From positions 1-34,582 of the forward strand of contig JAWBPF010000003.1 of NCBI GenBank assembly GCA_038825355.1: 34,582 bases of DNA. The letters run 5' to 3'. This DNA is from Candidatus Bathyarchaeia archaeon (GTDB lineage Archaea; Thermoproteota; Bathyarchaeia; 40CM-2-53-6; DTGE01). How positions within the stretch are numbered: the stretch's first letter is position 1; each line of letters begins with the position of its first letter. This document shows, piece by piece, positions 1 to 34,582 of the stretch. The position numbers and the translations under genes were made by a program. The notes below the pieces were generated by a model. That model saw only the letters and a list, made by a program, of their open reading frames with translations, made no database searches and was not told where the DNA came from.

Positions 1-294
1 GAAGAGGAGTATGTGAAGCAGGTAGTGGAGGAGACGGGTAAGGGTAAGATGCAGCTCTACGATGGTCTAAGGGATCTAGGCTTAGAGTATATTCCAAGTG
101 CGGCAAACTTTATACTGGTAAGACTTGGAGGAAATGCCCCTATCATCGTCCAGGAGTTAATGAAGAAGGGTATTATAACCCGTTATATGGGTCCATGGGG
201 TTTGCCGGATCATATACGTGTAACGATAGGTACAGAGGAGGAGAACAGGGCTTTCCTGAAGGCCCTAGAGGAATCTGTGAAACCGTTGAGGTAG
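1..294 (+). CDS. hisC: Histidinol-phosphate aminotransferase-like PLP enzyme, C-terminal part (5' truncated by window)
   Basis: Frame is open from base 1. PSAANFILV and HIRVTIGTEEEN are typical of the HisC/class II aminotransferase C-terminus. Confidence 0.8.
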   Translation, partial: EEEYVKQVVEETGKGKMQLYDGLRDLGLEYIPSAANFILVRLGGNAPIIVQELMKKGIITRYMGPWGLPDHIRVTIGTEEENRAFLKALEESVKPLR

Positions 295-305
295 CGGTAG
301 CCTAA

Positions 306-1202
306 TCACGCTATTTTGAAGAGTGGATGAGGAGGCTTAGGACGGATCCCATCCTCAAAGGATAGGTAGCCTAAAGCTGCATCTACCATGGCTACAGCTG
401 GGAAAACCTTCGGAGCATGCTCTATAGGACCGTATAATATGAAGTCGGCTCCGAAGCATGCAGCAATAACCGAGGCTGAAGCTAGCGAAGGATCCCTGGC
501 CTGCAACCCCATCTTACTCTTTAAACCCCTCCAGGTCTCCACAGCGTTATGGGCACCGCAGCCGACGGGTAGACCTAGCCTGTCTTTAACCTCCATTAAA
601 GCCTTAGAGGCTGAGCCCAGAGAAGGTATGTCCAAGACGGCTGTATCCACTAAGGGACGTTTAACTGCTTCGCCGACCATCTCCAATGTTTTCTCAGCGA
701 GCTCCACCCTACCCTTGCTGGTATAAGCCTTAGATGAAAAAGTTAATATTACAGCTGCGTCAATGCCGGAAAGACTCAAGATTCTAAGCTCTTCAGCCTT
801 AAAATCAGGTGTGAGAGAATTATATATCAGAGGCTCCCCTAATCCTAACTCCTTAAGCACTTTAACGGCTTCTATCCTGATATCAGCTGTAACGCCGTCC
901 ACCAGTAAAGGCATATCGGTAACGGCGGCTGCGAACTCTAAATGTCGTACTAGGGCATCGGCAGTAGATCCAACCACGTCTAGCATGCATGGGTTACCTG
1001 TCTTATCCGAGAATTCCTCCTGTAAACTAATAAGCCTCTCAGCCTCCTCCCTGTTGAATTCTCCCTTATCTTCATCTAAGTGAAGCTTCTCTCTAGAGTA
1101 GAAGATGGATCCTATGAGGCAGATTGGACGCCTACCCGGCTCCCCGCCTATCTCTACATCGCCTATCCTAAACCTCTTCTGCTCAACGTTAAACCTGAAC
1201 AT
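306..1202 (-). CDS. mtrH: Tetrahydromethanopterin S-methyltransferase subunit H family (MtrH/MtgA-like pterin-binding methyltransferase)
   Basis: N-terminal F..EQK.F.IG.V.IGG.PG..P..LIGSIFY, plus EFSDKTGNP, GCGAHNA and GADFILYGPIE motifs. Confidence 0.9.
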   Translation of the reverse strand: MFRFNVEQKRFRIGDVEIGGEPGRRPICLIGSIFYSREKLHLDEDKGEFNREEAERLISLQEEFSDKTGNPCMLDVVGSTADALVRHLEFAAAVTDMPLLVDGVTADIRIEAVKVLKELGLGEPLIYNSLTPDFKAEELRILSLSGIDAAVILTFSSKAYTSKGRVELAEKTLEMVGEAVKRPLVDTAVLDIPSLGSASKALMEVKDRLGLPVGCGAHNAVETWRGLKSKMGLQARDPSLASASVIAACFGADFILYGPIEHAPKVFPAVAMVDAALGYLSFEDGIRPKPPHPLFKIA

Positions 1203-1308
1203 AACCTATAAAAATAGGGGATATGGAATATATCCCTTTCCATTTTTATGGGGTAATTATCTGGAATGATCCATGAAGGGTTACCTAGCCTAAAATTTTT
1301 CACTCTAT

Positions 1309-1321
1309 AAAAACTTATAAG
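1309..1321 (+). promoter_or_regulatory. Putative BRE/TATA promoter of the tRNA gene
   Basis: AAAACTTATAAG lies about 25-30 nt upstream of the GGGCCCGC leader and tRNA 5' end. Confidence 0.5.
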
Positions 1322-1352
1322 TAGACGATACACCTCTCCAATAAGGGCCCGC

Positions 1353-1513
1353 GGGCCCGTAAGGCGCGTTAAGCGTTCGGGAAGCTCAGCCAGGAAGAGC
1401 ACCGGAAGGGTTTAAACCCTGGTGAAGCTTTTAACCCTGGTGTAAGGGGAGGCCACCCGGAAAGGCTTAAAAGCCTTGGGGAGGGGTCCCGGGTTCGAAT
1501 CCCGGCGGGCCCG
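1353..1513 (+). tRNA. tRNA-Lys(UUU) with four BHB introns (1362-1383, 1406-1426, 1434-1454, 1461-1483); CCA not encoded
   Basis: Joining exons 1353-1361, 1384-1405, 1427-1433, 1455-1460 and 1484-1513 gives a fully paired 74-nt cloverleaf: GGGCCCG TA GCTC AGCCAGGAA GAGC A CCGGG CTTTTAA CCCGG GGGTC CCGGG TTCGAAT CCCGG CGGGCCC G. Each removed segment sits in a bulge-helix-bulge motif. Confidence 0.93.
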
Positions 1514-1582
1514 TAAAACCAACAATAAACTTTATTAAAAGCCCGAAAAGCCTATAACTTGCCCACAAGGTGGGTCCTTCAA

Positions 1583-1837
1583 GTGAAAAGAGAGGATAAA
1601 CAAACCTATAACGTGTTGAATCACGCACTAGTTCCCAGGCATATACTCCTTACAGAGGAGGAAGCTGAAGAGCTATTAAAAAAATATCATGTAAAACCTT
1701 ATCAGCTACCCTATATTAAGGTATCCGATCCGGCGGCGAAAGCAGTGGGAGCGAAGCCTGGCGACATAATAAAGATAGTAAGGCGGAGCCCCACCGCAGG
1801 CGAAGCCATAGCCTATAGATACGCTGTGGAGGACTAG
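1583..1837 (+). CDS. rpoH: DNA-directed RNA polymerase subunit H (Rpo5)
   Basis: HALVPRH, LPYIKVSDP and PGDIIKIVRRSPTAG motifs. GTG at 1583 follows an AGGTGG SD-like site; the ORF-track start at 1559 is the alternative. Confidence 0.95.
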   Translation: MKREDKQTYNVLNHALVPRHILLTEEEAEELLKKYHVKPYQLPYIKVSDPAAKAVGAKPGDIIKIVRRSPTAGEAIAYRYAVED

Positions 1838-1839
1838 AA

Positions 1840-4800
1840 ATGGGAGACTACTGGAGCCTAATAGAGCGGTTCCTTCAGGAAGAGGGCTTAGTTAGGCAGC
1901 ATATAGACTCATACAACGACTTTATAGACTACGACATTCAAGCCATAATCGATGAGACAAAGGAGATACCTATAGAGGCTGAGAAATACTCGTTAAAGAT
2001 AAGGTTTGGAAGGATATCTGTAGGCACTCCAAGGGTTATAGAAGTGGATGGTGCTGAGCGTCAAATATACCCCATGGAGGCCAGGATCAGGAATCTGGCA
2101 TATTCCGCCCCAATACATCTAGAAATGACGACGATGATAGACGGCAGAGAGGCTAGGACAGAACTAGTATACATAGGCGATATGCCGGTGATGTTGAAAT
2201 CTAAGATTTGCCCCCTCAGCAGATTAACCCCTGAAGAGCTCCGTAAGATAGGTGAGGACCCCCTAGATCCAGGGGGCTACTTCATAGTAAACGGTTCAGA
2301 ACGTGTAATAGTAGGCTTAGAGGATCTCGTCCCAAATAGGATACTGGTCGAATCCGAGCATACAGGAGTAACCCCCACCTATAAGGCTAAGATATTCTCG
2401 ACAACCGTTGGATTCAGGGCTAGGATAGAAGCTAAGATGAAGAACGACGGCGCCATATACGTATCAACTCCGGGGATACCCGTAGAAGTTCCAATTATTA
2501 TCTTGATAAAGGCGCTAGGAATAGAAGAGGATATAAGGATTGCTGAGATGGTCTCCCCGAGGGAGGAGATCCAAGCTGAAATCGCCCCATCCTTCGAAAA
2601 GGCTTCAGGCATAATATCCCAGAGGGATGCGTTGCAGTACCTTGGAAACCGGCTGGCTCCAGGCCAAGTTGAAGAGTACCGGATGAGAAAAGCTGAGAAC
2701 CTCATAGATAGAAACCTCCTCCCACATATTGGAACCACTCCCGAGAAAAGGGTTGAGAAGGCCTACCTCCTAGCGGAGATAGCACGAAGAATCATCGAGC
2801 TGAAACTCGGAATAAGAGACGAAGACGATAAAGACCATTACGCGAATAAGAGGCTGAAGCTTGCAGGCCCTCTATTATCCGACCTCTTCAGGATAGCCTT
2901 TAGAACCCTTACAAGGGACATGAAGTATCAGCTTGAAAAAGTGATAATAAGACGGCACGGCGAGATACTAGTATCCAACGCTGTACGTCCAGGGATCATA
3001 ACCGAAAGGCTGCAGCATGCCATAGCTACAGGCAACTGGGTGAGGGGAAGGGTTGGGATAACCCAGCTGCTGGATAGGACGAGCTACTACTCCACATTAA
3101 GCCATCTTCGAAGGCTTCAATCCCCCCTAAGTAGAAGCCAGCCCAACTTAGAGGCAAGGGATCTACATTCAACCCACTGGGGAAGGCTGTGTCCAAATGA
3201 GACCCCCGAAGGCTCAAATTGTGGTCTAGTAAAGAACCTAGCCCTCTCAGCTGAGATCTCGGTAGGCTGTCCAGTGGAATCCGTTATCGAAACCCTTAAA
3301 GAGTTAGGGGTAACCCCCATAGAGGAGGCCTCAAAGGATCTCCGCATTAAAGGCACGAAGATCTTTGTAGATGGGATACTAATAGGATACACGGAGGATC
3401 CGGAAACCTTAGTGGCAGCCGTAAGGAGGAGACGAAGGGAGGGAAAGTTAAGCAGTCAACTCAATGCAGCCTATTATCCAGCCCAAAGCCCCGAAGGAGA
3501 GGATGAGATAATAGTAAACTGCGATGCAGGAAGGGTTCGTAGACCCTTAATAGTGGTAGAGAATGGAATACCATTACTAAGCGGAGAAGAGATAGCTAAA
3601 GTCGAAGGAGGCGAGCAGCCTTGGCTATCCCTAATAGAGAGAGGCATAATAGAATATTTGGATTCAGACGAGGAGGAGAACGCCCTAGTAGCCTTAGACC
3701 CCTCCCAGATTACATCTGAAACCACGCATTTAGAGATATCCCCATACGCCATCCTTGGAATATGTGCATCCCTAATACCCTACGCGGAGCATAATCAGTC
3801 TCCTAGAAACGCCTATGAATCAGCCATGGCTAAACAGGCACTCGGAGTATATGCCAGCAATTATTTTAATAGGGTTGACTCTAGAGCTCACATCCTGCAT
3901 TACCCTCAAGCCCCGATAGTTACGGCTAAAAGCTTGAAAACCACCCAGTATAATCGCCGTCCATCAGGACAAAACTGTATAGTGGCCGTGCTCACATCCC
4001 AAAGCTATAATATGGAAGATGCAATAATAATGAATAAGTCCTCCGTAGATAGGGGACTTGCCAGATCCACGTTCTTCAGGACTTATGAAGGCGAATCCAG
4101 ACAATACTTGGGAGGGCTCAGGGATAAGTTCGAGGTACCCGACCCTAACATAAGGGGATACAGGGGAGACCAATATTATAGGCTGCTCGAGGAGGATGGG
4201 GTAATACCTGTAGAGGTGGAAGTGGAGGGAAACACTGTTCTCATAGGAAGGACAAGTCCTCCAAGATTCCTGGAGGAGTATAGGGAATTCGAGGTCTCAG
4301 GCCCTGCGAGGAGGGACTCCTCAATATGTATGCGCCCATCAGAGCTAGGCGTCACCGACGCAGTCTTCATAACGGAGTCTATAGACGGGAACAAGCTGGT
4401 AAAGGTCCGAGTTAGAGATACGAGGATCCCTGAATTAGGCGATAAATTCGCTTCAAGGCATGGCCAGAAAGGGGTTATAGGCCTACTGGTTCCAGCTGAA
4501 GATATGCCCTTCACAGAGTACGGTATAACACCGGATATAATAATAAATCCCCACGCATTCCCATCGAGGATGACTATGGGACAGTTCATAGAGTCTATAG
4601 CAGGTAAGCTAGGCGCGGCTGAAGGAAGATTTATAGACGGCACACCCTTCGGCGGGGAAGGACAGGAGATCCTGAGGCGGCAACTATTAAAAGAAGGCTT
4701 CCAATATAACGGCAGAGAAGTATTATATAATGGGATAAGCGGTGAGAGGCTTGACGTAGAAGTATTCATAGGGATCGTATATTATCAGAAGCTGCATCAC

Positions 4801-5175
4801 ATGGTTGCGGATAAGATGCACGCCAGGGCGAGAGGACAGGTACAGATGCTCACACGACAGCCCACTGAGGGAAGGGCTCGTGGAGGAGGCTTAAGATTTG
4901 GTGAGATGGAACGGGACTGCCTTATAGGCCACGGAGCATCAGCCCTCTTAATGGACCGCCTACTTGAGGAATCCGATAAAGTCACGATCCTAATATGCGA
5001 GGAATGTGGATTAATAGCATACTATGATGTGAAACAGAACCGTTACGTATGTCGCATATGCGGAGAAAAGGCTAAGATATCCCCCATAGCACTATCATAT
5101 GCCTTCAAGCTACTCCTTCAAGAGCTTATGGCTTTAGGTATAGCCCCTAGATTAGAGTTAAAGGAGAAGACCTAA
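1840..5175 (+). CDS. rpoB: DNA-directed RNA polymerase subunit B (Rpo2), unsplit
   Basis: GGYFIVNGSERV, GDKFASRHGQKG, RFGEMERD and a C-terminal Zn ribbon; 1111 aa with no intein-sized insert. Confidence 0.98.
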   Translation: MGDYWSLIERFLQEEGLVRQHIDSYNDFIDYDIQAIIDETKEIPIEAEKYSLKIRFGRISVGTPRVIEVDGAERQIYPMEARIRNLAYSAPIHLEMTTMIDGREARTELVYIGDMPVMLKSKICPLSRLTPEELRKIGEDPLDPGGYFIVNGSERVIVGLEDLVPNRILVESEHTGVTPTYKAKIFSTTVGFRARIEAKMKNDGAIYVSTPGIPVEVPIIILIKALGIEEDIRIAEMVSPREEIQAEIAPSFEKASGIISQRDALQYLGNRLAPGQVEEYRMRKAENLIDRNLLPHIGTTPEKRVEKAYLLAEIARRIIELKLGIRDEDDKDHYANKRLKLAGPLLSDLFRIAFRTLTRDMKYQLEKVIIRRHGEILVSNAVRPGIITERLQHAIATGNWVRGRVGITQLLDRTSYYSTLSHLRRLQSPLSRSQPNLEARDLHSTHWGRLCPNETPEGSNCGLVKNLALSAEISVGCPVESVIETLKELGVTPIEEASKDLRIKGTKIFVDGILIGYTEDPETLVAAVRRRRREGKLSSQLNAAYYPAQSPEGEDEIIVNCDAGRVRRPLIVVENGIPLLSGEEIAKVEGGEQPWLSLIERGIIEYLDSDEEENALVALDPSQITSETTHLEISPYAILGICASLIPYAEHNQSPRNAYESAMAKQALGVYASNYFNRVDSRAHILHYPQAPIVTAKSLKTTQYNRRPSGQNCIVAVLTSQSYNMEDAIIMNKSSVDRGLARSTFFRTYEGESRQYLGGLRDKFEVPDPNIRGYRGDQYYRLLEEDGVIPVEVEVEGNTVLIGRTSPPRFLEEYREFEVSGPARRDSSICMRPSELGVTDAVFITESIDGNKLVKVRVRDTRIPELGDKFASRHGQKGVIGLLVPAEDMPFTEYGITPDIIINPHAFPSRMTMGQFIESIAGKLGAAEGRFIDGTPFGGEGQEILRRQLLKEGFQYNGREVLYNGISGERLDVEVFIGIVYYQKLHHMVADKMHARARGQVQMLTRQPTEGRARGGGLRFGEMERDCLIGHGASALLMDRLLEESDKVTILICEECGLIAYYDVKQNRYVCRICGEKAKISPIALSYAFKLLLQELMALGIAPRLELKEKT

Positions 5176-8100
5176 ATGATTGTCGGCGAAGAACTCTTCA
5201 AAGCCGTAGATTCGATAAGATTCACCCTCTCATCCCCGAGCGAGATTAGAAAGATGTCTGTAGTCGAGGTGCAGACAGCTGACACATACGACGAGGATGG
5301 AGTCCCAATACCTTCAGGCCTAATGGATGGAAGGCTGGGAACATTAGAGCCTAGACAGAAATGTAAAACCTGCGGAAACACGGCGGTCAACTGCCCAGGC
5401 CACTTCGGGCACATCGAATTGGCTGAGCCGGTAATCCACGTCTCATTCGTCAAGATCATACATAGGCTTCTAACATCCACTTGCAGGAGTTGTGGAAGGA
5501 TACTCCTCCCAGAGGAACGAGTATCCCACTATCTAGAGGAGATAGAGCATAAGAGGGAAGTATTCAATATAGCTCCTGAAGGCATATATGATGCGATATA
5601 TAAGGAGGCTAAGAAATCCCGGGAATGCCCGTATTGTGGAGCCGAGCAATACGAGATAGAGTATATGAAGCCGACTACTTTCCATGAGCTTAGGGAAAGC
5701 GGCGCAATCAGGCTGACTCCAGGAGCGGTAAGGGAACGCCTAGAAAGGATATCGGAAGGAGACCTACTTCTTTTCGGTATAAACTCTAAAGCGGCGAGAC
5801 CTGAATGGGCTGTGCTCCAGGTGCTCCCCGTGCCCCCCGTCACAGTGAGGCCCTCCATAACCCTAGAATCCGGCGTGAGATCAGAGGACGATCTAACTCA
5901 TAAACTCGTAGATATAATAAGGATAAACCAGAAACTTAGGGAGGCATTGGACTCAGGGGTGCCGGTGAACATAATTCAAGAGCTCCACGACCTCCTCCAA
6001 TACCATGTAACCACATACTTCGATAATGAGGTTTCAGGTATCCCTCCGGCGAGGCATAGATCGGGAAGGGCGTTGAAGACGCTCTCTCAGAGGCTCAAAG
6101 GGAAGGAAGGAAGATTCAGGGGCAATCTATCAGGAAAAAGAGTTGACTTTTCAGCGAGGACGGTTATATCCCCAGACCCCAATCTTGAACTCAACGAAGT
6201 AGGCGTCCCGATAGATGTAGCCTCTCGTTTAACAGTTCCAGTTAACGTTACCCCCTGGAACCTGGATGAGATGAGGGAGTTGGTGCGAAACGGTCCAGAT
6301 AAGTATCCAGGCGCATTATACGTTATACGTCCAGACAACCGTAGGGTACGTCTTGAATTCGTCTCCGGAAGGGAGGAATTAGCTGAAGCCTTACAGCCAG
6401 GCTTCATAGTTGAAAGGCATCTTAGAGATGGAGACATCGTATTATTCAATAGGCAGCCTTCACTTCATCGCATGTCTATCATGGCCCACAGGGTTAAGGT
6501 TTTACCTTATAAAACGTTCAGGCTTAATCCATGCGTCTGCCCACCATACAACGCGGACTTCGACGGTGATGAGATGAACCTCCACGTCCCACAGAGCGAG
6601 GAAGCACGCACCGAGGCTAGGCTTTTAATGCAGGTACAAGACCAGATATTATCGCCAAGATACGGTGGTCCAATAATAGGCGCAATAAGGGATCATCTAA
6701 GCGCCTCCTATCTTTTAACCCATAAATCCACGTATCTAGCTAAGGATGCTGTCGCTAGGCTCCTTGTGGCAGCTGGATACGAGGGATCCCTACCAGAGCC
6801 GGAGGTTAAAGAGCCGACGCCATTATGGAGTGGGAAACAGATATTCAGCTTATTCATCCCTAAAGATCTCAACTTCATCTCGAAGTCAAGCATCTGCGGT
6901 ATATATAAATGCGAAGCATGTCTACGTGAAAACTGCCCATACGACGCCTACATAGTTATAAAGGATGGACGGCTCGTTACAGGAGTAATAGATAAGGCGA
7001 CTATCGGAGCTGAAAAATCTGAAAGCCTTCTACATAGGATAGTGAAAGACTACGGCCCAGGCTACGGTAAAAAATTCCTAGACTCAATATCTAAGCTGCT
7101 GGACAGGTTCATAACCCTTAGGGGATTCACATACTCCCTGGATGAACTCGACATACCAGATGAGGTTAAGAGGGAGATAGATCAAATCATAGAGGATTCG
7201 GAGAATAATGTGAAAAAGCTCATAGAAAAGTATAAGGTTGGTGAGCTTGAGAGGCTTCCAGGACAAACCTTAGAGGAATCCTTAGAGATATACATTATGA
7301 ACGAGCTTTCAAAGGCCAGAGATAAGGCAGGGGAACGCGTAGAGGAATACTTCACGTTAGGGAATTCCGGCATAGTAATGGCTGCGACAGGGGCTCGTGG
7401 ATCCATGTTAAATATTGGTCAGATGTCCGCCTGCCTCGGGCAGCAATCCATAAGAGGTAAACGCATCTCCAGAGGCTATAAGGGGAGAACCCTGCCTTTC
7501 TTTAAGCCTGGAGATGCAGGAGCAGCCGCAAGGGGATTCGTATATTCATGTTATAGGGATGGCTTAAGCCCCATGGAGTTCTTCTTCCATGCGATGGGAG
7601 GTAGAGAAGGCCTAGTAGATACGGCGGTGAGGACCCAGCAGAGCGGATACATGCAGAGGAGGCTGATAAACGCGTTAGAGCATATACGCGTCGAATATGA
7701 TGGCACTGTCCGAGACTCCGATGGAGATATAATCCAATTCGATTATGGCGAGGACGGCGTAGACGCGGCTAAAAGCGATCATGGAAAAGCGGTAAACGTA
7801 GAAAACATTATCGCAAGGGTGAGATTAAAGCATGGGAAGGGAGGGGCGGCGCCTCCCAACTACATTGAGAAGCATGTAAATGAAGCGGCTTCAAAGCTTA
7901 CTCCAATACTCCATAAAACCCTAATGGAATCCCTGAAGAAATCTGGGCTTACCAGGAAGGGAGTGGATGAAGTAATAAGGTTGACCCTTAGAAGCTATAG
8001 GCGATCCCTAATAGAGGCAGGCGAGGCCGCAGGTATAGTATCAGCCCAATCCATAGGTGAGCCTGGAACTCAGATGACCCTGAGGACCTTCCATTATGCT

Positions 8101-9015
8101 GGCGTCAGGGAAAGAAACGTAACCCTTGGCCTTCCAAGATTGATCGAGATAGTCGACGCGCGGAGAACCCCTTCAACACCGAGTATGACCGTGTATTTAG
8201 ATAAGGATCATAGGAGGGATAGGTCCCAAGCGGAGGAGATAGCGAACATGATAACCCATACGACGATCAGAGACGTTGCAGATCTGATAGAATCGGATAT
8301 TATAGAGATGACTATCAGGATCATTTTAAACCCTGAGGCCATGGCTAAGAGGAGTGTTTCCTTAGAAGAGGTTAAGAAGGCCTTAACCCTCCCTCACTGC
8401 GAGGTCTCAGCAGACGGCTGTGAAGTGACCTTGGAGGTTAAGGGTAGAGACATACCCCAGTTTAGGCGTTTAGCCGCCCATATACCTGATCTGAAGGTTA
8501 AGGGATTAACGGCGGTTAAAAGGGCTTTATTGGTGGAAGAGGAAGGCGAATGGATAATAGTCACGGAGGGATCAAGCCTAAAGTCTATAATGGCTGTGCC
8601 TGGAGTGGATCCCACCAGGACCATATCAAATAATATCCATGAGGTTGCTGAAGTATTAGGGGTAGAAGCAGCTAGAAACGTGATAGTAAAAGAGTCTCTT
8701 GAAGTCTTAGAGGAGCAGGGATTAGACGTAGATATAAGACATATCATGCTCGTAGCGGATGCGATGACGGCCTCAGGTGAGGTGAAGCAGGTTGGCCGAC
8801 ATGGAATAAGCGGAGGGAAGGCGAGTACTCTGGCTAGAGCCGCATTCGAGATAACAGTTCCAACACTAGTGGATGCCGCGTTAAAGGGAGCTAGGGATGA
8901 GCTGAAGGGAGTCGCTGAAAACGTCATAGTGGGGCAGCAGATACCCATGGGTACTGGGCTTATAGAGGTTTACATGACGCTGCCTGAGAGGACCGATGAA
9001 AAGGAAGGGGAGTAG
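5176..9015 (+). CDS. rpoA1: DNA-directed RNA polymerase subunit A, fused A'+A'' (Rpo1)
   Basis: NADFDGDEMN catalytic motif, CPGHFGH, and A'' motifs (QSIGEPGTQMTLRTFH, LARAAFE) in one 1279-aa ORF. Confidence 0.97.
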   Translation: MIVGEELFKAVDSIRFTLSSPSEIRKMSVVEVQTADTYDEDGVPIPSGLMDGRLGTLEPRQKCKTCGNTAVNCPGHFGHIELAEPVIHVSFVKIIHRLLTSTCRSCGRILLPEERVSHYLEEIEHKREVFNIAPEGIYDAIYKEAKKSRECPYCGAEQYEIEYMKPTTFHELRESGAIRLTPGAVRERLERISEGDLLLFGINSKAARPEWAVLQVLPVPPVTVRPSITLESGVRSEDDLTHKLVDIIRINQKLREALDSGVPVNIIQELHDLLQYHVTTYFDNEVSGIPPARHRSGRALKTLSQRLKGKEGRFRGNLSGKRVDFSARTVISPDPNLELNEVGVPIDVASRLTVPVNVTPWNLDEMRELVRNGPDKYPGALYVIRPDNRRVRLEFVSGREELAEALQPGFIVERHLRDGDIVLFNRQPSLHRMSIMAHRVKVLPYKTFRLNPCVCPPYNADFDGDEMNLHVPQSEEARTEARLLMQVQDQILSPRYGGPIIGAIRDHLSASYLLTHKSTYLAKDAVARLLVAAGYEGSLPEPEVKEPTPLWSGKQIFSLFIPKDLNFISKSSICGIYKCEACLRENCPYDAYIVIKDGRLVTGVIDKATIGAEKSESLLHRIVKDYGPGYGKKFLDSISKLLDRFITLRGFTYSLDELDIPDEVKREIDQIIEDSENNVKKLIEKYKVGELERLPGQTLEESLEIYIMNELSKARDKAGERVEEYFTLGNSGIVMAATGARGSMLNIGQMSACLGQQSIRGKRISRGYKGRTLPFFKPGDAGAAARGFVYSCYRDGLSPMEFFFHAMGGREGLVDTAVRTQQSGYMQRRLINALEHIRVEYDGTVRDSDGDIIQFDYGEDGVDAAKSDHGKAVNVENIIARVRLKHGKGGAAPPNYIEKHVNEAASKLTPILHKTLMESLKKSGLTRKGVDEVIRLTLRSYRRSLIEAGEAAGIVSAQSIGEPGTQMTLRTFHYAGVRERNVTLGLPRLIEIVDARRTPSTPSMTVYLDKDHRRDRSQAEEIANMITHTTIRDVADLIESDIIEMTIRIILNPEAMAKRSVSLEEVKKALTLPHCEVSADGCEVTLEVKGRDIPQFRRLAAHIPDLKVKGLTAVKRALLVEEEGEWIIVTEGSSLKSIMAVPGVDPTRTISNNIHEVAEVLGVEAARNVIVKESLEVLEEQGLDVDIRHIMLVADAMTASGEVKQVGRHGISGGKASTLARAAFEITVPTLVDAALKGARDELKGVAENVIVGQQIPMGTGLIEVYMTLPERTDEKEGE

Positions 9016-9020
9016 GCTGA

Positions 9021-9314
9021 ATGGACCTGCAGAGAGAGCTTAGGCTGGCCTTGGAGAGCGGTGAAGTATCTGTAGGCTTCAGAGAAGCCTTGAAAGCCGT
9101 CAGGACGGGAAAGGCTAAATTATTAATAGTGTCCATGAATCACTCAGATGAGGTTAAGGGGCTCCTAGGAGATGCCTCGGAGATTCCGGTTTATAGATTT
9201 AAGGGCAGTAATATCGATCTAGGAGCATTGTGCGGTAAGAGACATCCCATCTCCATATTAGCTGTCAAAAAGCCGGGGACATCGGACATCCTCAGCTTGG
9301 TGGGTGGAGGATAG
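9021..9314 (+). CDS. rpl30e: 50S ribosomal protein L30e
   Basis: G.V..G.REALKA, DLGALCGK.HPIS.LAV..PG.SDIL motifs; canonical position after rpoA. Confidence 0.93.
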   Translation: MDLQRELRLALESGEVSVGFREALKAVRTGKAKLLIVSMNHSDEVKGLLGDASEIPVYRFKGSNIDLGALCGKRHPISILAVKKPGTSDILSLVGGG

Positions 9315-9321
9315 GCTGGAA

Positions 9322-9756
9322 TTGGCGTCGGGTATAAAGCTGACGGGGGATGAGATGCGCTACATAGCTCTCTTTGAAAGCGTAACCAGGGCAACAGCCC
9401 TGGACTGTATAATAGATGGTAGGAATGACCGTGTAATATTCGTGGCTAAGCAGGGGGACATGGGCTTAGCGATAGGGAAAGGTGGTAAGAACGTCGGGCT
9501 ACTACGGAAACTATTAGGGAAACCTGTCGAAGTCGTGGAGTACTCAGACTCCCCGGATCAACTTGTCAAGAACAGCCTTGCTCCAGCAAGGATAAGATCG
9601 GTCAGGATGGCTGAAAAACCTGGAAGGCGCATATTAATAATAGAGGTTGACCCGAAGGATAAGGCGTTAGCTATTGGACGCAACGGTAAAACCATAGAGA
9701 AGACGAGGATGCTCGTCAAGCGGTATTTCCAGATAGACCATGTGACAGTCACGTGA
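9322..9756 (+). CDS. nusA: Archaeal NusA (KH-domain transcription factor)
   Basis: IKLT.DEMRYIALFE, AIGKGGKNV and AIGRNGK KH motifs. TTG start at 9322 follows GGAGG; 9304 is the alternative. Confidence 0.95.
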   Translation: MASGIKLTGDEMRYIALFESVTRATALDCIIDGRNDRVIFVAKQGDMGLAIGKGGKNVGLLRKLLGKPVEVVEYSDSPDQLVKNSLAPARIRSVRMAEKPGRRILIIEVDPKDKALAIGRNGKTIEKTRMLVKRYFQIDHVTVT

Positions 9757-9808
9757 AAATTATTTCATATACGAGCAGGGATCCCGGAGGCCTCGCTGAG
9801 CTAGAGTC

Positions 9809-10672
9809 TCAGAGCCTATAATTAAGCTTGCCTTTAAATAGTTTATCTGCTAAATCCATTAGATACTCCACGTTATACAATCTAGTCCACCACCTGTAGG
9901 GGACATCCTCTAAGCAGTGTAGTGCTCCTGAAATAGCGCCTGCCAAGGCGGAGATGGTGTCCGTATCGCCGCCCAAGCTTACCGCGTAGGAGACAGCTGC
10001 TTCGAAGCTTCCAATCCTTGATAATGCGCAGTAAATAGCTGCAGGCGTAGATCTCGAGGCTTCCAATGAATTACCAAGTATTTTTATGACCCTCTTCTTA
10101 TCCGGCGGCGACTTAAGGAACCATCTTATAGCTTTAAACTTCTTCCGGTAGTGAAAGTGCATCGTTAAGGCTTCTAATTCCTCTATAAGATCAACTGGAT
10201 CAATACAGCCCCATGGGATCCTTTTGATCGATGAAGCAACAGCGTAGGCTTGAATAATTACACCCTCCACCGTCAACTCTTGGACATGCGTTGTTAAGCC
10301 TGTTCCATTGAATGCCTCTCTGAGGGAGACAAAATCGTCATAGTAGAAAAGGCCAACCGGCGTAATACCCACAGCTGAGCTGCTACTCAACGGTCCTATA
10401 TCATATGCATTAAACGGGTTTAGATCATCTAAAAACCCGTGAACTCCACGCTCATCAGCGGGTCCCTTATGGTGCTCTATTAAGGATTCAGCGACTCTTA
10501 TCATCGCTTCGATGTCGCTGGAATATCGGTCAGGAATCATTTCGAGAGGCCAAGGTTCTAACTCTAAATCCTTGAAATCTACTCCTTTGAAGGGTACTCC
10601 CAACGCGCTACCTACGGCCGATCCCACTATGGCTCCCTGAAACTTCGAATGGAGAAGCCTCTCCCAGTACAT
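9809..10672 (-). CDS. ADP-ribosylglycohydrolase-family protein with degenerate active site
   Basis: KFQGAIVGSAVGSALG and C-terminal AVSLGGDTDTISALAGAISGA. Start is probably ATG 10672; 10705 is the alternative. Confidence 0.8.
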   Translation of the reverse strand: MYWERLLHSKFQGAIVGSAVGSALGVPFKGVDFKDLELEPWPLEMIPDRYSSDIEAMIRVAESLIEHHKGPADERGVHGFLDDLNPFNAYDIGPLSSSSAVGITPVGLFYYDDFVSLREAFNGTGLTTHVQELTVEGVIIQAYAVASSIKRIPWGCIDPVDLIEELEALTMHFHYRKKFKAIRWFLKSPPDKKRVIKILGNSLEASRSTPAAIYCALSRIGSFEAAVSYAVSLGGDTDTISALAGAISGALHCLEDVPYRWWTRLYNVEYLMDLADKLFKGKLNYRL

Positions 10673-10685
10673 TACTTCTACATCC

Positions 10686-10895
10686 TCATCTATTGGAATA
10701 GGCATCTATTAAACGTCCTATTGAGCGGTCATAGGTTCGCTCAACCTCAGATGGGAATAAACACCCAGGGAGTTCACCTCTCGCCCTATGGAAAGATATG
10801 CACTCGCAGCATCTCCCCCTTTTATCGCAAGAGATGTAGGTACATGTACATTTAGTTAGGTTCCTTTCTAAGTTAGGACACTTCATATAGCTCAT
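10686..10895 (-). CDS. Small Cys-rich protein (DUF6485-like)
   Basis: C.CTY..C.KRG.CCECI..H....ELPGC.F....ERTYDRS pattern; AAGGAGG SD upstream of ATG 10895. Confidence 0.8.
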   Translation of the reverse strand: MSYMKCPNLERNLTKCTCTYISCDKRGRCCECISFHRARGELPGCLFPSEVERTYDRSIGRLIDAYSNR

Positions 10896-10992
10896 ATGCG
10901 GTCCTCCTTTAAATATAAATCGATGATTCAAGTGTTAACATTTGCTTCAATCTCCTATAGGTCCAAGAATATGAAACAAGTATTTCAGCCTC

Positions 10993-11703
10993 CTAGCGCT
11001 GTGTTTTCCAGGCCTCTAGAACAATTATCTGCTCATATGGAAGCCTTAATCTACATATGACCTCCACTCTAAGTTTCTCTCTCATGGTCCTGAGAAGCCA
11101 TTGGATGCCCCCTAGAGACGAATAAACCATCTGGATTCTGCCGGCATCTTTCAGGAAGCTGGGGGCCTGACGTAAGAATTTCCTTACAACCTCCAATCCG
11201 ACGCCTCCACGCCAAGCGCTTTCTAATGTATTACGGGGCTCCTTTGGAATATATGGAGGAGAGAATATGATTAAATCGAATAGCTCCCCTATAACAGGTT
11301 CGAATAGGTCCCCCCACCTAGCCTCCACTCTATCGGCTACGCCGTTTAACAACGCATTTAATCTAACTGCTTCGAGAGCCTTTTGATTATGATCCACAGC
11401 CACCACGTATCCACCCTTTAAAGCTGCATGGACTGCTTGTACACCGCAGCCAGATCCTAAATCTAGGATCCTATCACCCTCTTCGACTTTCAAACGTCTA
11501 GTTAAAAGCTTACTGGTCCATACGCCTTCAGGTGTAAAGACTCCTGGAGGGACAATGAAGCTTCTACCCTCTACTTTTACACGCCTCTTAAACCTGTGTA
11601 GGCTATGCCAGAGTCTTAGGCTTAGATCCATAAGCTCCAGATAAAGACGCGGGGCTTCCATCCTACTAGGAATGCCTTCCAAACTCGACCATCTTTGAAT
11701 CAA
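10993..11703 (-). CDS. HemK-related class I SAM-dependent methyltransferase
   Basis: ILDLGSGCG motif I and DLIIFSPPY (NPPY-like) motif. Confidence 0.85.
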   Translation of the reverse strand: MIQRWSSLEGIPSRMEAPRLYLELMDLSLRLWHSLHRFKRRVKVEGRSFIVPPGVFTPEGVWTSKLLTRRLKVEEGDRILDLGSGCGVQAVHAALKGGYVVAVDHNQKALEAVRLNALLNGVADRVEARWGDLFEPVIGELFDLIIFSPPYIPKEPRNTLESAWRGGVGLEVVRKFLRQAPSFLKDAGRIQMVYSSLGGIQWLLRTMREKLRVEVICRLRLPYEQIIVLEAWKTQR

Positions 11704-11796
11704 TGAGGATAGTAAGCGCAGGATAAAGAAATATGGGTTTAAACGGCTAAATATATTTCTCCAAACCTTCTCCAGGAAAGGTTCTATGCCTTGTAT

Positions 11797-12891
11797 TTAC
11801 CGTTCTATTTCTCCAGCAATATATTTCTCTATGAGTATCCTAGCTTCGGCGTCGCTGTATTGTATCGGTGGATGCTTCATTAGATATGCTGATGGTGAAG
11901 TTAACGCTCCGCCTACTCCCCTGTCCAATGCCAGTTTAAGGCATCTTATAGCGTCTATAACTATCCCCGCTGAGTTTGCTTTATCATCTACTGAAAGTTT
12001 GCATTCTATCTCGAAAGGCCTGTTTGCGAACATTCGTCCTTTTATGTTTATATAGCATATCTTGACGTTTCCTAGGAACGGTAGAAAATCAGACGGCCCT
12101 ACGTATATTTTATCATCGTCCATTCTCTGGGTTAACTGGCTTGTCACAGCCTCCGTCTTAGATATCTTCTTGGAGATAAGCCGGGAACGTTCAAGCATGT
12201 TGGCGAAGTCAGTGTTTCCACCGACATTTAACTGGTACATCTGATCTATCACAGTACCCCTGTCGCCGCACATCTTAGCTAGAACCCTGTTCAGGATTGT
12301 GGCGCCTACTTGGCCTTTTACGTCATCTCCTATTATCGGGAGTTTTTTCTCCTCGAATTTCGAAGCCCACTCTCGACTCGAAGCGATGAATACGGGCATG
12401 CAGTTTATTAATCCTACATCTGCCTCTAAAGCTATTTCAGTCCAGTATTTTGTAGCTAATTCACTTCCGACTGGAAGATAATTTATTAATAGCTCTGTTC
12501 CCGTGGATTTTATCTCCTCTATAATGTCTCTTCTGAGATCTTCGTCGCTTTTGCTCTGTGTTTTAGGTTTTATCATCTTCTCAACGTATACGCCTACGCC
12601 GTCTAGTACTGGGGCTTCATGTACCACCGCATCCATCCTGGGGACTTCTGGGAGCCAGTCTACGCAGTTCGGGGCCTGGTATATAGCCTCGCTAAGGGAT
12701 TTACCTATCTTATTCTCCGAGACGTCGAACGCCGATGCGAATTCTATGTCGTATATACTATATTCCCCGATCTTTTCATGCATTATCCCTATAGCTATCT
12801 CTTCGGGGTTTCTCCGGTAGTATTCTATCCCTTGTACTAGGCCTGCGAAGCAGTTTCCAACGCCTATGATGCCAGCCTTAATCTTAGACAA
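11797..12891 (-). CDS. ino1: myo-Inositol-1-phosphate synthase
   Basis: IIGVGNC, NYLPVGSE, GDDVKGQVGAT, QLNVGGNTDF, SKKISKT and D..NSAG motifs. Confidence 0.95.
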   Translation of the reverse strand: MSKIKAGIIGVGNCFAGLVQGIEYYRRNPEEIAIGIMHEKIGEYSIYDIEFASAFDVSENKIGKSLSEAIYQAPNCVDWLPEVPRMDAVVHEAPVLDGVGVYVEKMIKPKTQSKSDEDLRRDIIEEIKSTGTELLINYLPVGSELATKYWTEIALEADVGLINCMPVFIASSREWASKFEEKKLPIIGDDVKGQVGATILNRVLAKMCGDRGTVIDQMYQLNVGGNTDFANMLERSRLISKKISKTEAVTSQLTQRMDDDKIYVGPSDFLPFLGNVKICYINIKGRMFANRPFEIECKLSVDDKANSAGIVIDAIRCLKLALDRGVGGALTSPSAYLMKHPPIQYSDAEARILIEKYIAGEIER

Positions 12892-13008
12892 ATCCGATCA
12901 CAGTATTTTATATTTATGAAATAGTTGTATATAAGCATAATGGGCACCTCCTCCGAAGCGACATAACGTTAAATATTTCTGGTCCAACCCTTATTTATGT
13001 GGTGAGTC

Positions 13009-14394
13009 ATGGACTCGAAGACAGAGGGATACTCTTCTGAATATGCCGGGGAAGTCGTAGCCAAGGTGGTTGAAGAGTTCAAATCCACAGTAGATGTATC
13101 GATTCAAATAGATAAAAATGAATATAAGGGGCGTTGGAGAAAAGTACAGGAGGCGATGGACGCCAAAGGCTACGACTCTATCTACATTTGTGGTAGCGAA
13201 CTAGATAGGTCAGACGTAGCTTGGCTGGCAGGGGTATTCGATCCGATCATAGAGAGATACGGCGCATTACTCCCTAGGGATGGGTCTCCCATCATATTAG
13301 CGGGACCTGAAGGGGGGCACGTCATAGAAGAAGCTGCCGAGAGATCAGGTGCTGAAGTCATATTTCTGAGAGACTTCCAGATCTCCGATGAGGAATATAG
13401 ATGGGCCAGGTTCATAGGACTAGACCAGCTTCTAGAAAGGATAGGCTTAGGTAGGGGTAACAGGATAGCCATATGCTCCAGCGGAGAGTTCATCCCCTAC
13501 GATCATGTAGCGATGCTTCAGGGTAGGCTGGGCTCTGATAATGTTGTATTCGATCCCATACTCCTCCGTAATATTAAATATGAGAAGTCCGAAAAAGAGC
13601 TTCTGATAATGCAGCAAGCCAACAGGGTAGCAGACGCCGCTTTAAGAGGTATGCTAGCCGTACTCCTTCCAGGAGCAACTGAGCTCCAAGTGGCTGCAGT
13701 CGGAGATCACATAGTGAAAGCTCTGGGAGGCACCAGGACGGGGTTCCCGACAATAGTTACATCAGGCGAGAGAGGATACACTGTAATAGGACCTGCCACC
13801 AATAGGGTGATCCACATGGGGGAGATAGTATCCCTAGGCGTCAGCCCTACCTTCAACGGCTACCATGGAGTTATAAGGCGTACAGTAAAGGTGGGAGAAG
13901 GATTCACTTCGGAGGAACGAGAGTTCATGGAGGCCGTGGAAGGCCTATACAAGGTGGTCATGGAGGCTACTTCAAGGGCGGCATCGGAAAGTCTCCCATC
14001 GAACCTAATCGATAGGGAAGGCAAGGAATATCTGAGTAAGCTTAAACTTAAGACTTTAAAGGGAGATTGGGGGACGCCGTGGGAGCCTTACACATTCATC
14101 CATAACATGGGCTGCTCTGAATGCCAGGAAGGATACGGTGCAGTAACCCCTTACACTTCCAAACCCCTAGGAGACAGGCTAAGCTTAGCGGTAGATGTAG
14201 CCCTAACAGGTTTCCAGATGCGTGGAGAACAGGTTTTCTCGATCCTTTACGCGGTTATAGAGGATGCATTCTGGAAGGATGGATCTAGAATAGGGGTGTA
14301 CAATGAGTTGCCATTGCTGGTGCAGCATCTCGTAGGTAACCTCCAGCCGGTGAGAGGAGGTGGAGTAAACCCATACCATGTCTCCTACGAGTGA
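13009..14394 (+). CDS. M24 (pita-bread fold) creatinase/prolidase-like protein lacking canonical metal ligands
   Basis: Creatinase-type N-domain, KSEKEL..M..A..VAD, PGATE.QVAA and F.TIV.SG motifs. Confidence 0.75.
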   Translation: MDSKTEGYSSEYAGEVVAKVVEEFKSTVDVSIQIDKNEYKGRWRKVQEAMDAKGYDSIYICGSELDRSDVAWLAGVFDPIIERYGALLPRDGSPIILAGPEGGHVIEEAAERSGAEVIFLRDFQISDEEYRWARFIGLDQLLERIGLGRGNRIAICSSGEFIPYDHVAMLQGRLGSDNVVFDPILLRNIKYEKSEKELLIMQQANRVADAALRGMLAVLLPGATELQVAAVGDHIVKALGGTRTGFPTIVTSGERGYTVIGPATNRVIHMGEIVSLGVSPTFNGYHGVIRRTVKVGEGFTSEEREFMEAVEGLYKVVMEATSRAASESLPSNLIDREGKEYLSKLKLKTLKGDWGTPWEPYTFIHNMGCSECQEGYGAVTPYTSKPLGDRLSLAVDVALTGFQMRGEQVFSILYAVIEDAFWKDGSRIGVYNELPLLVQHLVGNLQPVRGGGVNPYHVSYE

Positions 14395-14465
14395 ATCAAT
14401 AAGGCTTCTTGGAGAAACCGAAAGGATTATTTTACACCGTTTAATAAGCTCTCGAGGCGGGTAAA

Positions 14466-16001
14466 TTGCTGGAGAAGAGTGCGCAAATCCAAATTCTGAG
14501 GAATACTGAAAGCCTCTGCCCTGAATGCCTAAAGGTCATTCCAGCACAGATCTTTATCGACGAGTCGAATCAAGTGAAGATAGGTAAGACTTGTATTGAA
14601 CATGGATACTACGAGGATACCTATACCTTCTCGGACGCCGGGCTTTACACTTGGGCTGAAAGCTACGCCTATGAAGGGGTTAAACCTGAGAACCCCCTTT
14701 CAGAGACCAGTAAAGGCTGCCCCTACGACTGCGGCTTATGTCCCCAGCACAGATCCCAGACGGTTTTAGCCATAATAGATGTAACGAATAGGTGTAACCT
14801 TAGATGTCCCATATGTTTCGCTAATGCGGCAACTGCAGGGTACGTCTATGAACCTACGATGGAGCAGATAGAGGGTATACTGAAGAACCTGAGGGCTACG
14901 AGGCCGGTTCCACCCCCAGCGCTGCAGTTCAGCGGTGGAGAACCAACCGTGAGGGATGACTTACCCGAACTAATAGCCACGGCGAAGAGGTTGGGCTTCG
15001 AGCATATAGAGGTCAATACGAACGGGATAAGGTTCGCTAAAGATGTAGGCTTCATGAGAAGCTGCCTAGAGGAAGGGATGGATACTATATACCTTCAATT
15101 CGACGGCTTAGACGATGAGATCTATAAAAAATCTAGGGGTGTACCGTTAACAGGGGTAAAGCTTAAGGTCTTGGAGAACGCTAGGGGGATAGGATTAGAA
15201 AGCGTAGTCTTAGTGGTGACTCTTGTAAGGGGATTCAACGATCACCAATTAGGCGATATAGTCAGGTTCGCTATGGATAACTCCGATGTGATAAGATGCG
15301 TCAACGTTCAACCGGTCTCTATAACTGGAAGGATAGACAGAGAATCAAGGGAGTCCATGAGGATCAATACTACGGATTTCATGAAGCTCCTTGAATCCCA
15401 GACCAGCGGCCTCATAAAAGCCTCGGATTTCAGGCCTGTACCTTCAGTGATCCCGGTTTCACGGGCGGTGGGCGCTTTAAAGGGAAAGAGATACGTGGAA
15501 TTCTCAACTGCTCCATGGTGTGGCGTAGCCACCTTCATGATCAAAAGGGATGATAAGAGCTGGATGCCGATAACGAAGCTTGCAGATGTGGATAAGTTCT
15601 TCCAAGCAATGCTGAAGGTGGCTGGGGAGGTTGAGAAAGGAAAGAGGTTCTCAGCTAAGATGAGGATCCTAGCCTCCCTGAGGCACGTCAAGGCAGGCTT
15701 TATAAGGGAGGTACTTTGGCCCGTCCTAAGGGATGGAAGCTACGATGCCCTAGGAGGCTTCATGAGAAGAATATTGATGATCGGCTGCATGCACTTCATG
15801 GATCCCTATAACTTCGACCTACAGAGAGTTCAGAGATGCACGATCCATTACGGCTTACCCGACGGAACAATTCGTCCTTTCTGCTCATACAATACGCTTC
15901 ACAGGAGGAAAGTGGAGGCTGAGTTCTCCATACCCTACGAGGAATGGCTTAATAACCATGCTGGTAAAGGAGCCGAAAGCCGAGGAGGCCGATGCTCATA
16001 A
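14466..16001 (+). CDS. tes: Radical SAM tetraether lipid synthase (Tes/GDGT-MAS, MJ0619 family)
   Basis: N-terminal TESLCPEC...C.EHG, CPYDCGLC..H, CNLRCPICF radical SAM motif, and C-terminal MHFMDPYNFD..RV.RC.IHY..PDG...PFCSYN. Confidence 0.88.
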   Translation: MLEKSAQIQILRNTESLCPECLKVIPAQIFIDESNQVKIGKTCIEHGYYEDTYTFSDAGLYTWAESYAYEGVKPENPLSETSKGCPYDCGLCPQHRSQTVLAIIDVTNRCNLRCPICFANAATAGYVYEPTMEQIEGILKNLRATRPVPPPALQFSGGEPTVRDDLPELIATAKRLGFEHIEVNTNGIRFAKDVGFMRSCLEEGMDTIYLQFDGLDDEIYKKSRGVPLTGVKLKVLENARGIGLESVVLVVTLVRGFNDHQLGDIVRFAMDNSDVIRCVNVQPVSITGRIDRESRESMRINTTDFMKLLESQTSGLIKASDFRPVPSVIPVSRAVGALKGKRYVEFSTAPWCGVATFMIKRDDKSWMPITKLADVDKFFQAMLKVAGEVEKGKRFSAKMRILASLRHVKAGFIREVLWPVLRDGSYDALGGFMRRILMIGCMHFMDPYNFDLQRVQRCTIHYGLPDGTIRPFCSYNTLHRRKVEAEFSIPYEEWLNNHAGKGAESRGGRCS

Positions 16002-16092
16002 GATGGAAGGAAACAAGCCAACATCCATGTGTTCCGGCTATTAGATAAGTTCATAACCTAGTTTCATCCACTTCCCTTTTGAGGAAACACTC

Positions 16093-17307
16093 TTGATCCG
16101 TATAGGTTTGGTGGGGAAGACTAATACGGGCAAGACTACCTTCTTCAACGCCTCAACCCTTATGTCAGCTGAGGTTTCAACTTATCCCTTCACGACTAAG
16201 AAGCCTAATACGGGCCGTGCATACGTTCAATCCATATGCGTCTGCAGGGAATTGGGAGTCAGAGATAATCCACGGAACAGCCTCTGCATCGATGGATGGC
16301 GTTTCATACCCGTGGAGTTGGTGGATCTTCCAGGGCTTATAAAAGGAGCCCATAAGGGTCGAGGCCTGGGAACCCAGTTTCTAGGAGTTATAGGACAAGC
16401 AGATGCGCTGGTCCATGTAGTCGACGCGTCAGGGAGTGTGGATGCTGAAGGCCGGATAACCAGGCCCGGGATGGGGAATCCTGTTGCCGACATATATGAT
16501 GTCGAGACAGAGATAATTCTCTGGTTCGCCGATATCATAAAGAGGGGTCAAAAGCAGATAGGGAAGGATGTGCGGGGAGGCAGGCCCCTCACGTCTTCAG
16601 CTTTAACTCGAACCCTGGCGGGGTTAAAGGTGAAGAGAAGCCATGTGGAAAATGCCTTAGAGTTGTCCGGGCTAGCCGATAAACCCTTTGAGTCCTGGAA
16701 TGAAGAGGATATTATGGAGTTTGCAAGGAAGATAAGGGATATCTCCAAGCCTACGATAATAGTAGCCAATAAAATGGATCTAGCTAAAGCCGACGAGAAC
16801 TATCAACGCCTAACCGAAGCCTTCAGCGACCGTATAGTCATTCCGGCTAGCAGCGAAGCGGAGCTAGCCCTTAGAAGAGCTGAAAACCAGGGCCTAATAA
16901 AGTATGTGCCGGGGGAGGAGACCTTTAAGGTTCTCGATGACGGTCTCTTAACAAAGGAGCAGAGATGGGCATTGAGCTATGTCCAGAGTAGGGTGCTCTC
17001 GAAGTGGATCCGGACAGGGGTTCAATTCGCCTTAAACATATGCGCCTTTAAACTCCTGGGCATGAACGTGGTGTATCCTGTAGAGGATTTGAGTAACCTA
17101 TCCGATAAGGAGGGAAACATACTACCCGACGCCTTCCTAACTCCTCCTGAAGCCACCGTTAAGGATCTCGCAGTCCAGATACATTCGGATCTAGCTAAAG
17201 GACTCCTCTACGCCCTAGACGCGAGGACAGGCTTACGCCTCCCAGTGGAATATAAACTAAGGGACAGGGACGTAGTTCATATAGTGTCGGCGATGAGGAG
17301 GGGCTGA
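16093..17307 (+). CDS. ychF: Archaeal YchF/Obg-family translation-associated NTPase with TGS domain
   Basis: GKTNTGKT, YPFTT, DLPGL, NKMD and C-terminal TGS (IHSDLA) motifs. Confidence 0.92.
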   Translation: MIRIGLVGKTNTGKTTFFNASTLMSAEVSTYPFTTKKPNTGRAYVQSICVCRELGVRDNPRNSLCIDGWRFIPVELVDLPGLIKGAHKGRGLGTQFLGVIGQADALVHVVDASGSVDAEGRITRPGMGNPVADIYDVETEIILWFADIIKRGQKQIGKDVRGGRPLTSSALTRTLAGLKVKRSHVENALELSGLADKPFESWNEEDIMEFARKIRDISKPTIIVANKMDLAKADENYQRLTEAFSDRIVIPASSEAELALRRAENQGLIKYVPGEETFKVLDDGLLTKEQRWALSYVQSRVLSKWIRTGVQFALNICAFKLLGMNVVYPVEDLSNLSDKEGNILPDAFLTPPEATVKDLAVQIHSDLAKGLLYALDARTGLRLPVEYKLRDRDVVHIVSAMRRG

Positions 17308-17328
17308 AATCTAGGCTAGCCTCAAATT

Positions 17329-17910
17329 TCAACCTCGCCTCGTAACGATCTTCAATAGGTCAGCCTTGGTTATTATGCCTTTAACCTCTCCCTTTAAGGT
17401 CACAAGCACAGCCGGCGTATATCTCAGCAGTGTAGAGATCAGGTTAACAGGGGTTGAGCCGTCAACCAGTGGGAAGGACTCCTCCATGATCTCTTCTACG
17501 GTCATCTCCGACAGGCTTACGGGATCCCTAACCTTTAACATGGCACCTATAATGGTGCCCTCAGACACGCTGCCTATGACCTTTCCCTCCTTATATACTG
17601 GGAGCTGTGAATATCCGGTCCTGCCCATAAGCTCTGAAGCATCGGAGACCGCTGCGCTGCAGTCTATGCCGGTTACGTTTGGATGCATAACATCCATGGC
17701 CTTCAACTCCTCCCTGGACTCCAATCGTTCCAAGACATCAAATAAGGCTTTAGCTAACTCATAGGATGGGTTTATCTTACCCGCCTCTATCTTAGCAACG
17801 AAGGATTGGCTTACCCCTGAAAGCCTCGCCAGTTCCCTCTGATTTAGTCCGAGGCTCCTCCTACGTTTAGCTATCTCCTCTAGGGATGGGAGTGGCAATC
17901 CTACAGTCAT
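17329..17910 (-). CDS. Cro/C1-type HTH transcription regulator with C-terminal CBS pair
   Basis: RR.LGLNQRELARLSGVSQS.VAKIE.G...PSY followed by two CBS repeats (SQLPV, GIITKADLL). Confidence 0.92.
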   Translation of the reverse strand: MTVGLPLPSLEEIAKRRRSLGLNQRELARLSGVSQSFVAKIEAGKINPSYELAKALFDVLERLESREELKAMDVMHPNVTGIDCSAAVSDASELMGRTGYSQLPVYKEGKVIGSVSEGTIIGAMLKVRDPVSLSEMTVEEIMEESFPLVDGSTPVNLISTLLRYTPAVLVTLKGEVKGIITKADLLKIVTRRG

Positions 17911-18017
17911 CCCTTAGTCAACTGATTATTCCTATCGGAATATTTTTGACAGCATAACATAATAATTTAAACTTTGCCTCAATAGCCTCGGCCTTTAACT
18001 TTGGTGAAGGGAGCAGG

Positions 18018-19226
18018 ATGAGGAACATATTCGTAAACACTTTGAAGCAGACACCTGTAAAGGATCAACCCATAGAGATATGTGAACGTAAAGGGAAAGG
18101 TCATCCGGATACGATATGCGACCTAATCCTAAACGATATATCAATAGCACTCTCAAAGGAGTATAAAAAGGGATTCGGCAGGATAATGCATTACAACATC
18201 GATAAGGGTCTTCTAGTGGCAGGTGAAGTTGAGAGAAAATTTGGAGGAGGCAGGGTTTTAAAACCTATGCTCCTGGTCATAGGGGATAGGGCAACCTTCA
18301 AGATAGATGAAATAGAGGTTCCCATAGAGGAGATAGCTCGGGAAACGGCTAAGAAATGGTTTAGGGAGAATATGCGCCTCATAGATCCTGAAGAACATGT
18401 GAGATATCAGGTGGAGATTAAGAGGGGATCCGAGGCACTGAGAGATATATTCGAACGCGGCTCAGATAGGCTTCCATCCAACGATACATCAGCAGCCGTA
18501 GGGTTCTATCCCCTAACGGAGACCGAGAGAGCAGTCCTAGAGCTGGAGAGATACCTAAACTCCGACGAGTTTAAGAATGACCACCCTGAAACCGGCGAAG
18601 ACGTGAAGATTATGGGGGTAAGACGTGGAAACGATCTCCATCTAACCATAGCCATGTCCTTCATAGATAGATACATTGAGAGTGAGGAGGACTACTTCAA
18701 GAGGAAGGGGGAAGTCCTCGAGGAGGTCTTATCCTTCGTCTCGCCTAGGACGGATATGGAATCTGTCACGGTGGATCTAAATACTCTAGACAAGAGAGGC
18801 AGAGGCATGGCTGGCATATACCTAACCGTGCTGGGAACATCTGCAGACGATGGAGACTGCGGTCAAGTGGGGAGAGGCAACCGCGCCAATGGGATAATCC
18901 CCTTGAACAGACCCGCAAGCTCAGAGGCAGCTGCTGGAAAGAACCCGGTAAGCCACGTGGGGAAGATTTATAATCTATTGTCCTATCAGCTGGCAAGGGA
19001 GATATACGAGAAGGTTCCAGGGATCTCCGAGGTCTACGTATGGCTTGTAAGCCAAATAGGAAGGCCTATAGACCAGCCAATGATAGCCTCGGCGGAGCTT
19101 GTCCCGGAGAAGGATACTTCACTCAAAGAGGTTTCAGGGGAAGTCCGCGACATAATAGATGCTAAGCTGGAGAATATATCCGAGTTCTGCGAGGAACTCA
19201 TAGAAGGTAAAATACCTGTATGTTAG
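18018..19226 (+). CDS. mat: Archaeal-type S-adenosylmethionine synthetase
   Basis: ERKG.GHPD, NDTS, GEDVKIMG, GQVGRGNR and AGKNPVSHVGKIYN motifs. Confidence 0.96.
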   Translation: MRNIFVNTLKQTPVKDQPIEICERKGKGHPDTICDLILNDISIALSKEYKKGFGRIMHYNIDKGLLVAGEVERKFGGGRVLKPMLLVIGDRATFKIDEIEVPIEEIARETAKKWFRENMRLIDPEEHVRYQVEIKRGSEALRDIFERGSDRLPSNDTSAAVGFYPLTETERAVLELERYLNSDEFKNDHPETGEDVKIMGVRRGNDLHLTIAMSFIDRYIESEEDYFKRKGEVLEEVLSFVSPRTDMESVTVDLNTLDKRGRGMAGIYLTVLGTSADDGDCGQVGRGNRANGIIPLNRPASSEAAAGKNPVSHVGKIYNLLSYQLAREIYEKVPGISEVYVWLVSQIGRPIDQPMIASAELVPEKDTSLKEVSGEVRDIIDAKLENISEFCEELIEGKIPVC

Positions 19227-19296
19227 GGCGCGGGGGAAAGGACCACTAAAATAAATAGATAAATTAATTCTAACCAGATCTTATCTCTATATTTGG

Positions 19297-20313
19297 ATGG
19301 ATTTGATAAGTCGCTTCCCGGGGAGAAATGGATATGGCAAGGCCGTATCCCTGCTTAACACAGTTACTTTAGGCGTATCTCTAATCGTAACGTCCACGTA
19401 TCCCATATCTCTATTCTTAGGCATCTGCATAATGTTTAATCCGCAGCTCGGATTGGAATATCTTAGGCATGAAGCTCAAGTATACTTCATATCATATATG
19501 ATCGTGTTCTCAACTCCATTTAAAATCGGTAGAGTCCTCATTTTTTCATCTTTAATAATCATTTATTTCACTTCCATATGGGCTTCAGCGAAGCTTGAAG
19601 GAGACATTAAGGAAATCCTCAGTAAGCCCTGGGGGCCGATCTCAGGCTTCTATGGGAATTGGCTTTTATATATGCCCACGGCCTCAGGGATGCTCCTAAT
19701 CCTAATATCGGCGATACAAGGCCTCCAGGAGTCCGTAGGTATACCCACGGGATCAATAAGCTTCCCTGACCCCTACGGGGGACTATTATCCCTGGCGTAT
19801 TCCCCTGTGGCTGAGGAGATAGGGTTCAGGCTTACACCCATAGGCACCGTGACAGTCATGTATTTGGCGAGGTATGGTAAGCCTGGTAAGGCGTTGCTTT
19901 CGGCTTTATGGCCTGATAAGGGTAAAATGGCCTTAGGCCTCCCATCCATCCATGGAAGCGGGTTAAAGGGGGTGACCAAGCCTGAATGGATAGCTGTAAC
20001 CGTATCTTCAGCCTATTTTGGGGTCCTTCACTACGTGGCAGGCGGTGGATGGGATGTGGGGAAGATATCCAGCGCCGCCTTAGCGGGCTTTGCTTTGGCG
20101 CTAGTATACTTATGGAGAGGGATCCACGCCTCAATCCTCCTCCACTGGTTCTTCAACTACTACAGCTATATATGGGATGTAGCGAAGATGGTTAATACTC
20201 AAATATTCACAGGAGTAGAGGCGGCGATCTATATATCTACAATATTTCTAGGCTTCCTGGGATGGATGCGGCTCCTCTGGAGAGCCTATAGAAGGCTGAA
20301 GATAAGGAAGTAA
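19297..20313 (+). CDS. CPBP/Abi (CAAX protease-like) intramembrane metalloprotease
   Basis: Multiple TM segments with P.AEEIGFR, FG.LH and H.FFN motifs. Confidence 0.85.
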   Translation: MDLISRFPGRNGYGKAVSLLNTVTLGVSLIVTSTYPISLFLGICIMFNPQLGLEYLRHEAQVYFISYMIVFSTPFKIGRVLIFSSLIIIYFTSIWASAKLEGDIKEILSKPWGPISGFYGNWLLYMPTASGMLLILISAIQGLQESVGIPTGSISFPDPYGGLLSLAYSPVAEEIGFRLTPIGTVTVMYLARYGKPGKALLSALWPDKGKMALGLPSIHGSGLKGVTKPEWIAVTVSSAYFGVLHYVAGGGWDVGKISSAALAGFALALVYLWRGIHASILLHWFFNYYSYIWDVAKMVNTQIFTGVEAAIYISTIFLGFLGWMRLLWRAYRRLKIRK

Positions 20314-20430
20314 TCATTAGTAGATGCGGGAATACCTGAACATATATAGGGGATGCTTGATGAACAGATTTTTAAGTATTAAATTGGGCTGTAACCCAAT
20401 AGCTAAGTAACGTCAAAGGTTGAACGGTGA

Positions 20431-22884
20431 ATGCTATTGGCCGAGTTAACCCTTCCAACTAGATACGACTTCAAGAGATATGAGGATAAATGGAGCGAGT
20501 TATGGGATCGCTGGAAGGTTAACGTTTTCGACTGGATGGATCGGGTTAAACCCATTTACTCCATAGATACGCCTCCACCATACCCCAGCGGTGAATTCCA
20601 CATGGGGAACGCCTTAAACTGGTGCTATATAGACTTTGTAGCCAGATATAAGAGGATGAGGGGCTTCAACGTCCATTTTCCACAAGGCTGGGATTGCCAC
20701 GGCCTCCCAACCGAGGTACGGGCTGAGACCGTTTACAAGGTGAAGAAGAGGGATCTCCCAGTTGAGAGGTTCAAGGAGCTCTGCATAAAATTAACTGAGG
20801 AATACATCGGAAACATGAAGGCTTCGATGAAGCGTATAGGATACTCCATAGATTGGAGCCTTGAATATAGGACCATGGATCCTAAATATTATAGGCTAAC
20901 CCAGCTCTCCTTCATCCTCCTATACAAGATGGGGAAATTATATAGGGGGGAGCATCCGGTTAACTGGTGTCCAAGATGCGAAACCGCCATTGCAGAAGCT
21001 GAGGTGGAGTATAGGACCAAGGAGGGCTCCCTAAACTACATCACATTCAAAACAATTGAAGGAGGCAGGCTTCTAATAGCCACTACGAGGCCTGAGCTAC
21101 TGCCAGCCTGTGTTGCGGTGGCAGTCCACCCTGATGATGAACGATACAGAGACTTGCCCAATAAGATGGTTGAAGTCCCCCTATACGGGAGGAAGGTGCC
21201 TGTCATAGTGGATTCAGAGGTGGATCCAAGCTTCGGCACAGGGGTGGTAATGGTCTGCACCTTCGGGGATAAAACAGATGCGAAATGGCAGAAGAGGCAT
21301 AACTTGCCGGTTATAAACGTGATCGGCGAGGACGGCCGCATGAATGGAAAAGCTGGAAGATATGGGGGCCTGACTATAGAGGAGGCTAAGGAATCTATCC
21401 TGAAGGATTTGGGGGAGAGAGGGTTAGTCGAGAGAAAGGAGAACCTGCTTCAGAACATTGGAACCTGCTGGAGATGCCATACCCCTATAGAGATACTGGC
21501 TAGGATGCAGTGGTTTATGAAGACCCTGGAGATGACCGGAGAAGTCCTGGAATGGGCTGAGAAGGTGGAATGGATCCCGGACCATGCTAAGAGGAGGCTT
21601 ATAGATTGGGCTACCTCTCTGGACTGGGACTGGGTGATCTCAAGGCAGAGGATCTTTGCAACCCCGATACCGGTATGGTATTGTAAGGGTTGCGGGGAGA
21701 TCATAGTGGCTGAGGAGAGCTGGCTTCCAGTAGATCCAAGGTTTGAAAAACCTAGAATAGGGCGATGCCCAAGATGCGGCTCTAAGGAATTTGAGGGGGA
21801 GAGGGATGTTATGGATACTTGGATGGACTCATCGATAACCTGTGCCGTCCACGCAGGATGGCCCGACGATTCAGAAAGCTTCAGGAGGCTCTTCCCCGCG
21901 GACCTCCAACCTAATGGCCTAGACATAATCAGGACATGGGACTACTATTTAATGGTGAGGCATCTAGCCTTGTTCGGTAGAGCCCCCTATAAAACGGTGC
22001 TAGTAAATGGAATGGTTAGGGGGGCCGACGGGAGGATGATGCATAAATCATACGGCAATTATGTGGAGGCTGGGGAGGTACTTGATCGATATGGCGCCGA
22101 TGCTTTAAGGCAATGGGCTGCAGCTGGAGGGGCCACGGGCAACGATGTACCCTTCAAATGGAGCGACTTGGAATATGGGAAAAAGTTTCTTACGAAGCTC
22201 TGGAATGCATCCCGCTTCATCCTATCCAATTTAAGGGATTTCGATGGAGGAGCCGGAGAACCTGAAGTCATCGATCAATGGATGCTCTCAAAGCTTGAGG
22301 GATTGATACGCCGGGTAACAGAGGCCTTCGAATCCTATCAATTCAATGTAGCACTGGAATCCTTAAGGGGGTTCACGTGGCACATCCTATGCGATCAATA
22401 CTTGGAGGCTGTAAAGCATAGATTATACTGGGAGTCTCCACGGGAGAGTAGGAGGGCAGCCCAGTATACCTTAAAGAGGACTCTTAAAACAATACTGAAG
22501 ATGCTTGCACCCCTCTGCCCATATATAACTGAGACAATTTATCAGATGCTGAAAACAGAAGGGGACCCTGTGAGTATACACATTGCGGACTGGCCGGCCT
22601 CGAAGAGGGAACTTATAGATGAGAAGGCGGAAGCGGAGGGAGACATAATAATCGAAGCCATCTCAACCTTGAGAAGGAGGAAGGCTGAGAATAGGATATC
22701 ACTGAAGGAGCTGATCCCTTTGGCTGTTTTTCGGTCTTCGGAAGCCTTTAAGAGGGAAATATTAACGAGGCATAAAGACCATATAGCTAAAGTATGTAGG
22801 GTAAAGGATTTGAGGGTAGAGGATGGAGAAGAAGCCTTGGAAGTAACCGTTTACAAAGGAGAGGGAGAGCTCGAGGACGATTAA
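20431..22884 (+). CDS. valS: Valine--tRNA ligase (archaeal type)
   Basis: IDTPPPY.SG..HMGN (HIGH), GWDCHGLPTE, DWVISRQR and MMHKS (KMSKS) motifs. Confidence 0.95.
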   Translation: MLLAELTLPTRYDFKRYEDKWSELWDRWKVNVFDWMDRVKPIYSIDTPPPYPSGEFHMGNALNWCYIDFVARYKRMRGFNVHFPQGWDCHGLPTEVRAETVYKVKKRDLPVERFKELCIKLTEEYIGNMKASMKRIGYSIDWSLEYRTMDPKYYRLTQLSFILLYKMGKLYRGEHPVNWCPRCETAIAEAEVEYRTKEGSLNYITFKTIEGGRLLIATTRPELLPACVAVAVHPDDERYRDLPNKMVEVPLYGRKVPVIVDSEVDPSFGTGVVMVCTFGDKTDAKWQKRHNLPVINVIGEDGRMNGKAGRYGGLTIEEAKESILKDLGERGLVERKENLLQNIGTCWRCHTPIEILARMQWFMKTLEMTGEVLEWAEKVEWIPDHAKRRLIDWATSLDWDWVISRQRIFATPIPVWYCKGCGEIIVAEESWLPVDPRFEKPRIGRCPRCGSKEFEGERDVMDTWMDSSITCAVHAGWPDDSESFRRLFPADLQPNGLDIIRTWDYYLMVRHLALFGRAPYKTVLVNGMVRGADGRMMHKSYGNYVEAGEVLDRYGADALRQWAAAGGATGNDVPFKWSDLEYGKKFLTKLWNASRFILSNLRDFDGGAGEPEVIDQWMLSKLEGLIRRVTEAFESYQFNVALESLRGFTWHILCDQYLEAVKHRLYWESPRESRRAAQYTLKRTLKTILKMLAPLCPYITETIYQMLKTEGDPVSIHIADWPASKRELIDEKAEAEGDIIIEAISTLRRRKAENRISLKELIPLAVFRSSEAFKREILTRHKDHIAKVCRVKDLRVEDGEEALEVTVYKGEGELEDD

Positions 22885-23014
22885 CGAGCCGTAAACCTCC
22901 TTTTTGAAGGGTTAAGAGGGGAATTATACTAAATAGAGATGGCTGAGGGGTAAGGCTTTTCTCATTTAAAATCCATACTTAACCTAAAGGATGTTCGCTT
23001 GGATGGTTTAAAAT

Positions 23015-23881
23015 ATGGCCTTAGAGAAGATAGGATTCAGGGGGGAGTTAAGCCTTGGTGAATTATTAATCTACTCCCTAAAGACCTATAGGCTTGGATT
23101 CTTAAAACTTTTCATACCATATCTGATCTTGGGAACCATATTTGGAGCCCTAAACTATTGGGCCATATCCACGCTGCCACCTTTCCCCATGATGGATTTC
23201 ACGGGTACAGGTGCTCTATTAGACTGGCTCCTCAGCCTCTCAAAGATCATCCTTATAATCGGCTTAACCGGCTGGATCTTCACAGTGATGGTCCAGGGAT
23301 ACTCGATAGGATACTCTTCAACCCTGTTAAAGGGTGAAGAATTGAAAACATGGGATATCGTAGAGCAGGGTATCCGGAAGACCCCTCGACTACTAGCCGC
23401 AAGCTTCATAGCAAACCTGTTGATAGGGATCGGATTAATGCTCCTCATCATACCTGGAGTAATATTCGCCGTCATGTTCTCTCTTATAATACCTGTGATA
23501 GTATTAGAGGATGGGAGGATCCTTGAAAGCCTAAGCCGCAGCAGACGCTTGGTCTCAAAACGTTGGGGTAAAACCTTGCTCCTCCTCATAATACTAGTGG
23601 CGGCGATATCAGCCTCGGAGATCCTTGGAAGCCTAATAGCGATAGCCTTCGATCCCATCGGATACCTAGTATCCGTAGTTATCACGGCTGTGGTGGAACC
23701 CCTATACCCTGTGGCTATGACATGCCTATACTATTCCATGAAGGCTAAGGAAGCCGTCGAAGTAGAAGGAGTTAAAGAAGTTACATCTAAACCCATTCCT
23801 GTAAAATACTGCATAGAATGTGGGGATCCCCTAAATCCCATAGCCGTATACTGCCCACGCTGCGGAATCAGACAACCATAA
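23015..23881 (+). CDS. Multi-pass membrane protein with C-terminal zinc ribbon
   Basis: About 6 hydrophobic segments, LE......SL.RS..LV..RW motif, and C-terminal CIECG...CPRCG. Confidence 0.8.
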   Translation: MALEKIGFRGELSLGELLIYSLKTYRLGFLKLFIPYLILGTIFGALNYWAISTLPPFPMMDFTGTGALLDWLLSLSKIILIIGLTGWIFTVMVQGYSIGYSSTLLKGEELKTWDIVEQGIRKTPRLLAASFIANLLIGIGLMLLIIPGVIFAVMFSLIIPVIVLEDGRILESLSRSRRLVSKRWGKTLLLLIILVAAISASEILGSLIAIAFDPIGYLVSVVITAVVEPLYPVAMTCLYYSMKAKEAVEVEGVKEVTSKPIPVKYCIECGDPLNPIAVYCPRCGIRQP

Positions 23882-23954
23882 CCCCCGGCGAATCATAAAG
23901 AGCAAATATGAAGCTAAAGAAAGACTTAAGAGATAATTAGCCACAACTCTGTAT

Positions 23955-24027
23955 TAGAGGATGATGTAGACTGATCTGCTCGGTAAGGCTTAAAGCCTGA
24001 TGCCGTGATGCACCTCTACTGACCTTA
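23955..24027 (+). ncRNA. Candidate box C/D-like small RNA
   Basis: ATGATGT (C-like, 23961), internal hairpin AGGC-TTAAA-GCCT, CTGATGC/GTGATGC (C'-like), CTGA (D, 24019) and short terminal stem. Box spacing is non-canonical. Confidence 0.35.
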
Positions 24028-24224
24028 GAAATCTATACATGCCGAAGAGGCATCCAAAATGGAACGGCAACGAGTAAACTATCATCACCAGAGGATGGTT
24101 TGGATGGTATCATTGGATTTCCGGTCTACCTTGAAGAGATACTTCATTTCTCAGGGCTCTGATAAAAGTGATGCTAGGATAGCCTAAGAAACCCAGCTTA
24201 AATAGTGATGTACCATTACATTAT

Positions 24225-24310
24225 TAGAGGAGACCACACGTTGATCGAGGACCGCACCCGACATTATGTGATGAGAACGCGGTTTGGCCCTCGAAGAGGC
24301 ATCAATGAAC
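24225..24310 (+). ncRNA. Candidate K-loop-capped hairpin small RNA (C/D- or H/ACA-like)
   Basis: Nested stems TTGAT/ATCAA, TCGAGG/CCTCGA and ACCGC/GCGGT with apical CCGA...GTGATGA; TTAAATA TATA-like site about 25 nt upstream. Confidence 0.35.
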
Positions 24311-24528
24311 CTAACCCTAAATAGGGGATACATCATCTCGGAAGATAAACCTATGGAAACATCATATCCGTATTCCCCTTTATATTTAGCGGATAGAACT
24401 AGAGGCCTAGTAAGCTTCGAAGAAACCGGGTTTAGGGTTCTCGGAGGAGATATCCCTTTGAGAGGCTATCCAATGATCTCTATGGGAAATCTTATATTCT
24501 CAACCTAATATTCTATCTCGGTGGTCAT

Positions 24529-24732
24529 ATGCCGACCGTTAAGGTTGATTGGAGTAAATGCAACGGAGACTCGGTCTGCGTCCAGATATGCCCGGTAAAC
24601 GTTTTTGAGATGAAGAATCTCCCCGAATACCCTGATACGCCTAAATCCGTACCTGTAAGGGCTGAAGAATGCATAATGTGTATGGCCTGCGTCACCCAGT
24701 GCCCCACCGAGGCCATAACCGTAACAGAATAA
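24529..24732 (+). CDS. Dicluster-type 4Fe-4S ferredoxin
   Basis: CNGDSVC...CP and CIMCMAC...CP motifs; GGTGG SD upstream. Confidence 0.93.
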   Translation: MPTVKVDWSKCNGDSVCVQICPVNVFEMKNLPEYPDTPKSVPVRAEECIMCMACVTQCPTEAITVTE

Positions 24733-24874
24733 GGCGAGGGAACTCCACCCATATTTAACACCCCTTCTTTCTATATTTTAACAGTTTTTTCTACTAGATG
24801 GGTTTCTACCCTTGCTTATCTTGAGCCTGTGATGTAGAGTTCCTTATTCGAATCTCAGATTACATCGAATTGGG

Positions 24875-25837
24875 TTATGTTGATAGCGTCTGCGCTAGTT
24901 TGTAGAGGCGTTCATCTATGGGTTTCTCAGCTGTACATGCGTATTCCAAATCTACCGGCACTATCTCTCCTCTCTGTATTCCGGTCATATCCTTTCTTTT
25001 CCCCTCTAGTAGGAATTCGACGCTTGCAGCTCCCATCTTACATGCTAGAAGCCGACTGTAAGCGGTCGGGGATCCACCCCTCTGGATGTGTCCAAGCCTG
25101 GTGAGGCGGACTTCGAATCCCGTATACTCCTCGACTTTCTCCGCAACTTTCATGCAATCTCCAGCGCCTTCAGCCATAACTATTATGCCCGACTTCTTCC
25201 CCTTACGGTGGCTATCTAGAAGCCTACGACAAATCTTCTGTATATCGTAGCTGATCTCAGGTATTAGGATTATCTCGGCACCTGCCGCGACGCCCACTTC
25301 CAAAGCTATGAATCCTCTATCCCTTCCCATCACCTCCACCACGAAGACCCTCTCATGGGATGTGGCCGTGTCCCTTATCTTATCCACAGCCTCCAATGCC
25401 GTATTCACGGCTGTGTCGAATCCTATTGTGGTATCCGTTCCTGCCAGATCGTTGTCTATGGTGGCAGGGATGCCTATCACAGGGATCCCGCTCTCCTCAT
25501 ATAACTTACAGGCTGCCTTGAAGGAGCCGTTACCCCCTATTACTATTAAACCGTCGATTCGATGCTCCTTTAAAACATCTGTAGCCCTAGATATCCCCTC
25601 CTTAGTCCTCATAGCTTCAGCCCTGGAGGTCTTAAGGAAGGTTCCCCCGAGATGGATTATACCCCCCACACTTCTAGCATCTAGGAACCTATACTCGCCA
25701 GCTAGAATTCCCGCGTAGCCTCTCTCGAAGCCTATTACTCTGATGTTTTCAGCTGAGGCTGCTCTAACGGCAGCCCTTACAGCGGCGTTCATTCCAGGGG
25801 CATCGCCACCAGTAGTGGCTACAGCTATTAGAGCCAT
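24875..25837 (-). CDS. pfkA: ATP-dependent 6-phosphofructokinase (PfkA family)
   Basis: TTGGDAPGMNAA, GGNGS, PATIDND, EVMGR and LGHIQRGG motifs. Start is ATG 25837 or 25858. Confidence 0.95.
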   Translation of the reverse strand: MALIAVATTGGDAPGMNAAVRAAVRAASAENIRVIGFERGYAGILAGEYRFLDARSVGGIIHLGGTFLKTSRAEAMRTKEGISRATDVLKEHRIDGLIVIGGNGSFKAACKLYEESGIPVIGIPATIDNDLAGTDTTIGFDTAVNTALEAVDKIRDTATSHERVFVVEVMGRDRGFIALEVGVAAGAEIILIPEISYDIQKICRRLLDSHRKGKKSGIIVMAEGAGDCMKVAEKVEEYTGFEVRLTRLGHIQRGGSPTAYSRLLACKMGAASVEFLLEGKRKDMTGIQRGEIVPVDLEYACTAEKPIDERLYKLAQTLST

Positions 25838-26057
25838 ATCAGCGTCCCCGTCTAGCATCCATGTAGAAGTAAGCCTTGGTTGGCTTTATCCAACTTAAAG
25901 ATTTAACCTTTATCAAGGCTTAAGGTGTGCGGCACCCGGGATGGGGTAAACTTCCCTCACTCCAGAATCTCCTTAATTAATAACTTTTTAATTTAATTAT
26001 ATTAACCTAAATAAGGGGGAGACTTCTATTCTGGACGATGGGATCGAGGAGGGTTCC

Positions 26058-27077
26058 GTGGTCATGGCTGGTAACTTCAAGGTTAGAGGCTACGTGAAGG
26101 CTGCCCTTAAAGGAGCTGAATGGCTGGCTAATAGGCAGTTGGAGGATGGCTCGATAAGGCCTGAGCTCGGGCTTGGACCCATGTATAAGGCTGTGGCAGC
26201 CCTAGCCTATGCTGGAAAAGTGGTGGAGGCTAATAGGCTCCTCAACTGGCTTAAATTGAACGCACTCATAAGGCCTGGAGAATTCAAGTTGACTTTCAAC
26301 GCCGGGAACCAGGGTAGAGCTGAGACAGCCTTCTACCCTAATGCCTGGATCATGCTGGGCTCTTTAAAGCTTATGAGGTTCGACGTGGCATCTTTGGATG
26401 CCATGAATAGGCTTTCAAAGTATCAGGTGGACTGCGGGGGCTTCATGAGCGCAATCCCCGACGGGAGGGTCGACATATTGAACACGGCCATGGGCGGATG
26501 GATATCCCTCTATAACGGTAGGCTTGCCCAGGCTGAGAAGGCCGGGGGCCTTCTAAAGAGGATGGCGGAGCTTCAACCTGAACCCGGCAAACTCTACTAC
26601 GTATATGACCGCGTGAAAGATGACGTTTTAAGGATTATACCTGAAAACCAGTGGATGACCCATGTGGTGGATACGTCGAAGCCTGAGCAGCACTTCTATC
26701 ACTCAGGCATAGCCATGGTCCTCCTATCGGACCTCTACAAGGCCACGGGTAAAACAGGCTATTTAGAGGCTGCGGAGGATGTCTACTTCAAGATCTCCTC
26801 AAGCTCCGTCATAGAATCATTTAGGTGGCCGTCTAAATGCAAGGATGGTTGGGGGGCCGCCCTGCTATACCATGCAACCGGGAAGCAGGAGCACAGGCTC
26901 CTAGCTGAAGAGGTTGCGGATAAAACATTCTTGGAGACCCAAAGGAGGAATGGAAGCTGGAAAGGGTTCCATGCACCTTTAACCGACGACTACAGAGAGA
27001 AAGTGGAGGTCTCGGCCGAAGAGCTCACAGCGGAATTCATATTCGAACTCCTAGAGATAGCTAAATGCCTAGCATAA
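26058..27077 (+). CDS. Hypothetical protein, probable alpha/alpha-barrel (QxxDGS/QxxNGSW repeats)
   Basis: WL..RQLEDGS, YQVDCGGF and TQRRNGSW resemble prenyltransferase/terpene-cyclase QW-type repeats; GAGGAGG SD. Confidence 0.6.
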   Translation: MVMAGNFKVRGYVKAALKGAEWLANRQLEDGSIRPELGLGPMYKAVAALAYAGKVVEANRLLNWLKLNALIRPGEFKLTFNAGNQGRAETAFYPNAWIMLGSLKLMRFDVASLDAMNRLSKYQVDCGGFMSAIPDGRVDILNTAMGGWISLYNGRLAQAEKAGGLLKRMAELQPEPGKLYYVYDRVKDDVLRIIPENQWMTHVVDTSKPEQHFYHSGIAMVLLSDLYKATGKTGYLEAAEDVYFKISSSSVIESFRWPSKCKDGWGAALLYHATGKQEHRLLAEEVADKTFLETQRRNGSWKGFHAPLTDDYREKVEVSAEELTAEFIFELLEIAKCLA

Positions 27078-27222
27078 TGGGAGGACAGTATACACAGGTA
27101 AAGATGGGATACATGGATAAATAAGTTAAATGGCTGAGGGGATACGGAGAAGGAAATGATTTCAACTAATTATTTATTTAGCTGATTGCGCTATGAATGT
27201 TTGATTGGAGGTGGGGTTGTCG

Positions 27223-27885
27223 TTGGCTCTGGATTTTAAGGGCCTTAAAATTTCATGGCTTGGCCACTCAGGATTCAGGATAAGGGATTCGAAGACCGTG
27301 TACATAGATCCATTTAAAATAGCTGGAGTTGGGGTCGGGGAGGCCGACCTAATCTTGATAACCCACGACCATTTCGATCATTGCAGCCCCGAAGATTTGA
27401 GGAAGGTAGCTTCGAGGAACACTGTGATCATAGCCACCCCGGAGTGTCGAGGCCAGCTTGGAGGGCTGAAGGTTAGGGAGGTTAAAACGGTTAGGCCTGG
27501 AGATGAACTCCAGGTGAACGGGGTTAATGTGAAAGTCGTTCCGGCATATAACCTCGACAAGTATAGGGCTCCAGGCAGGGTCTTCCATCCAAAGGAGGAG
27601 ATGAAGGTGGGCTATATAATAACTTTGGAAGGCGTTCGAATATACCATGCAGGAGATACGGATAGGATCCCCGAGATGGCTGGGATACAGGTGGACATGG
27701 CTCTACTCCCGGTGAGCGGGACCTACGTTATGACCCCGGATGAAGCCGCCCAGGCGACTAGGACCCTAAAGGCTGAAGTTGCTATACCAATGCACTACGG
27801 CTCCATAGTTGGAGATGAAGGCGACGCTGAAAAGTTCAAGGAATTAGCCTCATGTAGGGTTGAAATCCCGAAGAAGGAAGCATAG
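27223..27885 (+). CDS. Metallo-beta-lactamase-fold hydrolase
   Basis: WLGHSGF, THDHFDH, YHAGDT and PMHYG motifs. TTG start chosen from GGAGGTG spacing; 27205 is the alternative. Confidence 0.9.
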   Translation: MALDFKGLKISWLGHSGFRIRDSKTVYIDPFKIAGVGVGEADLILITHDHFDHCSPEDLRKVASRNTVIIATPECRGQLGGLKVREVKTVRPGDELQVNGVNVKVVPAYNLDKYRAPGRVFHPKEEMKVGYIITLEGVRIYHAGDTDRIPEMAGIQVDMALLPVSGTYVMTPDEAAQATRTLKAEVAIPMHYGSIVGDEGDAEKFKELASCRVEIPKKEA

Positions 27886-28026
27886 ATGGAATAGATACCA
27901 TGTGTATCAGATACATGGCTATGCTGTAATATACACGGTGGAATAGTGGCATCCAAACAGCCCATTAGCGAGGGTCAGTTAAAGGTGTCCAGTTGGATCT
28001 AGTAGCCGCCGTTTAATCCTCCCAGC

Positions 28027-29445
28027 TTAGACTATCGGGGTGAGTCTTGGCATCGGATAGCCTTTAGAAGCATCAACATCCAATGCATATAGGCTTGTTC
28101 TAGGCTTCACCCCGTAGAGTAGGAGTACTCCATGCTCCCTGGTCAATTTCAGGTGTATATTCATTGCAGGGCTGAACTTTTCAGCTGGGCCTTCAGGGCT
28201 GGGATTGGCCAGGTATAAAGCGGCGCCTCGGAAGATCCTTGCGGCGCCTAGGCTTAGGGCTTTCATACAGGCCTCTTCGCCGTATACGGCCGTTAAAGTA
28301 TCCAATCCCGCCACAGCTAGGGTGGGTTTCCCAGTGGACTCCTCCAGCTCCTCAGCGACCTCAGCATATACCTTAAAGTCTACGCTTATATCCTTGGCTT
28401 CAACCGTGAAGAAGTAGGGTTTCCCAGGGGAATGCCCGTGGAACTCGCAAATCCTCATGAACCGATGGATCTCGTCTTCATCGAATCCATAGGAGGAGAT
28501 ACTATCCACGACATCCCCGCCTCCCACACCGATCGATGGTATGTATAGGACGCCCCTCCCCTGGGCTATGGAGTTGGCTGCAATGGGGTCGATGAGCACT
28601 TGATACTCCCAGGCCGAGATCTTCTCAGCGATCGCTATAAGCGTTGAGGAACCCTTAGGTATTCCTCCTCCAAGCATTGCGTCTAGATCCTCTGAGCCTG
28701 TTGAGATTTTATCCCGTGGATCCGAGATCGGCTGGAAACGGCTGGGCTCAATAATGGGTTTAATCCTTAGGGGTGGGAGAGCCTTAAAGCCGCCCTTAAG
28801 CGTGAAGGCTATGCTCCTCTCCCTAGGCTCCATACCTCTAAGCTTGACGATCTCCAAGTCTCTGAATACGCGACCGTCCAGCTTATCTGCCTTGAGTATT
28901 ATCAAGCCGTCCGCTACGAATTCCTCTATACCCCTTCCTATCCTGGCCTCGCCTAAGGGGACCTCCTCGATCATGATGGTTGTACAACCCATCTGCCTCA
29001 CAATCTTCCCTAGGATTGTGTGGGCGATAACCCTCACGTCTATAGCCTCCTTGTAGGCCTGAGCCATGGCTGAGAAGCTATCTATAACTAAGCGTTTAGC
29101 CTCCAAGGCTTCAACTTCGCCTAGGATTCCTCCTAAAATTGCAGACATGGAATCCTCCCTCATAGCGGTATAGTCTAGGATCCTGAGCTTATCCTCAGAT
29201 TCAAAGCCTGCCAAGTCCACGCCGAGGTGGCTTGAAAGGTTCTCAATAAGGGTACCATGACCCTCAGCGAAGCTTACATAGACTCCAGGCTCCCCCCTCT
29301 CGACTCCTCCAACCAGGAACTGCATGGAGAAGACTGTTTTACCCGTACCTGGATTACCAGCCAGGACGATCAGGGAACCCCTGGGAAACCCTCCACTCAG
29401 AACCTCGTCTAGGCCCTCTACCCCCGTCGGCGCCCTCTCAGCCAA
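28027..29445 (-). CDS. KaiC/RAD55/GvpD-like two-domain ATPase with degenerate second domain
   Basis: PTGV.GLD..L.GG.P, Walker A GNPGTGKT, VIDS and KLRG. The second repeat begins STGSEDLD.MLGGGIP but has no Walker A. Confidence 0.88.
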   Translation of the reverse strand: MAERAPTGVEGLDEVLSGGFPRGSLIVLAGNPGTGKTVFSMQFLVGGVERGEPGVYVSFAEGHGTLIENLSSHLGVDLAGFESEDKLRILDYTAMREDSMSAILGGILGEVEALEAKRLVIDSFSAMAQAYKEAIDVRVIAHTILGKIVRQMGCTTIMIEEVPLGEARIGRGIEEFVADGLIILKADKLDGRVFRDLEIVKLRGMEPRERSIAFTLKGGFKALPPLRIKPIIEPSRFQPISDPRDKISTGSEDLDAMLGGGIPKGSSTLIAIAEKISAWEYQVLIDPIAANSIAQGRGVLYIPSIGVGGGDVVDSISSYGFDEDEIHRFMRICEFHGHSPGKPYFFTVEAKDISVDFKVYAEVAEELEESTGKPTLAVAGLDTLTAVYGEEACMKALSLGAARIFRGAALYLANPSPEGPAEKFSPAMNIHLKLTREHGVLLLYGVKPRTSLYALDVDASKGYPMPRLTPIV

Positions 29446-29574
29446 TACCTATCCCAGCTGATAAAACGGCGTTCAACCTCTCATTATGTCAAGCATAGAG
29501 GTTTAAGTTTTATCCTTTAAGTATTTGAGGGTTTCATCCATAATTTTTCTGCTCCAAACCCTCATCGAAGCCCT

Positions 29575-30138
29575 CTAAGGCCTACCGGTTTTGAAGACCT
29601 CTCTGAATCTCTCCTTGAAGGCCTCATACGCATCCATCGTATAGAGGACCAGCCTAACCTCCTTAAGCTTATCCTCCTTTTCCAGGAATTCCTTGATTGT
29701 TTCAAGGGCTATCCTGCTGGCTTCCCCGATGGGGTAGCCGTAGGCCCCGGTGCTTATCGAAGGGAAGGCTATGCTGTCTAGATACTTCTCCGCAGCCAGC
29801 TTCAGCGAGCTCATATAAGCCTTAGCCAGCAGCTCAGCCTCTCCAGCCCCTCCTCCACGCCATATGGGGCCAACCGTATGGATGACGTATCTGGCTTTAA
29901 GCCGGCCGCCTGTGGTTATAACCGCCTCCCCAACCGGTAAGCCATCAGGATACCGAATCCTACGGATACTTCTACACTCCTCTAGGATCGCGGGGCCGCC
30001 TCTCCTATGGATCGCCCCGTCGACTCCTCCCCCACCCATCAAGCTGGGGTTAGCAGCGTTAACTATGGCGTCCACATCCTGATCGGTTATATCCCCCTGT
30101 ATTATCCGGATGAGGGCTCCACCGATCCTTGCCTCCAA
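29575..30138 (-). CDS. Macrodomain O-acetyl-ADP-ribose deacetylase (YmdB/MacroD-like)
   Basis: GDIT, AIVNAAN..L.GGGGVDGAIH, HTVGP and FPSISTGAYGYP motifs. Confidence 0.93.
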   Translation of the reverse strand: MEARIGGALIRIIQGDITDQDVDAIVNAANPSLMGGGGVDGAIHRRGGPAILEECRSIRRIRYPDGLPVGEAVITTGGRLKARYVIHTVGPIWRGGGAGEAELLAKAYMSSLKLAAEKYLDSIAFPSISTGAYGYPIGEASRIALETIKEFLEKEDKLKEVRLVLYTMDAYEAFKERFREVFKTGRP

Positions 30139-30288
30139 TTCTATCCACCTTCAACTATATGCCTATTCCATGCAGCTATAAGGAAGCTGGCTAATACCAA
30201 CTTGAAAGGGGCTGAAGCGATTCATTACATAAATTGAAGCAACCTCCTCAATAAATTTTTTATCCTCCTCGTTTAGGGTCGGCTCTTC

Positions 30289-30999
30289 CTACTCTATTGA
30301 GGCTGGGATCCTCTCAGCTATCTTATATCCCTGAGGGTCCACAGCCACTCCATAGGCGTAGACCCTAACCTCCTCCTTCTCCGCCCTCTTCAGGGAGTCA
30401 GCGAGCCTTGGGTCAAGGGAGCGGTTCACCTTGAATACTTTAGCCTTCCTCTGAATAATGAAGACTATGGAGGCTTCGAAGCCTAGCTTTCGAATCCTGA
30501 TAAGTTCTTCTATATGCCGTCTCCCCCTCACGGTGGGGGCGTCTGGAAAAAAGAGCTATACCGTCTCTGACAAGGGTGCAGGACTTAACCTCCACGTAAC
30601 ATTTTCTACCCCTCTCCTCATCCACCAATAAGAAGTCTAGTCGGCCCCGATCGATTCTAGGCTCACACCTAGCAATACTCCATCCCTGGAACTCCTTGAG
30701 CATTCGGTTATCAATGGCGTCTCTGAAGATCCTGTTCGGCAGCCTGCTATCCACGGATACGAGCTCCCCATCTAAGGCTATGAAGGAGAGCTCAAAGGAT
30801 GTTCTACGTTTAGGGTTTCCTCCCTCTAAGAGTAAGACTACGGCATCCGTCTTCAGAGGCTCTCAAAGCCTACCCGGATTGGGTAGATGGGCTAGAAAGG
30901 GCTCCCGATCAACTTCAACCAAGACAGTGAATCGATCCCTTCGATGAAGGAACCTTCCCTCCAAATATCGCCTCGTAGGACAGCCTCCAGGCGTATCAA
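30289..30999 (-). pseudogene. sfsA: Disrupted SfsA (sugar fermentation stimulation/PD-(D/E)XK nuclease) gene
   Basis: Fragments RF(T)V, HLPNPGRL, RLDFLL, YVEVKSCTL and FPDAPT.RGRRH are split by an in-frame TGA (30863-30865) and a +1 frameshift in the A6 run at 30547-30552. Confidence 0.85.
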
Positions 31000-31024
31000 T
31001 ATCCAGCTTAACCGCCACTCCTAC

Positions 31025-31573
31025 TTATTTCGGTCTATGCTCATCTAGGGTTTCAGCGATCCTCCTGCTGCATCTCGGACAGAACTCCCCTGAGCCAAGG
31101 TCTACTTCCAAAGCTGAGTTATGAAATCTCATGCAGCATTGAGGATCGGGGCAATGGTTTAGTCCAAGCATGTGTCCTATCTCATGCTTCGCAACTACAG
31201 TCACCCTCTTAGCGTAGCGTCGTGAATCCACGTCTAACCCGATCCTAAGCCTATTAGTAGATAATATGGCTGCTCTACTCGAAGCCTCTCCAAATATGAA
31301 GTTTAAATTGTCCACGTATAGGTCTAGGAGGGTTACTCCGAATCCGAGATCATAGTTCTCCCTATATCTTAGAGACTCGACTAGCATCAATAGGCTGGGG
31401 GCCATATACTGCATCCTCATAGGATTGTATGCATCCGACGGGATGGGGATGGGCTTAAACCTTAAGACTGGAACGATCCGGCCTTGAAAGTCTCTTGGTA
31501 GAACCTCGGATATAAGCTTCAAATCAGACCTGTCGGCTTCCCCTAAGCCTACGACTAAGATGGAAAGCTTCAA
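31025..31573 (-). CDS. amzA: Archaemetzincin (peptidase M54)
   Basis: HEIGHMLGLNHC...C.M..(S)....D.....FC..C zincin plus Cys4 motif; R.QY and LNFIFG motifs. Confidence 0.92.
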   Translation of the reverse strand: MKLSILVVGLGEADRSDLKLISEVLPRDFQGRIVPVLRFKPIPIPSDAYNPMRMQYMAPSLLMLVESLRYRENYDLGFGVTLLDLYVDNLNFIFGEASSRAAILSTNRLRIGLDVDSRRYAKRVTVVAKHEIGHMLGLNHCPDPQCCMRFHNSALEVDLGSGEFCPRCSRRIAETLDEHRPK

Positions 31574-31901
31574 CCCTGTAATCTAATCCTATTAAAGGAA
31601 GCGTATACAGATAAGGGTTACCCCGTCAAGGACTATCTCTACCCGAAGAGAGTTCCGGATGATCCTTTGATCTGGGGCGTCTCTGTAATCCCCCGTTGAA
31701 CTCTACTAAACTTTTCATCCAGTTAGGGATTATGAATTCAGCTTCGATCTCTCCGTTCCTTTACGGGACCCCCAAGTATACGTCATGAGGCCTCGATCAG
31801 CATGTTACCTATTAAAACATAATTTCCCCCAGAGATCGGTCATCCTTTATACAGGTTGCTAGTCGTCTGCGAAGAATCCAAAAAGGCCTTCGCAATCCCC
31901 C

Positions 31902-33041
31902 TCATTCCTCGTTTAGCATTTCCAGTATTTTATCTGTGGCCTTTAAGCCATGGCCGGTGAAAGTTGAAACTATCACTTCTCCAGGGTCTGCTTCCGCAAA
32001 ATATTTTTTTAATCCGGCGACCGCCACGGCTGATGTAGGCTCCACGTAGAATCCCCTCTTGGATATCTCCCTTAGAGACTCCTCAATTTCAAAGTCCTCC
32101 ACAGCGATAAACTTTCCTTTAGAGGCTTTGACCGCCTCTATGATTTGGCTTCCCCGTGGGGGGTTAGCAACAGCGATCCCCTCAGCGATGGTGGATTCAG
32201 CCTCTATCTCCGGTATCTGAAGTGACCCCCTTCTAAAAGCTTCATATAACGGGGCACAGTTCGAGGATTGAACCCCTACCATTCTAGGTATTTCATATAT
32301 TACATCTGCTTCTAGGAGCTCCCTGAACCCAATGTAGGCTCCCAGGAGCAGGGTGCCATTCCCGACGGGTAGGATAACTGAGTCTGGGGCACGCCAGCCC
32401 AGCTGCTCGCATATCTCGAAGGCGAAGGTCTTAACCCCGTGGAGGAAGAAGGGGTTCCGGGAATGGCTCGCATAATATTCCTTCTCAGCCGCCTCTAGGG
32501 CAGCTGACGCAGCGTCTTCCCTGGATCCTGGAACCCTTACAAGCTTAGCCCCGTAAGACCTTATCTGGGTAAGCTTGCTGGGCGATACATCCCATGGGAC
32601 GAAGACTTCGCAGCTTATGCCAGCCCAAGCCGAATAGGCTGCGATGGAGCATCCAGCGTTGCCGGAGGAATCCTCAACAACCTTTTCAACCCGTAGCTCC
32701 CTAGCCTTGCTGATCAGCACGGAGGCACCCCTATCCTTGAAGGAGCCCGTAGGGAGGATGTGGTCCTCCTTAAATAAGATGGTCCTCCCTTCGAGGTTCA
32801 CATTGAGTAGAGGCGTGAACCCTTCATGGAAGGATACTATGTTCGAGTCATGGGATACAGGGATAGCCTCCCGATACCTCCACATGGTAGGCTTCCTCAG
32901 CCTGATCCTATTCAATGGGAATCCAGCTTCGAAGTCTAAGTCTAGGAGCCCCCGGCAGCTGCACCTCCAAACCCTATCCATTAGGGTGAATTCTCTGCCG
33001 CAGCCTCTACAAATCATGCGGCCCATGGGACGGTCATCCAC
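31902..33041 (-). CDS. thrC: Threonine synthase-like PLP enzyme (fold type II)
   Basis: EGFTPL, PTGSFKDRG, DSSGNAG, PVGNG, EPTSA and TGHGLK motifs. Confidence 0.88.
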   Translation of the reverse strand: MDDRPMGRMICRGCGREFTLMDRVWRCSCRGLLDLDFEAGFPLNRIRLRKPTMWRYREAIPVSHDSNIVSFHEGFTPLLNVNLEGRTILFKEDHILPTGSFKDRGASVLISKARELRVEKVVEDSSGNAGCSIAAYSAWAGISCEVFVPWDVSPSKLTQIRSYGAKLVRVPGSREDAASAALEAAEKEYYASHSRNPFFLHGVKTFAFEICEQLGWRAPDSVILPVGNGTLLLGAYIGFRELLEADVIYEIPRMVGVQSSNCAPLYEAFRRGSLQIPEIEAESTIAEGIAVANPPRGSQIIEAVKASKGKFIAVEDFEIEESLREISKRGFYVEPTSAVAVAGLKKYFAEADPGEVIVSTFTGHGLKATDKILEMLNEE

Positions 33042-33076
33042 TAGAGATTAAACGTCATCCTCTGTAAACGGCTTCT

Positions 33077-34078
33077 TCATCTACGGTCTATTCCAGACGT
33101 AAGCTTCCTCATCCCTTCTTCAGCCTTGTTTATTGGATGCTTTAAGGCTCTATCCCTGAGTTTCTTGAACACCGGGTAGCCCAGCATCTGCTCTAAAGCC
33201 CATTCCCTCGCGAACCTTCCCATCCTTATCTCTTCGAGAACCCGTTTCAGAGGCTCCTTGAATTCGTCGCCTATGAGGAGTGGTCCCCTGGAGAGGGTTC
33301 CATACTGGCTCGTCTGGGAGTGGAGGCTCATCTGCCTGTAAAAGCCTATCTCAGCCATGGCCTTCAGTACTTCAGAGGCTTCACCTGAGCCGTAGAGTTC
33401 TAAAGCTACTATTTCAGGCGGGTATCCCTCCTCTACGAGGACCTCAAAGGATAAGAGCATCACCCGTGTTATAGCAGCCCATAGGGCCTGCTCCATGTAT
33501 AGGTCTATCTCCGTCTCATCGGCGAATCTGCTCATAACAGTCTTCGTAGCGCCTATAGCCTTAGCCAGGGCTAGGGCGGTGTCCAAGGCTTCACCGGAGT
33601 AATCCTGATGTACAGCCACATAGGCTGGAGCCCCCTCTCCTCTAAGGTAGAGATCCCTTAAACCCCAGCCGATCATCCTGGGAGCAACCAAGACGACATC
33701 TACAAATCTTGGGGGGGATATGAAGCCGTAGTGTATGTTGTATCCATGGGCGAAGACTAGGACATCCCTCTCATCCAGGTTATCTCTTACCTGGGTGTTG
33801 AAGACGCTGGGCTGGGCTTCATCCGGGATAAGCATGAGGATCACATCGCCTCTCTTAGCCGCCTCATCTATGGGATATACTTGGAAGCCATCCTCTACAG
33901 CCCTATCCCAGCCGGCATCCCTCAAGCTTCCAACAATTATCTCAGCCACGCCGCTGTCGCGCATGTTTAGGGACTGCGCCCTACCCTGATTCCCATAACC
34001 CAAAACGGCGATGGTTCTACCCTTGAGGATTGAGAGATCACAACCTTCGCCGTGGAGAACATCAGCCAAACCAGGCAC
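33077..34078 (-). CDS. ilvC: Ketol-acid reductoisomerase
   Basis: AVLGYGNQG.AQ.LN.RDSG, LIPDE, FAHGYNIH and E.E.DLY.EQ motifs. Confidence 0.92.
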   Translation of the reverse strand: MPGLADVLHGEGCDLSILKGRTIAVLGYGNQGRAQSLNMRDSGVAEIIVGSLRDAGWDRAVEDGFQVYPIDEAAKRGDVILMLIPDEAQPSVFNTQVRDNLDERDVLVFAHGYNIHYGFISPPRFVDVVLVAPRMIGWGLRDLYLRGEGAPAYVAVHQDYSGEALDTALALAKAIGATKTVMSRFADETEIDLYMEQALWAAITRVMLLSFEVLVEEGYPPEIVALELYGSGEASEVLKAMAEIGFYRQMSLHSQTSQYGTLSRGPLLIGDEFKEPLKRVLEEIRMGRFAREWALEQMLGYPVFKKLRDRALKHPINKAEEGMRKLTSGIDRR

Positions 34079-34255
34079 CTCAAAGAAAAATATGGGATAA
34101 TACGATATAAACTCTTATTTACTCCGTGGGAGGGGTTTGCGGCAAAGCTAAGTATTGTATAGACATGCTCGGAATCTTTCAGGAGGATATGAGAAAGGGA
34201 TGGATGTGATAAGAAGGGTTTTAAAAGTGGTCTATCCATCTATAAAGGGTGGGAT

Positions 34256-34582
34256 TTGAGGCTGAAGATAGAGTTCGATGTGGATTTGGATGCCCAGGGA
34301 TTGGCGCGTTTCCTAGAGGTGCATCTTCCGTATAAGTTTCGCATCGGTAGAGGCTTCATAACTGTGGATGCAGACTTGAACCCCGGCAGGGTCAGGGAGC
34401 TACTGGAGAGATTCCTTTACAAGTCAGGATACAGGGATCATAGGGTCATCCTCGATAGAGATAACTCCACGTTAAGGATCAATAGGATTAGGGAGAGGTC
34501 TAAGGGGAAGGGGAGGAGGAAAGGCAAGAGTAGGGGATCCTATGTGCCTCCCCCAAGCTCATCCCTCCCCTACTTCTTCCCG
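34256..34582 (+). CDS. Ribosomal protein eL22-like protein (runs off window end)
   Basis: Open frame from TTG 34256 to the end: MRLKIEFDVDLDAQGLARFLEVHLPYKFRIGRGFITVDADLNPGRVRELLERFLYKSGYRDHRVILDRDNSTLRINRI... plus a basic tail. TTTTAAAAG TATA and GGGTGG SD lie upstream. Confidence 0.55.
   Translation, partial: MRLKIEFDVDLDAQGLARFLEVHLPYKFRIGRGFITVDADLNPGRVRELLERFLYKSGYRDHRVILDRDNSTLRINRIRERSKGKGRRKGKSRGSYVPPPSSSLPYFFP

What the first reader, a model, noticed from the sequence alone, without database searches (positions are those of the whole stretch)
1353..1513. tRNA-Lys(UUU) split into five exons by four BHB introns
Seen: removing 1362-1383 (22 nt, position 9/10), 1406-1426 (21 nt, 30/31), 1434-1454 (21 nt, canonical 37/38) and 1461-1483 (23 nt, 43/44) yields a fully paired 74-nt tRNA-Lys. 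Each intron is cut after the 2nd nt of two 3-nt bulges around a 4-bp helix. I1: CCCG TA^A ... CGGG AA^G. I2: CACC GG^A ... GGTG AA^G. I3: CTTT TA^A ... GAGG CC^A. I4: ACCC GG^A ... GGGG AG^G (one A-G mismatch). Introns make up 87 of 161 nt, and two exons are only 7 and 6 nt. Established: archaeal EndA cleaves BHB motifs, and the multi-intron tRNAs I know best (Thermoproteales) carry up to three introns. Inference: four introns, including one at 9/10, is at or beyond that range, and standard tRNA finders would probably miss the gene.
Basis: partly seen in the sequence, partly recalled or inferred. Interest (0 to 1): 0.92.

Follow-up and report, generated by a model that had tools for sequence, protein, structure and literature searches.

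The report
Four-intron lysine tRNA gene, Bathyarchaeia
A hot-spring archaeon encodes its only AAA-reading lysine tRNA in five pieces separated by four short introns, and a small copy of the tRNA's first seven bases placed just upstream probably helps the first intron fold so that it can be cut out.

Summary
Removing 1362-1383, 1406-1426, 1434-1454 and 1461-1483 leaves a 74-nt tRNA-Lys(UUU). It has 21 of 21 Watson-Crick stem pairs and 11 of 11 conserved features checked. [quoted passage not shown]

The gene is real:
- Three other genomes of the same Bathyarchaeia family carry the same four introns, with near-invariant exons and compensatory changes in the intron hairpins.
- Every exon junction is contiguous in some other lineage.
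- No other Lys(UUU) gene was found.
- Two EndA paralogs, RtcB and RNase P RNA are present.
- ARAGORN and the Rfam tRNA model miss the gene.

Four introns exceeds the "up to three" of the archaeal literature to 2021. An October 2026 preprint reports up to five intervening sequences per gene in Asgard archaea, so the count alone is not unprecedented.

New here: an exact copy of the 5' acceptor strand (1345-1351) lies in the leader. Such copies accompany introns at positions 8-10 across the class and are missing where that intron is missing. Folding suggests the copy holds the 3' acceptor strand while nt 1-7 form the BHB. No RNA evidence for splicing was obtained.

The parts
1315..1321 (+). TATA-like promoter element (inferred), about 24 nt upstream of the leader copy
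   Evidence: The same A/T heptamer sits at the same distance in all 4 family orthologs (upstream strings). Its role as an archaeal promoter is inferred from position only and was not tested.
1345..1351 (+). Leader copy of the 5' acceptor strand (7 of 7 identical to 1353-1359), the proposed surrogate partner for the 3' acceptor strand
   Evidence: It is present in the 4 of 4 genomes that have intron 1, where two carry a G.U variant. It is absent in the 12 rows without intron 1. With the leader included, the fold pairs it with 1506-1512.
1353..1361 (+). Exon 1, tRNA nt 1-9 (acceptor 5' strand, U8, A9)
1362..1383 (+). Intron 1 (22 nt) at 9/10. BHB: H 4/4, h' 5 bp, h 3 bp
   Evidence: The exon 1-exon 2 junction is contiguous in L025-L031, L094 and L116.
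1384..1405 (+). Exon 2, tRNA nt 10-30 (D-arm, 26, 27-30)
1406..1426 (+). Intron 2 (21 nt) at 30/31. BHB: H 4/4, h' 5 bp, h 5 bp
   Evidence: The junction is contiguous in L028, L031 and L116.
1427..1433 (+). Exon 3 (7 nt), tRNA nt 31-37 including anticodon UUU
1434..1454 (+). Intron 3 (21 nt) at the canonical 37/38 position. BHB: H 4/4 (two G.U), h' 4 bp. The outer helix h is 1 bp in the primary transcript and 5 bp once the other introns are removed.
   Evidence: The junction is contiguous in L094.
1455..1460 (+). Exon 4 (6 nt), tRNA nt 38-43
1461..1483 (+). Intron 4 (23 nt) at 43/44. BHB: H 3/4, h' 6 bp. The outer helix h is 4 bp, formed with the 3' end of intron 3.
   Evidence: The junction is contiguous in L094 and L116.
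1484..1513 (+). Exon 5, tRNA nt 44-73 (variable loop, T-arm, acceptor 3' strand, discriminator G). CCA is not encoded.

Best explanation
Window 1353-1513 is the functional, and apparently only, tRNA-Lys(UUU) gene of a hot-spring member of Bathyarchaeia. It is transcribed as one precursor of about 170 nt in which five exons (9, 22, 7, 6 and 30 nt) are separated by four short introns at tRNA positions 9/10, 30/31, 37/38 and 43/44.

Each intron folds into a small hairpin (h'). The 3' flank of that hairpin pairs with the four exon bases just upstream of the 5' splice site. This gives a bulge-helix-bulge motif that the archaeal splicing endonuclease cuts in both 3-nt bulges, and RtcB joins the exons. 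The genome has a catalytic-type EndA and a divergent second EndA paralog, consistent with the broad-specificity heterotetramer.

Shown here: the sequence geometry, conservation with compensatory change, and presence of the enzymes.

Inferred:
(a) The cutting and joining themselves.
(b) An order of events. Because exons 3 and 4 are so short, the outer helices of neighbouring motifs overlap. I2 and I4 have complete motifs in the primary transcript, while I3 gains its normal anticodon-stem helix only after they are removed.
(c) The 7-nt leader copy of the acceptor strand (1345-1351) pairs with the 3' acceptor strand, so that nt 1-7 are free to form the motif of I1. After I1 is removed the true acceptor stem forms and RNase P removes the leader.
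For: Splice product. The spliced 74-mer is a canonical tRNA-Lys(ttt) by ARAGORN, and the cloverleaf score is 32 of 32.

BHB motifs. All four introns have one. Shuffles rarely match them: 13, 1, 48 and 15 of 20000.

Orthologs.
- G001 (same genus), G005 and G004 (same family) have the same four introns. All 16 introns have H of at least 3/4 and h' of 3-7 bp.
- Within the gene, exons differ only at one T-loop position while the introns diverge.
- On the 4-sequence alignment, 98.5% of 198 cells pair, and 6 pairs changed on both sides. All 6 lie in the four h' helices. Only 2 of 500 shuffles reach 6, and slid controls give 0-1.
- Motif-free alignment shows each of the four exon junctions contiguous in some other lineage.
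- A graded series exists: 1 intron (L116); 2 (G006, G034, L094); 3 (G027; G021 and G013 are best read as 3); 4 (G000, G001, G005, G004, and G003 with a different fourth intron in the D-loop).

Need for the gene.
- No other TTT-anticodon tRNA was found: Rfam tRNA search, 20 matches; BHB-aware solver on 56 seeds; ARAGORN -i on the genome, 39 calls with none Lys(ttt).
- AAA is used 45 times in the two RNA-polymerase genes next door.

Machinery. EndA catalytic-type ORF of 191 aa, best PDB matches crenarchaeal heterotetramer subunits at 1.5e-45. A second, divergent EndA paralog of 196 aa. RtcB. RNase P RNA at 174 bits.

Independent DNA. A contig from a run of another study carries the G001-like version, and its differences inside the gene lie only in introns.

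Leader copy.
- In this genome, 7 of 8 gene solutions with a first intron after nt 8-10 have an exact upstream copy, against 0 of 22 others (Fisher p = 3.9e-6, though kin and paralogs are not fully independent). The 4 unsolved real tRNAs have none.
- Lys: 4 of 4 with I1 against 0 of 12 without.
- Asn(GUU): 12 of 12 resolved relatives have the 8/9 intron plus a fully pairing copy (13 loci examined, 1 unsolved). In the class sample, 10 with the intron all have a copy of at least 6/7, one of them only after re-parsing. The 10 without the intron have none (23 loci examined, 3 unsolved).
- Glu(UUC): 5 of 5 with a 10/11 intron have a copy of at least 6/7, against 0 of 6 without (12 loci examined, 1 unsolved).
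- Folding: without the leader, enforcing the central helix of the 8-10 intron costs +5.4 to +15.2 kcal/mol relative to the native acceptor stem in 7 of 7 genes. With the leader, the BHB conformer is favoured by 1.9-9.5 kcal/mol in 6 of 7.
Against: - No RNA evidence. No listed run is on record as RNA. The only contig from a library labelled metatranscriptomic (flagged probably DNA) covers 1422-1674 unspliced, and no spliced joints were seen.
- The assembly is 91% complete in 150 contigs, so a second Lys(UUU) gene in the missing part cannot be excluded.
- The I4 central helix has only 3 of 4 pairs in all four genomes.
- The complete hBHBh' forms of I2/I3 and of I3/I4 are mutually exclusive because they share bases, so splicing needs refolding or relaxed motifs.
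- The unconstrained minimum-energy fold of the precursor is not the four-BHB conformer: -78.0 against -62.2 kcal/mol without the leader. Energies are for 37 C, not for a hot spring.
- For the leader copy: one of 7 genes (C136) still favours the native stem by 2.9 kcal/mol with the leader. Several copies are 6/7 only. The association rests on related genomes and on my own intron solver. The transcription start is inferred, so it is not shown that the copy is transcribed.
Confidence: 0.88

Rival explanations
1. The gene has three introns, not four. I3, exon 4 and I4 are one 45-nt intron (1438-1482) inside the 3' strand of the anticodon stem, giving a 73-nt tRNA-Lys(UUU) with a 4-nt variable loop.
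For: With I1 and I2 fixed, this single deletion scores 32 of 32 on the cloverleaf, equal to the four-intron product. Comparable merged solutions exist in G001 (9 alternatives) and G034 (1). In G021 and G013 a 2-intron reading scores 30.0 against 30.5 for 3 introns.
Against: - Its boundaries have no BHB: 1 of 4 central pairs and h' 2. I3 and I4 each have one, conserved in four genomes.
- No merged alternative scoring at least 30 exists in G005, G004 or G006.
- Lineages with this junction uninterrupted (L094, L116) have the 5-nt variable loop that the four-intron product gives, not a 4-nt loop.
Confidence: 0.04
2. The locus is a decaying or non-functional tRNA gene, and the working Lys(UUU) gene lies in the unassembled 9% of the genome or is replaced by another decoding route.
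For: The assembly is 91.39% complete. Only about 33 real tRNA genes were recognised, 29 of them solved, against the roughly 46 I recall as typical for archaea. There is no RNA evidence.
Against: - Exons are near-invariant and the cloverleaf is perfect in four genomes, while the introns diverge with compensatory changes.
- The same locus upstream of rpoH/rpoB is kept in those genomes.
- The only other Lys tRNA found has anticodon CUU. From established decoding rules, CUU is not expected to read AAA, which the neighbouring genes use.
Confidence: 0.03
3. The upstream copy of the acceptor strand is a neutral scar of how acceptor-proximal introns were gained (a local duplication), or serves something else such as RNase P site choice, rather than a device that lets the BHB form. 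The four introns are still real.
For: - In some lineages the copy includes the following T, so it looks like a duplicated exon 1. In G064 either copy could serve as exon 1.
- Several copies are imperfect at 6/7.
- The thermodynamic argument uses 37 C parameters and an inferred transcription start.
Against: - The 7-mer is kept across families whose spacers (distance 8 to 33 nt) and introns have diverged beyond recognition.
- In G004 tRNA-Asn the real 5' strand changed while the copy kept full complementarity to the 3' strand.
- Seven different tRNAs each carry their own matching copy.
- The copy is missing wherever the 8-10 intron is missing: Lys 0 of 12, Asn 0 of 10, Glu 0 of 6.
Confidence: 0.25
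4. Assembly or binning artefact: the interrupted gene is a chimera of reads.
For: The window comes from a fragmented metagenome-assembled genome of 150 contigs.
Against: The same architecture appears in five genomes of the family. It also appears in Logan contigs of two runs from two studies. One is identical and probably the source. The other is a G001-like strain.
Confidence: 0.01

Closest known systems
Multi-intron tRNA genes of Thermoproteales (Pyrobaculum, Thermofilum), found with SPLITS and tRNAscan-SE
   Same: [quoted passage not shown] The host is a member of Thermoproteota with two EndA paralogs. Standard finders fail until introns are removed iteratively (PMC8450103 passages; PMC4090602 passages).
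   Different: The stated maximum there is three introns per gene; here there are four. The lineage is Bathyarchaeia, for which my search found no paper on tRNA introns (1 paper, with an irrelevant mention). The review passage I saw lists non-canonical positions from 20/21 to 59/60 ('etc.') and an extreme case; it names neither 9/10 nor 43/44. No leader copy of the acceptor strand is mentioned in the passages I saw.
[quoted passage not shown]
   Same: Most tRNA genes are interrupted. Introns are about 22 nt, sit at BHB boundaries, and many are missed by annotators. Up to five intervening sequences occur in one gene (10.64898/2026.10.13.758758, abstract and Results part 1; PMC11291895 passages).
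   Different: It is a different phylum. Those papers concentrate on D-arm insertions and put the few acceptor-stem or junction cases under 'other' (passage). The per-gene tables are in supplements that I could not open. No leader element is described in the parts I read.
Split tRNA genes of Nanoarchaeum equitans and Caldivirga
   Same: Sequence outside the mature tRNA (complementary leaders) is used to build the helix that presents a BHB motif to EndA (PMC4033280 passages).
   Different: Those leaders pair with each other in trans between two transcripts. Here a leader segment in cis is proposed to pair with the tRNA's own 3' acceptor strand, and the gene is collinear.
Ectopic and multiple tRNA introns of Cyanidioschyzon merolae and nucleomorphs
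   Same: Several BHB-type introns per gene at unusual positions (search listing and abstract of PMC3728597; PMC4090602 passage).
   Different: The hosts are eukaryotic. The passage I saw mentions up to three introns per gene in a nucleomorph. I did not read the C. merolae paper beyond its abstract.

Membership tests
Archaeal BHB (hBHBh'/HBh') tRNA intron | [quoted passage not shown] | tested here: met
   I1, I2 and I3 have 4 of 4 pairs, and I4 has 3 of 4 (relaxed), in G000. Across the 16 introns of four genomes the count is never below 3 of 4. The definition is as quoted.
Archaeal BHB (hBHBh'/HBh') tRNA intron | Two 3-nt bulges on opposite strands, each holding a cut site after its 2nd base | tested here: met
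   With cuts placed there, the product is the perfect 74-mer. For I1 and I3 the stated register is the best of all registers within +/-6 nt. For I2 it ties with one other. For I4, two shifted registers score one point higher.
Archaeal BHB (hBHBh'/HBh') tRNA intron | At least one flanking helix (h or h') of 2 bp or more | tested here: met
   h' is 5, 5, 4 and 6 bp. h is 3, 5, 1 and 4 bp in the primary transcript. The h' helices show 6 double-sided changes.
Archaeal BHB (hBHBh'/HBh') tRNA intron | Actual cleavage by EndA and ligation by RtcB, with a spliced RNA present in cells | not testable with these tools
   No RNA holder was listed, and contigs cannot show rare joined forms.
Archaeal BHB (hBHBh'/HBh') tRNA intron | The host encodes the splicing endonuclease, of a type that accepts non-canonical sites, and the ligase | tested here: met
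   Two PF01974/PF02778 proteins of 191 and 196 aa. The first is closest to crenarchaeal heterotetramer subunits. The second is divergent with a Sen54-N hit. RtcB is present. That the two proteins form an alpha2-beta2 enzyme is inferred, not tested.
tRNA-Lys(UUU), elongator class I tRNA | 7/4/5/5-bp cloverleaf, U8, A14, GG in the D-loop, U33, purine 37, T-loop TTCRA, G53-C61, anticodon UUU | tested here: met
   21 of 21 Watson-Crick pairs and 11 of 11 conserved features. ARAGORN calls Lys(ttt). The spliced product could not be scored with a covariance model because no tool takes it.
tRNA-Lys(UUU), elongator class I tRNA | Charged with lysine and used to read AAA | not testable with these tools
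   Indirect only: it is the sole TTT-anticodon gene found, and AAA codons are in use.
Split or permuted tRNA gene | Exons at separate loci, or the 3' half upstream of the 5' half | tested here: not met
   All five exons are collinear within 161 nt. The upstream element copies the 5' strand, not the 3' half.
Thermoproteales-type multi-intron tRNA (as described up to 2021) | At most three introns per gene | tested here: not met
   Four introns here and in four relatives. The 'up to three' statement comes from the passages.

The most novel reading that the evidence does not exclude
Bathyarchaeia use a previously undescribed cis-acting RNA device. Whenever a tRNA intron sits at positions 8-10, its BHB motif has to be built from the 5' acceptor strand. 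In those genes the 5' leader carries a 7-nt surrogate copy of that strand. The copy holds the 3' acceptor strand, which shifts the precursor from the native acceptor stem to the cleavable BHB conformer. This device is what allowed introns to colonise the acceptor-proximal junction, and it helped tRNA-Lys(UUU) reach four introns. It would make the order and folding logic of multi-intron tRNA splicing directly testable.
Probability: 0.45. Interest if true: 0.78.

Novelty: new variant of a known kind. Interest (0 to 1): 0.64.

Why it matters
- It extends heavily interrupted tRNA genes to Bathyarchaeia, a widespread uncultured archaeal class, and shows a stepwise 1, 2, 3, 4 accumulation of introns in a single essential tRNA.
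- It shows concretely that annotation pipelines can miss an essential tRNA. Here the only AAA decoder was invisible to ARAGORN and to the Rfam tRNA model. That distorts estimates of tRNA complement, completeness and codon capacity in metagenome-assembled genomes.
- The leader copy of the acceptor strand, if it works as proposed, is a simple and experimentally tractable example of a precursor encoding its own folding aid. It would explain how an intron can persist where its splicing motif competes with the most stable helix of the tRNA.
- The overlap of motifs on 6- and 7-nt exons predicts an obligatory order of intron removal that can be tested in vitro.

Tried and rejected
- RNA evidence. The look-up of sequencing runs listed 8 runs, all hot-spring metagenomes, with no holder on record as RNA. 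Read laying on X1, X2, X4 and X7 showed no spliced joint of this gene. The X4 contig (library labelled metatranscriptomic, flagged probably DNA) covers 1422-1674 unspliced, and X7 laid nothing. This says nothing about expression.
- The one 'skip' joint in X2 (1405 to 1485 with 33 other letters between) is another organism's Lys(UUU) gene with a single canonical intron, not a spliced form.
- Intron families or transposition. All-against-all local alignment of 35 predicted introns of this genome gave a top score of 12 against 11 for shuffled introns. There is no sign of recent copying between genes.
- ARAGORN as judge of spliced combinations was too permissive: 542 'valid' tRNAs from this locus alone, including Asn and Pro readings. 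I replaced it with a strict cloverleaf score.
- The genome-wide census is rough.
  - Of 56 seeds, 30 gave a solution. One of these (C15, start 5148, 5 introns, score 28.5) is probably false, and two (C42, C43) are doubtful.
  - Four real tRNA genes stayed unsolved, and the other unsolved seeds look like coding sequence.
  - Taking the 27 credible solutions, the intron counts are 0 in 6 genes, 1 in 9, 2 in 8, 3 in 3 and 4 in 1. I did not resolve G000:C42:2043-2236.
- Synteny shortcut. Only 5 of the 80 RpoB-anchored loci held a Lys-type gene upstream, and one of those was a different tRNA. A class-wide intron count for Lys(UUU) was therefore not obtained.
- Other loci with a Lys-type acceptor pair (C55, C78, C144) are not tRNAs. 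G000:C2:25491-25630 (-), with the same acceptor stem, reads by eye as tRNA-Arg(CCU) with two introns. My solver did not resolve it. ARAGORN listed Arg(cct) among several readings of its spliced forms and called the genomic locus Leu(tag).
- Literature.
  - Searches for four-intron archaeal tRNAs, for Bathyarchaeota tRNA introns and for a leader/acceptor device found no precedent for the last two. The library holds only open-licence papers.
  - Sugahara et al. 2007 (PMC1852824) is not held, and Sugahara et al. 2008 was not seen. Their tables could list 9/10 or 43/44 positions.
  - Supplements of PMC11291895 and of the 2026 preprint, which hold per-gene intron counts, were closed.
Full report
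**What is there.** The window is contig C3 of a 1.57-Mb assembly in 150 contigs, 91% complete. Its RpoB (1840-5172; Rpb2 domains) has its 80 best relatives almost all in metagenome-assembled genomes labelled Candidatus Bathyarchaeia or Bathyarchaeota, at 60-82% identity. The runs that hold the window are hot-spring metagenomes.

The exons are 9, 22, 7, 6 and 30 nt and the introns are 22, 21, 21 and 23 nt. The in-silico spliced 74-mer is called tRNA-Lys(ttt) by ARAGORN over its full length. I then wrote a strict cloverleaf scorer covering four stems and eleven conserved features. Among all combinations of BHB-like deletions, the four-intron solution reaches the maximum of 32. No one- or two-deletion solution reaches 28, even without any motif requirement.

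**The splicing motifs.** I used the published geometry, as quoted. The central helix H lies between the four exon bases before the 5' bulge and the four intron bases before the 3' bulge. The bulges are 3 nt, and at least one flanking helix is required.
- I1: H 4/4, h' 5 bp, h 3 bp.
- I2: H 4/4, h' 5 bp, h 5 bp.
- I3: H 4/4, h' 4 bp, h 1 bp.
- I4: H 3/4, h' 6 bp, h 4 bp.

Shuffling each intron 20000 times gave an H and h' as good in 13, 1, 48 and 15 shuffles.

**Is it a real, used gene?** Five lines of evidence say yes.

1. Orthologs. G001 (same genus) and G005 and G004 (same family) have the same four introns at the same places. In the alignment of the four genes the exons differ at a single T-loop position while the introns diverge. 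On the structure I specified, 98.5% of 198 cells pair. Six pairs have changes on both sides, all of them in the four intron hairpins. Only 2 of 500 shuffles reach six, and slid controls give 0-1. With four sequences this is supportive, not decisive.
2. Motif-free evidence. A gapped alignment of each ortholog to the mature sequence shows every junction uninterrupted somewhere. E1-E2 is contiguous in L025-L031, L094 and L116. E2-E3 is contiguous in L028, L031 and L116. E3-E4 is contiguous in L094. E4-E5 is contiguous in L094 and L116.
3. Need for the gene. No other TTT-anticodon tRNA was found by the Rfam tRNA model (20 matches), by my solver or by ARAGORN with introns allowed (39 calls, none Lys(ttt)). 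The other Lys gene has anticodon CUU and three introns. AAA is in use.
4. Machinery. The genome has a catalytic-type EndA closest to crenarchaeal heterotetramer subunits, a divergent second EndA paralog, RtcB and RNase P RNA.
5. Independent assemblies. A contig from a run of another study carries the G001-like allele, with all differences inside the gene lying in introns.

**Rival splice models.** On the cloverleaf alone, one 45-nt deletion (1438-1482) in place of I3, exon 4 and I4 also scores 32, giving a 73-nt tRNA with a 4-nt variable loop. I reject it for three reasons. Its boundaries have no BHB (1 of 4 central pairs). No such merged solution exists in G005, G004 or G006. The lineages with that junction uninterrupted have the 5-nt variable loop that the four-intron product gives. 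In family f9 the same ambiguity is closer: 30.5 for three introns against 30.0 for two. I therefore call those genomes 'best read as three'.

**History.** The orthologs form a series:
- one canonical intron (L116);
- two introns (37/38 plus 43/44 in G006 and G034; 30/31 plus a T-arm intron in L094);
- three introns (30/31, 37/38, 43/44 in f9, and in the Lys(CUU) genes of f8);
- four introns in family f1.

The fourth intron arose twice: at 9/10 in G000, G001, G005 and G004, and in the D-loop in G003. I found no sequence families among this genome's introns, so I cannot say how they arrive.

**How the four motifs fit on tiny exons (inference).** The four H-plus-h' cores use different bases and can coexist. 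The outer helices cannot all form at once. I2's outer helix uses the exon-3 bases that form I3's central helix. I4's outer helix uses the last bases of I3, which are also I3's 3' bulge. In the primary transcript I3's outer helix is 1 bp, and it becomes the normal 5-bp anticodon stem once the others are gone. I4's outer helix would drop from 4 to 0 bp if I3 went first. The most economical order is I1, I2 and I4 early and I3 last.

Bases 1345-1351 repeat the 5' acceptor strand (1353-1359) exactly. In this genome, 7 of the 8 gene solutions whose first intron follows nt 8-10 have such an exact copy 8-27 nt upstream. The eighth is a weak, probably false solution. None of 22 other solved genes has one, and neither do the four unsolved real tRNA genes. 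Random 7-mers recur within 40 nt upstream in 111 of 20000 trials.

The link holds in relatives:
- Lys: 4 of 4 genomes with I1 have a fully pairing copy at -8, two of them with a G.U. None of the 12 rows without I1 has one.
- tRNA-Asn(GUU), order-level sample: all 12 resolved relatives have an 8/9 intron and a fully pairing copy 12-17 nt upstream (13 loci examined).
- tRNA-Asn(GUU), class-wide sample: the 10 further genomes with the intron all have a copy of at least 6/7. One of these, G064, counts only when its two tandem copies are read as leader plus exon. The 10 genomes without the intron have none (23 loci examined, 3 unsolved).
- tRNA-Glu(UUC): 5 of 5 with a 10/11 intron have a copy of at least 6/7, and 0 of 6 without the intron do (12 loci examined, 1 unsolved).

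Spacers and introns differ freely between these genomes while the 7-mer stays. In G004 tRNA-Asn the real 5' strand has changed but the copy still matches the 3' strand perfectly.

Folding gives a reason. The BHB of an intron at 8-10 must be built from acceptor-stem bases. Without the leader, forming it costs 5.4-15.2 kcal/mol relative to the native stem in 7 of 7 genes. With the leader, the copy pairs with the 3' acceptor strand and the BHB conformer is favoured by 1.9-9.5 kcal/mol in 6 of 7. I infer that the copy is a surrogate partner that frees nt 1-7 for the motif. That the copy is transcribed rests on a conserved TATA-like heptamer about 24 nt upstream of it, which is an inference. A neutral duplication scar remains a live alternative; I put it at about one in four.

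**Known or new.**
[quoted passage not shown] A 2014 review says 'a maximum of three' (PMC4033280, passage). Chan et al. 2011 speak of 'two or even three' (PMC3218864, passage).
- Valentin-Alvarado et al. 2024 report that 92-95% of tRNA genes in three Asgard genomes have introns (PMC11291895, passages).
- A preprint of October 2026 reports up to five intervening sequences in one Asgard tRNA gene (abstract and first part of Results read).

Four introns is therefore no longer beyond the record, but I found nothing on Bathyarchaeia. I also found no description of a leader copy of the acceptor strand (listings and passages only). The key Thermoproteales papers of 2007-2008 and all supplements were out of reach. 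I file the gene as a new variant of a known kind.

**Limits.**
- No RNA data bear on splicing.
- The genome is incomplete, and my census of its tRNA genes is rough.
- Intron calls in relatives come from my own solver.
- Related genomes are not independent samples.
- Energies are for 37 C.

Noticed in passing
window 5176-9012 (+): A single 1279-aa ORF carries Rpb1 domains 1-5. The largest RNA-polymerase subunit therefore appears unsplit here. From memory, many archaea split it into A' and A''.
   Followed up: no
G000:C42:2043-2236 (+): A 194-nt tRNA-like locus with a good T-arm, a GC-rich acceptor stem and an exact leader copy of its acceptor strand at -11. My solver and ARAGORN give implausible isotypes. 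It may hold three or more introns and could rival the Lys gene.
   Followed up: partly
G000:C49, minus strand (about 5855-6008 in + coordinates): The tRNA-Lys(CUU) gene of the same genome has three predicted introns, the first in the D-loop. The f8 relatives' Lys(CUU) genes have introns at 30/31, 37/38 and 43/44.
   Followed up: partly
L169 (G064), tRNA-Asn locus: Two tandem copies of the acceptor strand plus T lie 13 nt apart. Cutting at either would give the same mature tRNA, which hints that leader copies may arise by duplication of exon 1.
   Followed up: partly
window 1417-1426 and 1434-1442; 1455-1460: The 3' part of intron 2 and the 5' part of intron 3 share a 9-nt identical string. The start of intron 3 also resembles exon 4 with one extra T (sequences). 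This is a possible surrogate pairing partner for the anticodon-stem 5' strand, or a trace of duplication.
   Followed up: no
window about 1521-1545, then 1559-1837 (+): An A/T-rich element of about 25 nt just downstream of the tRNA is nearly identical in all four family orthologs. It precedes a 92-aa ORF and rpoB. It is possibly the promoter of the RNA-polymerase operon, or the tRNA terminator.
   Followed up: no
window 306-1199 (-): An MtrH-family methyltransferase subunit gene (PF02007, 5e-81) lies upstream on the other strand.
   Followed up: no
window 1422-1674: A 253-nt contig covers intron 2 to 160 nt past the tRNA with no differences and no splicing. It comes from a library labelled metatranscriptomic, which the tool flags as probably DNA. 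If it were RNA, it would be read-through precursor.
   Followed up: no
G000, whole genome: The genome is intron-rich overall. Among 27 credible tRNA gene solutions, 21 have at least one intron, and the total is 38 introns, about 1.4 per gene. The Rfam tRNA model finds only 20 tRNA genes.
   Followed up: partly

Follow-up and report, generated by a model that had tools for sequence, protein, structure and literature searches.

A probable preferred, not compulsory, splicing order in a four-intron bathyarchaeal tRNA-Lys(UUU) gene, with a likely helper helix at the end of the canonical intron

The tRNA-Lys(UUU) gene in the window (the whole stretch of 34,582 nucleotides that was analysed) carries four BHB introns, at 9/10, 30/31, 37/38 and 43/44, whose motifs partly overlap. 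Sequence comparison and folding models suggest that these introns are removed stepwise in a preferred but not compulsory order, in which the end of intron 3 would help the folding of intron 4 and a 5′ leader would serve as a decoy for the acceptor stem; we assign this reading a probability of about 0.6. An ordered excision of archaeal introns with overlapping motifs has been published before. What appears to be new is that the CC end of the 37/38 intron tracks the presence of a 43/44 neighbour. That the last two bases of an intron change with the presence of its neighbour suggests that tRNA introns are not all inert passengers, which bears on intron accumulation in some archaeal lineages.

Structure of the tRNA-Lys(UUU) gene

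Excision of the four introns (Table 1) yields a 74-nt cloverleaf recognized by ARAGORN as tRNA-Lys(TTT). The unspliced gene gave no match by ARAGORN or Rfam; such multi-intron tRNA genes escape both. The exon junctions agree with those of relatives that lack each intron. All four introns have motifs with a 4-bp central helix flanked by two 3-nt bulges and a cut after the second bulge base. The central helix has four of four pairs in introns 1–3, and that of intron 4 consists of three C-G pairs plus an A1455.G1481 mismatch; in intron 2 both of its strands are altered in Lys(CUU) relatives. The spacing of a TATA-like box places the likely transcription start near 1345. The same four introns occur in three other genomes of the family, and 20 of 139 parsed Lys genes, a selected sample, have four.

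Table 1. Features of the tRNA-Lys(UUU) gene and its surroundings (window coordinates)
Feature	Coordinates	Strand	Basis or remark
TATA-like box	1315..1321	+	sequence; TTATAAG also upstream of three family orthologues
5′ leader, copy of acceptor 5′ strand	1345..1352	+	predicted pairing with 1505-1512, freeing nt 1-7
tRNA-Lys(UUU) gene	1353-1513	+	
Exon 1, tRNA nt 1-9	1353..1361	+	spliced cloverleaf
Intron 1, 9/10, 22 nt	1362..1383	+	BHB fold
Intron 1 helices	central 1356-1359/1378-1381, inner 1363-1367/1373-1377, outer 1353-1355/1385-1387	+	
Exon 2, nt 10-30	1384..1405	+	spliced cloverleaf
Intron 2, 30/31, 21 nt	1406..1426	+	BHB fold
Intron 2 helices	central 1400-1403/1421-1424, inner 1407-1411/1416-1420, outer 1397-1399/1428-1430	+	
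Exon 3, nt 31-37, anticodon UUU 1430-1432	1427..1433	+	spliced cloverleaf
Intron 3, canonical 37/38, 21 nt	1434..1454	+	BHB fold
Intron 3 helices	central 1428-1431/1449-1452, inner 1435-1438/1445-1448, outer = anticodon stem	+	
Helper strand GGCC in intron 3	1451..1454	+	possible pairing with 1485-1488, intron 4 outer helix
Exon 4, nt 38-43, 6 nt	1455..1460	+	anticodon stem or intron 4 central helix
Intron 4, 43/44, 23 nt	1461..1483	+	register set by relatives without 43/44 intron
Intron 4 helices	central 1455-1458/1478-1481 (A.G mismatch), inner 1462-1467/1472-1477	+	
Exon 5, nt 44-73, no CCA encoded	1484..1513	+	spliced cloverleaf
rpoH, rpoB, fused rpoA′A″, L30e, nusA (downstream context)	1559..9756	+	

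Several other placements were considered and dropped. If the tRNA is made to start at 1345, positions 8 and 9 read C8-G9 and the inner helix is lost, whereas a start at 1353 gives U8-A9 and the full motif. Intron 3 can slide from 38/39 to 41/42 with the same product, and these positions fit the motif less well than 37/38. For intron 4, the 44/45 register was rejected as the product since it yields a 7-nt variable loop unlike that of the relatives. A second register, 1462-1482, has equal modelled energy and would leave two extra variable-loop bases; the sequence 1459-1484 allows both registers.

A 10-base direct repeat (window 1415-1424 and 1433-1442) links the 3′ portion of intron 2 to the beginning of intron 3, and is inexact in a same-genus relative. 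A decoy anticodon stem could arise between its second copy and 1400-1405; alternatively, the repeat could be a trace of copying between introns. An MtrH/MtgA-family methyltransferase gene (window 306-1202, minus strand) lies divergent from the tRNA gene. Downstream, a single 1279-aa frame (window 5176-9015) encodes RNA polymerase A′ and A″ as a fusion, and B is unsplit. The named homologues of the NusA encoded there mostly carry the label Bathyarchaeia, which would place the genome in that class. The tRNA-Trp(CCA) gene of the host genome (G000:C42, T-loop near 2216, plus strand) likewise parses with four introns, at 10/11, 28/29, 37/38 (68 nt) and 45/46.

Overlap of the intron motifs

The first-pass annotation had argued, from pairings drawn between particular bases, that the overlapping motifs impose an obligatory splicing order. 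The bases in question are exactly as described: GAG at 1397-1399, CTT at 1428-1430, GGCC at 1451-1454 and GGTC at 1485-1488. The motifs of introns 2 and 3 both need 1428-1430 and are indeed mutually exclusive, and exon 4 and 1451-1454 are claimed by the motifs of both intron 3 and intron 4. The central helix of intron 3 therefore shuts out the outer helices of both introns 2 and 4. The removal of intron 2 does complete the outer helix of intron 3, which has one pair before it (G1427-C1456) and five after. The gene thus has the properties of nested introns, in that adjacent motifs share bases (2 with 3, 3 with 4) and the motif of intron 3 becomes full only once another intron is gone. The overlap between introns 2 and 3 involves exon bases only; the 30/31 position by itself entails this overlap, which therefore cannot be taken as a sign of selection.

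Two other elements of that proposal survive in part. The outer helix of intron 4, GGCC:GGUC, is present in the gene, but its fourth pair, G1451-C1488, is found in only 13 of the 47 relatives whose intron 3 ends in CC (a tally read by eye), so that the conserved part of the helper is GCC. The hairpins of introns 1, 2 and 4, said to fold at the same time, do not overlap and are allowed to co-fold, but they are not the predicted ground state: adopting all three costs 9.5 kcal/mol relative to the ensemble of the full precursor, and 17.2 kcal/mol when the leader is absent.

Folding models of the anticodon arm

Motif costs for the window gene were obtained from constrained ViennaRNA ensembles at 37 °C, which are rough for BHB motifs. 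For the motif of intron 3 the cost falls from 4.4 kcal/mol in the full precursor to 0.3 kcal/mol once intron 2 is gone. The motif of intron 2 costs 1.8–3.7 kcal/mol, rising to 4.1–8.6 kcal/mol if intron 3 is removed first. Removal of intron 3 last, as proposed earlier, is thus the preferred route in the model. The probability of the intron 2 motif is ≤0.09 in every modelled state, so nearest-neighbour energies describe BHB motifs poorly.

The idea that intron 3 supplies the splice signal of intron 4 fared worse, since the core helix of intron 4 is accessible in the model without intron 3. In the window gene its central and inner helices cost 0.8–2.6 kcal/mol with intron 3 present or absent, and the median cost of this core over 44 rows (two genes parsed twice) is 0.3 kcal/mol without intron 3 vs. 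1.1 kcal/mol with it. Minimal anticodon arms were modelled for 40 genes with a CC end; replacing CC in silico by AG or AA moved the balance towards the intron 3 fold in all 40, with a median energy difference of −4.2 kcal/mol for CC vs. −1.2 (AG) and −0.8 (AA) kcal/mol, a swap which takes away pairs by construction. In the full-length precursor, CC to AA also raised the cost of the intron 3 motif. This shift, taken with the accessibility of the intron 4 helix in the absence of intron 3, suggests that intron 3 offsets a competition of its own making and adds nothing that would otherwise be missing.

The end of intron 3 and the 43/44 neighbour

Lys genes were collected by pattern search over 401 genomes of the class Bathyarchaeia, because synteny with rpoH was too narrow for the collection of orthologues. 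A match had to have an intact T-arm, ACCYG at 38-42 and introns whose lengths fell inside preset limits, and many of the 401 genomes are consequently without a match. Rows with downstream or non-canonical introns numbered 112, three false parses and one duplicate being removed. The counts given here are of matches, from a by-eye reading of the rows, and kin among them are not independent.

Among the 58 genes with introns at both 37/38 and 43/44, intron 3 ends in CC in 47, in TC in 2, in AC in 6 and in AA in 3. The CC end can pair with G45-G46, and the two TC genes keep a U-G pairing; the pairing is absent in the nine genes with AC or AA ends. A CC end occurs in 0 of 82 Lys genes with the canonical intron and nothing downstream, and in 0 of 23 with introns at 37/38 and 44/45. 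This contrast makes it likely that selection maintains a helper helix for intron 4 at the end of intron 3. Comparative support for this role is good, and the role may be a novel one. The contrast also upholds the link between the two introns drawn by the first-pass annotation. Both states are present in four families (f2, f3, f8 and f14), with CC only alongside a 43/44 intron, and in f8 two Lys genes within the same genomes differ in this respect. Relatedness among these genes means that CC may have arisen only a few times. Outside the class, the two genes found with both introns both end in AA.

A lack of function is one alternative: the 37/38 and 43/44 introns could have been inherited or copied as a block that ends in CC by chance, and would then be removed in any order. 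Shared ancestry within one order, the intron copying among tRNA genes described in Thermoproteales (PMC4090602) and the exceptions to the CC rule all speak for it. We nevertheless consider it unlikely, because CC is retained while the length (14–30 nt) and body of the intron vary widely, and because in f8 the central strand has been refitted to a CUU anticodon with CC retained. Moreover, in f2 the gene of G052, which has an intron body near-identical to those of G023 and G034 and no 43/44 intron, ends in AC, and the controls prefer A at the place in question.

In the 82 controls the penultimate base of intron 3 is A in 79 and T in 3, and an adenine at the first bulge position is described as the base gripped by the endonuclease (PMC3241643). 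CC might therefore act mainly as a brake on the bulge of intron 3, or else as a guide to the register of intron 4, over and above any stabilization of the motif; the equal modelled energy of the second register 1462-1482 would fit the latter. Both roles seem rather unlikely. A brake needs no complementarity, yet the non-A bases found in two-intron genes are C or U, which are able to pair with G46. As for a guide, the second register is also present in genes without the helper, and the outer helix makes no choice between registers in the model.

Genes with the 43/44 intron alone

A 43/44 intron does occur without a complementary 37/38 end, which argues against the word "obligatory". Besides the 9 of 58 two-intron genes without the pairing, 27 genes have a 43/44 intron and no 37/38 intron. 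All of them are Lys(CUU) genes, including that of the host genome itself (G000:C49:5918-5974, minus strand), which has a D-loop intron and introns at 30/31 and 43/44 but not the canonical one. The Lys(CUU) gene of G009 has a 43/44 intron and neither the 37/38 nor the 30/31 intron. A pattern spotted post hoc concerns the pair 27-43 in genes that were fetched whole: with C27-G43 and a 43/44 intron, 22 of 23 end in CC, whereas the 43/44 genes that lack the canonical intron, 25 in this set, all show a G27.A43 mismatch. Since the 30/31 intron, too, occurs without the canonical one, removal of intron 3 before intron 2 need not be a dead end.

A strictly obligatory order, in which intron 4 needs intron 3 to be present and intron 3 stays uncut until intron 2 is out, therefore appears quite improbable. 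It draws on the mutual exclusion of the motifs, on the chance that real tertiary folding locks the C27-G43 stem beyond what the model captures, and on the Lys(UUU) genes with a 43/44 intron, 51 of 51 of which also carry the 37/38 intron; this last count has little power, as every Lys(UUU) gene listed for the order has the canonical intron. The genes described above stand against it, as does the apparent type of the splicing enzyme.

Second Lys gene copies were also observed (G104:C7:47736-48845, G146:C53:1497-3917, G148 and G003), some of them close together on one contig. They may mark integration sites or strain mixing.

Splicing enzymes

The host genome has an RtcB ligase and two endonuclease paralogues, open frames of 193 and 196 aa. 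The catalytic paralogue aligns with a solved crenarchaeal alpha subunit (best structure match, E 3e-45), its loop lysine falling opposite residue 44. This match is presumably the A. pernix enzyme, which fits the residue numbering in PMC3241643. With two paralogues, one of them catalytic and bearing the crenarchaeal loop lysine, the host endonuclease looks like the (alpha-beta)2 type. Enzymes of this type are reported to cut relaxed motifs that lack one flanking helix (PMC3241643, PMC3239211), which weakens any strict dependence of one intron on another.

A leader copy of the acceptor strand

The 5′ leader copies the acceptor 5′ strand of the tRNA. In ViennaRNA models at 37 °C the motif of intron 1 costs 0.2–3.2 kcal/mol with the leader and 3.7–9.3 kcal/mol without it, so the intron 1 hairpin is predicted to depend on 1345-1352. 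For comparison, 70 rows with a 9/10 intron (3 of them mis-anchored) were set against 97 controls. The leader reaches a threshold of −10 kcal/mol for predicted pairing with the 3′ acceptor strand in 66 of 67 genes with the 9/10 intron vs. 26 of 97 controls, but this cut-off is weak, being passed by 59% of shuffled leaders, and the medians and motif counts carry the result. The median pairing energies are −19 kcal/mol for real leaders, −11 for shuffled leaders and −7 for controls. The motif GGCGGG is found in the leader in 39 of the 70 rows and in none of the 97 controls. Opposite G73 the leader carries C in 36 of 47 genes, and opposite A73 it carries T in 17 of 21.

Within the host genome a 7-of-7 copy of the gene's own acceptor strand is present in five of five genes with an intron at 8/9-10/11 (Lys, Trp, Gln, Glu and Asn) and in 0 of 20 others, by a tRNA parser in which 23 of 74 T-loop candidates scored above 40, several parses being doubtful and the set being less than the full tRNA complement. 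The tRNA-Trp(CCA) gene on G000:C42 carries such a copy. Outside the class, 9 of 9 genuine 9/10 genes also have it. Across tRNA types and lineages, then, the copy goes together with an intron at 8/9-10/11.

Early formation of the intron 1 hairpin is not favoured by a co-transcriptional folding model, where it costs 2.6–6.4 kcal/mol up to 1460 and 1.0–4.1 kcal/mol thereafter, likely because, before the 3′ strand is made, the palindromic nt 1-6 can offer the leader another partner.

Five tRNA-Asp genes (L018, L020, L008, L017 and L024) have introns within the acceptor stem. L018 and L020 show an upstream acceptor-strand copy and a hairpin, and the 3′ end looks more heavily rearranged in L008, L017 and L024.

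A proposed model of stepwise maturation

We propose that an ordinary archaeal endonuclease and ligase mature the precursor stepwise, with introns 2 and 4 likely leaving before intron 3. Exon 4 would be wanted both by the intron 3 motif, as part of the anticodon stem, and by the central helix of intron 4, and the pairing of the CC of intron 3 with G45-G46 would tip this contest toward intron 4; intron 3 would thereby make up for the competition that it creates. Intron 4 would remain cleavable, as a relaxed motif, if intron 3 left first, though probably with lower efficiency in genes with a strong anticodon stem (C27-G43). The leader copy would hold the 3′ acceptor strand and leave nt 1-7 free for the motif of intron 1, until the true acceptor stem displaces it.

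A broader and more tentative idea, to which we give clearly less weight, is that the precursor has a folding programme of its own, with the discarded end of intron 3 and the 5′ leader selected as temporary partners. Such helpers might let new introns settle in strong tRNA stems, one intron licensing the gain of the next. The Lys gene of the window is a short substrate with natural controls at hand.

Comparison with known systems

Archaeal tRNA genes are described as having up to three introns, one of which may have to leave before the next motif can form (tRNAscan-SE 2.0, PMC8450103), and three is the stated maximum elsewhere (PMC4033280, PMC3218864). No report of a leader copy of the acceptor strand, or of intron nucleotides conserved for pairing on behalf of an adjacent intron, was found in the literature listings and passages searched, which take in few subscription journals.

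In Atabeyarchaeia and Freyarchaeia, 228 introns in three genomes leave most tRNA genes with non-canonical or multiple introns (PMC11291895). The accessible text of that paper describes no analysis of order or shared helices. The known T-loop case with two introns, handled by an epsilon2 enzyme, has a 6-nt exon between them, like introns 3 and 4 here; its accessible description gives no comparative test of helper bases. In pre-tRNAs of Cyanidioschyzon merolae the 37/38 intron also leaves last, the order being set by motif stability as followed by RT-PCR, but there the motifs are independent, not nested, and the enzyme is eukaryotic (PMC3728597).

The closest parallel is provided by the nested archaeal tRNA introns (PMC3978253, PMC3728597) of multi-intron Thermoproteales pre-tRNAs (Sugahara et al. 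2007; Tocchini-Valentini et al. 2009, as cited in both). Those precursors likewise have closely spaced BHB introns, the last motif of which forms after other removals. They differ in that at most three introns are reported, vs. four here in Bathyarchaeia, and in that the accessible accounts describe no intron bases kept for a neighbour, for which comparative evidence is given here. The order in which crowded archaeal introns leave has so far been argued mostly from drawn folds, and natural variants of the kind collected here provide a comparative test.
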